DNA of 64,000 bases from an uncultured Planctomycetota bacterium (lineage in GTDB: Bacteria; Planctomycetota; Planctomycetia; Isosphaerales; Isosphaeraceae): NCBI GenBank assembly GCA_963823665.1, contig CAWGMQ010000008.1, positions 1,056,001-1,120,000 on the forward strand. Direction: 5' to 3'. Of this stretch, positions 1 to 64,000 are shown piece after piece. The translations under genes were made by a program, and so were the position numbers. Positions within the stretch are counted from its first letter, which is position 1; each line of letters begins with the position of its first letter. Under the pieces are notes generated by a model. It did no database searches. It had not been told where the DNA came from and saw nothing but the letters and a program-made list of their open reading frames with translations.

Positions 1-91
1 GTTTGTGATTGCCATCCCGTACCGCGGCCGAAAGGGGCAATAACGACTTTCCGTCGACTCGACGCGGGGGAAACGCCAGGCTGCCGTCTGG

Positions 92-1258
92 CTACTCGGT
101 TGATGCTCTCATGCTCGGAAACGAGGCGACCAGATTCGCTGGCCCACTGGAAGCAATGACTTGACCCTGCTCATCCTCGATCCAGACCGCCAGATAATCG
201 GAAATGTTCGCGAGCACATTCGAGAGCAACGGATCGGCCACACGGCGAAATTGCGCGGGGCTGAGTGGCTCCTCAATTCTCCGCAACAGCAACAGCCGAA
301 TTCCCGAGCTGCCGACTAGCCACAGTCTGAGGTCGGTCGCCAAATCACCCGCGGTCGAGTACCGGCTGTTCGGCTCCTTGGCCATCGCCTTGAGCGTGAT
401 CGTCTCGAGGTCGCGAGGAATCCGGTCATTCAGTTGACGCGGTGCTCTGGGCTCCTCGTTGATGACTTGGTGCAAAAGCATTCGCGTGTTGCCACGGAAA
501 GGTAACTCGCCAGTGAGCAACTGGTAAAGCACCACGCCCAAGCTATAGACATCGCTGCGGCGGTCCACCTCGTGAGATTCGCCTTCCGCCTGCTCGGGAG
601 ACATATATGCCGGCGTACCCAGGACCTGACCCTCAAGTGTCATCGTGATTTCGGCCGCGTCATGCTTCGCCAATCCAAAGTCCATGATCGATGGCGACCC
701 GTCATCCCGTAGCATGATGTTCGACGGCTTGATGTCGCGGTGAACGACGCCCTGTTGATGGGCGTGCTCTAGCGCGTCGGCTACCTTTGCTACGATCAGC
801 GCCGCCTCTCGAAACGTTAGGCTGCCGGCTGTCAAACGGTCTGCGAGCGTTACACCCTCGACCTATTCGCTAACGAGGTACGCAACCCCTTCGAACTCGC
901 CAACCTCATGCACTGGCACGATCGACGGGTGGCATAACTGCGCGGCACTGCGGGCCTCCCGAAGAAAACGTTCGAGGCCTTGGCGGTCTGGCAGATTTCC
1001 GGAGCGAGGAATCTTCAGCGCCACGATGCGATCGAGACTGGAATCTCGCGCTTTATAGACAGAACCGAACGCGCCGGTTCCAACTATCTGGATCAATTCA
1101 AACTTGGCGAAGTTTCGGACGGCGGATCCACTGCCTGTTTGTGTCGACTCTGTTGCGATCTGGAAGGTAGAGCCGCAAGTCGGGCACAATACGTCGTGCG
1201 GCGTCGGCAAAGACAGGAGCTCGATTTGGGTTCGGCAGTGTGGACAAAACACGTGCAC
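92..1258 (-). pseudogene. Hanks-type Ser/Thr protein kinase with N-terminal Zn-ribbon, interrupted by an in-frame TAG at 863-865
   Basis: ORFs 863..1258 and 92..835 share one frame and read ...YLVSE*VEGVTLADRL.... Motifs CPHC..CPTC, GTGAFG, VALK, HRDIKPSN, DFG, YMSPEQ and DVYSLG are all present. Confidence 0.85.
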
Positions 1259-1400
1259 CGCAATCCTCCTTCGCTATGCACCTGTCTCCATCGGCGCTCA
1301 ACGATGGACTTCCTTCAAGTTCGCTGTAACGACCCCGGCGACGCAGACCGTCTTGCCTGAAATATCTGACTTAGTATGGTCGTTGCTGACACGCGAATCC

Positions 1401-2006
1401 ATGCCCTCGGCCACTCATCGAAAGGATCAATCCCGGGAGGTTAAGCTGTTGCGAGCTCGTCGCCGCCGCCAAATCCACGTCGACCATCTGATTCGAACCA
1501 ACTGGAAATCGGGTGATTCCGGTTTCGAGTTGCCTTGTAACTGGAGTACTGCCTACTTGTTGAGTAGAACAGGTAGATCAATGCATTTTTGGTCGCCCGG
1601 CGTCCACTTACTTGATCGAGGTTTGTTTGATGCGACGGCATGGTTCCACTAGCTGGAAAACACCGGATTGCTTGACAAAGAACAGAGGGAGCTCTGGAGT
1701 AGTTACTTGCGATCGCCGAAGTGGTCCTCTTTTCTAAAACAAGTTTTCTTTTTCACCTGTACGTATGAAATATCGCTGAATCGCGAGCTGTCTGAGAAAT
1801 TGAGCAGTAAACCGGGGATGGTCTTGCGGAAGGATGTTCTAACTTCACTCGGCGAGGCGTATGCGACGGCAATCGATTGTTACGGAGCAGATTTTGAGGT
1901 CAACTCGTTGCAGACGGACTCGCCCCGGCAGCAAGCAGTTGCCTGCACAGTCGCCGAAGCGATATTCAACGCGGTCGATCGTGCCGCAAGGAATAACGGA
2001 GAATGA
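1401..2006 (+). pseudogene. Probable degraded thymidylate/nucleoside-kinase-like protein with an in-frame TAG at 1650-1652
   Basis: ORF 1104..1652 continues in frame into 1668..2006 (AWFH*LENTGLLDK). LLDRGLFD and VFFF..YEISLNRE resemble the dTMP-kinase-like DR motif and lid. No intact Walker A was seen. Confidence 0.4.
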
Positions 2007-2344
2007 GTAGCATGGCCGATGAGGTGATGGTCGTCGAGTCACCTAACTTTCCTTGCTTCCGCGAGAGCGAGGATCCGCTGTCCGTTCTACGAGCGGTGTA
2101 CCGCGACTTCTCTTTCAAGAGAGAAGAAGAGATCGAGCACGAGCCGCAGGCACGGATTGTCGCTGTGAGCGATGATCAGCGTACGGATCCTGAACCGGTC
2201 TCACGTCGAGACTACTTCAAGAACACGTTGGATCCCGTCAAGGCAAAGATTCGTGAGAAGAATGACCGGCCGATCCAACTGATGAAGGTGGTGCAGACGG
2301 AAAAGTACCTCGTGTTCGTTTTCAAGACAAAGACGCCGTTGTAA
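2003..2344 (+). CDS. Hypothetical protein (113 aa)
   Basis: ATGA overlap with the upstream ORF, plausible codon usage, and located just upstream of a HigA-like gene. Confidence 0.6.
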   Translation: MSSMADEVMVVESPNFPCFRESEDPLSVLRAVYRDFSFKREEEIEHEPQARIVAVSDDQRTDPEPVSRRDYFKNTLDPVKAKIREKNDRPIQLMKVVQTEKYLVFVFKTKTPL

Positions 2345-2418
2345 CGACCTCCGACGATCCGGAGCGTGCTTTCGAGCTGGTGACACCTGATTGGGATTCG
2401 CAACTCAGGGCGCACACG

Positions 2419-2760
2419 ATGACCACAAATCCGACTCCTATTCGATTCGCAGTTCCACCGGGCTACTTCATCCGTGAGGATCTGGAGGCGCGGGGATGGT
2501 CGCAGGAAACATTGGCCGCCAAGATGGCGCGGCCCTGTCAAGCGGTGAACGCGATTATTAATGGGCACAAGATCATCACGGCCGACACCGCCATCGAGGT
2601 GGGCGATGCCTTCGGCACTTCGGCGATGTACTGGATGAACCTGCAGACCGCCTATCAGCTCTACAAGGCGAGCCAAAAGAAAAAGATCGTCGCGAGCAAC
2701 AAGAAATTAATCGGTCGCAAGGCGCCACTTGGCGGGAAATCCAGACGGAAAGCCGATCCG
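2419..2760 (+). CDS. higA: HigA/VapI-family addiction-module antitoxin (Xre HTH); 3' end uncertain
   Basis: PPGYFIREDLEARGWSQETLAAKM...INGHKIITADTAIEVGDAFGTSAMYWMNLQTAYQL is the typical HigA pattern. The ORF runs on to 3390 through repeats and into the antisense peptidase, so the true stop is probably lost. Confidence 0.75.
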
Positions 2761-2878
2761 GTTGGGTACGGAAACCGGGCGAGACGGGCGGAGCGAGGAT
2801 TACCGTCTGCTACAGGTAGGCACGCCTGGTTGTGCGACGAGCGCGCGGCACACGAATGCACCCGCGAGAAGGGACGCA

Positions 2879-2947
2879 CTTTCGCGGAGCGAAAGGCGAC
2901 GATTCGCGCTCGCCAGGGGCGGACGGCACACGGAGTGTGCCTGCTAC
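2879..2947. repeat. Two REP-like hairpins with GGA loops
   Basis: CTTTCGC-GGA-GCGAAAG at 2879-2895, and GGCACAC-GGA-GTGTGCC-TGCTAC at 2925-2947, whose reverse complement starts with GTAG. They lie between convergent genes. Confidence 0.6.
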
Positions 2948-2976
2948 AAGTGGGCGCGGTCGCGGCTCGGAACGAC

Positions 2977-4164
2977 TCAAAGCACGCCCGACTTGCGCCC
3001 GCCCGATTCGTGTTTCTTGCTGGGTTCCTTTCCCTCCAGCTCGTGCTCGAGGCGACCAATGGCCGCCTGCGCTTCGTCAAGTTGCCGGGGATCGGCCTTC
3101 ATGGGATCTTTCTGCCGTTCTCGAAGATCAGCCGCGATGGGCCTCAGGGCCGCGAGGTGCGCGGTGGAAAGGGCACGGTCGGCCGCGACCGGGATGTCGG
3201 GGGTGACTCCGGTTCCCTCCCAGTTCGTCTTGGTGATCGGATTGATCGCGCGGCTGGCTGGAACGAACATGGCGAAATGGTCGTGGAGCCGGCGCATTCC
3301 GCCGGGATGGGCGCCGCCGCCGGTCGTTTCGCCCACGATCGTCGCCCGCTTCAGTGCCTTGAGGTTGTAGGCGAATTCTTCGGCTGCTGAGAACGTGTGC
3401 TTGCTGGTGAGGATGTAAACCGGCTTCCCCTCGTAGCGCTTCCCGGGTAGGTAGGAAATGGTCCACCACTGATGGGTGCGATCCTCGCGACGGAGGTACG
3501 TGTCGTTCAAGTGCACGGGCTCGGGGCCGAAGAGATAAGAGCAGAGAAGGGCCACCATCGTGGGTCCGCCGCCGCCGTTCTGGCGCAGGTCGATGATCAG
3601 TGCATCGGTGTTGGCCAGGAAGTTCATTGCGGCCGCGGCCGTCTCGCCGCCAATCTCGGCGGGCGCGAACATCCTCAGGTCGAGATAGCCGACGTTCCCT
3701 TCAAGGCGATCGACCTTCTCGAAGCCGAAATTCGAGGTGCGCCTGTGCTCGCGCATCCGCTCGCGCATCTCGTTCAGCTTTGCGGCGTCGGGGGGCGCAT
3801 CGGTTGGCTTGGGCAATTCGGGAAAGGGCTCGAGCGAGTAGAAGACGCGGAGATGCTTGTCCTTGCTGACGGCCTGCAATTGATCGGTCAACAGCCCGGC
3901 CAGCTTCTTGGCGCTTTTGATATCGTCGTATTCGTTCTTGCTAAGCCGATTGCGGAGATCGGTTTCGATCCTCGCGGCGGTTTCCGAGAAGACATAGACT
4001 GCCTTCAGTTCTTTGATGATTCCCTCAACCACCGCCTCCCTGGACTTCGAGTCGATGCTCATGTCGGCCTGGTCGTCGCGGATCACCCCTCCATGCCGCT
4101 GCATGGCTGCGGAAACGAGCAGTGTGGTGCTCATTGCGAGCGCGACAGTCATTCGGATCATCAT
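2977..4164 (-). CDS. S41 family peptidase (IRBP/tail-specific protease-like), secreted
   Basis: Hydrophobic N-terminus, DKHLRV, GNVGYLDL, LIIDLRQNGGG, TFSAAEEFAY, VGETTGGGAHP and NWEGTGVTPDI motifs. Confidence 0.9.
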   Translation of the reverse strand: MMIRMTVALAMSTTLLVSAAMQRHGGVIRDDQADMSIDSKSREAVVEGIIKELKAVYVFSETAARIETDLRNRLSKNEYDDIKSAKKLAGLLTDQLQAVSKDKHLRVFYSLEPFPELPKPTDAPPDAAKLNEMRERMREHRRTSNFGFEKVDRLEGNVGYLDLRMFAPAEIGGETAAAAMNFLANTDALIIDLRQNGGGGPTMVALLCSYLFGPEPVHLNDTYLRREDRTHQWWTISYLPGKRYEGKPVYILTSKHTFSAAEEFAYNLKALKRATIVGETTGGGAHPGGMRRLHDHFAMFVPASRAINPITKTNWEGTGVTPDIPVAADRALSTAHLAALRPIAADLRERQKDPMKADPRQLDEAQAAIGRLEHELEGKEPSKKHESGGRKSGVL

Positions 4165-4247
4165 CGAAATCTCCTTCGGTGCAATTGATTCACAAGAATC
4201 GAATGGAAAACGGAATGGATCGGGGCGATGCGGTCAACAGGAGTTTT

Positions 4248-4898
4248 TCAGCGCGGCGCCGCGGCACGTCGTCGCGGCGTCTTCTTTTTCGGTCGAGACA
4301 TCGCGCGCGGATCGCGCGGGCGAAGGCCCTTGAGCAGGAGATCGGCGATGCGCGCCACGCTGGCCTCGACCGCCGACCGCTCACCCAGCTCGCGGGCGCT
4401 CAAGCTCGACGGCAAGAGCGCATTGGTGGCCAGCAGAAGGGTCCTGGCCGTCGCAGCCGCATCGTCGAGCGCGAACGCGCCTGAAGCGCGGCCGGCGGAA
4501 AGGACGGCGGCGAACATGTCGGCTTCCTGCTCAAAGTAGCCGGACCGCCGCGCCATGTAGGCCGCGCGGAGCGAACGAAAGATCTCGTCGATGCTGTGGT
4601 AATAGTCGCGCACACTGTCGAAGCGGAACAACACGCGCTCTAGCAGCATCCGCCTGAGACGCTCGTCCCAGGAGATGTCGGACGCCATGATCTCTTTCAG
4701 CCGGGTCTTCAAGCGATCGACAACCCGGTCGATCCTCGCGAGCGCAACCTCCTCCTTGCTGGGGAAGTGCAGGTAGATCGTGCGCCGGCCGATGCCCGCT
4801 TCCCGCGCGATGTCGTCCATCGTCATCTTCTGATAGCCAAGCCGGCCCATCAGCCGCTCAGCGGCGTCGAGGATCTGATCACGCGTTCCTTCGCCCAT
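4248..4898 (-). CDS. TetR/AcrR family transcriptional regulator
   Basis: ILDAAERLMGRLGYQKMTMDDIAREAGIGRRTIYLHFPSKEE is a TetR HTH. Confidence 0.92.
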   Translation of the reverse strand: MGEGTRDQILDAAERLMGRLGYQKMTMDDIAREAGIGRRTIYLHFPSKEEVALARIDRVVDRLKTRLKEIMASDISWDERLRRMLLERVLFRFDSVRDYYHSIDEIFRSLRAAYMARRSGYFEQEADMFAAVLSAGRASGAFALDDAAATARTLLLATNALLPSSLSARELGERSAVEASVARIADLLLKGLRPRDPRAMSRPKKKTPRRRAAAPR

Positions 4899-4922
4899 GG
4901 GGTGGCTCTCCGCGGCGCGGTT

Positions 4923-4963
4923 TGCACAACTGCACTATATCAGGCTCTGTGTGCATATTACAA
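4923..4963 (-). promoter_or_regulatory. Putative sigma70-type promoter of tetR overlapped by an inverted repeat (possible TetR operator)
   Basis: Minus strand reads TTGTAA-18nt-TATAGT with an extended TGn. Inverted repeat TGCAC(4931-4935)-N15-GTGCA(4951-4955). Confidence 0.45.
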
Positions 4964-5171
4964 GTGTGATCCGTCGTCGTCAACGGACGGGTGCGGGAAG
5001 CGCCGCCGCGCGTTGGAACGGTGTGGTCGGGTAGAGCGGAATTGATTCACGGCGAGCGCACAGCTGACAAGTGAGCTCTGGGTATGCGCGAGGGCGTGCG
5101 AGGCGAAATGATGGTCCGCCTGAGTCTGCGCGATCGTATCGCAGAACGCGGTGACCAGGCTTGCCCTGGAA

Positions 5172-7074
5172 CTAGAACTCAATAACTACGTGTGGTGTCC
5201 CCGGAACCAAGCTCTCCGCCGGCGCCGGTTCTTCCTTCCAGGGCCGGCCGGCCAGGCGGTCGAAGTTGGCGATGCTGTAGAGCCAGATCCAGCGGCCCCA
5301 GAGTGCGGGCAGCGCGATCCCGATCAGGCAGGCCAGAGCGACCCAGAGCAATCCTTCTCCGGTGTTGAGCTTGAACCAGTGCAGGGGGTGGTAGACCGGG
5401 TCATGCGGGGCGCCGCGCAGCTCACGATACGAGGCCAGCGAGAGCCAGGCCAGAAACGGTGTTGAGCCCGCGCCCCACACGACGGACTTGAGCCCGGCCG
5501 GTAGCAGAAACGGTAGGGCCGTCGATACCACGGGGAGGAAGAACGTGCTCATGGTGACATTGGCCGATACTCTCAGATCCTTGGCCCGGAGCGCTGCCAG
5601 CATTCCCGACACCAGGAACAACCAGGTCCAGCTTGCCGTGACCAGCACCGTCGCCAGGTAACCCAGTGGATGGATCGCCCCCGAGAGCAAGCCCAGGGTC
5701 CACAAGACGAGTACGATCGTGCCTGTCCCGCGGAGGCGCCAGACGCAGGATCGCAGCTTCCCGCGCAGGATGTCGCGTGCGGAAAGAGGTGTGGCGATCA
5801 AGCTGGACCAGGTCTCTTTCGCCCGCTCACTCTTGATCGCCTCGACGGCGAGGCCTGCGGTGCCAATTGTCAAAATGAACACGAATGGAACCGTCAGGTA
5901 TCGCAGGAAGAGGTTGAAGTCGATTCGGGCCGAGTCGCGCGGAGCGTTCACGCCTGGATTGTCGTAGAACAATCGTTCGATGATGTTGAACTCGGGCTGG
6001 AGCACGGCGGTAGGCCCGGCGCTATATCCGTGATGCCAGAGCTCGACGAAGGCGCGCCGGCCGTAATAGAAAGTGAAATACGCCAGTGTGGCGACCACTA
6101 CGCCGGCAATGCACATACCAGCAAGCTGTCCAAGAAGGTTTCCACGTGTGGTGTGTCTTTCTCTCCAGAATATGGGGTCGTCGCCGACGGAAGGCCTTGG
6201 CCGGAACCGCCACACCGGCAGTGTGAGTCGTCCGGCGAGGCCGTGCCCGTCACCACCGACGCTGACTCGAAACGCACTGCGGAGCCGAGCGATCGCCGCC
6301 AGCATCAACACGACGCCGGCGGCGACCTGAAGGGCGCTCATCCAGCCGATCGTGTGGTAGAGAGCGGCGGGTCTGAAGCCGCCGCGGATGAACATAGGCA
6401 GCAAGGTCAGGGGATTGCTCGCCAGAACCCAAGCGTTCCCCGTCAGGACGAAACCCGGCGGCCTGAGACCGATCCGCGACAAGATCGGCGTCAGCCCCAC
6501 AAGGACCGGTATGACGAACCAGGCGATCAGCCACAGCATCGTGGCGGTGACTGCCCGTCGACCGTCTGGCGCGGCGGTCGAGACCCAGATCGCGATTGCC
6601 ACCACCAGGAACGCCGTCGAACAGAGACCGCCGTAAGCGAGGAGGATCAGCGTGGGATGCACCCCGCCCAGAACGTTCAGGAGCACCACCACCGGGAGCC
6701 CCGCCGCGAGTGACCCGACAAACCCCGCCCCGCATGCGGCCAACTTACCCAGAATGATCTCGGCGTTGCTCAGTCTCGTGGCGAGGAGAAAGCCCAGGGT
6801 CTTGCGATCCAGCTCGGCCGCGATCGAGAGGGCGCCCAGGACCATGATGGCAAGGAGCGATATCAAATGAGCGCCGAAAACAAGGATGAACGTCCTCGCA
6901 GCAATCTGCGACATCGCATCGTGCCCGATGATCCGCGCCAGTGTAGTACGAGACGGCGAAGTTGCCGACCACGATGGCGAGCAGGATCGCCGCGAACGAC
7001 GCCCGCTCTTGCTGCAACTGCCCACGTCGCGCGGCGGTTTTCAACTCGCGACTGAGAATCGGAATGATGGTCAA
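5172..7074 (-). CDS. ABC-2-type permease-like membrane protein (frameshift near 6940)
   Basis: N-terminus IPILSRELKTAARR is in one frame and the rest is in ORF 5172..7025. Repeated E..K.T...L.AT.LS...I..GKL motif and many TM segments. Confidence 0.8.
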
Positions 7075-7294
7075 GGCAATTTCCCGCTGAGAAGGCTCGC
7101 CGCGTGGTCTGGCGGGGTCAGGATTCTTCGATCCTAGCACAACTGTAAGATAGTTGCCAGGTGCCGGTCTCTCGCACCGCCCCCTCACAGTTCTGGAAGT
7201 GCCCATAACTGCTTCCCCGCCAACTCATCTATCTGAAACGGTAGTCGATGAGCTCCGAGAACTGGCTCAGCGAATGCTGGCCTGTCCCGACGTC

Positions 7295-8234
7295 TCATTG
7301 CCACTGTTCCTTCTGGCCTTGGGAGAACAAGCTTGTGGTTATGTGCCGTTCCCCGGTGTCGGCCAGGATCACGACGATCGTCTTCCCGGCGGATTCCTTC
7401 CGGGCGGCCACGGCGAGGGAGGCGTGGACCGCCGCGCCTGAGGAAGCCCCGGCGATGATTCCTTCTTCACGGGCGAGCCGTGCGCGGAGGCAAACGCGTC
7501 GTCATCAGTCACGGCGACCACCTCGTCGAGAATCGAGCGGTTCAAGACGTCGGGGACAAAACCAACACCGATGCCGGGAATCTGATGATTTCCCGCTGGT
7601 CCGCCGGAAAGCACAGCGGCACCCGCGGGCTCAACGGCGATGATGCGCACACCCGGCTTCCGTTGCTTCAGAACCTCGCCCACACCCGTGATTGTACCGC
7701 CTGTGCCGACGGCCGAAACGAAACAATCGACTGCGCCTTGCGTGTCTTCCCAGATCTCGATGGCCGTCGTTCGCCTGTGGATCTGCGGGTTGGCCGGATT
7801 CTTGAACTGGTCGAGGATGATGGAGCCTGGGATTTCCTTCGCGATCTGCTGCGCACGCGCAACGGCGTCGTTCATGAGGATCCCAGGGGTGAGCACGACT
7901 CTCGCTCCGAGCTGCTTGAGCAGCGCGACTCTCTCTATCGACATGGTTTCCGGCATCGTCAAGATGAGCCGGTAGTCTCGAATCGCCGCAACGAAAGCCA
8001 GGCCGATGCCGGTATTCCCACCCGTGGCCTCGACGATCGTCATCCCAGGCTTCAACAGGCCTCGCGATTCGGCATCTTCGATCAGTGCGACGCCGAGGCG
8101 ATCTTTTACACTTCCGCATGGGTTGCGCATTTCTAATTTTGCGAAGATGCGACCGGGGAGGTTCCTCGCCAGTCGCGCGAGCTCGACCAGGGGCGTCTTG
8201 CCTACAGTGGGGATGAGGTTGGGGGTAGGGCATG
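7295..8234 (-). CDS. cysK: Cysteine synthase A (frameshifts near 8222 and 7490)
   Basis: [21 protein letters not shown] (PLP Lys), [17 protein letters not shown] and HQIPGIG. The C-terminus [15 protein letters not shown]...LADTGER is in a shifted frame. Confidence 0.9.
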
Positions 8235-8497
8235 GGAGGTGCTTTTCGATCGACGGGGCAGCGGAGGTGCAGGAATAGGAGTCCGAGAATTGACTTGCAA
8301 GCGACCGCGTGCTTGCGGTGCGCTGGACCAATCATGGATCGGCGTTTGGACTCTCCAAAGTTGCGTCGGCTTGCCTGCGATTGTACCGCTTTTACAATCG
8401 GTTCGCAGTCGCTATCTCGGCAACCGGCGCCCGATTTGCCGGCTGATCGCTTATGATCTCTGAGGGTCGACGCGATCTATCCTCGGAGGGAGCTGCC

Positions 8498-11400
8498 ATG
8501 GCCGACGCCAGCCTCTGCCCCGAGTGTGGCTGTGAACTGCCGCCGAATTCGCCGGACGGTCCCTGCGCACGCTGCTTGCTCGAGCGGCGGGCGGACAGTG
8601 ACGCTTCGAGACTCGAGCTGGGTGGTACCACTACGGTCACGACACCTTCCCGCTCGGTTGGCGCGAGCGTCTTGGCGAGCCTGGTCGCGAGCGTCGGGGC
8701 GGTCCCACACATCCTGCTGCGCGACTTCGACGCGGCGATGGCAAGAGCGGGTCGCGAGCCCCGGCGCCCCGGAGGTGCCCGCGATCACCGGCGCGGCCGG
8801 CCGGCTCCAGCTTCTCGGCGAGATCGCCCGCGGCGGCATGGGCGCCATCCTCAAGGGCCGGGACGACGACATCGGCCGCGAGCTTGCGGTGAAAGTGTTG
8901 CTCGAGCAGCACCGCGACGACCCCGAGCTGATCCGGCGCTTCATCGAGGAGGCCCAGATTGCCGGCCAGTTGCAGCATCCGGGCGTCGTGCCCGTTTTGG
9001 ACGAGCGAGCCGACGTCTTCGCGCTGGGCTCGATCCTCTGCGAGATTCTCACAGGCAAGCCTGCGTTCCACGGCCGCGGCACGAGCGAGACCCACCGGAA
9101 AGCGGCGCGAGGCGAGCTGGGCGAGGCCTTCACCCGGCTGGATGCCTGCACTGCCGACGCCGAGCTTCGTCACCTGGCGCGCACCTGCGTGGCGCCCGAG
9201 CGAGAGGACCGGCCGCGCGATGCCGGCGGCCTGGCCGACCGTTTGTCCTCTTACATCGCCCGCGTGCAGGAGCGGCTGCGTGCCGCCGAGCTGGCCCGCT
9301 CCGCCGAATCGGTCCGCGCAGAAGAGGGGCAAGCCCGCGCCGCGGTCGAGCGGTCTCGCCGGCGCCGCACGGTCGCCTTGGCGGCCTCATTGCTTGCGAT
9401 CTTGACCATGGGTGGATTGACGTTCACGTACATCGCGCACGAGCGCCAGTCCCGCGCCGCGGCCGCTCTGCGGCTGCTGGGCCGGGCCGCAACCCTGCTC
9501 GACCAGGCGCACGCTATGCCTGAGGAAACGGCTCGCTGGCGCACCGCCTGGGCGGCCGTGCAGCAGGTTGAGGACAACGCCGCCGGCATGGCTAAGGAGA
9601 CCCGCGACCGCTTTGCGCTTCTCAAGGCAGACGCGGCGGCGGGCCTGCGCGAGGCCGAGCGCGACGAGGCGCTGCGGCAGGCGCTGGTCGACATCCGCGC
9701 CAACCAGCAGGATGCCGGCCCCGAAGCGACGGACGCGAGCTACGCGGCCGCGTTCCGCAGCGCGCTTCTGGACATCGATGCCCTGGACGTGACGGAAGCC
9801 GCCGATCGTCTGACGCGGCGACCGGCGGCCGTGGTCGCCGAGCTGGCCGCGTACCTCGATCACTGGTCGGACGCGCGACGCGCGGCTGGGCGACCGGTAG
9901 CGGCGTGGCGGAGGCCACTCGAGGTGGCCCGCGCCGCCGACGCCGACGTCTTCCGCGAGCGGGTGCGAGCCCTGCTTGCTCACGACGACCGCAAGGCCCA
10001 GGCTGCGCAGCTCGTGGCGATGAGCAACGAACCCCTGGCGGGCAAGCTACCCGCCTCGACGGCGGTGCTGCTGGGTGTTGCGCTCGAGGCCGCGGGCGAT
10101 CGGGAGGCGGGAGTCGGACTGCTCCGCCGGGCCGCAGCGCGGCATCCGGGCGACGTCTGGGTCAATTTCGCCCTGGCCAGAGCGCTGGGGCGGCTCAAGC
10201 CGGCGCGGCGCGAGGAGCAGGTGCGGTATTACACGGCGGCGCGCGCCTTGCGGCCGGAGACAGCGCACGATCTGGCCCACTTGCTCGAGGCGATGGGCCG
10301 AAGCGCCGAGGCCGAGGATATCTTTCGCGACCTGGTCGAGCGCCGGCCGGGCATCGCGTGGCATCTGGCCTGTCTCGGCAAGTGCCTGAAGAACAATGGC
10401 CGGGCCGACGAGGCGAAGCAGGTCCTGGACCGCGCAGTCACGACGGCCCGCGCGACGCTCGAGCTGAACTCCGACGATCTCATCGCCCGGAACTTGCTTG
10501 GCATCGCCCTCATGGCCCAGGGCAAGGCGGCTCTTGCCGAGGCTGCGTATCGGGCCGTGGTGGAGAAGAAGCCTGAGCTATTCGTCGCTCACTCGAACCT
10601 CGGCGCGGCTTTGTCGGCTCAGGGCAAGTGGGCTCAAGCCGAAGCCGAATTTCGTGCGGCGATCAAGATCCAGCCGGCCTTTCCCGAGGCGCACTTCAAT
10701 CTTGGCGCCGCGCTCTGGGCCCAGGGAAAGCCGGCGGAGACCGAGGCCGAATATCGCGCGGCGCTCGCGCTTCAGCCTGACTACCCCGATGCTCACAACA
10801 ATCTTGGCACGATCCTGTGGCACCAGGGCAAGCCGGCGGAAGCCGAGGCTGAATTTCGCAAGGCGCTCGAGTTCACCCCCAACAATGCCGAGATCCACTA
10901 CAACCTCGGCCTTGCCCTGCGGGCTCAGGGTAAGCCGGCGGAAGCCGAGGCTGAATTTCGACTGGTGCTGAAGCTCAAGCCCGACCACGCGAGCGCTCAC
11001 AACGAGCTCGGCACCGCTCTGGTGGGCCAGGGCAAGCCAGCGGAGGCCGAGGCTGAATGTCGCGCGGCGATCAGGATCCAGCCCGATCACGTCAGAGCAC
11101 ACTACCACCTCGGCAACGTCCTTTGGACCGAGGGGAAGCTAGCGGAGGCCGAGGCCGAGCTTCGCGCGGCGCTCGATCCCGGAAATGCCGAGGCCCACTG
11201 CAACCGCGGGCTGGTGCTGGGCCGGATGGGGCGGTATGCCGAAGCGCTCGAGGAAGTGCGCCGCGGGCATGAGCTGGGCTCGCGGCGGCCCGGCTGGAAT
11301 CATCCGTCGGCGCAGTGGGTCGGCGACGCGGAGCGGCTGGTAGCGCTGGAAGCGCGTGTGCCTGCCGTCCTCAAGGGCGATGACCGCCCCGCCAGCCCCG

Positions 11401-11849
11401 CCGAAGGGCTCACCTTCGCCCAGATGTGCGCCAGCCGTAAGCTTTATGCCGCGTCGGCGAAGCTCTACGCCGAGGTGCTTGACGCCGAGCCGACGATGAC
11501 CAACGACCGGCAGGCTCAGCACCGCTATCACGCCGCGTGCGCGGCTGCGCTTGCCGGCAGCGGTGAAGGAAACGACGACCCTCCGCCCGACCCGGCCGCG
11601 CGGGCCAAGCTCCGCGGGCAGGCGCTCGGCTGGCTCAAGGCGGAGCTGGCCGCGTGGACCAAGTCGCTGGAAGGCGGCGGGCCCGAAGCTCGTGCGGCGG
11701 TGCGGCGAGTGCTGTTACACTGGAAAGTTGACCCCGCGCTGTGCGGCGTGGGCGACGAGGCTGGGCTGGCGAAAGTGCCTGAGGCGGAACGCAACGACTG
11801 GCGGGCGGTTTGGTCGGACGCCGAGAGCCTCGTGAAGAAGGCTGAGTGA
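8498..11849 (+). CDS. Ser/Thr kinase-like/TPR-repeat protein lacking kinase subdomains V-VIII (frameshift near 8740)
   Basis: Zn-finger CPECG..CARC, IARGGMG, LAVKVL, RRFIEEAQI, then HPGVVPV joined directly to LDERADVFALG. One TM helix and many TPRs follow. Confidence 0.85.
10515..11170 (+). repeat. 102-bp tandem TPR-coding repeats
   Basis: Variants of CAGGGCAAGCCGGCGGAAGCCGAGGCTGAATTTCG recur every 102 bp (about 10620, 10722, 10824, 10926, 11028, 11130). Confidence 0.85.
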
Positions 11850-11862
11850 GCCAGGTGACGAT

Positions 11863-13131
11863 TCAAATCCAGCGCGGATGATCCGCCCCGAGATTGTCAA
11901 GCCCTCGGGTGATGAGGCAAGGGTGTTTACCGTCTGCCTCCGTGACCCAGATCGCGGGTGCTCCGCCGGTTTTCGCACGACAGAACGCGACTTGTTTGCC
12001 GTCTGGGGATTCACTCGCGCGGAAATCCCAGAGTGGCGGATCGCTCTGCGTCAGGGATGTGAGACGTCCGTCACGCGGGTCGAGCCGGCAGATCTCGGTG
12101 CCGCCTCGGGCGAGCTCGGGCTTGAAGTCGCGATTGAAGTGGTCGACGTCAGGGCGCTGTGGTTGGTATTCCCAGGGGACCTTGGAACCAGGCAAGCGAC
12201 GCGGAAACAGGATGCAACCGTCACGGGTCCACGAGGGCACGTTCGACCCACCGCCCGGCGTCTTCGGGTCACCGTAGGTAGCCGCAAACCACATGGACTT
12301 GCCGTTCGTCAGCACGCGGCGCTCGCTGGCATCGGCGCGACCGACGCAAACGTCGGCCCAGTCATGCCCAGGTTCTTCGGCGGGCTGGCAATCGACGTAA
12401 AGGACCCAGCGGCCGTCCGGAGACCAGCTCGTGCCGAAGTAGAGGTGGCCCGGTTTCGCGGCGATGCAGACCCGGTTCAAACCGTCCGTGTCGCTGGTCC
12501 AGACCTGGTAACCCTGCGGACTCGCGAGATGGAAGGCAACCCGGTTGCCGTCTGGACTCTGGCTCAGGCCATATGGGAGGCCTTCGCCGGCGTGTGTGAG
12601 CTCGCGAGGGTCGGAGCCGTCGAGGCGGACGCTGAAGATCTGGCCGATGTTCTTGCGCACAACTTGCACGAGGAGCCGGTCGGATCGACTCAGCAGAAGC
12701 GCTGGGGTCTCGAATGGTGCAAGGCGGTCCTTGGTGCAAATCTCCTGTAGGGAACCGTCCTCGAGGTCGTGAATCCAGAGGTGCGTCGGGGTCTGCGTGT
12801 AATATTCGCTGAACGGCCGCCCCGGGCCGTCGCGCCGCGGCTCCATGCTCAGAAAGAGGATGCGATGGCCGTCGGGAAAAACAGCACCGGGCTGCCACGT
12901 AGCCTGGCCGGGCTTGTCGAACTGCAGGTAGCGCAGGCCGCTCCCGTCGGCGTTCACGAGGGCTGTCTTGCCCTGCGACGTGAAAAGGAGTCGATTCGGC
13001 CGTGGTGCGTCGGAACTCCGGGCCGTGTCTCGTGGTCCTCGAGAGAACGCGGCGAGAACAGGCATGAGGGCCGCCGAGGCAAGGAATTGCCGACGACCTT
13101 TCAGGCCACGGCGCTGATTGTATTCGTGCAT
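11863..13131 (-). CDS. Tat-exported TolB/PD40-like beta-propeller protein
   Basis: GRRQFLASAAL twin-arginine signal and repeated (S/F)PDG.R..F motifs. Confidence 0.8.
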   Translation of the reverse strand: MHEYNQRRGLKGRRQFLASAALMPVLAAFSRGPRDTARSSDAPRPNRLLFTSQGKTALVNADGSGLRYLQFDKPGQATWQPGAVFPDGHRILFLSMEPRRDGPGRPFSEYYTQTPTHLWIHDLEDGSLQEICTKDRLAPFETPALLLSRSDRLLVQVVRKNIGQIFSVRLDGSDPRELTHAGEGLPYGLSQSPDGNRVAFHLASPQGYQVWTSDTDGLNRVCIAAKPGHLYFGTSWSPDGRWVLYVDCQPAEEPGHDWADVCVGRADASERRVLTNGKSMWFAATYGDPKTPGGGSNVPSWTRDGCILFPRRLPGSKVPWEYQPQRPDVDHFNRDFKPELARGGTEICRLDPRDGRLTSLTQSDPPLWDFRASESPDGKQVAFCRAKTGGAPAIWVTEADGKHPCLITRGLDNLGADHPRWI

Positions 13132-13877
13132 CAAACGGTCTCCGGCAGAGTCCAGGCTTTGTCGCGGGCGGGTGGGGGTTTCGAGGAGTTGATGTCCATC
13201 GAAACCTGGATTTGGCACCCGGTCAAGCATTGCGCGGGAGACCGAGATGCGGCCGAACGGATCCGGGGGATCCGTCAGGATGCCACCGTGCGTCGCGGAT
13301 GAGGCCAGCCAGTCGCCGATGATCACCTGTGTTGATCATTGGAGGGTGACACCGACGGCGTGAAACCGAATGGTCCGCCGGTGCCAACAGGCGTCGAAGC
13401 GCACCCATGCCCGCCCGGCGCGCGCAGGGCTGCGAATCAGAGCGCGAATACCGGCCGAATCGTTAGAATGCGAAGCCGGGCCAGAAATATATTTATCATT
13501 GCGATTTTATCCGTTGCCGATCTCGGTTTCATGTCGCATATTAATAACAAGGGGAGACTCTGCGCTGTCGCTCGCGGCGGACGCAGCCTCACTCTCTTCC
13601 CGACGACCCTTGCTCTGGTTCTGTGCTGAACCGGGGATCTGGCTCCGAAGCCGCTGAAGGTGAAGTGAATGCTCGCTTTTGATCACAACTGTTCCTCTCA
13701 TATGACAACAAGCGTCGATTTCAATTCGAATTGGTCCTCGCGGCGAACGTGCGACGCAAGGCCTCGCCGCGGGCTGAGAAACTCGATTGGGAGAGAGGAG
13801 GATTTTTAGAATTCGTACTATCCAGTACCATTTCGTACCATTTCTTGGGGAAGCGTCGCCGTATCCGGAGGGAGATC

Positions 13878-14049
13878 GTCGGGCTGTAGCCTGACCTACG
13901 CGAGGAAATCGTCAGGCGAAAGCCTGACCTACTCCAGGGGGCGAGGGAGAGTGTCAGGCCAAAGCCTGACCTACTTCAGGCATTTGCGTCCAGCGCGGCG
14001 CGAGCCGGTGCGGAATGTGGGGGGATTGTCAGGCAAAAGCCTGACCTAC
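13878..14049. repeat. Cluster of four 22-bp GTAG-family REP elements
   Basis: GTCAGGC-nnna-GCCTGAC-CTAC at 13878 (variant), 13911, 13953 and 14028. The reverse complement is GTAG followed by a 7-bp stem hairpin. Confidence 0.8.
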
Positions 14050-14076
14050 TCCAGGCGCGAGCTGGTGCGGAATGTG

Positions 14077-14216
14077 ACGAACGAACCCAATTCGATTCAG
14101 GTGGCTGGAAATGCGTAACTTGGAATTAGAGTGAAGGTTGGATCACGAAAATACCCGTGAACTGTGACTTGACAACGTGGCTGAATTTAACGAACGAACC
14201 CAACGAACGAACCCAA
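14077..14216. repeat. ACGAACGAACCCAA short direct repeats (3 copies)
   Basis: Copies at 14077-14090, 14190-14203 and 14203-14216. Confidence 0.75.
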
Positions 14217-14353
14217 CTGCGGCAGGCAAGCCGCACGGGCGACCTGGCGATTGCCAGATTGGCGATGGCCGCGGCATGATGGGGGGTGCCCAATCGCGCG
14301 ATGAGCAGCCCCCTTCCCGGAGGGCGCATCCAACACCAGAGCGGATTCCATCG

Positions 14354-16371
14354 ATGACTCAGAAGCCTTCCACCGACATGTCAGAAGCTCGAGCGGGTTC
14401 TGCCGGCGAGATTCACTCGCTGCTCGACTCGGACGATCCATCGGTTTACGCGGTGACCACCAAGGCCGAGGGGCCGGTGGGGCGCTGCCGCTCTCGGACG
14501 AGATGCTGCGCGAATGGCCGTCGGGCGATTTGTTCGGGCTGGTTCAGAATGCCGGCATGGGTTGGACGCCAGCCGAAGTCGCTCGCGATCCATTTCTCAT
14601 TCTGAGCACGCAAGGCGGCCTGCGGGCCCCGGACGGGCAGCCGATTGCGCTGGGATATCACACGGGCCACTGGGAAGTCGGCATCCTCGTGGAAGAGGCG
14701 GCCCTGGAGCTGAAACGACTGGGCAAGGCGCCGTTTGCGGGCATGGTCTCAGATCCATGCGATGGGCGAACGCAAGGAACGGCCGGAATGATGGACAGCC
14801 TGCCGTATCGCAACGACGCGGCCATCGTTTTCCGCCGGTTGATCCGCTCGTTGCCGCGGCGCAGGGGCGTGCTGGGAATCGCCACATGCGACAAGGGCCT
14901 GCCGGCGATGATGATGGCGCTGGCGGGCTCAAAGCAGATCGCCGGCGTGCTCATGCCCGGCGGTGTGACTCTTCCGCCAAAGGACGGAGAAGACGCAGGC
15001 AAGATTCAATCGATCGGTGCACGGTACGCACACGGTGAGATCAGCCTGCTCGAAGCCGCCGAGATGGGCTGCCGGGCATGTGCGTCGCCGGGCGGAGGCT
15101 GTCAGTTTCTCGGGACGGCCGCCACGTCTCAGGTGGTTGCCGAAGCGCTGGGTATCACGGTTCCGCATGCGGCGCTGGCGCCATCGGGTCAGCCGATCTG
15201 GCGCGACCTGGCGCGGCGATCGGCTCGCGCGCTGGTGAACCTCGCTGCCGGAGGGCGAACGCTCGGCGACGTTGTTACGGACGCAGCCGTTCGCAACGCG
15301 ATGGTCGTGCACGCGGCATTCGGCGGCTCGACCAACCTCTTGCTGCACATTCCGGCCATCGCGTTCGCGGCGGGGCTGCGCCGGCCCACTGTGGACGACT
15401 GGCACGAGGTCAATCTGCGCGTGCCCCGGCTGGTGAGCGTGCTTCCCAACGGGCCATTTTATCATCCGACGGTGCGGGCTTATCTCGCTGGCGGTGTGCC
15501 CGAAGTGATGCTGCACTTGAGGTCGCTCGATCTGCTCGATCTCTCGGTCATGACGGTTACAGGAGAGCCTCTGGAGCGAGTGCTCGCGTGGTGGGAAAAG
15601 AGCGAGCGGCGCAAGGCGCTGCGCGACCGGTTATTCGAGCAGGATAGCGTGAGTCCCGATGATGTGATCATGAGTCCGGGCCGTGCGCGCGAGCTTGGGT
15701 TGACGAGCACGGTGACTTTTCCGCGGGGCAACCTGGCGCCCGAAGGCTCTGTGATCAAGAGCACGGCGATCGATCCGAGCGTCGTCGACCCGGACGGAGT
15801 TTATCGCAAGGTTGGGCCGGCGCGGGTTTTCACGCGCGAGCGCGAGGCGATTGCGGCGATCAAGGGGCAGGGTGAGAAGCCTATTCGCCCGGGCGATGTG
15901 CTGGTCTTGATCGGCCGCGGACCTTCGGGCGCGGGGATGGAGGAGATTTATCAGATCACGGCGGCCTTGCGCTATCTTTCGTTCGGCAAGCACGTGGCGG
16001 TGCTCACCGACGCGCGATTCTCGGGAGTTTCGACGGGCGCGTGCATCGGCCATATCAGCCCGGAGGCGCTGGCGGGCGGCCCGATCGCCAAGGTAAGGGA
16101 TGGGGATTCGATCCGAATCGTTGTCGACCGCGTCAAGCTCGAGGGAACGCTCGATCTTATCGGCGCAGATGGCGCGACTCTTGAGCCCGCGGAAGCCGCG
16201 CGGTTACTCAAGCGCCGGAGTGCCCACCCGCAGCTTTCGAGCGATCCCGACCTGCCCGATGACACGCGGCTCTGGGCGGCACTTCAGAATGTCGGCGGTG
16301 GAACCTGGGGCGGGTGTGTTTATGATACGGATGCAATTATCACAGCAGTGAGAGCGGGGATGAAGAAATGA
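14354..16371 (+). CDS. yagF: YjhG/YagF family D-xylonate dehydratase (IlvD/Edd superfamily; frameshift near 14485)
   Basis: [60 protein letters not shown] and [16 protein letters not shown]. Confidence 0.88.
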
Positions 16372-18271
16372 ACGGGCAGGAAAGGCTGGATGCAGAGAAG
16401 GGTCAAACGGTGATGACGGTCTCACGCTCGATCCTGTTGCTCGCGGCACTGACATTCGCACTGAGCCTGTCTCCGACCAGAGTTGCATCGGCTGAGGATG
16501 TCCTCGTTTTCGACCGAGTGCGCGTCTTTGACGGAGTGCAGGTGATCCCGAGCACGACAGTGATTGTGCGTGACGGGTTCATTTCGGCCGTCGCGGCCGA
16601 CGCCTCGGTGCCCGCGGGTGCCACAGTGATCAACGGCCGCGGCAAGACGCTCATCCCGGGGCTGATCGATGCGCACACCCACACGTTTGCGCCCGAGCAC
16701 CTTCGCGCTGCGATTATGTTCGGTGTGACAACCGAGCTGGATATGTTTACACTCGCGTCATTCGCGGCTGCCCGGCGATCGGAGCAATCGACGAGCAAAG
16801 CGGACGGCCGCGCCGACCTCTTCTCTGCCGGCACGCTCGTTACCGCGCCCGGCGGCCACGGCACCGAGTACGGGTTTCCGATACCGACGATCACGAGCGC
16901 CGATCACGCCGGTGAATTCGTGGCGGCGCGAATCGCCGAGGGATCGGATTACATCAAGATTGTCTACGATGACGGTTCAGAAATCGGCCTGCCCTGGAAA
17001 ACGATCGACGAGCTTACCCTGGCTGCGGTCATTCGCGCGGCGCGGGATCGCAAGAAGCTGGCGGTGGTGCACGTGCTAGCCCGGGAATTCGCGCGACGGG
17101 CGATCGCACACGGTGCCGACGGGCTGGTCCACCTGTTCGTCGACCAGCCGGTTGATGACGCGTTCGTGCGTCTGGCCGTCGAGCGCAAGGTGTTTGTAAT
17201 CCCCACGCTCACCGTGCTTGAAAGTGTCAACCGAGATGGCGGTGGAGCACGCCTGGCCAGCGACGCGGCATTGGCCCCGTTCCTGATGCCGGAAGACGCT
17301 CGAGCGCTGCGATCGCGCTTCCCCGGAAACCCTTCATCGCCGGAGGTGCAAAAGATCCCTGCCGAGACGGTAAGAGCACTCAAGTCCGCGGGAGTACCCA
17401 TCCTGGCGGGCACCGATTGCGGCAACCCGGGCACCGCACACGGCGCAAGCCTTCATAGAGAACTCGCGCTACTGGTTAGCGCCGGGTTGACGCCCGTGGA
17501 AGCACTGGGCGCCGCAACCGGCGCAACGGCGAAGGCTTTCGGGCTGTCGGACCGCGGCAGGATTGCCACGGGCCAGCGCCGGATCTCGTGCTCGTGAGCG
17601 GAGACCCGACCGTGGACATCACGGCGACCCGGCAGATCGCCGGGGTGTGGAAGCGCGGTCGTGCGATCGACCGCGACGCCTATCGCCGACAGGTTCAGCT
17701 CCAGTTCGAGGCAGCGGCGAAGCTAAAGACAGCACCCGCACCGCCCGGATCAGAGGCGGGGTTGATCAGCGACTTCGAGGGCAAGGACGCCGCGACCAAG
17801 GCTGCCTTCGGCGCCGGCTGGATGCGTTCCACAGACGCGATGCGCGGGGGCAAATCAAAGGTGGAGACCGCCGTCTGCGCGGGCGGAGCCAACGGTTCGG
17901 CGCACGCTCTGAAGATCAAGGGGACAATCGACGCCAATCCGGGCCAGCACTGGGCGGGAGTCTTGTTCTCGCCGGGTGCAGCGCCGATGAGCGCGGCCAA
18001 CCTCTCGGGAAAGTCAGGGATCTCGTTCTTTGCCAAAGGCGACGGTCGTCGGGCCTCTGTGATGGTATTCAGCCAGACCCGCGGTTTCGTGCCGGCCATC
18101 GTGACGTTCCCGACAACGGGCGAGTGGAAGCAGATCCGGTTCGCGTGGAAAGACTTCGACGATCTGGACGGCACCGCTTCGCTCGGTATTTTCTTCGGCG
18201 GCGGCGATCTACCGGGCCCATTCGAGCTTCAGATCGACGAGGTGCGACTCGAGGCCGCCGAGGTGAAATAA
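16368..18271 (+). CDS. Secreted amidohydrolase family protein with C-terminal CIA30/CBM11-like domain (frameshift near 17580)
   Basis: [21 protein letters not shown] and RGRI..G, followed by ISDFE...GW..STD..RGGKS...F..KGDG...[10 protein letters not shown]. Confidence 0.85.
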
Positions 18272-18347
18272 GCGAGGCAACTGTGATGGACGGCCCGGTC
18301 CAGCCTCCGATACGCGTCCAGAGAGCAATCACGAAGGGCGGCCCGCG

Positions 18348-19214
18348 TCACCACGCGAGCTTTGGTGGGAAGAATTCAGAGATCAAGTCTTCGTAGAACG
18401 GACGGAGCTTATCGACGTCGGGCGGCTCGTGGCCCTTGGAGTAGAGGTCGAAGGGGTTGAACGCTCGCACCCATTCCATGCGGCGCTCGTCTGCCTCATT
18501 CATCAAGTGTGCGTATGCATTCTCTCGGTGGACAGGATAGGCGGAGTGATAGCGGATCATCGCCAGCCCCCCTTCAGGTAGATGATCCTTGACGATGTGA
18601 TAAAGGTATTCGTCATGCCCCCAGGACAGGTACACATGATCGAGGCCACAGCCGGGCTCATAAATGCCACACTCGGTTTGATAGCGGGCCACGTGTGCAT
18701 CGGGGTTATCGGCGAAGAATTCCGGGAAGACGATTCTTTCCGAATAGCGGCATCCGACGGGAAACGTGTCGCCGACGACGGCCCATTGCGGCTCGCCGAA
18801 GAGGCAGAGGATTTTGCCGAGGTCGTGGATCAAGCCGGTGAGGATGAACCAGCGGGGGTGGCCGGCGGCCCGAATCGCCTCGGCGGTTTGCATCAAGTGT
18901 TCGATCTGAGTCAGGCTGGTGTCGGGATCGCTGTCGTCGACCAACGTGTTGAGAAATTCCATCGCCTCCCAGATTCCCATTCTACGATGGTTCAGACCGA
19001 GGTACTCGTTTCTCTTCGATTTGACGAAATCAAGGGTCTGGAAGCGGTGATTGAGCCGGTAGAACTCGCGGACGGACGGGCGGACAGTCGTGCCATAGTC
19101 GCGAAACGACGCCTTCGCGCCGGGTGCGGGATATCGGTCGCGTAGAAAGTCTTCCCACTCATCGAGATCGGGCAAGGGATTCGATTCGGGATCTACGGGG
19201 GTGTCGTGTGCCAT
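18348..19214 (-). CDS. myo-Inositol oxygenase (MIOX) family, HD-domain diiron enzyme
   Basis: [63 protein letters not shown] and FNPFDLYSK. Confidence 0.92.
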
Positions 19215-19379
19215 GGCTGAATGGTCTCCCACGCGAAGGCGACCGTGGTCACGTTCCTTTATGATCCGCGGCGCACGTCCCAGTGAGTGTAATCTTCTCG
19301 CGCAAATCGCACCAGTTTGTTCGATTCTTGGTAGAATCAATCGCTTGAAATTCTCTGTCCAATCACTCTGGTCGAGGAT

Positions 19380-19805
19380 TTGATCGACGTGCACAGCCCT
19401 GCCGAGATCTTACCGTTCCTGTCGGCCCTTAAATGGAACGACGAGGGACTCATTCCGGCGATTGTCCAGGATGCGGAGAATGGGGATGTGTTGATGATGG
19501 CCTGGATGGATGAGCCTGCGCTTTTGGACACGATCACGACGGGGCAGACTCATTTTTACTCACGTTCGCGGCGTGCGCACTGGCACAAGGGGGCGACGTC
19601 GGGCCACACGCAGCAAGTCGAGTCGGTCTGGCTCGATTGCGACGGCGACGTGCTTTTGATCAAGGCGCGGCAGTCCGGAGGTGCGTGCCACGAAGGATAC
19701 CGTTCGTGCTTTTTCCGGCGCGTCGGGGATTCGGGAGTCATTCTGGTGGCTGCCGAGCCGGTCTTCGATGCGGCGAAAGTCTATGGTTCTTCATCCAACG
19801 ATTGA
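19380..19805 (+). CDS. hisI: Phosphoribosyl-AMP cyclohydrolase
   Basis: [21 protein letters not shown]...[13 protein letters not shown] and [10 protein letters not shown]. Confidence 0.95.
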
Positions 19806-19841
19806 AATCGAATTCGCGAAATTACTGGAAGGAAACCGCAC

Positions 19842-21000
19842 ATGCGTAAGCCGAGGTTGATGACACCAGGACCGGCGATGGTTCCCGAGGACGTGCTGCT
19901 CGAGCTGGCTCGCCCGGTGATTCACCACCGGTCGAATGAGTTCAAGCAGGTTTTGACGGAGGTCGCCGCCGGTCTCAAGGAGGTGTTCCAAACGCAGAAC
20001 GATGTGCTGATCTTGACGGCGTCTGGAACCGGGGCGATGGAAGCGGCGGTGACGAACGCCGTGCCGCCGGACGGCAAAGCGCTGGTCCTCAATGCCGGCC
20101 ACTTCGCGGCGCGGTGGATCAACTTGTGCAAGGCGTTCCAACTGAAATACGTATCGCTTGAGACGGAGTGGGGGCAACCGGTCGAGCCTGGGCGAGTGGA
20201 AGAGGCTCTGCGGCAGAACCCCGACACTTCGTGTGTCTTCGGCACGCTCAGCGAGAACCTCCACCGGCACGGGCCATCCGATCGAAGCGATTGGGCGAGT
20301 CGTCGCGAAGACCCCGGCGCTCTTTGCGATCGACGGCATTTCGGGAGTCGGGGCGATGGAGTGCCGCACGGACAAGTGGGGAGTCGACCTGCTTTGCGTG
20401 GGGTCTCAGAAGGCGCTCATGATCCCGCCGGGCCTGGCGTTTGTGGCGGTGAGCCCCAAGGCCTGGGCCAGGATTGATTCCTTCGAATCGCCCAGTTACT
20501 ACTTCAACCTCAAGGCTGCCCGGAAGAAGATGAAGGAGTTTGACACACCATATACACCAGCGCATACATTGATTCAGGCGCTTTGCGTGGCGCTGCGACG
20601 GATCAAGGAGGAGGGAATCGAGAATGTCTGGGAGCGTCATCGCCGGATGAGTGAAGCGTGCCAGGCGGGAGTGGTGGCTCTCGGGCTCGAGCTTTTCAGC
20701 TCGCGACCGGCCGAAGGCCTCACTGCATTCTGCGTTCCGGAGGGGCTCAAAGACACGCAGATTCGCAACAAGCTCTCGGAGCGCTTCGGCATAACGACGG
20801 TCGGCGGGCAGGACAAGCTCAAGGGGAAGATCATCCGGATCGGGCACATGGGCTACACGGACGAGATCGACGTGATTGGCACGCTCGCCGCGCTCGAGAT
20901 GACGCTCGGGGAGCTTGGCCTGGAAGTGGAACCGGGCCGGGCGGTGACGGCAGCCCAGCAGGTGCTCATGGGGCAGAGGAGCTCAGTCGGGATCGGCTGA
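19842..21000 (+). CDS. Class V PLP aminotransferase (alanine-glyoxylate/serine-pyruvate type; frameshift near 20260)
   Basis: LMTPGP, HHRS..F, SGTGAMEAA, DGISG, GSQKALMIPPGL and RIGHMG. Confidence 0.9.
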
Positions 21001-21084
21001 GCGGGTGGGGATGGGGGATCGGTTTCGTCAGCCCCCTTCGTCAGGAGTGGATGTCGGCAAATCAAACAGGAGTGGAAGAGATTG

Positions 21085-22721
21085 ATGGGAACGCATCGCG
21101 TGCTGGTCACCGACAAGCTGGCTGAAGAGGGGCTCGCGAGCTTCGCGCGGAGCCGGGCATCGAGGTTGTGGTGAACACCAAGCTTGCTCAGGATTCCGCG
21201 GGCCTGCGGCTGGCGCTCGAAACAGCCGATGGGATCGTCATTCGCTCGGGAACGCAGCTCACGGCGGAAATCCTCGAGAATCAGCCGAGGCTCAAGGCCA
21301 TCGTCCGAGCGGGTGTGGGCGTTGACAACATCGACGTTTCAGCGGCCACGCGGCGCGGAATCGTGGTGATGAATACGCCGGGTGGAAATACCATTTCCAC
21401 GGCCGAGCACACGATGGCGCTGCTCTTGTCGCTGGCGCGAAATGTTCCCAGGGCCAATGAGAGCCTCAAGGCGGGGCACTGGGAGCGCACCAAGTTCACC
21501 GGCACGCAGCTCGCGGGCAAGACCCTGGGGATCGTCGGCCTGGGGCGGGTCGGACTGGCCGTGGCCGAGCGTGCGCGTGGATTTGGAATGAAGGTGATCG
21601 GGTTCGACCCGTTCCTGTCGGCCGAGAAGGCCCTCGAGTGCGGCGTGGAGAGCGTTGCTCGACTCGACGACCTGTGGGGTCGGTGCGACTTCATCACGCT
21701 GCACACGCCGCTCACGGCCGAAACGCGGAACGTGGTCGGAGCGCGCGAGATTGCGATGATGAAGCCGTCGGTCCGGATCATCAACTGCGCTCGCGGCGGC
21801 CTGATCGATGAGCCGGCGCTGGCGGAAGCCCTGGAGAACGGCAAGGTGGCCGGTGCGGCGATCGACGTGTTTGATCCCGAGCCGCCGCCGGCGGACCACC
21901 CGCTGATCCGGCTGGGACAGATTGTGGTGACGCCGCATCTGGGTGCCTCGACCGAGGAGGCGCAGATCTCCGTCGCGGTGGAAGCGGCCAAGCTGCTCAT
22001 TGATTTCCTGGCGCGGGGCCAGGTCCGGTTCGCGGTGAACATGCCGGCGCTCGACCGCGCGGAGCTCGAGGATGTTCGCCACGACTTGAATCTCGCCTGG
22101 CGTCTGGGAATGCTCCACGCCCAGATGGATCGGGGCACGCTCAAAAATGCCAAGCTCACGTACCGCGGCGAGGTCGCCCACAAGAATACCAAGCTGATCA
22201 CCGCGAGCTTCGCCGCGGGGCTGATGGCATCAGCGCTCGAAGAGCAGGTGAATCTGGTCAATGCGCTTGCGCTGGCGCGCGAGCGTGGGATCGTGATCGA
22301 GGAACGATCGGCTGAGGCGCCCGGTGATTTCGCCACGCTGATTGAGAGTGAGGTTGCGACCGAGCGGAAATCGTACGTTGCCGCCGGAACACTCTTCGGC
22401 AAGCAGTTCCTCAGGCTGGTGCGACTGGGGACTTATCTGCTTGACGCTCATCTGGACGGCACGCTCCTGGTGTTCACGCACCGGGACCGCCCGGGCCTGA
22501 TCGGCTTCATCGGCTGCACGCTGGGCGATGAAGGGGTCAACATCGCGCAGATGAATGTGGGGCGCGACCAGCCGGGCGGCGAGGCGATCGGGGTTGTCAA
22601 TCTGGACAGTGCTCCGTCTGAAACCGCGCTCGAGACCCTGCGGACGAACGCTCACATCACGAGCCTCTCCGTGATCAAGCTTCCGCCGCAGGGGGCGGTT
22701 CCTGCGTGGCTCGCGTTGTGA
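21085..22721 (+). CDS. serA: D-3-phosphoglycerate dehydrogenase, long form with ASB and ACT domains (frameshift near 21140)
   Basis: MGTHRVLVTDKL, RAGVGVDNID, GLGRVG, INCARGG, TPHLGAST.EAQ and DRPGLIG (ACT). Confidence 0.93.
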
Positions 22722-22743
22722 CCTGCAAGTGAAGAGTCGCAAT

Positions 22744-24219
22744 TCAATCGAGCGCGACGGTGACGGTCTTGGTCTCGGTGTAGTTGTCGAGGGCTTTTTC
22801 ACCGAGCTCACGGCCGATGCCGCTGGTCTTGAAGCCCCCGAACGGAGCGGCCGCATCAAAGACGTCGTAGCAGTTGATCCATATCGTGCCGGCGCGGACG
22901 CTGTCGGCGATGGCGTGGGCTTTCTTGATGTCGCGCGTCCAGACGGCGGCCGCCAAGCCGTAGTCAGTTGTATTGGCGCGCTCGATGACTTCGTCCAACT
23001 CCTTGAATCGGAGGACCTGCATCACGGGCCCGAAGATCTCATCCTTGGCGATGGCCATCGAGTCTTTCACTTCGGAGAAAACGGTGGGCTTGATGAAGTA
23101 GCCGCGAGAGCCGAAACGCTCGCCGCCGGTGATGCACTTGGCGCCCTGGGCCTTGCCCTTATCGATGAAACCCAGGATCTTGTCGAACTGGGCCTTGTCC
23201 ACCTGCGGGCCCTGCTCGGTGGCGGGATCGAACGGGTCGCCCACCTTGCGGGTCTTCACGCGGGAGGCCAGTTTTTCGACCATCTTCTCGTAGATCGGCT
23301 CTTGCACGAACAGACGGCTGCCCGCGCAGCAGCACTGTCCCTGGTTGAGATAGAGCCCGAGAATGGCGCCTTCGACGGCCGCGTCCAGATCGGCGTCGGC
23401 GAAGACGATGTTGGGGCTCTTGCCGCCCAGCTCGAGGGTCACCCGCTTGAGCGTGTCGGCCGCGGCCTTCATGATGATCTGGCCGGTGCGGGTCTCACCG
23501 GTGAACGCGATCTTGTCGGCACCCTTGTGGGCGACGAGTGCTGCACCGGCGGTTTCGCCAAAGCCGGGGACGATGTTGATGACTCCGGCGGGGAACCCCG
23601 CCTCGAGGGCGAGCTCACCGAGCCGAAGCGCGGTGAGCGGAGTTTGCTCGGCCGGCTTGAGCACCACGGTGCAGCCTGCGGCCAGCGCCGGGCCCCATTT
23701 CCAGGCGACCATGAGCATGGGGAAGTTCCACGGAATGATCTGGCCAGCGACGCCGACCGGCTCGCGCTTGGTGTAGCAGAAGTACCGGCCGCGGATTGGA
23801 ATCGTCTGGCCGTGGATCTTGTCGGCCCAGCCGGCGTAGTAGCGGAAGCAGTCGATGACGAGCGGCAAGTCGGCGTGCCGGCTTTCGGAGATCGGCTTGC
23901 CGTTGTCGAGGGTCTCGAGCTCGGCCAGTTCGTCGATGTGCGATTCGATCAAGTCGGCGAGCTTGTTCAAGAGCCGCCCGCGGTCGCGGGCGTCGGTCTT
24001 GCGCCAGGGGCCGGAGTCAAAGGCCTTGCGCGCGGCCTTGACCGCCATGTCGATGTCGGCGGAATCGCCCTCGGCGACGTGTGCGATGACTTCTTCCGTG
24101 GCCGGGTTGATCGTCTCGAAGGTCTTGCCGCTCTTGCTGTCGCGCCACCTACCGTCGATGAGCAGCTTGGTCTGAACCGTGCGAGCCACCTTGCGTCGCG
24201 GAGCAGTTGCCGTTGCCAT
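22744..24219 (-). CDS. NAD-dependent aldehyde dehydrogenase
   Basis: [42 protein letters not shown] and PFGGFKTSG. Confidence 0.95.
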
Positions 24220-24375
24220 GATCTGTTCTCCCTCTGACAGGACTGAGCAGTCTCTAATGATCAGGATTCCTGAGGCATCTGGCGACATCTTATGGATGAT
24301 CGACGCGAGACTCAAGACACGCGCGCGACCGCCGACGATGTTCGCCGGATAATTTCAATCGGAATCGCACGAAGA

Positions 24376-24915
24376 TCACGCATCGGCGACGGGACTTACC
24401 TTATTCCAAAATTCGCTGAGTCGCCGGTATGCCGTGGAGGGATCGACTGTAGGCGGCTTTGCTCCGCGTCGCCCATGCGCCACCCAGTTGCGGTATCGCC
24501 GAACCTGATTCACCGCCTCGACGAGGTTGGCGTCGAGTCTCTTGAAGGCTCCGAGTACCTTGAAGAAGCTTCCGTCCTCAACTTGTTGAATCAAGTCGTC
24601 GACAGCCTAAAGCAACACCGCGTGTTCGACAGATTTTTGCGAGACCTCCGAGCGTATTTCCGAGGCCATCTGGGTCCGGACCTGGCTCTCGAAGAGAGAG
24701 AAGAGCACAATTACTGCAAGATCGTCCATTTGTTCGAGGGTGAATTGCGTTTGCTCTTCAAGCTCGCGCTGATCAATGTCTTTGAAGCGGTCGTCCTTTT
24801 CGAGCTTCGCGTCCCACGGCAGGTCGTTCCAATACTTGGAGGCGAGACGACGTAATAGTCGAACTTGAAACTTCGCTTGCTGATACCATTGCCAGCCGTC
24901 GTCGAGCGTCTTCAT
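24376..24915 (-). pseudogene. HEPN-like protein with an in-frame TAG at 24607-24609
   Basis: ORFs 24607..24915 and 24376..24594 share one frame (HAVLL*AVDDLIQQ). Contains LFSLFES and the RNWVAHG (Rx4H) motif. Confidence 0.65.
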
Positions 24916-25397
24916 TGGAGCAGGCTTTGCATCGCGTCCTCAAATGAGTTGCGATCAAACCGATTGACGGTGAAACCTTCGTCTTCGACGATCACCCACG
25001 ATTCATTTGGCTCGATCTGAGACCGAAACAGAAGGTACTTTCGATCGCCGCTCTTCAGATCGACTCGGCCAAACGCACGCGCCACATGGATAATGCCGTT
25101 CGAAAGGTTTGGTCCCACGACCATTCTCGAGATCGGCACCAACGCTACTTCCTGGGATTCGAGCCGGATGAGCAATCGTGGTACGGTGTAGACACCGAGC
25201 TCAAGCTCGCGGAGCTCTTGAACGTCTTCCTTGATCGTCAGCAGCTTCTCCTGGTCCGCATCCGCGAGCCATTCTCTGATCAGTTCAACCAAGCGACGCA
25301 CGGCCCAGATCCACTCCGACTGAAGGGCCTTCTTGTCGTCGGCTTTCCCCCGTTCGATTTCCGCCCTGTCGGCGAGGAATTCTTTGAGTGTCTTCAT
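24912..25397 (-). CDS. Hypothetical protein (161 aa), coupled to the HEPN-like gene
   Basis: ATGA overlap with the downstream gene. Helical N-terminus followed by a beta-rich region. Confidence 0.75.
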   Translation of the reverse strand: MKTLKEFLADRAEIERGKADDKKALQSEWIWAVRRLVELIREWLADADQEKLLTIKEDVQELRELELGVYTVPRLLIRLESQEVALVPISRMVVGPNLSNGIIHVARAFGRVDLKSGDRKYLLFRSQIEPNESWVIVEDEGFTVNRFDRNSFEDAMQSLLQ

Positions 25398-25514
25398 GGA
25401 ATCGTTCCGTCTCAAGCCCGTCGCCAAAGAGAAGTCGTCCGTTCATCATCCCGGTGCGTAGGTGCGTCCCAACACCATTTTACGATAGTCGGTCCGAAGA
25501 ACAAACTCGGCACC

Positions 25515-26564
25515 TCACCACTTGTCGATCGCCCCCGAAGGAACCGGCACGTGCAGCTCGTAATGGCCCGGGAGAGGGGATTCGGGCCCGGCGGCTCGGG
25601 CCTCGGCGATGACTTCCTCGAAAAGGGCCGGACTCGAGAGATTGAGCAGCCGCATGTAGTACGGCTTCGGCAGTCGAATGAAATGAAAGTACCATTTGAG
25701 GATCTTGCGGAACTGCAGGCAGCCGTGATGCTCGCCCCGGCGCTCGACCAGACCGCGGAAATGGCGGCACATCAGCTCGATGCGCTCGTCGAAGGTCGGG
25801 TCGGGGCCCGGGTCACCCGTGCGGCTCCAGGAGTCGAGCTGACGAAAGATAAATGGATTGGCCAGCGAGCCGCGGCCGATCGAGACGGCGGCGCAGCCGG
25901 TTTCCTCGAATGCGGCGGCGGCATCGGCGATCGTTCGGATATCACCGTTGGCAACCACAGGAATGCGATCGACGGCCTCCACGACGGCGCGAATACCCGC
26001 GCGGTTCACGTTCCCCTTGAACCCTTGCTGGCGAGTGCGGCCGTGTACGATCACGGCGGACACTCCGACCTGCTCGAAGGCACGCGCCAGGTCCGGCGCC
26101 GTCAGCGACTCGTCATCCCAGCCGAGCCTCATCTTCACCGTGACCGGAATCGACACGGCGTCGACCACCCCGCGCACGAGTGCGACAGCGCTCTCCATCT
26201 GGCACATGAGAGCCGAGCCGCCGCCGGTCCTGACGACCTTCCGGACGGGGCAACCCATGTTGATATCGACTGCTGTGACCCCTTTTTGCTCCACCACACG
26301 CGCCGCCTGTTGCATCTCGGAAATGACGCTGCCGTAAAGCTGGATCGACAGCGGCCGGTCAGTTGCGCAAGTTTCGGAAAGCTCGAATGCCCGCCGGTGC
26401 TTCTCCAGGAGCGAGCGGGCATTCACCAGATCGGTCGTGGCGAGGCCGAGACCGCCGCACTCACGTACCGCAAGCCGGTAGGCCAGGCTGGTGTATCCAG
26501 CAAGGGGAGCCAGAAAGAACCGCGACGGGAGCGGTACCTGGCCGAGGGAGAGCGGTTCTTTCAC
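25515..26564 (-). CDS. dusB: tRNA-dihydrouridine synthase DusB
   Basis: LAPLAGYT, IQLYG, DINMGCP, GGGSALM, TVKMRLGWD, HGRT, ANGDI and IGRG. Confidence 0.9.
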   Translation of the reverse strand: MKEPLSLGQVPLPSRFFLAPLAGYTSLAYRLAVRECGGLGLATTDLVNARSLLEKHRRAFELSETCATDRPLSIQLYGSVISEMQQAARVVEQKGVTAVDINMGCPVRKVVRTGGGSALMCQMESAVALVRGVVDAVSIPVTVKMRLGWDDESLTAPDLARAFEQVGVSAVIVHGRTRQQGFKGNVNRAGIRAVVEAVDRIPVVANGDIRTIADAAAAFEETGCAAVSIGRGSLANPFIFRQLDSWSRTGDPGPDPTFDERIELMCRHFRGLVERRGEHHGCLQFRKILKWYFHFIRLPKPYYMRLLNLSSPALFEEVIAEARAAGPESPLPGHYELHVPVPSGAIDKW

Positions 26565-26635
26565 AATGGATGGGATCGCAGGCAGAGAGCAGCCGCCATG
26601 TCGCAACAATGTCAACTCCGGCACAGGGAACTGGG

Positions 26636-28060
26636 ATGAAATCGCATTGTCATTCTAGTGCCGCAGGTGATCCGGCACGAGGCCAGAACGGCGCAGAGGC
26701 GGGCTCCGGCTCGATCGACTCGAGTGACGCCGGCCGAGCTGAAGCGTGGGTTCTTTCAACCGAAGCCGGCCGCGGCTTGCTGGAGGAGGTCGGCTTCGCG
26801 CGCTCGGTGAGCCCGGCCCAGCTCGCCAGGCTGAGGAAGCATGCCGCGCCTGAGGCCGTCGCGGCGGCCGTGCGACTGGCGCAGGCCCGGCAGAAGGCCG
26901 CGCTGAAGTTCGAGCGAGGGCCGCTCATGTGGGTTGACTCCAAGAGCGTGGAACAATCGACCGCGGAGCTGGTCGCGAAACACAAGGCGAACCGGTTTCG
27001 AGCTCATGTGATTGTTGACCTCTGCGCAGGGATCGGGGGTGATACGCTCGCACTGGCGGCCGCGGCGAATGTCGTCTCGGTCGATTTCGATCATGCGATG
27101 TGCCGGCGAATCCTTTACAACGCAGACGTGTATGGCGTCTCCGATCGCGTGGTGGCAACCCGCGCCCGGGCCGAGCAATTCGCGATCCCCTCCGGCGCCT
27201 GGGTCCACCTGGACCCCGACCGGAGGGCGTCGCATTTGCGCCGGGCTTCGCGGCTGGTGGATTACTGCCCGTGCCCGGAATTCTGGAGCTCGCTCGTCGC
27301 ACGAGTTCCCGCAGGCGCGATCAAGCTCAGCCCGGCCGCAGACTTCCGGCAGCATTTTGCGGGCTCAAACGTCGAAATCGAGCTGATCAGTCTTCACGGC
27401 GAATGCAAGGAGGCGACGGTCTGGTTCGGAGAGCTCGCCTCTTGCGGGCGACGGGCGACGCGGCTGCCGGAAAACGTCACCTGGACCGACCGCGACAACC
27501 CAACCCGGTACGTGGCGCCCGTCGCGTCGCCGGGCTGCCTGATCTATGACCCTGACCCCTCGCTGCTGCGAGCGGATCTGCTCGACAGTTTCGCCTGCGA
27601 GCACAACTTGAATCGTCTGGCAGATGGGGTTGATTACCTGACGGCTGATCACCTGGTGAAGAGCCCCTTTCTGAGCGCGTTTGAGGTTTGCGAGATTACG
27701 TCTCTGGACCTGAAGGTGCTGAAGCGCCTGGTCGCGAAGCATGAGATCGGCACGCTCGAGATCAAGGTGCGCGGGGCTCGCGTAACCCCGGAGAGGCTGC
27801 GGGAAAAGCTCAAGCTGCACGGCGGGCGAACGGCCACACTGATCGTGGTCGGCGGCAAAGGGGCGGCCAAGGCCATCCTCGCTCAAAGAGTTTCCACGGG
27901 GGGAGTGGCGACGTCATCGGCACGGGCCGAGCTGGTCACGGGCTCCGCGCCGAGCGAATCGGGCGACGCGCCGCCAGCGCCGTTTCCGTCGGCCCGCACG
28001 CCCCCGGCCGGGGCCGGCTCGAGCGGAGTTGATGGTCCATTGCCGCTCGCCTCCGGCTGA
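26636..28060 (+). CDS. Class I SAM-dependent methyltransferase with C-terminal THUMP-like domain
   Basis: EQST...A.HKA.RF, VDLCAGIGGD, HLDPDRR, IKLSPA, ECKEA, YDPDP and LEIKVRG. Confidence 0.85.
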   Translation: MKSHCHSSAAGDPARGQNGAEAGSGSIDSSDAGRAEAWVLSTEAGRGLLEEVGFARSVSPAQLARLRKHAAPEAVAAAVRLAQARQKAALKFERGPLMWVDSKSVEQSTAELVAKHKANRFRAHVIVDLCAGIGGDTLALAAAANVVSVDFDHAMCRRILYNADVYGVSDRVVATRARAEQFAIPSGAWVHLDPDRRASHLRRASRLVDYCPCPEFWSSLVARVPAGAIKLSPAADFRQHFAGSNVEIELISLHGECKEATVWFGELASCGRRATRLPENVTWTDRDNPTRYVAPVASPGCLIYDPDPSLLRADLLDSFACEHNLNRLADGVDYLTADHLVKSPFLSAFEVCEITSLDLKVLKRLVAKHEIGTLEIKVRGARVTPERLREKLKLHGGRTATLIVVGGKGAAKAILAQRVSTGGVATSSARAELVTGSAPSESGDAPPAPFPSARTPPAGAGSSGVDGPLPLASG

Positions 28061-31000
28061 GGGCTCCCGGCGGGGACCGGGCGCGACGCGAATCGTTTCT
28101 TGACGCCCTCGAGCCATTCGAGCTCGGGAAGTCCGTAGGGCCGGAATTTCTCGATCCGGTTCGCTTCTTCGCTGTAATAAAGAGCCCGGTTTTCGCCGAG
28201 CTTGCTGCCGGCGGGTGTGTCGATCAAGGTGCTCGAGTCGTTGGCACTCATCTGGAAAAGAATCCGATTCTCGAATTCCTTCATTCCCTGGCGGTCGAGC
28301 GTGCGGTTCATGTTATTCACACTGTCGCACCAGATGATGGTGTGAATACCCACGGGGGGACCGTCGCGGAGTGCGTCGGCAAAGAGCTTCGACGGCGGCA
28401 CCGGCTTGTCCTCGTCATAGCGCGCGTAGCCGAAATCGTCATCTGACTTCCTCAGGTCGCGGAACCGCTGGATGTCGTAGATCAAAATGTAAACTGGCGC
28501 TTGATCGTCGGAGGAAGCTTCCTGGCGGCGCTTGATCTCGGCGGCCAGACCGGTGTACGTCGCACCCAGGTTGCGCCAGGTGACATTCGTCACCGGATGC
28601 GGCAGGACTTCCTTCAGCCGGCCGAGCTGGCCGGAGAGTGCGGAATCAACAGGGCTGCCGTCGAGCAAGTAGAACCGGCACGCCTGGGGCCCGACCGGCG
28701 GATGCTGCGAGGCGATGCCGATGACGCCCATGATCATCATTGCGAGCGCGGCCTCGTCGTTCTGGCCGACGATCAAGACATTGCTGCCGCTCTGAGGCCG
28801 AAAGACGACCGATGTGGGATCCTTGATCGAGATCGCATCACCCAGCCAGGCGGAGTCGGCCTTGGGGGCTGCGGGCCATTCCGCTTTCGCGAGCAGCTCG
28901 TTCAACAGCGGATTTTTGCGAACTTCCGCGGGCAGATTGCCTTCGAAGACGATCGGAGGCGGCTTCTGGATATTGTGCTCGCGGCGCATTTCCTGAATTC
29001 GCTCGAGGTATTTCTCGCGGCGCTCGTCGGAGAGCCAGACCACCTGGAACAGGTTGTTTCCTTCCATCATTCCGTTGGCGTCGTTGTAGATCGCCTCGCC
29101 GGGGCGGGTGAGCAGGCGCGCGGCGGTGTTGTCCTCGCTCAAGATCAGGTGTGCGTCGGCTTCGCTGCATTGGAGGGCGATGCGCACGGCCATCTGGCCC
29201 AGGGTGGCCTTGGGAAGCGAATACTGGCCGCCCAAGGTCTGTGACCCGAGCACGACATGCATTCCGAACGCACGGCCCTGCCGCACCAAGCGGTCGAGCA
29301 GCAGAGTGACTTCCTGGGCAATCTTGTCGTCTTCTACGAAGAATTCCTGGAACTCGTCGATGACGAGCAAGACCCGCGGCATCGGTACCTCAGGGCGGGC
29401 CTCGCGATAGCCATTCAAATCCTGACATCCGAGTTGACGGTAGATCTCGCCACGCTCCTTGAGCTCGACGTCCAGCCGCTGGAGCACGCTAAGCCCGAAC
29501 TCGCGTTCGCTCTCGACCGCGATCACCCGCGCATGAGGCAACTCCATCGCCGCGTATACCTTGAATTCGACGCCTTTCTTGAAGTCGATCAGGTACAGCT
29601 CGAGTTGATCGGGGCTGTATCTGAGCGCTCCGTTGGTGATCGAGCGCGTGCAGCATCGTCGACTTGCCCGAGCCCGTCTTGCCGGCGGTGAGAACGTGCT
29701 GCGAGGTGCCTTTTCCCAGCTTGAGGTGCTGCAGCTTGGTGGCGCCGGCACGGCCCAGGGGAATGTCGACGCCCTTGCTGCTGTCGAAGGTCCAGAACTG
29801 GTCGGGCTTGGGGGCGATGAACTCGAATGGAACCTCGACCCGGTTGGCGTCGCGCGCGGCGTTGCCGACCTTGTGCAGGATCTCGGAGAATCGCGCTGGA
29901 TCGGGGGGGCCGTCGAGGGACAGAGGATAGCGGCCGAAGTTCGGCTCGCGCCACTGCAGGCGGCTTTCCTTCCAGATCATATTGACGCACGGGTTTTCCA
30001 GCTCCTTGAGCGGGAAGCCCGATGGCAGGCCGAGCTTCGTATCGAGCATCACGAGCGCGTACACGCCGCAACGGGCGCCACTGTTGACGATGCTGATCAG
30101 CCGCCGCAGCGCGGCGTCGTTGAAATTGGTCGGGAAGTTGGCGACGACCAGGATCCTGAACGGCTCGGCGACTTCGCCGGCCATGGTGTTGTATTCCTCG
30201 ATAGTCTCGAACTCGTTGCGGAGGTACTTCTGGATCACGTTCTCCATATGTTCGGTGAGATCGGTAAGACGCTGCTCGATGTGCTGGGCCTCGGTCCAGA
30301 TACGGTTCGTGACCAGGAGCTCGTGATAGTCGCCCAGGTGCATGAACGCGGCGAAGTTCTCGCCTAGCCCTACCGGATCGACGATGGTGAACCTCACCTT
30401 GCCGGGCGGAATCGAGGTCAGGTATCGCAGCATCAGCGATTGCAAGAGCGTGATCCCCTCGTCCTTGCCGGCATCGGCCGCCTTGATGAGCACCGAGCCT
30501 TGAATGGGGAAGGGCAAGAGGGCGGGAATCTGAAAATGGGTCGGGACCGATTTGAGTCGCGGATCGACGGGTACGCCGTTCGGGAAATGGTTCAAATCCA
30601 CGTCAAACATTCCGAAGCGCATTCCCGGCGGCACCTCGATCGGCGGCTTCCAGCCGTCAAGCTCCGGCGCGCCCCATTCCAGGAATCGGCGCCCGGCTTC
30701 TTCGCGAACTTCGTTCACGGTGTTGTCGACCCGAGCCATTCCCTCCGTCCAGTTCTTGATCAGGTTGGCCCACGCCTGGTCATAGTGGAGCTTGGTGGTC
30801 TCTTTTGTTTTTCGATAAGAGTCGTCGAGCTCGCGGCGATCTTTTTCGTATTTTTCCTTGAGTGACGCGAGCCGCGGAGGAAAGTGTTCCTCGGCCTTCT
30901 TGAGGCCTTCGTCGCGGCGTACGCGAATCTGCTCGAGCCGGGCGGGGTAGGTCTGGTCGGCCTCTTCCGTGTGCTTCTGGTGGCGGGTCTGAAACTCGCT

Positions 31001-32059
31001 CATCCTGCGCGCCAGCAGCTCCTCGGCCTCGCGCACCATGGACTCTCGCTTCTTCTCGAGCTCCTTGAGCTTTCCGTCGAATTCGTTCTTGATCCAGTCT
31101 TTACTCTGCTCGAGGAGCTGTTCGGCGCCGGCAAGCGCGCTCTTGAGCGGTACGCTGTGCTTGGCCACGGCGGGGCGAGCGATCGAGCTCAGGCCGAGGT
31201 AAGCCCCCACGGCCGAAGCGATCGCGACCACACCTCCCACGATCCCGGCGGTCGTCCAGCCGACGGGAGTCCCAAGTCCAAGACCCGCGGCGGCAGCGCC
31301 GCCCAAGAGTAGCCAGGGCCAGATGAAGTTGTCGATCTTGAGAAACCTGGGAAGTCTGAGCGCGACCAGACCAATCAGATGGTCTTCGATAGTCGCCCGC
31401 AGCGTTTGAAGCTTGACGAGGGGAGTCTGTTCAACGGGAGGCTCCGCTGGATCGGCCGCGGCTGCATCTGCGGGGGCATTCTCTCCGGGCGTCGCGGCCG
31501 GTTCGGTCGCCGCCGGAGTAAGGGCCTCGGGCGTCGCGGGAAGCGCTTCCGGACCCACATTGGCGAGCCTGCCGCAGCGCTTGAGCACGTATTCCGCGTC
31601 GACCTGTTTCTGGTGAAGAAAGCCGATCTCTTCATTCCAGGCGGCATCGGTGCCGCGTCGCCACTTGATGCCTTCATCGCGCTGGCCCTCGAACATAGCC
31701 AGCGCTTGCCAGCCCGTCTCTTCTTTCGACTTCTTGGCGCGGCGCCCGTCTTTCTTCAGTTGTTCGTCGATCTGTTTCTTGGTCTGTTCGTACTCGCCCT
31801 TGGTCGCCTGTGTGTCGCGCTGGAAGGTCTGCACAACCTGGTCGCGAGCCCTCGAATAATCGGCCTCCATGGCGGTGTTGTCGACTTTGTACTTGTCACC
31901 GAGGTGCTTGGCGGCGGAGCGATATTCGGCCTCTTCCCGCTCGATTCGCTTGCGGAACCCGAGCTCGGTTTCGGATTCACCCTTGGCGCGGGCCGCAATC
32001 AGGGCTTCGAGCTCAGAGAGCGCAACTGTCTCTTTTTGAACGAGTGGAGACTCAGGCAT
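27883..32059 (-). CDS. FtsK/SpoIIIE-family (EssC/EccC-like) ATPase with long coiled coil and TM hairpin (frameshift near 29640)
   Basis: Walker A GKTGSGKS (29660-29683), LYLIDFKKGVEF, Walker B VLLVIDEFQE, LVRQGRAFGMHVVLGSQT and RIALQ. Flanking RecA-like domains are degenerate. About 1390 aa when rejoined. Confidence 0.9.
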
Positions 32060-32158
32060 GATCCTTGATCCGTCTAGAAGGCTATCGCAGGCTTTTTTGC
32101 CGAAGAGATCGTCAGTTGTTTATCGATGACGCGGCCGCAGGCGAGGCCCGAGCGTCTG

Positions 32159-32371
32159 TCAGTCTTCCTTGCACTGAGCCCGGATCTTTCCGAGTGTCTC
32201 GGAGACCTTCTCCATACCGGTGATCGCGCCTTTGGTCAGTTGTTCGAGAGGCTGGAGGTGAATCCGCTCGAAATCGCGGGAAACGGGGTCGTCCCATGCT
32301 TCCTGGGTGATGTCCCACTGCTCCCTGAGGTGTTTCAGCGCGTGATGAAGCCGTCCCGAGTGAGCGCTCAT
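32159..32371 (-). CDS. Small WXG100-like helical hairpin protein (70 aa, W-D-D turn)
   Basis: LREQWDITQEAWDDPVSRDFER..LQPL. ATGA overlap with the upstream gene, inside the WXG100/FtsK operon. Confidence 0.7.
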   Translation of the reverse strand: MSAHSGRLHHALKHLREQWDITQEAWDDPVSRDFERIHLQPLEQLTKGAITGMEKVSETLGKIRAQCKED

Positions 32372-33051
32372 GAAGTCCTCCCGGAAACCAGGGGAGCGGC
32401 CTCGCCCGGCGCGATGGCCGTTCCGTCGCCTGTTGATTCGGTCTTGGTCTCGCCGCCCGCCGGAGCGGCGTCAGCCGCCGATGCCGTGGTCGCCTCACCC
32501 GAGCCCGTCGAGCTGCCGGCCGACGTCGGCCCCGAAGCCGCGGCTGTCTCGAACACCGGAGCTGTCGGTGCCCGCAGTGCCAGATAAGATTCGACGGCCA
32601 TGATCATCTTTTCCAGCCCGGCCATGCTCTTCTCGAAGCCCCCGGAGATATGATCTCCCAGGGGCTGAGAGTGGGAGTGGTATTCATCGATCGCGTGATG
32701 AAGTTGAGGAATGAGCCGCTTGACGAGCGCGACCATTTCTTCCGCCTTGCGCAGCCGCTTCTGGGCTTCGCGGACGGCCTCCTTCTGGTCGGAGTCGGAG
32801 ACGGCGTCGCTGCCCTGCTGCGAAAGTTGACGCTTGTGGAGATCGGCCCGCGCTTGCTGTAGAATCTCGGATCTTCTTTTGATTTGCGCCTGCCAGTAGC
32901 CGAGCTGGTCGCGCTCGAGCCAGTCGCGAGTCCGACGCAGCTCCATGTCCACACCGCCCAGGGAGCTGCGAGCCTCCTCGGCGAAGTTGGCCATCGCGAC
33001 TTTGAAATCCTTGAGCGCCTGAACGGACAGGATGTTGGCTGATCGGCTCAT
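32368..33051 (-). CDS. Helical protein (227 aa) with low-complexity A/S/T/G tail; putative Esx-associated substrate or partner
   Basis: The N-terminus MSRSANILSVQALKDFK parallels the WXG100 N-terminus. Coiled-coil composition, located between two WXG-like genes. Confidence 0.8.
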   Translation of the reverse strand: MSRSANILSVQALKDFKVAMANFAEEARSSLGGVDMELRRTRDWLERDQLGYWQAQIKRRSEILQQARADLHKRQLSQQGSDAVSDSDQKEAVREAQKRLRKAEEMVALVKRLIPQLHHAIDEYHSHSQPLGDHISGGFEKSMAGLEKMIMAVESYLALRAPTAPVFETAAASGPTSAGSSTGSGEATTASAADAAPAGGETKTESTGDGTAIAPGEAAPLVSGRTS

Positions 33052-33060
33052 GGCTCGTTC

Positions 33061-33333
33061 CTAACGCTGTTGCAGGTATTCTTCGATTCGTTCGGCCTTG
33101 CGAAGCAGGAATGGGATGTGCTGGTTGGTCGATTCCGTAAACCGTTTCACGACCTGGAGCGTCTGCTCGAACTGCTCGACGAATTTGTCGTGCTCCCGGT
33201 CGCGCCACGTCTGGCTAAGGCCTGCCAGTTGGCCATGCAGCGCGGTTAACTGGCCGATCATCTCGTTGTTGAACTGCTTGAGACGAGCCGCGAATCGACG
33301 CAGCTCTTCCGGGTTGACAATGGCTTGAGACAT
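33061..33333 (-). CDS. WXG100 family type VII secretion target (90 aa, W-R-D turn)
   Basis: MSQAIVNPEELRRFAARLKQF...LSQTWRDREHDKF...EEYLQQR has the size, helix-turn-helix layout and central Trp of WXG100 proteins. Confidence 0.88.
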   Translation of the reverse strand: MSQAIVNPEELRRFAARLKQFNNEMIGQLTALHGQLAGLSQTWRDREHDKFVEQFEQTLQVVKRFTESTNQHIPFLLRKAERIEEYLQQR

Positions 33334-33562
33334 TTCGGGCCTCGCTTCCGCGACGAGAGTTTTGAGAAACAGGAAGTGCCTTCGAGGCAGTGTACCGTCA
33401 CCACGATGGCACACTACTCGGCCCGGCGCTCTGAACTGACCACTTTGATGTTATTCGTCCCTGGCCGGCCTGTAAAGCCGGCGCCGGTTGCAAGTGGCGA
33501 AGCGGCAGCGCCAAACGGACTGCCGTGTCTTTCGAATTGATTCTGCATCAACCGCCATCCGC

Positions 33563-34260
33563 CTATGTTCGCCCGCGCCCGCTGAGCACGTCCCAGATCA
33601 TCTGGATCACGACTTCGTAAGCATTGCTCCAGCTTCCCTCGCGGAAGAATTGCACAGGTGCGTCCGGGCTGCCGATGAACGGGCGGAGCACCCAGGCCAT
33701 CTGGATGCCGACGAACACGTAGATCAGCAGCCAGACAAACAGCATCCAGCGATGTTTGGGATCGCTCTTGATCAGAGGTTGGTAGCTCCGCCGCAGCATC
33801 CATTGGGCGCTGGCGCTGGCCACCGCGAATATCACGCCATTGAAGAGAATTGCAGGCTGGTAACGGCTGCCGCAAACATACCAGAACGCCGTATAAGGCG
33901 CGAGCGCCGAGAGGATGATCGTAAGCCCAGCCTGAGTGGCGAGCAAAGCACGAATCACCCTGGGAAAATCGGCTCGTAGCCCGAGCAGCGTGTTGACGAC
34001 AAAGAAACTAGGCAAGCTCAACAAGAACGTGATGAATAACAGGAACGGGACCTTGAGGGCGGAATACACAACCTGCCACACTCTGGGCCCGCCGAACCCG
34101 CTGTACGCTCCCATGACTCCGCCGTAGAACATCCCGAACGCGGCGATCGCCAGGGTAAGCGATGCAAGGGATCGCGCCGGCTCTTGATTCGATCGTTCGG
34201 CGCAGATTCGCCGCGCAGGATATCGCTCGTCATTCGAAGTAGAGCGGCGACGGAATTCAT
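33563..34260 (-). CDS. Multi-pass membrane protein, paralogue of the upstream gene (frameshift near 34190)
   Basis: LKVPFLLF.T.L...PS..V.N.L.G and FVGIQMAWVLRPFIGSP. The N-terminus MNSVAALLRMTSDILRG is in a shifted frame. Confidence 0.8.
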
Positions 34261-34282
34261 GACGCGACACTCGACCATTCAA

Positions 34283-35116
34283 TCACGAAAACAGGCTCCG
34301 GAACGTGCGCACGACGGCCTGGAAGAAGTTTGAGTCGCGCGGGCGAAGCCAGGTGAACGGAGAATTGGGGCTGCCCACGAACGGACGCAGCACCCAGCCC
34401 ATCTGGGCACCCACCAAGGCGAAGACAATGACCCAGAGCCGGAACACGGTCTTGACGTGCTGGCTCAAGACCCTGTTCTCAAGCGGATCGAGCGCGCCCG
34501 ACGGGTCGTCAAAGACAAGTGATTCCGGCTCCGTTTGCGCCGGTCGCGTCGCAGGAAGGAGCGGCTGAGAATCGACCGCGCTCAAACGGTGCAGAGTTTG
34601 CAGCAGGAACGCCATGCCGAGTGTCCCGGCCACGGTAAACACGACGACGTTGAACAGAAGCATGAACGGATAGCTGGACGTGCTCACCGAGAAGAAAGCG
34701 ACGATCGGTCCCAGCGACGACAGCACCGCCACCATCACGCCCAGTGACGCGACCAGCAATCGCGCGACCGTCACCAAGGTCAACCGCGAACCGACCAATG
34801 CGTTGAAGACATAAAGCGACGGGAAAGTCACCAGCAGCGTCAAATAGAACAAGAGTGGAACCTTGAGCATGCTCGCCAGCACCTGGATCGGATTAGCCCC
34901 CTGCGACCGGAAAACGGCGAACGTTCCCATGCACACTCCATAGATCATCGCCAGCACGATGATGATCAGCGAGAGGCGTCGCGAATTGACTTCGAGCCCG
35001 CCCCTGCGCAGCGATGACACCCGTGTCAGATCGCCTCGGAGTATCGAGTCCAGCTCCGCGAACCAACCGGCGATTCCGGCTCTCTTCACACCCGGTTTGT
35101 CGGTCGACATTCTCAT
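34283..35116 (-). CDS. Multi-pass membrane protein (possibly Yip1-like)
   Basis: LDSILRG, LKVPLLFYLTLLVTFPSLYVFNALVG and LVGAQMGWVLRPFVGSP...RDSNFF. Confidence 0.85.
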   Translation of the reverse strand: MRMSTDKPGVKRAGIAGWFAELDSILRGDLTRVSSLRRGGLEVNSRRLSLIIIVLAMIYGVCMGTFAVFRSQGANPIQVLASMLKVPLLFYLTLLVTFPSLYVFNALVGSRLTLVTVARLLVASLGVMVAVLSSLGPIVAFFSVSTSSYPFMLLFNVVVFTVAGTLGMAFLLQTLHRLSAVDSQPLLPATRPAQTEPESLVFDDPSGALDPLENRVLSQHVKTVFRLWVIVFALVGAQMGWVLRPFVGSPNSPFTWLRPRDSNFFQAVVRTFRSLFS

Positions 35117-35149
35117 CCCTCCCCGAATCCCGCGATGGACATCAGGCAC

Positions 35150-35180
35150 TTACTTTGCATTGCAAAGTAAACAAAGTCAA
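35150..35180 (-). promoter_or_regulatory. Perfect 21-bp palindromic operator overlapping a putative promoter
   Basis: TTACTTTGCA-T-TGCAAAGTAA at 35150-35170, with a minus-strand TTGACT at 35175-35180. Confidence 0.7.
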
Positions 35181-35318
35181 GCCGCGTTTTTGGGTTATTC
35201 TTCTCGCTGCGGTACGAGGCTGAGCTTGGGTCTCCCGCCTCGGGCGCCGGGGTGAGCGGTCCCTTCAGAGGCGTCTGCACGTGCGATCAATCGATTCAGG
35301 AACGGCTTCGTCAACTGT

Positions 35319-38300
35319 CTACTTGCCGGCAACAGCCGGGTGCGATTCCACCGCGACCTCCGCCGCGCTCATCACGGGCCGGCCTTCGACCTCGCTCAAG
35401 CCGTGGAGCTGAACGTAGCGTGCCGGCGGACCCGATAGCGGAACATATTTATGTGTTGTGTCGTTTTGCCATCGCCCCGAGGCGAGGATGCGGCTCCACG
35501 AGTGACCGTCGGTCGACGTCCGGATTTCAAAGTCTTTTACCCTGCCGTTGGGGCTGTCCTGACGAGGAATGTAGAGCAGCCCATCGACGTCGCGCAGGCT
35601 GCCCAGGTCGACGACCAGGTCGTGAGGGTAACCGGGGCTGGCGCCGACAAATTCGGTGTGCCAGATCGTCGAGAGGTCGCCGTCGCCGGCCAGTGCCGGC
35701 GCGTAGCCGGGTGAGTAGCTGTCGGCCGAATAGGTCTCCGCCTGGGAACCGCCCGCGGCCGATCGCGACGCCTCGCGAATCCAGTCCAGGATCGCGCGAA
35801 AAGCGGGCGAGTCGGTGTTTTCCCAGCGCACACCGCCGACGTGGGTCAATCCCGTCGGGCTGGCTGGATCAGCGCCACCGGCGCCGTGCGGGCTGCGCGG
35901 CTTGCGCAGGATCAAGCTGGCTTCGGGCTCGCCCAGGTTCACCACCTTGAGCGCGGAATTAAAATTGACCATCAGTTGTTCGATGCTGTTCTCGCCGCCG
36001 GGAGTGGTGGGAGCGATTCGCAGAATCGTGTGATTGCCGTGGCAGTTCGCGCAGGCCTGTTGATCCTCGCCCGTCCGGTAGAAAAGAGGGTTGATCTTCT
36101 TCCGAAAGGTCGAGAAGCTCAGCAGCCGCGATCTGCCTAGCTCGACGTCGGCCGCCAGCGTGGCTGAGTTCAGCCCATTCGCAGCGAGCAAGCCCAACGC
36201 GCGTGATCTGAGGGCCGGGTCACGGGCGAGTGCCATGACTCGTCTGGCCAGGGCCAATGTGCTCTCTTTGCCACCTGCGAGAAGCTGCTGGGAGTCGACG
36301 ACCGATAGCGCGAGCTCGCGCACCCGCGAGTCGGGGTCGACCAGGAGCCGCTTGACGTGCTCGAGGGCATCGGGCCGGCTCCAAAAACCGGTGCGATTGG
36401 CGCTTAATTCGAGCCCTTGCCGGCGCAGGGCAGGGGAGTCGTCGGCCAGCGCGGAGAGCAGCAGAGACGTTGCCGCGCGCGATGACCAGAGTCTGGGAAG
36501 GCTGCTCACGCCTGCAAGTGTGTGTTCGCGCACCGCGGGCGACGAATCCGATAACCCGCGTCGCAGGATCTCAAGCGCGGACGCCGGCGGATCGGCTTGA
36601 TCCAGAATGTCACGGCGCGCGAGCAACACGTCGATGGCTTCGACTCGCTGCGGCTGGTTCAATCGCGGCCAGGCGCGTTCGAGCAGCGAGACGACTTCGG
36701 CGTCGGCAAGCACGGCCCATTTGAGCACCGGCAGCAAGCTTGGGGCGGCCTCGGGATTCCCGATCAGCTTACGGATTGTTCCCAGGATTTCCGGGCTGGT
36801 AGAAAGGCGGTGGTTTCGTCCGATCGCCTGCAGAACGGCCTCTCGGCCCTCCGGCGAGCTCTCGAGCGCAGACCGCAGTGCTGCGATTTGCCGTGGGTCG
36901 GTCTCCGCCCCGCGAGGATCGAGGCTCGTCGAAACGAGCGCCCGGGCCGCCTCACGAACTTCGGGTTCAGGATCTGAAAGGTGTTCCAGCACGGCCAACT
37001 GAAGGCCTGGGGATTCCGACTGTTCCATCACGCGGAAGAACGCGGCGAGCTTGAACGCCTGGGCGCGGGATCGAGGCGGCAACGATATCTCGAAGAGCCG
37101 CGCAAATACGGATTCGAGCACCCGGGGATCGGGGTGAAAGAGGAAGCCGAATTCGCGGTCGTTGCCGACGTCGATCATCGCCTCGGGCTGCCTGGCGTAG
37201 AATCGTCCCTTGAAGAATGATCCGTCAAAGGCATCGAGCAAGGCGCAGGCCTGGCGCTCATTGCCGGCTTGCAGCGCCGCCACGACCGGAGCGAACAACA
37301 CGGTGCGCTCGAATTCGCGGCGGGCCTCGAGGATGCGCGGTCGCATGGCGGGCGGAAGCTGCTCGATGTTCTTCTGGAGGCTGACGCCGCCCCCGAGGTT
37401 CTCGTCGAGCATGATGTAGAGACCTTCACTCAGGTTCTTGCGCACGACCTCGGTCTCGGGCACGGCCATCCTGGCCAGGTAGGTCTCCACGATCCGGCGT
37501 GCCAGCGCCCGGTCTTTGGTTCGATAAAACCACTGACGAAGGGTTTTCGCCGCCTGGAGCCGCGTCCACAAGTCCGGGTCGTGTGCAAGCTCGATCAGTC
37601 GATTTGCCAGATCCCCTCGCTCATCCATTCCGTAGAATTGGTAGGCGAAAACTCGAGTCGCCCCGCGGCGAATACGGGGATCTGCATCATCGAGCGCTCG
37701 CTTGATCACGTCCACGCCGATGCCGTCGTTCCCGAGCCTGCGCAGGGCCCAGGCGGCCGCGCGCCACACGATCTTGGAGGGGTCTGCGAGCCGCGCCGCC
37801 AGCGGCTCGGCCGACTCGGCCTGCCCCAGCCGGCCCAGCGCGGCTGCGGCCGCCGCGCAGCTTGCGGCTCGCGGCATTCGAGCAGCTTGGCAATCGCCCG
37901 GGCGAATCGTGCACGATCTGCCTCGGGCACATCCCAGAGGTTCTCCAGATCGTCGAGGGTGTTCACCAGCGAGTCGGTTCGCGGTAGCTGCGCCGGGCCT
38001 TTCACTCGGTTTCCCCAGCCGCGCAGCGGAGCCTCTTGGCGGGGAAACGCCTCGGCGAGAGCCATCACGGCAAAGCGCGTTTCCCGCATGGGGGTGCGGA
38101 AGTTCTCATGGGTGGTGGTCTGGAACCAACCGCCGAAATCCTGCTGCTGGGCCAGCAGGTAGCGCCAGGCCTTCACGAGCGCCGGGTGGTCGCGCGGCAG
38201 ACCGGTTCGAAGCAGCGTCCAGGCGAGCTGCCCGGTGGTGTAGACGGCGCTCGGGCCTCGGTCGGAGTCGGTCTCGTGCCAGCCTCCGTCGTCATTCTGG

Positions 38301-39925
38301 ATCCTCATCAGTAGGCCGGTCTCACGCTTGATCTTGCTGGCGAAGGCCGCCTTGTCCAGCAGCGACCAGGCATAGAGCCGGTGAATCCGATCTTGCAGGG
38401 TCTCGATCCGGCGGTCGGCCGAGCGTTCACCCAGTATGGTGGAAATCGACGCGGCCGCCTGGGTGAAGTCTGCCCGGCCGGTCCGCGCGCCGAGCTCGCT
38501 CAAGACCCGCCAGTCGCGCCAGGCGATGCCGAACTTGCTGTCGAGGGGAATCACGCCGTTCTGCTCGTCGGCCGGCAGCTCCCGTCGGGTTGCCCACGCT
38601 CGCTCAAGGAAAGGACCGAATCGCTCGACGGTCTTCGTCTGCTTGCCGCTCACCTGACGCTCAAAATCGAGCAGGATGCCCCCTTGCTTGCCCTGGGCCT
38701 GGAGCGGGATGCCGATGAATCGCTGCCAGAACACACCGTCGTCGCCGTACAGTGGCGTGTTCGAGTTGTAGAGCCGGTCGATCACATACTGAAAGTTGGA
38801 TTTCGAGCGAATCTCGTAACCATTTCGATGGGCGGTCAGGTTGGCCTCGGTCGAAAAGCTTGAGGGGTGGCAGGCCGTGCAGCGAGTGGCCGTGTCGTGC
38901 ATATTGGCCGAGCGAACGTAGATATTCCCTTCACGCGGTACCTGGGCAAACCAGGCATCGCCGACATTCATGATGTAGTGCATCCCCGCCTCGACCGCCC
39001 TCGACGCCTCGTCGTACGGAGGCACCGGCAGCACGCGGGTGCGCAAGATGTAATCGGGATGGTTGGCGTTCACTTCGAGATAGTAGGTCCCGCGGGTGAA
39101 TACCCGGCTGATGTGCTTGGAGTAGCGCTCACGTTCGCGGTCATGCACGACCTCCATCGGATCCTTGCCGGCCAGGAACGGAGCTATTGTGTTGTTCGTT
39201 TTCGGGTCGACCGTGTAAACGCGAAGATTGGCCGAGACGTCGCGATCCAGCAGATCGAGCTGCAAATACACCAGGGTGGGTGTGTCTTGCGTGATCTCGA
39301 ATCGGAACCAGTCGAGGCCGGACTTTCCCTCGGCGCGGTTCTCGAGATAGTCGACATCGTCGGCGGAGCCGTAGACGTCGCGACCGAGCCGTATGTGATT
39401 CGCTTGCGGCCACGAGTCGTTGGGCTCGGCCTCGATGGCGGCGCGATCAGGCTCCGGGAGTTGCGTGTGATGCCATTCGACGCGGACGCCGAGCGGAGCG
39501 TCCTCCGCTGTCGCGACCCGGGCGAGGCTCACCTGGGCCTGGCCATTCACGCGAGGCCGATACGAGAAGTAGAGATCGGGATCGCCCGCGTGGAGTCCCT
39601 TGGCGATCCGGTCCCCGCCGGCAGCGGCCAGCTCGACCTCGACGCGATCGCCGAGGGCCCCGGGGGTGCGTTCCAGCGTAACCTGAAGGCCATACGTCTC
39701 GCCGGCTAGCACCGGGCCGAGTGATAGGCTCTCGCGCCCACCCGCCTTTAGCGAGATGGAACGCGGCAGAGTTCCTGCCTGCAAGGCGTGGGATTGGGGA
39801 GCTCCAGCGGTGCTGATTTCCTGCGCGGCCAGCCGCAGCCCGACCAGACCGAGAATCAAGGCGCACGAAACCGGCCAACGCGCACCTGGCATCCCTGGCA
39901 TCTCTGCTGTGCCTCCCAGTTTCAT
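35319..39925 (-). CDS. Large exported multidomain protein: two CxxCH motifs, prenyltransferase/squalene-cyclase-like repeats, HEAT repeats, F5/8 type C domain (frameshift near 37870)
   Basis: Signal-like N-terminus, EAEPNDS, CTACH, QNDDGGW/QQDFGGW, L.D....VR..A repeats, CANCH...SLILRKP...HVGG, and DGDLSTIWH...VVDLG...Y.PRQD...ARYV. Confidence 0.8.
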
Positions 39926-40321
39926 CGCCCTTAGCTCGCGACGATTCATTGTCGAGCCCGGGAGGATTTGTTGCAACCGTTGTATCGCGACTATCGAGCT
40001 TGAAGTGGGTGACCCGGCTCGCGTTTCCGCGACTTGACTTTTCGTCGCGGCGCGCAAAAATAGAGTGGACGCTGCGGCGGCCAAGCACGTACTCAAGTAC
40101 CAGGATGAAGTCTTAGCCCTGGCGCGTGAGTGTCGCTTTTAGCGACGAATCCCCTCGTGGGAGCGCGAACTTCCTTGTGTAGTCCGCCGCGGCGTCTTTT
40201 TTTTTGCGCGCGCTCGGGGAGAACGGCGGTCGCATCTCTTCACGTGTCCCTGACGGACCCGAACCGTTCTCGAAGTATGTGTCTGTCCCAAGAATTCCCG
40301 GCTCGATCGCGCGCGGCCGAT

Positions 40322-40843
40322 CTACCCGGCGCGGCGGTTCTCTTCGCGCTTTCCCGCGAGCGATGGGTCTTTGCCTGATGAGATCGGCCGGCTGAACGAC
40401 GCCTGCGCGGGTTGCTCGATCGACGCGTAGTCAGTGAAATGCATCCGAAGACCTTCGTGACGCGTGTTGGCGCTCACGACGATTTCCGCAATCTCTGATA
40501 AGCCAGAATCCACGAGAGTGGACAGACCGTAGAGTCGCCCGAACGGAGGCACGACGCCGGGCTCGCAGTCAGGAAAGCTCGCCAGCAGTTCTTCCGGCGT
40601 GGCGAGTCGAAGGTCAGAGACCGGAAAGCCCGTCACCTGGCTTAATCGGTCCAGGTCGATGCGGCACGACGCGGGCAGAACCGCCAGCAAGAATGAGTCG
40701 GCTGCCCGAATCAGCACGGCCTTGGCGACGGAGCGCCCGGTGATGTGGGCGTTCCGCGCCCGCCTCGCCGACGACGAGGCCGGCTGATAAAGCAAAGCCT
40801 CGAACCAGACACCCTTGCTTCGCAGAAAGTCCTGGATGTACAC
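40322..40843 (-). CDS. YbaK/EbsC (aminoacyl-tRNA deacylase-like) family protein
   Basis: VAKAVLI, LAVLPA, RLAT.EEL...FPDCEPGVVPPFG and VDSGL. Confidence 0.88.
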   Translation of the reverse strand: MYIQDFLRSKGVWFEALLYQPASSSARRARNAHITGRSVAKAVLIRAADSFLLAVLPASCRIDLDRLSQVTGFPVSDLRLATPEELLASFPDCEPGVVPPFGRLYGLSTLVDSGLSEIAEIVVSANTRHEGLRMHFTDYASIEQPAQASFSRPISSGKDPSLAGKREENRRAG

Positions 40844-41132
40844 GGGCGTCTCTCCTCGAGTCGATGGTGTTGTTCTATGGAATTATAGGACACCTGGAGA
40901 AAATGCACGTTCTGTGCCGGAAACTCGGTGGCCGCACATTGCTCATCATCGTTAGAGCCGGTCTGTGTGCGGTGAGAGAAACCGTAGAGAATTGAAGCCA
41001 ATGACTCTGAGCCGAACCCGAACGTGGCGGGACGGAGTCCACTTGCGCGGGCATGCCTCTTGTAACGTGGGCCGGAAGTCGGTACCGTGCCAGGGGTTTG
41101 CTTGGGTGGGTGCGCCATGGAGGTACACCAGC

Positions 41133-42128
41133 GTGCCGGCTAACCTTCCGCCTCAGTACCTCAAGGTCGAGGATGAGTATCGCAACGCTCAGACCGCGGA
41201 GCAGCGGCTGGACAAGCTCCGGGAGATGTTCCGGCTACTTCCCAAGCACAAGGGGACTGAGAGACTCCAGTCGGACCTCAAGCAGAAAATCAGTCATCTC
41301 AAGGACGAACTGTCGCGCGGGAAGGCGCAAGGAAAGAGAGGCGGCGTCAGCTACCATGTGCCGCGAGAAGGGGCAGGTCAGTTGATGTTGATCGGGCCGC
41401 CGAACGCCGGGAAGAGCTCGCTGCTGGCAGCGCTCACTTCCGCCCGGCCGGAGATCGCGCCTTATCCGTATACAACGCGACTCCCTCAGCCGGGGATCAT
41501 GATGTGGCAAGATGTGTCCGTCCAGCTTGTCGACCTCCCGGCCATCTCTGTTGAATTCGTTGAGCCATGGTTGCCGAACGTGATTCGTTCCGGTGATGCG
41601 GCAGTTCTGGTGGCTGACCTGGCGACGGACGAGGTGGCGGACGCGTCACAGGCCGTGCTTGACCGCCTCGCACAAAGTCACACCGAGCTGGTTGGCGAGC
41701 TTCCCTTTGACAACCAGGATGAGTCGACCCGGCACTTGAAAACGGTGATGGCGGCCAACAAGGTCGACTGCGACGGAGCGCGCGAGCGGCTAGAGATTCT
41801 TCGCGAGTGGTTCGAGCCGCAGTTTCCGATCGTCTCCGTTTCGGCAACAACTGGAGAGGGGCTGGAATCGTTGCGCACAGCTTCATACCATTTACTGGGT
41901 CTGATGCGCATCTATACGAAGGTTCCCGGCAAGCCGGCTGATCGGGCGCGGCCGTTTGCGCTACCGATCGGGAGTACCGTTCTCGATCTGGCCCGGGAGA
42001 TTCATCGGGATTTCGAGCATTCGCTCAAGTCAGCGCGGATCTGGGGCACGGGGGTATTCGATGGTCAATCCGCCAAGCATGATCACGAGCTGCATGATGG
42101 TGACCTGGTCGAACTGCATGTCTCGTGA
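41133..42128 (+). CDS. DRG/Rbg-like OBG-family GTPase with TGS domain
   Basis: RBS GGAGG then GTG start. PANLPPQY, PKHKGT, GPPNAGKSS, YPYTT, VDLP, ANKVD, VSA, RIYTK and TGS motif IHRDF...ARIWG...L.DGD.VE. Confidence 0.9.
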   Translation: MPANLPPQYLKVEDEYRNAQTAEQRLDKLREMFRLLPKHKGTERLQSDLKQKISHLKDELSRGKAQGKRGGVSYHVPREGAGQLMLIGPPNAGKSSLLAALTSARPEIAPYPYTTRLPQPGIMMWQDVSVQLVDLPAISVEFVEPWLPNVIRSGDAAVLVADLATDEVADASQAVLDRLAQSHTELVGELPFDNQDESTRHLKTVMAANKVDCDGARERLEILREWFEPQFPIVSVSATTGEGLESLRTASYHLLGLMRIYTKVPGKPADRARPFALPIGSTVLDLAREIHRDFEHSLKSARIWGTGVFDGQSAKHDHELHDGDLVELHVS

Positions 42129-42216
42129 GTCGGGGTTATTCAGCCGATCGAGCGTTTTGGGTATAAGATTGCGTGCCGGGGTACAGCAAGTTCCCACATG
42201 AGCGAACCCTAGTGGA

Positions 42217-43134
42217 ATGGCGGGCAACGGTATGACGGGTACGGCCCTCATCGTGGAAGATCATCCAGAACAGGCGGAGCTCGTCGCCCGGATCCTGAGC
42301 ACGCGCGCTTTTCGATCGGTGGTGGCCCAGAACGGTGAGACGGCGTTGCGGATGGCCCGCGAGTGCCTTCCCGACGTCGTACTTCTGGACCTGATGCTCC
42401 CGGACATCAACGGATTCGATGTTTGCCGGCAGCTTCGCACCGATCGGACCACGATGCTCATTCCGATTGTCATGCTCACGGCGCTCAATGACGTGCAGCA
42501 CCGCGTGCACGGATTCCGCGTCGGTGCCAACGCGTATGTCACCAAGCCGTATGGCGTGGATGATCTCTTCGACGCAATCGAGGTTGCCCGCGCCTGGCGG
42601 ACGAGCATCGGCACGCGGGACCTTCAGGGCGAGATTCACGTCGAGATCAACAGCGAGATTAATTTGCTGCAGGATCTGAACGACTTTTCGATGCTGATCT
42701 GCCAATCGACGCCGCTGGCTGATGACCAGGTGGTGCAGCTTCGCCAAGCCGTCATGGAAATGGCTCAAAATGCGATCGAGTGGGGCAACCTCCACCAGTC
42801 GGATCGCCTGGTGAGCATCACGTATCGCGTGCGCGACACCAGCCTGGAAATTGTGGTACGCGACCAGGGACCGGGCTTCGATCGGACGAGCATGCCGCAT
42901 GCCGCCATCGCGGGCGATCCGTTCACGCATCTCGACGTCCGCGAGAAACTCGGCCTGCGTGCGGGTGGATTTGGCCTCCTGATCTGTCAAGGGATGGTCG
43001 ATGAAATGTTATACAACGATCAGGGTAACGAGGTGACGCTCATCAAACGGTTCGGCTCCGGCACTCCGTCGCGTCAAGAAACGCGCAGCTCGAGCTACAA
43101 CGGCTCGAGCAGCTACGACGACGCATCGAGGTAA
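42217..43134 (+). CDS. Response regulator receiver fused to an RsbW-like (anti-sigma) HATPase domain
   Basis: LIVED, LLDLMLP, YVTKP, then AVMEMAQNAIEWGN, VRDQGPGFD, GGFGL and YNDQGN. Confidence 0.88.
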   Translation: MAGNGMTGTALIVEDHPEQAELVARILSTRAFRSVVAQNGETALRMARECLPDVVLLDLMLPDINGFDVCRQLRTDRTTMLIPIVMLTALNDVQHRVHGFRVGANAYVTKPYGVDDLFDAIEVARAWRTSIGTRDLQGEIHVEINSEINLLQDLNDFSMLICQSTPLADDQVVQLRQAVMEMAQNAIEWGNLHQSDRLVSITYRVRDTSLEIVVRDQGPGFDRTSMPHAAIAGDPFTHLDVREKLGLRAGGFGLLICQGMVDEMLYNDQGNEVTLIKRFGSGTPSRQETRSSSYNGSSSYDDASR

Positions 43135-44498
43135 TGTTGGATCACCCAGCGAGTCTCTGGAACGTTATCGAAGGAGTATCACAACCGGCGAGTCTGGGGC
43201 CCAGTGCGGCACAACCGCACGCGACGGCTGCCGGTGCCGGCTTCCCTCGTGCCGGCTTCCCTCGTGCGGGCGAGCTTCTCGGCTCCGACGCAAAGCGCGA
43301 TCAATCCGATTCGCCGCGCGCGAACGTGAAACCGGTGCTGGTGGTCGTCGACGACGAATCGGACGTTCTGCGTGCACTGCAAGACCTGCTGCGGATGGAC
43401 TATCAGGTGTACACCTTCCGGCAGGGGTCCGAAGCGCTCGATTTCCTGCGCAGCACCCCGCGCGTGCATGTGATTCTCTCCGACCAGCGAATGCCGGGGA
43501 TGAGCGGGGTTGAGGTTCTGCGACAGGCGATGACGATTCGCCCTGAGACGACGCGGCTGTTGTTCACGGCCTATACCGATCTCCGCGCCGTAGTTGATGC
43601 CATCAATCAGGGCAACTTGTTCCGGTATGTGGCCAAGCCGTACGACCCCGACATGCTTTCCGCGGTTTTGCGGCAAGCTGTCGAACATCACGAGCTCATC
43701 GTGGAGAAGAATGCGCTCCTTGCCGAGCTCCAGAGATCCAACACCAAGCTCTTGGAGGCCAACCGAGTGAAGGGAGCGTTCATCGAGGTTGTGAGCCACG
43801 AGCTGAATACGCCGCTCACGGTTGTCCTGGGGATGATCGACCTGTGGAGGATGTCCCAGAGCGCGACCGCCACGCCGGTTGAGCGCCAATGGGTCGACCG
43901 CATCGGCGCCGCGGCGGGGCGGCTGGCACGAACGGTCGACCGGATGCTCAAGCTCGTCCGAAATCGCGACTTCACGCAGTCGCTGAACATCGAGAAGGTC
44001 AGCCTGGCTCCAATAGCCGACCGCGTCGTCGAAGAGCTTTCCCCGTATCTCGAGCTGCGCAGACAGAAGGTCACCGTGCGCCTCGATCCCGACCTGGGAT
44101 TAATCGAGGTTGATCCGAGCAAGATTGCCGATGTCCTGATCAACCTTCTGGCGAACGCGGTAAAATTCACGCCCGACTGCGGCGCGATTCGGCTCGAAGC
44201 TCGCCCGCAGCCGAATTCACCAGGCGAGTTCCGCGTCGAAGTGACCGACCAGGGCGCGGGCGTGCCACAATGCGACCAGGAGCACCTATTCGAACCGTTC
44301 TTCACCGGTTTCGACACCCTTCGCCACTCGTCTGGTGATTACGAGTTCGGCAAGCGCGGCATCGGGCTGGGCCTTTGCCTCGTCAAGACCTTCGTCCAGC
44401 TTCACGGCGGCCGCGTTGAAGTCTCGAGCACGCCCGGATCCGGCTCAACCTTCGCCTTCGTGCTGCCGCGATCTCAGAGCAACCGTGTCCGCGACTGA
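43134..44498 (+). CDS. Hybrid receiver-histidine kinase
   Basis: VVDDE, SDQRMPG, VSHELNTPL (H box), NLLANAVKFT, DQGAG and GIGLGL. Confidence 0.92.
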   Translation: MLDHPASLWNVIEGVSQPASLGPSAAQPHATAAGAGFPRAGFPRAGELLGSDAKRDQSDSPRANVKPVLVVVDDESDVLRALQDLLRMDYQVYTFRQGSEALDFLRSTPRVHVILSDQRMPGMSGVEVLRQAMTIRPETTRLLFTAYTDLRAVVDAINQGNLFRYVAKPYDPDMLSAVLRQAVEHHELIVEKNALLAELQRSNTKLLEANRVKGAFIEVVSHELNTPLTVVLGMIDLWRMSQSATATPVERQWVDRIGAAAGRLARTVDRMLKLVRNRDFTQSLNIEKVSLAPIADRVVEELSPYLELRRQKVTVRLDPDLGLIEVDPSKIADVLINLLANAVKFTPDCGAIRLEARPQPNSPGEFRVEVTDQGAGVPQCDQEHLFEPFFTGFDTLRHSSGDYEFGKRGIGLGLCLVKTFVQLHGGRVEVSSTPGSGSTFAFVLPRSQSNRVRD

Positions 44499-44547
44499 CT
44501 TCGTCTTACCGCGCTCGCAACGGAGTAACTCCGCACGATCCGCTCGG

Positions 44548-45504
44548 TCAGTTGATCGACTTTCGACAGAAGTCGAGCATATCGGCCAGCGTGTTCTGCA
44601 TCGAGTATTGCGGCGTCCAGCCGACGGCCGCCCGCAGCTTCGACGCATCCGCGACCAGCATCGGCTGATCGACGGGCCGCACCAGCGCCTGATCGACGTG
44701 AACCTCGATTGGAAGGTTGGCCAGCGATCGTAGATGCTCGATTGCGTCGGCGATTCGCGTGCCCGATCCGCTTCCCAGGTTGTAAACTTCGCCAGGCTGT
44801 CCTCCCGATGCCAGAAGCCGATAGCCGCGGACGACGTCGCGCACGTCGGTGAAGTCTCGGATCACGTCCAGGTTGCCGACTTCCACGCGGGGCGAGCGGC
44901 CTTTCTCCACCTGGGCGACTTGTTGCGCCAGCGCGGCCAGGACATAACGAGGTGACTGCCGCGGCCCGGCGTGGTTGAAAGGACGGACAACCACGACGTG
45001 GGTTCCATGCGTCAGGTAATGCTGTATTCCCAGGAGATCAACGGCCGCCTTGCTTGCTGCATAGGGGTTATTCGGCCGCAAGGGACAGTCTTCCCTGACC
45101 GGGATCAACTCCGGCGGCGGATTGCCGTAACAGACTCCCGAGCTGACAAGTACGACCCGCGGGCTCTGACCGGAGAGCTTCACCGCCTCGAGCAGGTTGA
45201 AGCTTCCCCAAAAATTGAGAGCCCACGTGGCCCGCGGATCGGCGAGGCTGGCCTGCGGGTTGGATTGCGCCGCCAGATGATAGATCACCTCGGGCTGCTT
45301 GCGACGAATGAGCTCGGCGAGCTTCGCCTCGCTATCCTCGACGAGATTGAAGCGCTCGATGCGTGCGCGCTGACCCAGATGCGCCAGCTCCGCCGGCCAT
45401 CGCCCGGATGCTGACAGGCCAACCACGATGTCGCCTTCGGCGACGAGGTGCTCTGTCAGGTGACCGCCGACAAATCCCGAGATTCCGGTGAGCAGAGCTC
45501 GCAT
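44548..45504 (-). CDS. GDP-mannose 4,6-dehydratase / GDP-4-keto-6-deoxymannose reductase-like extended SDR
   Basis: TGISGFVG, HLAAQS, NPYAASK, RPFNHAGP and RDFTDVRD. Confidence 0.9.
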   Translation of the reverse strand: MRALLTGISGFVGGHLTEHLVAEGDIVVGLSASGRWPAELAHLGQRARIERFNLVEDSEAKLAELIRRKQPEVIYHLAAQSNPQASLADPRATWALNFWGSFNLLEAVKLSGQSPRVVLVSSGVCYGNPPPELIPVREDCPLRPNNPYAASKAAVDLLGIQHYLTHGTHVVVVRPFNHAGPRQSPRYVLAALAQQVAQVEKGRSPRVEVGNLDVIRDFTDVRDVVRGYRLLASGGQPGEVYNLGSGSGTRIADAIEHLRSLANLPIEVHVDQALVRPVDQPMLVADASKLRAAVGWTPQYSMQNTLADMLDFCRKSIN

Positions 45505-45905
45505 TAGTGTTGGGTTGTTGTTTCTTCGTGAGCAAGACTCGTAAGGCGGCCAAGTCCCACTGCCAGCTTCGCGAGGACCAGTTGATTCAAGTTCACTCCC
45601 TCCAACGACGCCTCCCGCTCGAGTGCCGCGTGCAGCGACTTGGGAAGCCAGACGACGAACCGTCCACTCTTCTTGGGTGACGCGCCGTCCACCAGCCCGT
45701 GGCGCTCGGTGGCATCAGCGATCAACTGGCGAATTCGCTTGTACTCTTCCGTTTTGACAGACGCTTCCCGCGCTTTGCGCGTGGTGGAGGCTCGCGCCAC
45801 CAGCCCATCGACAGGGTTGAACAGGAAATTCGACAGATCGGCCCACGACTCTGCGTCATGGGCAGCTCGCTCGGCTTCGTCCAGAAGTTCGTGAGTGGAA
45901 GTCAC
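45504..45905 (-). CDS. HicB-like antitoxin-family protein with C-terminal RHH domain
   Basis: KSGRFVVWLPKSLHAALEREASLEGVNLNQLVLAKLA. The stop codon overlaps the SDR start (TAATG). Confidence 0.75.
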   Translation of the reverse strand: MTSTHELLDEAERAAHDAESWADLSNFLFNPVDGLVARASTTRKAREASVKTEEYKRIRQLIADATERHGLVDGASPKKSGRFVVWLPKSLHAALEREASLEGVNLNQLVLAKLAVGLGRLTSLAHEETTTQH

Positions 45906-46573
45906 GAAATGACCATCGGAATTAACAAGATCGCCTTCTTCAGCATCGACCGACGATACCAGATACGATACTTTGTTGGAACAGCTCAATCGCCGGCTCT
46001 GCTTCGCACGCGCGCCCGTCGGCCTGGTGATGCCAGCGTTCGATTCTTCTGTATGATCACGGGATGTCAGGCGAGGGCGATCTAATCACTGACTTTTTCA
46101 AGTGTCGGTTGGCAGGAGAGTTGCGGCGATGAAAACTGATGATATAATAAAAATTACTTGAAATATCGAGTTGACTTAAATATCAGCGGATTTGCGCATG
46201 CTGAGGAGCGGCGTGCGTCTGTGTGAATTCGCTGGCTTTTTTGGAGAAAATCTTGGCGTACATCCGAATCTGGATATCTCCTGACGGCGACTCCTTTGAC
46301 GCGCGGCACGAGGTCAAAAAGTCTCCAGTGCCGGGTATGCAGTCCGAGGCCGAAAGCAAGCTGGCGCTCGAGCGACGAGAGCGGAAGAAGCTGCGCGAAA
46401 AGCGCAAGCAGGAACGTCTCGAGCGGAAACCCGTGCAGCCGGAGTCAAAATGCGGGAATGACGTGTGTTTCAAGAGTCGAGAGACGAAAACTCTAGTGCA
46501 CATCCGATATCAGGACGCCACCCAGGCGAGACGCTGATTGCAAAACTGCGTCACGCCGATGTAACTTGGGTGG

Positions 46574-46870
46574 ATGAGCCAGTTGATCCGGGAGGTGAAT
46601 CCCGGCGAGCTTCGGCTTCCGCCGAGTCGCGCCAGCGGAGCCGATCCGTGGAAACTGCACCAGCAGATCCGGCAGTTCGGCTCGTCAAAGACCGGGATGC
46701 CGCCAATCCTTGTCCACGAGGATCCGGACGGAATCCTGGAGATCTCCGACGGAGTCACCCGAGCGACCCGGATCGCGAAACTGGCACCCGGACAGTTGGT
46801 CCCTATTGTGGTGATTGGGCAATATCGCCGGAGCCGGGCCGGTTCTCCATGCGTGAGGGATCGGCTGTGA
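46574..46870 (+). CDS. Small ParB/sulfiredoxin-like domain protein (98 aa)
   Basis: MPPILV....G.LEISDGVTRA...VPIVV matches the ParB/Srx P-I-x-V...DG-x-x-R pattern. Confidence 0.65.
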   Translation: MSQLIREVNPGELRLPPSRASGADPWKLHQQIRQFGSSKTGMPPILVHEDPDGILEISDGVTRATRIAKLAPGQLVPIVVIGQYRRSRAGSPCVRDRL

Positions 46871-47100
46871 GCGAGATCGAAATTCGGGCGGACGTGTTTA
46901 CTGCCCTACAGGCTTTGTCAGAGGTCATACCCGAGATGCGGACCGGCCAGCTCATGGCCGCAGTCGGGGAGCTGTGCAGCGATATTCACGGACGCGGCCT
47001 GTGGGACGCCACCGACCCAGAATTGCTCGAAGCAGTCTGGCAGTTTCGACGCAACTACGAGGCGGCTGTCACCCCCACCCATGAAAACGCCACGCCATAA
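46867..47100 (+). CDS. Small acidic helical protein (77 aa)
   Basis: GTGA overlap with the upstream gene. Sequence L..LSEVIPEMRTGQLM...LWDATDPELLEA. Confidence 0.65.
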   Translation: MSEIEIRADVFTALQALSEVIPEMRTGQLMAAVGELCSDIHGRGLWDATDPELLEAVWQFRRNYEAAVTPTHENATP

Positions 47101-47260
47101 TGGATTAGAGTCGGCGAAGCCGGGCTCAAGACCGGTCGTCAAGAACCCCATGGCTTTTCCGCACAGGCGACGTTGCGGGCAGCGCGGCGTAAGAGCGCTG
47201 CGATTGTCGAACCAGGCTCGTGCATTCATTGCTTCAGGATGTCGACGACGAGGGTAACCG

Positions 47261-48889
47261 ATGAACGGATTGATGATGGACTGGCCGCTCCTGATCCCGA
47301 GCATTCTACGGAGGGCGTCACAGTTCTTTCCCGATAAGGAGATTGTCAGCCGCCTCGGTGACGGCAGCCTGCACCGAGCGAACTACCGGGAGCTCAACCG
47401 CCGCGTCCACAGGCTGATGAATGTGCTGACCCGCCTGGGCGTCAAGCCCGGCGATCGAGTCGCCACGTTTGCCTGGAACCACTTCCGGCACCTGGAGCTT
47501 TATTTTGCCGCACCGGCTGTCGGAGCCGTCCTGCACACGATCAACATTCGTCTGCCGCGCGAGCAAATCATCTACATCATCAATCACGCCGACGATCGCT
47601 TGATTTTTCTGGACAAATCGGTCGCGTGCCCGATCGCCGAGATGCAGCGGGACCTTCCGTCCGGTCTGGGCTACGTGGTGATGGACGATCTCGGACCGGA
47701 GCCGGCCAGCATCCCCTCGCCGTCACACGACTACGAGACGCTGCTTGCAAGCGAGGCCGACCGCGCCCCATTTCCTGATCTCGATGAAAGGGCGGCCGCC
47801 GGTCTTTGCTATACCTCGGGAACGACGGGCGAGCCGAAGGGCGTGCTCTACAGCCATCGATCGACCGTGCTGCACGCGATGGCCGCCTGCATGGTCGACG
47901 CTGCCGCGATGACCGAGCGTGAGGTCATGCTGCTCACCGTTCCCATGTTCCACGTCAATGCCTGGGGAATGCCCTATTCCTGCACGATCGCGGGTGCCAA
48001 GCAGGTCTTGCCCGGCCCGTACATGATCGGCCAGCCGGTCGCCGAGCTGATCGAGGGCGAGCGAGTGACAAGCGCCGCCGGAGTTCCCACGATCTACAAC
48101 TTGCTGTACCAGCACCTGAAGGAAAAGACGTATGACCTTTCGAGCCTCAAAACCGTGCTGATCGGTGGCGCTGCGGCTTCTCGGACGATGATGGAGAACT
48201 ACCAGCGCGACTTCGGCATCACGATCCTGCACGCTTGGGGCATGACGGAAACTTCGCCTCTGGGTACGATTTCCCGCCTGAAGAGCACCATGGAAGACTG
48301 GCCTCACGAGCGCCAGATCGAGGTGCGGCTCAAGCAGGGGCTTCCCGTGCTGGGAGTCGAGCTCAAGGTGGCCGGGCCCCAGGGTGAAGAGCTTCCCTGG
48401 GACGGCGAGCAAGTCGGCGAGCTGCTCGTGCGCGGGCCCTGGATCGCCAGCAGCTATTACAATAACCCCGGCGCAGGCGCTTCGTTTACCAGCGACGGCT
48501 GGTTCCGCACCGGCGATATGGTGACGATCGACCGCGAGGGCTACGTCCAGATCACCGACCGCAAGAAAGACCTGATCAAGCGCAAGGGAGAATGGATCTC
48601 CAGTGTCGATATGGAAAACGCCGCGCTGGCGCACGCCGGCGTCGCCGAAGCCGCCGTGATCGCCCGGTTTGACGAGATCTGTGACGAAGTACCGGTCGTA
48701 CTTGTTGTCCGGCGCGACCACGCCCGCCAGCCCGTCCACGCACAAGACGTCATCGACGTGCTCTCGAAGACATTCCGAAAATGGCAGTTGCCTGCCATCG
48801 AAGACATCCACTTCGTCGATGCGCTGCCCAAGACCAGCGTCGGCAAGCTCGACAAGAAGGTCATGCGAAAAATGTTGCCGAAGCTGTAA
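47261..48889 (+). CDS. Fatty-acid--CoA ligase (AMP-binding, AlkK/DmdB-like)
   Basis: YTSGTTGEPKG, PMFHVNAWG, WGMTETSP, GWFRTGD, DRKKDLIK and LPKTSVGK. Confidence 0.93.
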   Translation: MNGLMMDWPLLIPSILRRASQFFPDKEIVSRLGDGSLHRANYRELNRRVHRLMNVLTRLGVKPGDRVATFAWNHFRHLELYFAAPAVGAVLHTINIRLPREQIIYIINHADDRLIFLDKSVACPIAEMQRDLPSGLGYVVMDDLGPEPASIPSPSHDYETLLASEADRAPFPDLDERAAAGLCYTSGTTGEPKGVLYSHRSTVLHAMAACMVDAAAMTEREVMLLTVPMFHVNAWGMPYSCTIAGAKQVLPGPYMIGQPVAELIEGERVTSAAGVPTIYNLLYQHLKEKTYDLSSLKTVLIGGAAASRTMMENYQRDFGITILHAWGMTETSPLGTISRLKSTMEDWPHERQIEVRLKQGLPVLGVELKVAGPQGEELPWDGEQVGELLVRGPWIASSYYNNPGAGASFTSDGWFRTGDMVTIDREGYVQITDRKKDLIKRKGEWISSVDMENAALAHAGVAEAAVIARFDEICDEVPVVLVVRRDHARQPVHAQDVIDVLSKTFRKWQLPAIEDIHFVDALPKTSVGKLDKKVMRKMLPKL

Positions 48890-48963
48890 AAAAACTGGAC
48901 TGATATTCCCTCCCGCCGGGCACTATGTGCCGGAACCAGAAATTCACGCGGGAGTAGGACCGG

Positions 48964-51825
48964 ATGGCGGTTGAGCGATCAGAAGCCTCGCTGAAGCACT
49001 TGCGAACCCTCTGGAACGAGGGCGCAATCAGCTCGCTTGGCGATCGAGAGCTGCTCGCGCGGTTCGTCGCGCATACGGGGGATGCGGCCGAGGCCGCGTT
49101 TGCGGCCCTGATGGAACGCCACGCGCCCATGGTTCTCCTCGTCTGCCGCCAAATGCTGGGCGACGAGCATGACGCCCAGGACGCCTGCCAGGCCACCTTC
49201 CTGGTTCTTGCGAAGAAGGCTCGCTCGATCAAGAAGCCGGAAGCGCTCGGTAGCTGGCTGCACGGCGTCGCCCTGCGGGTCTCCGCCAAGGCCAAAACGG
49301 CCGCCGCCCGGCGTCGATCTCACGAACGGCAAGGTGTTCACATGGTTGCACGATCCGAAAGCGATTGGCCGGGAGCCGATCCCTGCCCGGAGCTGCACGA
49401 GGAAATCGCCCGGCTCCCTGAGCGTTATCGATTGCCAGTGGTGCTCTGCTACCTCGAGGGCCTGACCCACGATCAGGCCGCGCGCAAGCTGGGCTGGCCG
49501 TTGGGGACCGTGGAGAGCCGTCTGGCCCGAGCCCGCGGCCGCCTGCGACGGCGACTTGAGCACCGAGGCGCGATGCCCGGTGTCGCACTGCTCGGAGCCC
49601 GCTCACTTGCCGATCTCGCCAAGACAACCGTTTCGTCGGGCTGGATCGAGGCTACGGCTCGATCCGCAACCCAGTTCGCAGCCGGTGAAACCGCGGCCGC
49701 CGTCGCCTCGGCCAACGTGGCATTCCTGACACGAGAGACCCTGAACATGATGACGCTCTCGCAGATCAAGCTCGCAATCGCCTGTTCTCTTGCCGCGGTC
49801 GCGGTCGCAACGGGCGTGGTGGCCGTCGTTCGCGCGGTACCGGCGGCGACATCGCAACCGCCTCTGATTGCGGCGATTCAGCCGGGCCCACCCGCCGCGG
49901 AGCGGGCGAAGCCTCCGGAGCCGCCAGTCGCACCGGTGACGATCAAGGTCCGCGGCCGCGTGCTTGATCCGGCGGGACGTCCACTCCAGGGCTCGCGATT
50001 GTGGCTCGCGTTCCAGGGCACTGACTGGACGTGGTCGAACCGGGTTCCGGAGGTCCGGGCCACCTCGGGTGCAGACGGGCGTTTCGAGTTCACCGTCTCG
50101 GACAACGATCCCGAAGTCAGCCGTGCCCTGCGCATGACGTCCGGCTGGCCCGATGGCTTCGGCGACATCCAGATCCTCGCCTCGGCAGACGGTTTCGGAC
50201 CGGCCTGGACCCCGCTGGCGGCCATCAAGACCGAGATCGAGCTGCGACTCGTTCCCGACGACATCCCGATCGAAGGCCGCCTGCTCACGCTCGAAGGCCA
50301 TCCGATCGTCGGCGCCACCGTGAAAACGCAGATGGTGGAGGATGCGGCTCGATCTAAGACCACCTTCGGAGCCCCGTCTGGCTTCTTCCAATCGGCGACG
50401 ACCGATGCCGAAGGCAGGTTTCGACTGACGGGGTTCGGCCGCGGGCGGCGGGTGATGCTGGGCTTTGCCGGCGGCGGGATCAAGCGCGAGGAAGTCCAAG
50501 CCGTGACGGGAACCTTCCCGGCGGATCATCCCACCCGATTTCGCGGGATCGCTCAAGTGGGGCCGAAGTTTGAGCACCTATGCAAGCCAGGCAAGTCTAT
50601 CGAAGGAGTCGTCCGAGATCTCGACACCGGGGCGGCACTCCCCGGAATCACGGTGAGAGCGGAATTTGGAGGCTATGCCTGGGCGACCACCGACCAAAAC
50701 GGCAGGTATCGGATCGAGGGATTGGACAGCTCACCGACGCGGCGAATGACGGCCTCGGCACGCGGGGGCGATCAGCCGTACCTGACCTCCGAGCGGACGG
50801 TGAACGACAAGGCCGGTTACGACACGATGGCAGTCGACTTCAGTCTGTTGAAGGGCGTCGTCGTCACCGGGCGCATGACTGACCGCGCAACCGGGAAGCC
50901 CGTGCAGGCCTGGGTGGGTTACGCAGCAATGCGAGACAATCCGCACTGGTCGAGAGCCCCAGGCTTTACTCAGGTCCCCGGGATCGGCAACGGCTACCGG
51001 CCTATCCACTACGTTCCGGCAATGGCAGACGGCAGCTACCGCCTCGTCACTCTTCCGGGGAAGGGTTTCCTCGTCGCGTTCATCCAGTATCAATCCGACC
51101 GCTTCCTCCCCGCCGGCGTCCCGAACAAAAGGAAACCGGGCGCACCGGCGGATGCCCTCGACGTCCACTATGACACGGTGCCGTTCGAGCTTTTCCCTTC
51201 CAATTTCCCCGCAGTCAAAGAGATCGATATCGCCCCCGGAACGGAAGCGATTACGCGCGATCTGACTTTCGACTCAGGCGTGACACGTATCGGCACCGTC
51301 GTCGATTCTGAGGGGCATCCACTCGAAGGCACGACCACCATGGCCGGCGAGACGCGTGAGCAGTTCTACCGACTCAATGCGATTGACGGCTCCAAATTCA
51401 CAGTCTACGGTCTGTTCCGCGATCCGAAGCTGTACCGCACGGTGATTTTTCGCAATGAGGCGCGCGGGCTCGGCACGACGCTGCGGGTCGACGGCAGCGA
51501 TGCCGGCCCGATCAACGTTCGCCTCGATCCATTGGCCAGCCTCACCGGCCGGTTGGTCGACGAGTCCGGAAAACCCCGCAAAGACGCTGAGATGCGACTG
51601 CTGCGGATCGTGGAGGAGCCATACGTTGGGGCCAACGGCGAGTTCTCACCCCCGCTGCGAGCGACGACCGACGGCGATGGCCGATTCCGCATCGATGGCA
51701 TCATTCCGGGCACCGCCTACTGGCTCCAGACATCGGAAGGCCGGTTCTTCAATCGGGATTTGTGGACGCCCAGACCCGCCGAGAAGAAAGACCTCGGCGA
51801 CATCACACCCAAACCGGTGAGCTGA
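48964..51825 (+). CDS. ECF sigma-70 factor with TM helix and long C-terminal carboxypeptidase-regulatory-like repeats
   Basis: DRELLARF, AFAALMERHAPMV, DACQATFLVL, WLHGVA, LCYLEG..H..AA..LGWP.GTV.SRL.RAR, and T(D/G).DGRF repeats. Confidence 0.92.
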   Translation: MAVERSEASLKHLRTLWNEGAISSLGDRELLARFVAHTGDAAEAAFAALMERHAPMVLLVCRQMLGDEHDAQDACQATFLVLAKKARSIKKPEALGSWLHGVALRVSAKAKTAAARRRSHERQGVHMVARSESDWPGADPCPELHEEIARLPERYRLPVVLCYLEGLTHDQAARKLGWPLGTVESRLARARGRLRRRLEHRGAMPGVALLGARSLADLAKTTVSSGWIEATARSATQFAAGETAAAVASANVAFLTRETLNMMTLSQIKLAIACSLAAVAVATGVVAVVRAVPAATSQPPLIAAIQPGPPAAERAKPPEPPVAPVTIKVRGRVLDPAGRPLQGSRLWLAFQGTDWTWSNRVPEVRATSGADGRFEFTVSDNDPEVSRALRMTSGWPDGFGDIQILASADGFGPAWTPLAAIKTEIELRLVPDDIPIEGRLLTLEGHPIVGATVKTQMVEDAARSKTTFGAPSGFFQSATTDAEGRFRLTGFGRGRRVMLGFAGGGIKREEVQAVTGTFPADHPTRFRGIAQVGPKFEHLCKPGKSIEGVVRDLDTGAALPGITVRAEFGGYAWATTDQNGRYRIEGLDSSPTRRMTASARGGDQPYLTSERTVNDKAGYDTMAVDFSLLKGVVVTGRMTDRATGKPVQAWVGYAAMRDNPHWSRAPGFTQVPGIGNGYRPIHYVPAMADGSYRLVTLPGKGFLVAFIQYQSDRFLPAGVPNKRKPGAPADALDVHYDTVPFELFPSNFPAVKEIDIAPGTEAITRDLTFDSGVTRIGTVVDSEGHPLEGTTTMAGETREQFYRLNAIDGSKFTVYGLFRDPKLYRTVIFRNEARGLGTTLRVDGSDAGPINVRLDPLASLTGRLVDESGKPRKDAEMRLLRIVEEPYVGANGEFSPPLRATTDGDGRFRIDGIIPGTAYWLQTSEGRFFNRDLWTPRPAEKKDLGDITPKPVS

Positions 51826-51839
51826 CCGGGGAGCTTGCG

Positions 51840-53188
51840 ATGCACTTCCGATCGCGATTCGAACGAGCGCGCACACCCTGGGCCGCCTATCAACCGAGCG
51901 AATCGGCTCCGTGGAACCTGCGCAGAGTCGTGCACTTGCATCGGTGCGCGGCCTTTGGCGCCCCTGGAATGTGCTCGAGCGCGACCTGCGTGAGGGCGTC
52001 GGACCGAGCGTCGAGCGCTTGCTGCAAGGGAAATCCCGTGAAGGAAGTGTTCCCGCCGGCTTCACTCAAGTTTCCGCGTTGGCCGCCGAGGCTGCGATCA
52101 CCACCAATGACCCCGAGCGGCTACGGGCGTGGTGGATCTACCGAATGATCTTCGGGCCGGACCCCCTGGGCGAGCGGCTCACGCTCATGTGGCACAACCA
52201 CTTCGCCACCAGCAATGCCAAGGTCAACAACCTCGCGCTCATGCGCCGGCAGAATGAGGCCTTTCGCGTTCGTGCCCGCGGCCGATTTACTGATCTGCTC
52301 AACACCGCCGTGCGCGACCCGGCGCTCTTGATCTGGCTCGACGCTCCCAGCAATCGCCGGGAACATCCCAACGAAAATCTCGCTCGCGAGCTGATGGAGC
52401 TGTTCACCCTTGGCGTCGGCCACTTCTCTGAAGCCGACGTCAAGCAGGCCGCTCGCGCTTTGACGGGCTGGACGGTGAAGGATCAGAAGTTTGGCGAGGA
52501 TCCCGAAGCACACGACGGCGGCGAGAAGGAGATTCTTGGCAGACGAGGAAACTGGTCAGGGGCAGACCTGATCAAGATTCTGGTGGAAAGCCCCGCGACG
52601 TCTGTTCGCCTGGCGTGGCGCATCTGCGACACATTTTTGGGCGAAGAGGCCGTCAGCCCATCGGAGATTGAAGCGCTGGCAGAGGAGCTGCGCCGCCATG
52701 ATCTGGACGTTGCGTGGGGCGTGGAAACGGTTCTACGATCGGAGGCGTTCTTTGCCGAATCCAACCTCGGTCGTCGCGTGCTCTGCGCCGGTCGAATACG
52801 TTGTCGGCGCGGTCCACGCACTCGAGCTGGACGACCCGCCCCCGAGCACGGTCGCCCTCGCGGAGGAGATCGCACTCCAGGGGCAGGACCTCTTCTACCC
52901 GCCGAACGTCGGCGGCTGGCCAGGCGGCCGGAGCTGGCTCGAGCCTCGAGCACTCGTCCGTCGCGCCAACTTCGCCGCCGCCCTGGTGGCGGCGCACTTG
53001 CCTGGTCGCAGCACGCCACTCACCGCGGAATCATTTGCTGCTTGTCACGATAAGCCGCGTGACCGCGACGGCGCGACTCGGGTTTCTTGAAGATGTTCTC
53101 CTTGGAACGAGAACGCGATCCGGCAGCCGCACAACGATGCCGAACACCCGGAACGCTGCTCGCATCGCCGCAGGCCCAATCGTTCTGA
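51840..53188 (+). CDS. DUF1800 family protein (several frameshifts)
   Basis: WNLRRVVHLHR, ERLTLMWHNHFATS, NENLARELMELFTLG, PPNVGGW, and C-terminus LLASPQAQSF*. Confidence 0.85.
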
Positions 53189-53221
53189 TCAATCTTCCCT
53201 CTTTTACCTGACGAGGCTCTC

Positions 53222-54424
53222 ATGATTTCCCGTCGCGACTTACTGCGGCGATCCACGTTGATTTCGCTTGCTCCCACTGTCCCAGGCTTTCTCGCCCGCA
53301 CCGTGAGCGCTGCCCAGCCGAAACGCGAAGCGCGAATTCTGGTGATCGTTCAGCTTGACGGCGGCAACGACGGAATCAACACGGTCGTCCCGTACAAGGA
53401 CGAAGGGTACAAGAAGAATCGGCGCGATCTTCGCCTGACTTCAAGCGAGCTGATCACGCTCGACGAGCGAGCCGGCGTGGGGCTCAATCCTGCTTTGCGA
53501 CCGATGAGCAAGCTCTACGAAGACGGGCATCTTGCCGTCATTCAGGGCGTCGGCTATCCCAACCCGAGCCGCTCTCATTTCGAGTCGATGGCGATCTGGC
53601 ATTCGGCGCGGACCGATGCGCAGGGCCGTGACGGCTACGGTTGGCTGGGACGGAGCCTCGATACGGCCCCGCGCCCGGCCGCCGGTGCACCGGCGGCCAT
53701 CTTTCTCGCTCGGTCGGAGCTCCCGCTTGCCATTCGCGGCCGTCGAGCCGTGGCGACGGCGATGACCACGCCCGAGGATTTCACGCTAAAACTCCAGGCC
53801 GATCCCCGAGGACAAGGCACCGGTGGCTCGACCAGCTCGGTGACCTCTTTCGTCGAGCGCAGCGCGCTCGACGCCTACGCGTTCGCGGATCAGATGGCGG
53901 CGATGTCGAGACGAGCGAGCACGAGCGTGAATTACCCCCGCACCGCGCTGGCCGAGCGCCTGAGCCTGGTCGCGGGCCTCATTCGCGCGGGCCTGGGCAG
54001 TCGAGTCTACTACGCCATCCAACCCGGTTACGACACTCACAGCGTGCAGATCGCTCGCCACGCGGATTTGCTGGCGGAGCTCGCCGGGGCCATTCGCGCG
54101 TTTCACGACGATCTCACCGCGGCCAAGCTCGAGGACCGCGTGGCTGTTCTGTGCTTCAGCGAGTTCGGCCGCCGGGTCGAGGAAAACGGCTCGAGCGGCA
54201 CCGACCACGGCACCGCCGGGCCGGTTTTCCTGGCCGGCTCGCACGTGCGCGGCGGCCTTGCTGGAACGCCGCCCAGCCTGGTGGATCTTGACTCGGAAGG
54301 GGACCTGAAAATGACGGTCGACTTCCGGCGCGTTTATGCGTCGCTGCTGGAAGATTGGCTAGAAATCCCGTGCAAAGCGGTGCTCGGAAGCTCGTACGAA
54401 CGCCTGCCGCTGTTCAAAGCGTGA
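53222..54424 (+). CDS. DUF1501 family protein (Tat signal)
   Basis: SRRDLL, GGNDGINTVVP, GVGYPNPSRSHF, YDTH and SEFGRR..ENGS.GTDHG. Confidence 0.92.
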   Translation: MISRRDLLRRSTLISLAPTVPGFLARTVSAAQPKREARILVIVQLDGGNDGINTVVPYKDEGYKKNRRDLRLTSSELITLDERAGVGLNPALRPMSKLYEDGHLAVIQGVGYPNPSRSHFESMAIWHSARTDAQGRDGYGWLGRSLDTAPRPAAGAPAAIFLARSELPLAIRGRRAVATAMTTPEDFTLKLQADPRGQGTGGSTSSVTSFVERSALDAYAFADQMAAMSRRASTSVNYPRTALAERLSLVAGLIRAGLGSRVYYAIQPGYDTHSVQIARHADLLAELAGAIRAFHDDLTAAKLEDRVAVLCFSEFGRRVEENGSSGTDHGTAGPVFLAGSHVRGGLAGTPPSLVDLDSEGDLKMTVDFRRVYASLLEDWLEIPCKAVLGSSYERLPLFKA

Positions 54425-54485
54425 TTCGGGGTCATCGAGGTGCAATTGACCGATTCCGCTGGCGCGGTTACAAGAAGCGCGGCGA

Positions 54486-55367
54486 GTGTCGACACCGACG
54501 GCAAGGAGCAACACAGTGATCACGCCGCCAGGATGGTTGAAGCGGTTAGCGATGGAACCGCCGTTCAGGCTGTTTGTGTGCGCCATGTTGAAGCACCTGC
54601 CTGTCTCCGTTTCCACTCGCGAATTCTGGGATATCTCTGCCCGCCCGGCATACCTCGTGGGCGTGCTTTACGCAGCCAGGCGGGCGCTTCGCGAGCACAC
54701 GCGCGAGATCTCCGTGATCGAGTTCGGAGTGGCGGGGGGCGAGGGACTGCTTGCCCTGGAGCGAGAAGCGGAAGCGGTCGAGAAGGAGCTGGGTATCTCG
54801 ATCAAGGTTTACGGCTTTGACAACGGGCCGGCCGGTCTGCCGGCATTCATCGGCGACCATCGCGACCACCCCGACAAGTGGAAACCCGGTGACTTCCCGA
54901 TGGACGAGGCCCTGCTGCGCTCGAAGCTCTCGCCGCGCACCACGCTCGTCCTCGGCAACGTCGAGGACACGGTGCCCTGTTTCTTCGACGATCCGCGCGT
55001 CCCGCCGGTGGGATTCATCGCCTTCGACCTCGACCTCTATTCCTCAACCGCCAGTGCGCTGCGCGTCCTGAGCATGCCCGGGGGCCGGTCGCTGGACCAT
55101 GTTGCCCTCTACTTCGATGACACCGAGCACTCCATCAGCCACCACTTGGCGGGTGAGCTGCTGGCGATCGATGAGTTCAATCAGAGCCACTCCCACGTCA
55201 CGATCGACCGCTGGCGCGGCATCACGAACGACCGGCCGTTCCCGGATGCCTCGTTCTTGCAAAAGATGTACATGGCGCACAACCTCGACGCGATCTCATC
55301 GCGGGTTCTCGACCGGGAGCGGTTACATCGCTCGCTCGGAACACGTCAGCCAATCACCCCGTCGTGA
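54486..55367 (+). CDS. TylF/MycF/NovP-like methyltransferase-fold protein
   Basis: IEFGVAGG, YGFD...GLP, GNVEDT, FDLDLYSST, YFDD and GELLAIDEF. Confidence 0.7.
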   Translation: MSTPTARSNTVITPPGWLKRLAMEPPFRLFVCAMLKHLPVSVSTREFWDISARPAYLVGVLYAARRALREHTREISVIEFGVAGGEGLLALEREAEAVEKELGISIKVYGFDNGPAGLPAFIGDHRDHPDKWKPGDFPMDEALLRSKLSPRTTLVLGNVEDTVPCFFDDPRVPPVGFIAFDLDLYSSTASALRVLSMPGGRSLDHVALYFDDTEHSISHHLAGELLAIDEFNQSHSHVTIDRWRGITNDRPFPDASFLQKMYMAHNLDAISSRVLDRERLHRSLGTRQPITPS

Positions 55368-55608
55368 TCGCCGAAGGCGATGAGCCGGCAGCAAGCTCCT
55401 CGAGCCGAACCACGTGCGCAAGGGCCAAATGCTCCGATCGTTCGGCGACTTCTTCCGAAGCCGTCGGCATCGGCAGGATCACACGCGTGCGCAAAACAAG
55501 CGCCTGGTCGGGATGACGCACATCGAACCTCCGACCGTCCGTGGCAAAAATGCGGAATGGAACGAACGGGCAACGGCGCAACAAATCGTAAAAATCCTGC
55601 GGGCGCAT
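55354..55608 (-). CDS. Small hypothetical protein (84 aa)
   Basis: LRRCPFVPFRI..TDGRRFDVRHPD pattern, of a kind often seen in planctomycete small proteins. Confidence 0.75.
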   Translation of the reverse strand: MRPQDFYDLLRRCPFVPFRIFATDGRRFDVRHPDQALVLRTRVILPMPTASEEVAERSEHLALAHVVRLEELAAGSSPSAITTG

Positions 55609-55696
55609 GTCGCAACCTGTTATTGCGAGGTTTTTCGCGATCGAACGCGAATACGACTATGGTACCATGGCAAAGTCGTCACGCCAAATCGTTTTC

Positions 55697-57565
55697 TCAC
55701 CTCGACCCGCCCACACCGCGAGGCGGCAATCGCTTCTCGAGCTCCTGAACCTTCTTCTCGAGCTCGTTCAACCGCCGTAGAATCGCCGGCGCGTCGAGCT
55801 TCTCGTGGTCGGGCGTCTTCAGATCGATTTCCGCTTGCAGGCGCCGGAGTTTGATCCCTTTGAGGTCGGCCTCACTCAAACTCCCGGCCTTGTGAAGCTC
55901 CGTCGCCGCCTTTTCGAGTGCTTGAATCCGTTTGAGCGAGCTTTCCTTGATCGCGCCCAAAGGCCGCGCCGGATTTCCTGCCCGGATCTCGGCGTTCTCG
56001 AGCGCGTCACAGGCCTCGATCACATCGGCGAACGGCAGCTCGCCCTCGACGTGCTGCTTGCATTTAATTTCGAATCGTTCGAGCGCCAGCCGCACCAGTT
56101 CCTCTTTCTTGCCAGCCAGCTCGTCAGCCGCCGCAATCTTCGCCGGATCAGTTGGCAAACTCGGAATCGTCAGTTCCGACTGCCGCACGCGGATCGGCTG
56201 CTCCTCGGACGCCGCCAGATCCAATTCCGCTTCCATACGCCGCACTTTGATCGCCATCGAATCAGAGCGCTTCGCACTTCCCTCTTTCATACGGACGTCC
56301 ATGATTTGATCCAGTCGCTCGAACCGCTTGAGCGAGCGCTCCTTCACTTCTCGTCGCGCCGCCGGGTTATTCGCGGCCCTCAGCTCGACCCGATCCAGCT
56401 CAAGGCCGGCGTCGATCAACGTCTCGACAGATATCTCACCTCCTTCAAACGACTGCCGCACCAGCTCGTAACGCTGTCTGGCGATTTCAACCAATTCCTG
56501 CATCTGCCGATCGAGTGCGTCGTTCTTCAAGAATGCGCCACCGTTCGGACTCGGTCCTTTCTTCTCTTCGACCGAAATCTCCTTCGTCTGCGCCTGTTGA
56601 GCTTGCGACACGCGAACAATCGTATAGCCGCCGCCAACGGTTAAGGATGCCAGCGACAAAACCACCGTGGCCATCACCGTCAGCTTCTTGAGCGTCATCA
56701 TCTTGAGCACTCCCTCCGCAAGAGCCACTGAACTCGCCGGAACAACCGTCATGCCAGAGATTGATACATCCGCGCTCTGCGCCGCGAGTTTCACAACAAG
56801 CGTCGCCACACCCTCGGGAATCGCAGTCGCCGGACCGCCGGCGAGCGCCCCGGCCAAAAGCGAAGCGCTTGCCTCCTCGCCCGCCAGCCAAGCCCCCAAA
56901 AGCCCAACCACCGCCGGCGTTGCCAGGCCGCGCCGGCTAAGCCGCCCGCGAAGCTTGTCCCTTCCTCGCGAAAGCCGGCTCCGCACTGTTCCGACCGGCC
57001 AGCTCAACGACGCGGCTGCCTCGTCATGAGTCAAGCCTTCCATGTAGCACAGCACGATCGGTGCGCGATATTTCTCCGGCAAACGGCTGATTTCCTGGTG
57101 CACGGCCTCCGCGGTTTCCGCCCGTTCGATCGCGCAGGACGTGACCCCGCGCGCTCCGTTTGCTTCGAGAAGCTGGGCCGCTGCCGCTGCATCCGTGCGA
57201 CGCTCGCGCACGCGATGCCGGATCGCATTGGCTTTCGTGCGGTTTGCCACGCGCACAGCCACACCGTGGAGCCAGCTTCCCAGCGACTCGCGTTTCCGGA
57301 TCGCGCTCGCCCGCCGCGCAAGCACCAGGAAAACCGCTTGCCACGCGTCGTGGACATCACCCGGATCATCGAGGATCTGCCGGCACACCCGCTCGACCAT
57401 CGGCCCATGGCGCTTGACGAGCAGCTCGAACGCCAGCTCGCCAGCCTGAACATGCGCGGCCAGGAACCGCGCGAGCAGTTGCCCATCCGTGAGCGCGGAG
57501 CAGGTCCCCGCGCCCCAGAGCAGCTCCAAGGCCTCAACATATGGTCGCGCCGATGCACGCCTCAT
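55697..57565 (-). CDS. ECF sigma-70 factor with TM helix and helical repeat C-terminal extension
   Basis: DGQLLARF, AFELLVKRHGPMV, DAWQAVFLVL and LCYMEGLTHDEAA..L.WPVGTVRSRLSRGR. Confidence 0.9.
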   Translation of the reverse strand: MRRASARPYVEALELLWGAGTCSALTDGQLLARFLAAHVQAGELAFELLVKRHGPMVERVCRQILDDPGDVHDAWQAVFLVLARRASAIRKRESLGSWLHGVAVRVANRTKANAIRHRVRERRTDAAAAAQLLEANGARGVTSCAIERAETAEAVHQEISRLPEKYRAPIVLCYMEGLTHDEAAASLSWPVGTVRSRLSRGRDKLRGRLSRRGLATPAVVGLLGAWLAGEEASASLLAGALAGGPATAIPEGVATLVVKLAAQSADVSISGMTVVPASSVALAEGVLKMMTLKKLTVMATVVLSLASLTVGGGYTIVRVSQAQQAQTKEISVEEKKGPSPNGGAFLKNDALDRQMQELVEIARQRYELVRQSFEGGEISVETLIDAGLELDRVELRAANNPAARREVKERSLKRFERLDQIMDVRMKEGSAKRSDSMAIKVRRMEAELDLAASEEQPIRVRQSELTIPSLPTDPAKIAAADELAGKKEELVRLALERFEIKCKQHVEGELPFADVIEACDALENAEIRAGNPARPLGAIKESSLKRIQALEKAATELHKAGSLSEADLKGIKLRRLQAEIDLKTPDHEKLDAPAILRRLNELEKKVQELEKRLPPRGVGGSR

Positions 57566-57781
57566 CGTCACCAATCCAGACTACCACTCGTTCGTTCTCA
57601 TTCATAGTGCACCAGAGACCGGGCGGCCAATCCAGGTTTCTTCATCAGAACTCGGCGGTCGTCACCATAATTCGCGGCTTCCTTAATGATCTGTTGCCGC
57701 AATCATTCAGGAAATCGGGAATAATCGTTGGATCGGCCGCACTATACTCGTGAGACATCGAAAGGACGGGAGGTTGCCGCC

Positions 57782-59563
57782 ATGGCCGGCCGATCGACGA
57801 ACGCGACTTTGCTGCGAGACGTCCGCACGATCTTTGAATTCGGCGTGGCTCGAGATGTCTCCGATCGCGAGCTGCTTGACCGGTTCTTGTTCGCCGATCG
57901 CGCCGTGGCCGAGGCTGCTTTCACTTTCCTGGTCGAGCGCCATGGGCCAATGGTCCTCTCCGCATGCGGGCAGTTCCTGGATGATCCGTACGACGTCGAA
58001 GACGCCTTCCAGGCCACATTTCTGGTCTTCTTGCGCCGGGCACATTCAATCCGGAAGCGTGATTCACTTGCCAGTTGGCTCTTCGGAGTCGCCACGCACG
58101 TGGCGCGCCGGCGCGAAGCGGCGCAACGGCACGGCGAATCCATGAGCGACAGGCCGGCGAGCTCGCCCTCGCGTACCGGGAGCGCACAAGCGGACACTCC
58201 GACAGGCTGGCAGCATTGCACGAGGAGATTGCACGACTTCCGGAGCGGTACCGAGAGCCGATCGTGCTCTGCCATCTCGAAGGTTTATCCACAGCGGCCG
58301 CGGCGGGCCGGCTGGGCTGCGCCCACGGGACGGTTCTTTCCCGGCTGGCGCGCGCTCGCGGCCGCTTGCGCCGCTCGTTGACACGGCGAGGGCGATTGGA
58401 ATTCGCGGGGCCGGTTGCTCGCGGCTGGTTCCCGTCAAAACTTACGGTGACGTTGCCTGCCCGGCTCGTGAAGTCGACCGTCCAGGCTGCGGTGGATGGT
58501 GCATCCGTTCGCACGGCGTCCGGGGCGATCCTCTCGCACACGGTCACCGCGCTGGCTCAAGCGACCTTGAGGACTCTATTCATGACTCGAATGACACTCG
58601 GGGCGGCTCTCCTCGCGACGGCCGCCGTCTGCACGGCGACGACGGTTTCGTTCCTCCCGTTTCCAGTAAGGGGCGGCTCATCCGCGGTGGCCGCCGTCGC
58701 GAGCGCCCCGCAGAATTCCGCAGAAAAGCTCGCGCCACACGAGCAAAAGGGTCTTCGGCCTCAGGAAATCAGAGACGCCTTGTACAAGATTCTCAGGCGC
58801 GATCACGCGCTGCGAGATCCGCGCTGGCCGTTTCTCATCACGGTCCGCGATGTCGAGGGAGATACGCTCATTGACGCAACATTCCGGCATCGGACCAAAG
58901 GGGACCACCGCGAGATGGACCTGGTGATCCAGGCCAAACGTGCGATCCTTCATGTCGATCTTACGGGCAAGGCGGTCTACGCGATTCTCGAAGAGCACGA
59001 GTACCAGGGGATCGCGCCGATCGACAGCAGAGACGTTCTGATACTTGACCAGGTTCTGAAAATCCCGGTTCCGCCCGGCAACCCATTCGGGGCCGATGAG
59101 CGTGTGCCCGCCAAGCCGGCCTTATCGCCGCAAGAACAAGCGGTGCTCGCTGCGGAGTGTCTCCGCCGCGTCAAGGAAACCCACGGAACCGAGAATGTCT
59201 GGGCCGTCGCCGGCTATCGGATTGGTGCCCGCGCTCTCAAAGAGCTGCGGCTGCCTCGTCACGCCGAGTCCCTCCTGGTGATCCATCGTTTCCCGCATGA
59301 AGCCTACGCCGTCATGGCCGATGGCCTCCAGGCTGCGACCGGTGCCAGTGCGGGCAAACGAAACCTTCGTCTGGAAGAGGCCGTGCAGGTCAACGCTGCG
59401 CACGGTGATCGAAGAGACGAACACCGGCCGCAGCCTCACATTCGTGCTCAAACCGGAATTCGTGAAGTCATTCCTCGGCGCGCCCGGGGAATTCCTCGTC
59501 ACCGAGGCCAGGCGCGTCGCATCACTTCCCGACGACGCGATTTTCGAGGTCAGGACCGATTGA
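57782..59563 (+). CDS. ECF sigma-70 factor fused to a C-terminal FmdE-like domain (frameshifts near 58110 and 59385)
   Basis: DRELLDRF, HGPMV, DAFQATFLV, LCHLEG, then HG....AVAGYRIG..ALKEL...ADGLQAATGAS.GK.NL ... LPDDAIF. Confidence 0.8.
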
Positions 59564-59746
59564 CCTGGGTCGTGGCGGCACACCTGGTAATCACTGCCCC
59601 CCAGCCCCATCCCGTCCACTCAGATTGCGATTGCACCGCCGCCCCGCGCGTGCGAATATGACAACCGTCAGACGTGTGTGGTCTCAGCGCTCGCCAGCGG
59701 TGATCCGGTCGTGGACTAAGCTCGGGCGATATCGCGGGAGGTATCG

Positions 59747-62167
59747 GTGAGCATTCGAGCCCGATGGCGCGTCGGCGTTGGCCCCGTCTTCGTCTACGAC
59801 TGCCTGACCTCCTCGAGGCGCTGGCAGGGTTACGCGATGCGCGCGGGGTTTCTGCTGCTCCTCTTGATCACGCTGCTGGTGATCTGGAACGGAAGCCGTC
59901 CGCTGGAGCGCTTGAGCGCGATCCGCGGCATGGCCAGGCTCGGCGAGTCGTTTTTCCTCGGGTTCGTCGGCATGCAGTTGACCCTGGTCTTGCTCGCGGC
60001 CCCGGCCGCGACCGCGGGCTCGATTTGCCTTGACCGCGCTCGCGGCACGCTGACCCACATGCTCGTGACCGACCTCTCGAGCGCCGAGATCGTCCTGGGA
60101 AAGCTGGCTGCGCGACTGGTTCCGGTCCTGGGGCTCCTCGCCTGCGCGCTCCCTTTGATGGAGATCCTCGCTCTTGTCGGCGGGCTCGATCCCAATGCGC
60201 TGCTCGGGGCCTTCGTCGTGGCCATCGGCATCGCCGTGCTGGGCTCGAGTCTCGCCCTCTTCTTTTCACTCTGGGTGGGCAAGACTCATGAGGCCATTCT
60301 CGGTACGTACGCCGTGTGGGGGTTATGGCTCTTGTGGACGCCAATCATATCGATTGTCGGGGCTCTGTTTCCCCAGGCGTTTTTCTTCGTGCCTCCGCGC
60401 TCGGCCGATCCGTTCTGGCTGTCTTTCGCACCTTATCGGGCACCGAGATTGGTGGCGTGGCAAGACTATGCATCGTTCCTCGAGGTTACGCTGGCCGTCT
60501 CGGCGATGTTGGTGGCCATCGCAGTTTTCCGGCTGCGCGCGATCGTCACCCGCGATTCCCTCAAACGCCGGTCTTCGCGATCCATGCTCGAGCGCCTCGT
60601 CGAGCGCTTGGCCCGGGGCCGCCGCTTGCCGAGGCCGTCGCTGGATTGGAACCCGGTTTTCTGGAGGGAATGGCATCGGGGCAAGCCGTCGCGCATGTCG
60701 CTGGCGATCGTCGCGCTCTATTTCGCGCTCGCCACGACCTTCAGCTTGACCACGGTCGCTTTCCGGGGCACGGCGGCCGCGCCCTGGGTCAACGGCTTCC
60801 AGGTGAGCGTGGGCCTGCTGATTCTCAGCGTCATCGCAGCCGTCTCGCTCGCCGAGGAGCGGGCGCGCGGTAGTCTCGACCTGCTCTTGACGACGATGAT
60901 TTCGACCCGGCAAATCGTCCTGGGCAAGTGGCTCGGCACCTACCGCACCGTACCGATATTTGCCGTATTGCCGGTGATTGTTTCCTTCGGGTTGGCTTAC
61001 GACCGGCCCGAGCGATGGACCGATGTCGTGGTCTTGATCGTCTACATATTCTTCTCAGGCGCCGCGATCACGAGCCTCGGGCTCGCGATGGCCACCTGGT
61101 TCTCTCGCGTCGGCAGCGCGGTGGCCGCGACGGTATCGATCTATCTCGCCATTACCGTCGGATCGTTCTTCGTGGTAGCGACGGTCGGACCAGCCGGCGA
61201 AGGGCTCCTGATGGGCAGCCCGTTCGCCTGGGCACTCCTCGTGACGATCAAAACCATCGACAGTCGCTCCCGGTTCGATGAAGTCGCGCCATGGGCCATC
61301 ATCTGGCTGTTCATCATGGCGATCGCTGCAGTCGCCTTGCTGATCGCCACACTGGCGGCCTTCGACCGCAAGCTCGGCCGCGGAGAGAGCGCTTCATCGC
61401 GGCTGATGAACGGAATCTTCACGCGCCGCGAGCAAGTATACCGGGGCGTATTCCTGGTGATCGCGGCGATTGCGACGGTCGCCACAATTTACGGTGGACC
61501 CAGATCCGACTTCGCCTTCGTGGTCAACGGCACGCAGGTCTTGATCGGCCTGCTCCTGGCGGCGATCGCAGCCACCAATTCCACCGCTCGCCAGTTCGAG
61601 CGCGACTCCATGGCGCCGCCGGTTTGGATCGGCCAGCCGCCTCTCAAGACTGTGCTCGCAAACTGGCTGGGCCCTTGCCGGCTGGTGGCACTGATGGCGC
61701 TTCTAGCCACTCTGGTGGTTGTCGTGCGCTGGAAACCCGGCGCTCTACCCTTCATGCGAATCTGGCTCGTTCCCGCATACATCATGTTTGCCGGCGCAGC
61801 GTGGTGCGCCTTCGGCGTAGCCGTGGGCATGCGATTCACTCGTCGGACAGCCCTGCTCTTGCTTGCGGCGGCCTACGCGCTCGCTCTGATCGGCGCACCC
61901 ATCGCGGCGGTGCCGTTCCTCGACAGCGGCCCGTCGCAGTTGCTCATGGCGGCAAGCCCGATAGTGGCGGTGTCCCTGCTGACAATGCATCAGAGCGGCG
62001 GGGCTCCGCCCGGCTTAGAGATTCTTGACGGGGCGCTTGCCGCAACCGCACTGCACGCGGCTGCGATCCCAATCCTGCTCACTCTCGCGGTGTTCGTCCT
62101 CGAGCGGCGCGGCGCTCGCAATCCGACGACCGCCGTGCCCGGGCCTGCCCCGGTCTCTGCCGCCTGA
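59747..62167 (+). CDS. ABC-2-type permease-like membrane protein (806 aa, internally repeated)
   Basis: GPVFVYD, AGSICLDRARGTL..MLVTDLS..EIVLGKL and SLAEERARGSLDLLLTT....IVLGKW. Confidence 0.85.
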   Translation: MSIRARWRVGVGPVFVYDCLTSSRRWQGYAMRAGFLLLLLITLLVIWNGSRPLERLSAIRGMARLGESFFLGFVGMQLTLVLLAAPAATAGSICLDRARGTLTHMLVTDLSSAEIVLGKLAARLVPVLGLLACALPLMEILALVGGLDPNALLGAFVVAIGIAVLGSSLALFFSLWVGKTHEAILGTYAVWGLWLLWTPIISIVGALFPQAFFFVPPRSADPFWLSFAPYRAPRLVAWQDYASFLEVTLAVSAMLVAIAVFRLRAIVTRDSLKRRSSRSMLERLVERLARGRRLPRPSLDWNPVFWREWHRGKPSRMSLAIVALYFALATTFSLTTVAFRGTAAAPWVNGFQVSVGLLILSVIAAVSLAEERARGSLDLLLTTMISTRQIVLGKWLGTYRTVPIFAVLPVIVSFGLAYDRPERWTDVVVLIVYIFFSGAAITSLGLAMATWFSRVGSAVAATVSIYLAITVGSFFVVATVGPAGEGLLMGSPFAWALLVTIKTIDSRSRFDEVAPWAIIWLFIMAIAAVALLIATLAAFDRKLGRGESASSRLMNGIFTRREQVYRGVFLVIAAIATVATIYGGPRSDFAFVVNGTQVLIGLLLAAIAATNSTARQFERDSMAPPVWIGQPPLKTVLANWLGPCRLVALMALLATLVVVVRWKPGALPFMRIWLVPAYIMFAGAAWCAFGVAVGMRFTRRTALLLLAAAYALALIGAPIAAVPFLDSGPSQLLMAASPIVAVSLLTMHQSGGAPPGLEILDGALAATALHAAAIPILLTLAVFVLERRGARNPTTAVPGPAPVSAA

Positions 62168-62378
62168 CACGGTCGTTATCGGGCCGGTTCGTACTATCGC
62201 TTCGGCGCGGCACGACAGCAGCGACACCCTCCACGCGGTCATCCGGTCCTGGCACAACTCCGGTGAAAGCAGCGGGAGATCAGTCGGATCAGTGGCCGGT
62301 CTGGGAAAAACCCTCTGCTGCGAGGATAATGGCGAAATCGACCTACGCAACGGCGTCAAGCGAACTGAGGAACGGCCC

Positions 62379-62621
62379 AAGACGAAAACGATTCACGGCA
62401 AGACCCACGGCAAGACGATCGAACTGAACGAGGACCTTGGTGTGGCCGAGGGCCAGGAGGTCGAGGTCCAGGTGACGATCGTCCAACCGGCCCGGAAATG
62501 GGGCGAAGGCATTCTGCGGACGGCCGGCGCCCTCGCTGACGACCCCGAGTGGGATCGGATCATGGAGCAGATCTACCAGGACCGAAAGTTGAACCGGCGT
62601 CCCCAGGTGGAGGAGGGATGA
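62379..62621 (+). pseudogene. Antitoxin-like protein (AbrB/DUF104-like N-terminus); start codon appears as AAG
   Basis: GAGGA RBS, then AAG ACG AAA ACG ATT CAC ([28 protein letters not shown]...[21 protein letters not shown]). Confidence 0.6.
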
Positions 62622-62660
62622 CGCATCTCCTGGACACCAATATCTGTTTAGCCCATCGAC
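62618..62660 (+). pseudogene. Truncated VapC (PIN) toxin remnant
   Basis: ATGA overlap. MTHLLDTNICLAH is the canonical PIN N-terminus, and similarity stops after about 13 codons. Confidence 0.65.
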
Positions 62661-62690
62661 AACCACCCCGAATTGGCAGAGATACGTCTG

Positions 62691-64000
62691 ATGTGCATTT
62701 TGGCGAAGTTACTGGCCGGCACGCTTTCGCTGGCGTCGTGTTTTTGGTGCTCCGCGCTCACGCTCGGGCCACCCGCCCGGGCCAGCGAATCCACAGCCGG
62801 TCTGGGGGTCATCGACGACCACGGCCGAGCGATCGCTCAGCAAGGCCTCGTTCTCATTGATTGGGAAGGATACATCGCGAACCCGGCCGTGAAGTTCTAT
62901 CTCGTGCCTCCCGCCAATACGGCCTTCCCGGCCAGGGCCGTCCTCTCCGCCGCCGAATCGCGCTTGCATTTCGACGTCCCCAGTGACGATCGGGCGCGAT
63001 GGGCCCCGAAAGGTAGTCACCTGGCAAAAGCATGAACGGTTCCCAGTCTATCTCTCGATCTTCCCTGATCGCGACGGCCGGAACGAGGACCATCGACTGC
63101 GCATCGACTTCACCGACGCCCGGGGATCACGAGAATCTCTCAGCCTGCCCGTCCGCGTGATCGATCAGGATCAAAATCGAGCCAGCGAGTTCTCGATCAC
63201 GGTCGATTTTTCGCAGGACCATACCGGGTTCTTCAAGGACCAGGACCGGAGAGCCACTGTCGTCCAGGCAGCCAGTGACTGGGCATACTTTTTCGCGGAT
63301 ATGAACTTGCAGCCAGTCGCAGCGGGCAGCGAGAAAACGCTCATCTGGGGTTCCGATGGATTCAAAACGTCGACTTCAGCTACAAACGCGCATGACTATC
63401 AGGGTTTTCTGCTCTACGCCTACGGAATCCGCAATGAATTGTCCCCGTCAGATTCCAAAATACCGCCGGCCTGGTTGTTACTGAAACGAGACCCGGCCGC
63501 CCGGATGATCCGGTCGGGTGGAGAGCCTTCGCCGTGCGGCGGGTTCCAGATGTCTGATGGCAACAAGAAACCGATCCGCCGCTCGGGTGGCCTGGAGATC
63601 GAGGTCAAGGGCAACTACAACACTCTGGGGTGGATCGTGACTCTCTCGGACGGCGAGTGGTGGAAGGCCGCAAACTCCGGGGATGCAGCGGCAGACTTGT
63701 ACTCGATCGCCCACCACGAAATTGGCCATGCTCTCATCTTCAACCCCAACAACTTGTTAATCAAGCGCGGCGAGACATTGAAAGACGAACGGATTCGCGC
63801 CTATCTCGGCAGCTCGCCGGCACTGAATCAGTCGGACCATCTCGACGGCGTGATCGACCCGGCGAGCCTGCACGGCGCCTTCGGCAACGAATACCACGGC
63901 CGGATGCCCCGAGGCCGCTGGCTGATCACCAAGCTCGACCTTCTTTGCGCCGCGCGATCGGTTACGAGCTTCGGGAGACGTCGGCCTTCAGGGCTGATCG
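62691..64000 (+). CDS. Secreted protein with HExxH zinc-metallopeptidase motif (frameshift near 62990; runs off the window)
   Basis: Signal-like N-terminus and DLYSIAHHEIGHAL (63715-63729). Confidence 0.65.

What the first reader, a model, noticed from the sequence alone, without database searches (positions are those of the whole stretch)
27883..33333. Minimal type VII/Esx-like secretion locus in a diderm planctomycete
Seen: a co-oriented cluster of WXG100 (90 aa), a 227-aa helical protein, a 70-aa WXG-like protein (gaps of 9 bp and an ATGA overlap) and a ~1390-aa TM-anchored FtsK-type ATPase. Established: WXG100 plus an FtsK/SpoIIIE ATPase is the core of T7SS in Actinobacteria (EccC) and Firmicutes (EssC). 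No EccB/D/E, MycP, EssA/B, EsaA or FHA domains are recognisable here. Inference: this is a distinct, stripped-down T7SS-like export or membrane-acting system, and how it deals with the outer membrane is unknown.
Basis: partly seen in the sequence, partly recalled or inferred. Interest (0 to 1): 0.85.

Follow-up and report, generated by a model that had tools for sequence, protein, structure and literature searches.

The report
Planctomycete toxin-less type VII-like module
Four adjacent genes (three small helical proteins and a membrane-associated motor ATPase related to type VII secretion motors) are carried by most sampled genomes of this planctomycete class and likely push the helical proteins across the inner membrane; this kind of module was already noted in comparative-genomics papers, and I found no experimental test of it.

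Summary
The four-gene cluster is real: a WXG100 protein, a 227-aa long-hairpin protein (H), a 70-aa WXG-like protein (S) and an EccC/EssC-like ATPase. Only the middle of three ATPase domains is intact (33 of 33). This matches the "mobile T7SS" that Zhang 2012 listed for planctomycetes and Bell 2024 described beside CoCoNuTs. Here it does not look mobile. The WXG100 gene is in 202 of 271 class genomes, is single-copy, and is under strong purifying selection. WXG100, H and the ATPase occur together in 52 of the 56 phylum genomes that hold any of them, even where the genes are unlinked. H carries no toxin in the copies I saw; some carry an Imm33-like domain. H and S are predicted to bind (0.81 versus control 0.17). 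No EccB, EccD, EssB or LXG was found. Likely role: inner-membrane export of helical bundles. No outer-membrane partner was found. This scan found the same module before on other DNA.

The parts
33061..33333 (-). WXG100/EsxA-like protein (W), 90 aa, W43-R-D45 motif
   Evidence: PF06013 36.2 bits, above cut-off. Best PDB sequence hit is H. pylori HP0062, E 4.8e-6. The only WXG100 found in the genome. dN/dS 0.010 and 0.049 against two relatives.
32368..33051 (-). H: 227-aa protein with a conserved ~160-aa long helical hairpin and a variable low-complexity tail; no toxin domain
   Evidence: AlphaFold2 pLDDT 89.9, helices 10-78 and 87-159. No Pfam match. Family alignments; tails.
32159..32371 (-). 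S: 70-aa WXG-like protein (W26-x-D28), overlapping H by ATGA and predicted to bind H
   Evidence: Weak profile match to W, E 9e-4, with HMM cross-hits. Complex score 0.81 against best control 0.17.
29642..32059 (-). ATPase N-terminal half (806 aa): coiled-coil-like region, Pro/Ala linker, uncharged hairpin 245-292, second coiled-coil-like region, degenerate domain D1, Walker A of D2
29641..29641 (-). One extra base that shifts the ATPase frame; likely assembly error
   Evidence: Absent in 17 of 17 related loci; unpaired insertion against L001
27883..29640 (-). ATPase C-terminal half (585 aa): rest of active domain D2 (Walker B DE, RQGR), degenerate D3, low-complexity tail overlapping the convergent methyltransferase gene
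   Evidence: fold of the intact relative matches EccC best

Best explanation
The four genes form a conserved chromosomal module, and the ATPase likely acts as a stand-alone type VII-like pump that moves the WXG100 protein and a predicted H-S helical bundle across the inner membrane into the periplasm. Shown: gene order, co-retention across the phylum sample, purifying selection, one intact catalytic domain (D2) between two degenerate ones, and no toxin on H in the copies examined. Predicted: H folds as a long hairpin, and S packs on its two ends as a four-helix bundle, in the manner of EsxA/EsxB or LXG carrier plus partner (analogy recalled). Inferred from EccC/EssC: the ATPase hexamerises, its hydrophobic hairpin forms the pore, D2 supplies the power, and W is a co-secreted core substrate. 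The C-terminus of H is the cargo slot: a nuclease in mobile relatives, an Imm33-like domain or nothing in planctomycetes. No outer-membrane component was found, so the periplasm is the inferred destination and the role is likely upkeep or protection of the envelope rather than killing.
For: Fold of the three-domain region: EccC cytoplasmic domain 4nh0 E 5e-33, EssC 3e-22, FtsK 2e-16. PDB sequence hits of the C half are EccC, EccC5 and YukB only. D2 matches EccC/EssC ATPase 1 best (hhalign E 8e-34). Walker A is in D2 in 33 of 33 and in D1 and D3 in 0 of 33. A hydrophobic segment lies at residues ~210-390 in 32 of 34 planctomycete ATPases; the other 2 have a hydrophobic ORF just upstream. Of 401 phylum genomes, W is in 56, the ATPase in 54, H in 54 and all three in 52; none of the 345 without W has the ATPase or H. 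In family f2 the genes are mostly unlinked, yet 13 of 21 have all three and 8 of 21 have none. Complex: score 0.81, best control 0.17; this mark was reached by 116 of 157 solved and 2 of 215 mismatched pairs (counts hold only roughly here); the runs agree in at least 96% of contacts; partner pLDDT at least 89. Plasmid relatives put a WHH nuclease and SMI1/KNR4 immunity gene in the same slot, the usual layout of an exported toxin.
Against: There are no expression, localisation or secretion data. Every described T7SS has further membrane or accessory parts, and those searched were not found. The hairpin is Gly/Ala-rich and only modestly hydrophobic. Three of five plasmid relatives (L053, L054, L057) show no clear membrane segment in the ATPase and no coiled-coil-plus-TM neighbour, and Bell 2024 argue that a different mechanism is likely for such forms. 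About 170 residues of charged, coiled-coil-like sequence separate hairpin and motor, unlike EccC. In the complex model W touches S only through residues 86-90, and W-H contact was not scored. The complex pass may come from likeness to solved four-helix bundles. Homology of H to the toxin carriers of mobile relatives is weak (E 0.0014 to 0.21). The tree does not place the family with EccC/EssC: it is drawn sister to FtsK/TcpA at 90/88, with AU p 0.13 for the alternative.
Confidence: 0.5

Rival explanations
1. A cytoplasmic membrane-remodelling or repair system. The H-S rods and W would assemble on the inner membrane in a PspA/ESCRT-III-like way, and the ATPase, tethered by a paddle-like hairpin on a long coiled-coil stalk, would assemble or recycle them. 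Nothing is exported.
For: H has a long hairpin and a free tail with no cargo in most copies. The pattern is near-core, single-copy and housekeeping-like. PspA/Vipp1/ESCRT-III chains appear among the fold hits (Z 9-10). The coiled coil-hairpin-coiled coil region hits the PADLOC LeoBC model (E 8e-9; LeoBC as dynamin-like is recalled). Mobile relatives can lack a membrane segment.
Against: The fold hits are generic: no Foldseek hit at E <= 0.001, and many unrelated coiled coils tie. There is no sequence match to PspA. W and the ATPase are clear relatives of secretion components.
Confidence: 0.2
2. A domesticated conflict or defence module. The ATPase would hold and release H inside the cell, or export it as a protective or decoy protein, in response to phage or incoming toxins.
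For: Plasmid relatives sit beside CARF, vWA, PP2C and kinase genes, TerD or helicases, as Bell 2024 describe. 36 of 51 longer H homologues scanned carry an Imm33-like immunity domain, 34 of them over the cut-off.
Against: There is no effector or immunity gene in this locus, and no recurrent fifth gene in 42 loci. Single copy, low dN/dS and presence in 81 of 86 family genomes are unlike arms-race genes. No PADLOC model matches H or S, and W only weakly (E 0.004).
Confidence: 0.15
3. A full two-membrane secretion system that uses an unlinked outer-membrane channel and effectors encoded elsewhere.
For: The genes stay co-retained when scattered, so unlinked partners are possible. The genome holds a second H-S-ATPase set without W.
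Against: Only 2 H-family genes and 1 W were found in the genome, neither H with cargo. No LXG was found. No conserved neighbour was found. YukD-like genes do not track the module: 12 of 56 carriers against 35 of 345 others.
Confidence: 0.1
4. A DNA translocase or conjugative coupling protein with bystander small genes.
For: The D2 tree draws the family next to FtsK/TcpA at 90/88; FtsK and TcpA are among the fold hits.
Against: The genome has a separate 798-aa FtsK that groups with E. coli FtsK at 99/95. The protein has three tandem domains and matches EccC best. Co-occurrence with WXG100 is tight, and no recurrent relaxase or T4SS neighbour was seen.
Confidence: 0.05

Closest known systems
[quoted passage not shown] 2012, PMC3482391, Table 1 note 6; passages read)
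   Same: Names planctomycetes explicitly. Solo WXG gene and a three-domain ATPase with only the middle domain intact (confirmed 33 of 33).
   Different: Here the module is chromosomal, single-copy, found in 202 of 271 class genomes, and sometimes dispersed.
EssC-like ATPase/WXG100 extension of Type III-A CoCoNuTs (Bell et al. 2024, PMC11090510; passages read; cites Anantharaman 2012, which I could not read)
   Same: Three-domain ATPase with only D2 active, a long N-terminal coiled coil, two WXG100-type proteins (one without WxG) and a coiled-coil protein.
   Different: There the ATPase lacks TM helices, the coiled-coil protein is fused to a D-ExK nuclease, a DNA-mimic-like gene follows, and the context is a defence locus. 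Here there is a hydrophobic hairpin, no nuclease, no immunity gene and no defence context.
Helicobacter HP0062-type locus (PDB 3fx7/2gts; PMC3397514 passages; plasmid locus L057)
   Same: WRD-type WXG100 in a diderm, clustered with an FtsK/SpoIIIE-domain gene; best PDB sequence hit; same ATPase clade.
   Different: The Helicobacter plasmid form has a WHH nuclease cargo, an SMI1/KNR4 gene and a shorter ATPase without a clear TM hairpin.
T7SSa (EccC) and T7SSb-j (EssC/TsxC) (PMC10765036 section 5 read; PMC11217815 abstract and passages)
   Same: WXG100 plus a membrane-bound multi-domain FtsK-type ATPase; best fold match.
   Different: Three domains instead of four (D0-D3), no FHA, long coiled coils around the hairpin, no EccB, EccD or EssB found, a separate clade, and a diderm LPS-type host. 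The T7SSc-j survey covers Bacillota and Actinomycetota only.

Membership tests
Solo-WXG / three-domain YueA-like ATPase module (Zhang 2012; Bell 2024) | Solo WXG100 gene next to the ATPase | tested here: met
   PF06013 above cut-off; same operon in 17 of 17 loci
Solo-WXG / three-domain YueA-like ATPase module (Zhang 2012; Bell 2024) | Three FtsK/HerA domains, only the middle one active | tested here: met
   Walker A in D2 33 of 33, in D1 and D3 0 of 33; model with three domains; hhalign
Solo-WXG / three-domain YueA-like ATPase module (Zhang 2012; Bell 2024) | Long N-terminal coiled coil and a second WXG-like protein | tested here: met
   Segments 1-165 and 293-460 are 40% E/K/R/Q (no coiled-coil predictor was run); S matches W weakly, E 9e-4
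CoCoNuT/TerY-P-associated form | Coiled coil fused to a nuclease, TM-less ATPase, defence neighbourhood | tested here: not met
   H has no domain in its tail; a hydrophobic hairpin is present; neighbours are a methyltransferase, a Dus-like gene and membrane proteins
T7SS (all subtypes) | WXG100 substrate plus membrane-bound EccC/EssC-family ATPase | tested here: inconclusive
   WXG100 is met. The ATPase is far below the EccC/EssC equivalog cut-offs (74 against 509 bits) but its best fold match is EccC. Tree position unresolved. The membrane anchor is only predicted.
T7SSa (ESX) | EccB and EccD (with EccE, MycP) | tested here: not met
   EccB and EccD not found in the 92%-complete genome while the control rang; EccE and MycP not searched
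T7SSb | EssB, EsaB, EsaA, EssA and an FHA-bearing EssC | tested here: not met
   EssB/YukC not found; no FHA in the ATPase; YukD-like genes lie in Ubl-E2-E1-JAB operons and do not track the module; EsaA and EssA not searched
T7SS (all subtypes) | ATPase-dependent export of folded WXG100 dimers | not testable with these tools
   Needs fractionation or secretome data; no RNA run was listed
FtsK/SpoIIIE DNA translocase or TcpA-type coupling protein | Single motor domain within the FtsK or TcpA clade | tested here: not met
   Three domains; own clade 100/99; a separate true FtsK in the genome
PspA/Vipp1/ESCRT-III | ESCRT-III fold and sequence signature in H | tested here: inconclusive
   Only generic hairpin matches, Z about 9-10 with rmsd 4-10; no Pfam match

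The most novel reading that the evidence does not exclude
Planctomycetia have turned a mobile toxin-exporting T7SS relative into a cargo-less, near-core envelope machine: one ATPase on a long coiled-coil stalk forms its own pore and feeds WXG100 and H-S rods into, or onto, the inner membrane to shape or repair the unusual planctomycete envelope. This would be a one-protein type VII translocon working in an LPS-type diderm, and a non-antagonistic T7SS.
Probability: 0.3. Interest if true: 0.8.

Novelty: new variant of a known kind. Interest (0 to 1): 0.5.

Why it matters
A 2023 review (PMC10765036) states that WXG100 plus FtsK pairs in Gram-negative bacteria have not been confirmed as secretion systems. 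This module makes two open questions testable in harmless cultured bacteria: whether an EccC-like ATPase alone can export WXG100 dimers, and what type VII relatives do in cells with an outer membrane. Named relatives that carry the ATPase include Aquisphaera giovannonii, Paludisphaera borealis and Singulisphaera sp.. The near-core, toxin-less pattern suggests a housekeeping role. The basic gene set is already in print, so the finding is not a new kind of system.

Tried and rejected
- Frameshift as a real pseudogene: judged unlikely. Both halves have dN/dS of about 0.08-0.15 and no stops, and related assemblies show scattered indels at other sites. It is not excluded, because no same-strain read spans the site.
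- YukD/EsaB-like genes as an unlinked fifth component: rejected.
- A conserved fifth or outer-membrane gene nearby: none recurred in 42 loci beyond generic kinases, transporters and shadow ORFs (ORFs of at least 100 aa only).
- Fold search of H: no specific match; this says nothing against any family.
- H as a stretched WXG100 or as a homologue of the mobile toxin carriers: weak only.
- Our D1 as the EccC DUF/D0 domain: not resolved.
- Phage copies: none confirmed among 4 candidate stretches in viral contigs.
- Metagenome scan with the H alignment could not run.
- No RNA holder listed.
- Longer H fusions by word search: 8 hits, none with a toxin Pfam (weak evidence).
- ESM Atlas returned only unnamed, mostly Planctomycetota clusters and the Imm33-like cluster.
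- P. limnophila essentiality data: the supplements held list only one FtsK-type gene and no WXG term, and PMC6952346 says it has one FtsK homologue. These data therefore do not bear on the module, and this model strain may lack it (not tested).
- The promoter/terminator scan gave nothing clearly above chance.
- The first tree did not finish. The final tree left out two long-branch third-domain rows and 26 of 39 family rows; the S. meliloti FtsK failed the length filter in both.
- Literature searches for an experimental test in planctomycetes found none. Sutcliffe 2011, Unnikrishnan 2017 and Anantharaman 2012 were seen only as citations and may say more.
Full report
OBSERVATION. The - strand carries W (33333-33061, 90 aa), H (33051-32368, 227 aa), S (32371-32159, 70 aa) and an ATPase (32059-27883). 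The gaps are 9 bp, an ATGA overlap and 99 bp. W passes PF06013 (36.2 bits against 27.3), and its best solved relative is H. pylori HP0062. The ATPase is split in this assembly by one extra base at about 29641, into halves of 806 and 585 aa. All 17 related loci, the genome's own paralogue and four loci from three further family genomes (which may overlap with the 17) lack that base. One of the 17 has its own shift about seven codons later. Both halves are under purifying selection. An assembly error is likely but not proven. The nearest named relatives are Isosphaerales/Isosphaeraceae. The genome is 16.5 Mb in 12 contigs and 92% complete.

ATPASE. In an intact relative, AlphaFold2 models three tandem domains (pLDDT 87.9). 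The best Foldseek match is the EccC cytoplasmic domain (E 5e-33), then EssC (3e-22) and FtsK (2e-16). Walker A is present in D2 in 33 of 33 sequences and in D1 and D3 in 0 of 33; Walker B DE is invariant in D2. D2 matches EccC/EssC ATPase 1 best, D3 matches ATPase 2 or 3, and D1 is ambiguous. The N-terminus reads: charged helical segment, Pro/Ala linker, uncharged Gly/Ala-rich hairpin (245-292), and about 170 more charged residues. A hydrophobic segment is present there in 32 of 34 planctomycete ATPases. On a 32-row D2 tree the 13 family rows, which include plasmid copies from Rhodococcus, Caballeronia, Deinococcus and Helicobacter, form one clade (100/99), apart from EccC, EssC and FtsK/TcpA. 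The clade is drawn next to FtsK/TcpA at only 90/88, and grouping with EccC/EssC ATPase 1 is not rejected (AU p 0.13). The genome's true FtsK is another gene.

SMALL PROTEINS. H(1-162) is modelled as one long hairpin with no specific fold match. S is weakly related to W. In a three-chain prediction S packs on both ends of H: score 0.81, best control 0.17, a mark reached by 116 of 157 solved and 2 of 215 mismatched pairs (only roughly applicable here), contacts at least 96% concordant, partner pLDDT at least 89. W touches S only at its C-terminus, and the pass may reflect likeness to solved bundles. Of 45 H proteins listed from fetched loci, one has a folded tail (Imm33-like); the rest have short, low-complexity or frameshifted tails. 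A profile search found 2910 relatives. Of the best 150, 102 are 260 aa or shorter. I scanned 51 of the longest: 36 carry an Imm33-like domain and none a nuclease family. The 2760 weaker hits were not seen and may include toxin fusions.

DISTRIBUTION. In 401 phylum genomes W is in 56, the ATPase in 54, H in 54 and all three in 52; none of the 345 without W has either of the others. The exceptions are two genomes with a short ATPase type beside W, and two fragmented assemblies with W and H near a contig end. W is in 202 of 271 class genomes and 81 of 86 family genomes, almost always once; for these two samples only W was searched. In family f2 the genes are mostly scattered (the ATPase is not within about 6 kb of H in 9 of 9 H loci fetched for this; one further f2 genome keeps the cluster), yet 13 of 21 have all three and 8 of 21 none. 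Kin are not independent, so this is strong but not a statistical proof. W is more conserved than the neighbouring Dus-like gene (dN/dS 0.010 and 0.049 against 0.14 and 0.13). This genome has a second H-S-ATPase set without W. No fifth gene recurs in 42 loci. EccB, EccD, EssB and LXG were not found. YukD-like genes belong to ubiquitin-like operons and do not track the module.

MOBILE RELATIVES. Plasmid loci show the same slots with cargo. In Helicobacter: WXG, helical protein with a WHH nuclease, SMI1/KNR4, a 77-aa protein, ATPase. In Caballeronia: vWA, WXG100, 436-aa, 113-aa and 76-aa proteins, ATPase, CARF, vWA, PP2C, kinase. Their ATPases lack a clear TM hairpin; two of five have an adjacent coiled-coil-plus-TM gene. 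Sequence homology of H to their carrier regions is weak, so the equivalence rests on position and shape.

PRIOR ART. Zhang et al. 2012 (PMC3482391, passages) note solo WXG domains with a three-domain YueA-like ATPase, only the middle domain active, in planctomycetes and other diderms, and call them mobile T7SS versions. Bell et al. 2024 (PMC11090510, passages) describe the TM-less, nuclease-bearing form. PMC10765036 (section 5) says such Gram-negative pairs are functionally unconfirmed. PMC3397514 (passages) notes the WRD motif of HP0062 and its FtsK/SpoIIIE neighbour. PMC11217815 (abstract and passages) covers Gram-positive subtypes only. My searches found no experiment and no description of the toxin-less, near-core planctomycete form; subscription papers, including three cited ones, were not readable. 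Eight earlier notes of this scan on other genomes reach the same reading; I saw them after forming mine, and they are not independent support.

MECHANISM. Most likely (0.5): a one-ATPase type VII-like pump that exports W and an H-S bundle into the periplasm, with the H tail as an optional cargo slot. The gene set, co-retention, selection and domain pattern are shown. The H-S bundle is predicted. Hexamer, pore, export and destination are inferred. Rivals: cytoplasmic membrane remodelling (0.2), domesticated defence or immunity module (0.15), two-membrane secretion with unlinked partners (0.1), DNA translocase (0.05).

VERDICT. Real, conserved and untested. It is a member of a module already noted in print, and it fails the tests for T7SSa and T7SSb. 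What this work adds is the variant's behaviour: hydrophobic hairpin, no toxin, near-core single-copy distribution, co-retention after dispersal, and an Imm33-like cargo in a subset. New variant of a known kind; interest 0.5.

Noticed in passing
L022:9455-14386 (G000:C5): A second H-like, S-like and intact 1332-aa ATPase set without a WXG100 gene, about 57% identical in the C half, upstream of a large alpha-2-macroglobulin-like gene (label by inspection). Two other family genomes also show a second ATPase-like match.
   Followed up: partly
L118:7327-11388 and L119:7232-10025 (G000:C4): Two bacterial ubiquitin-like operons. L118 is YukD-like Ubl, E2, E1/ThiF and JAB by Pfam; L119 looks similar by inspection. 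YukD-like genes occur in 47 of 401 phylum genomes.
   Followed up: partly
L077:8088-9080 and proteins P0259 etc.: A large subfamily of H proteins carries a C-terminal Imm33-like domain (Atlas cluster of 433 members, commonest Planctomycetota). A few others carry a different short unnamed C-terminal domain (P0301, P0345, P0363, P0387, P0392).
   Followed up: partly
window 19842-21000 and 35319-40096: Other apparent frameshifts: an aminotransferase-like gene split at about 20160-20470, and overlapping ORFs at 37706-37877, consistent with indel errors in the assembly.
   Followed up: no
window 33563-35149 (-): Two tandem paralogous multi-pass membrane proteins (239 and 288 aa, about 32% identical, no Pfam match) directly upstream and co-oriented; present in only 1 of 17 related loci, so not part of the module.
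   Followed up: partly
L058-L060: In several f2 genomes the lone ATPase gene lies between a DksA/TraR-like gene and a DegT-like aminotransferase gene (labels by inspection; the first had no Pfam hit).
   Followed up: no
L053:7718-11686 (NZ_CP126457.1): A Rhodococcus plasmid member of the ATPase clade with a TerD-like N-terminus (by inspection), beside TerD-family genes.
   Followed up: no
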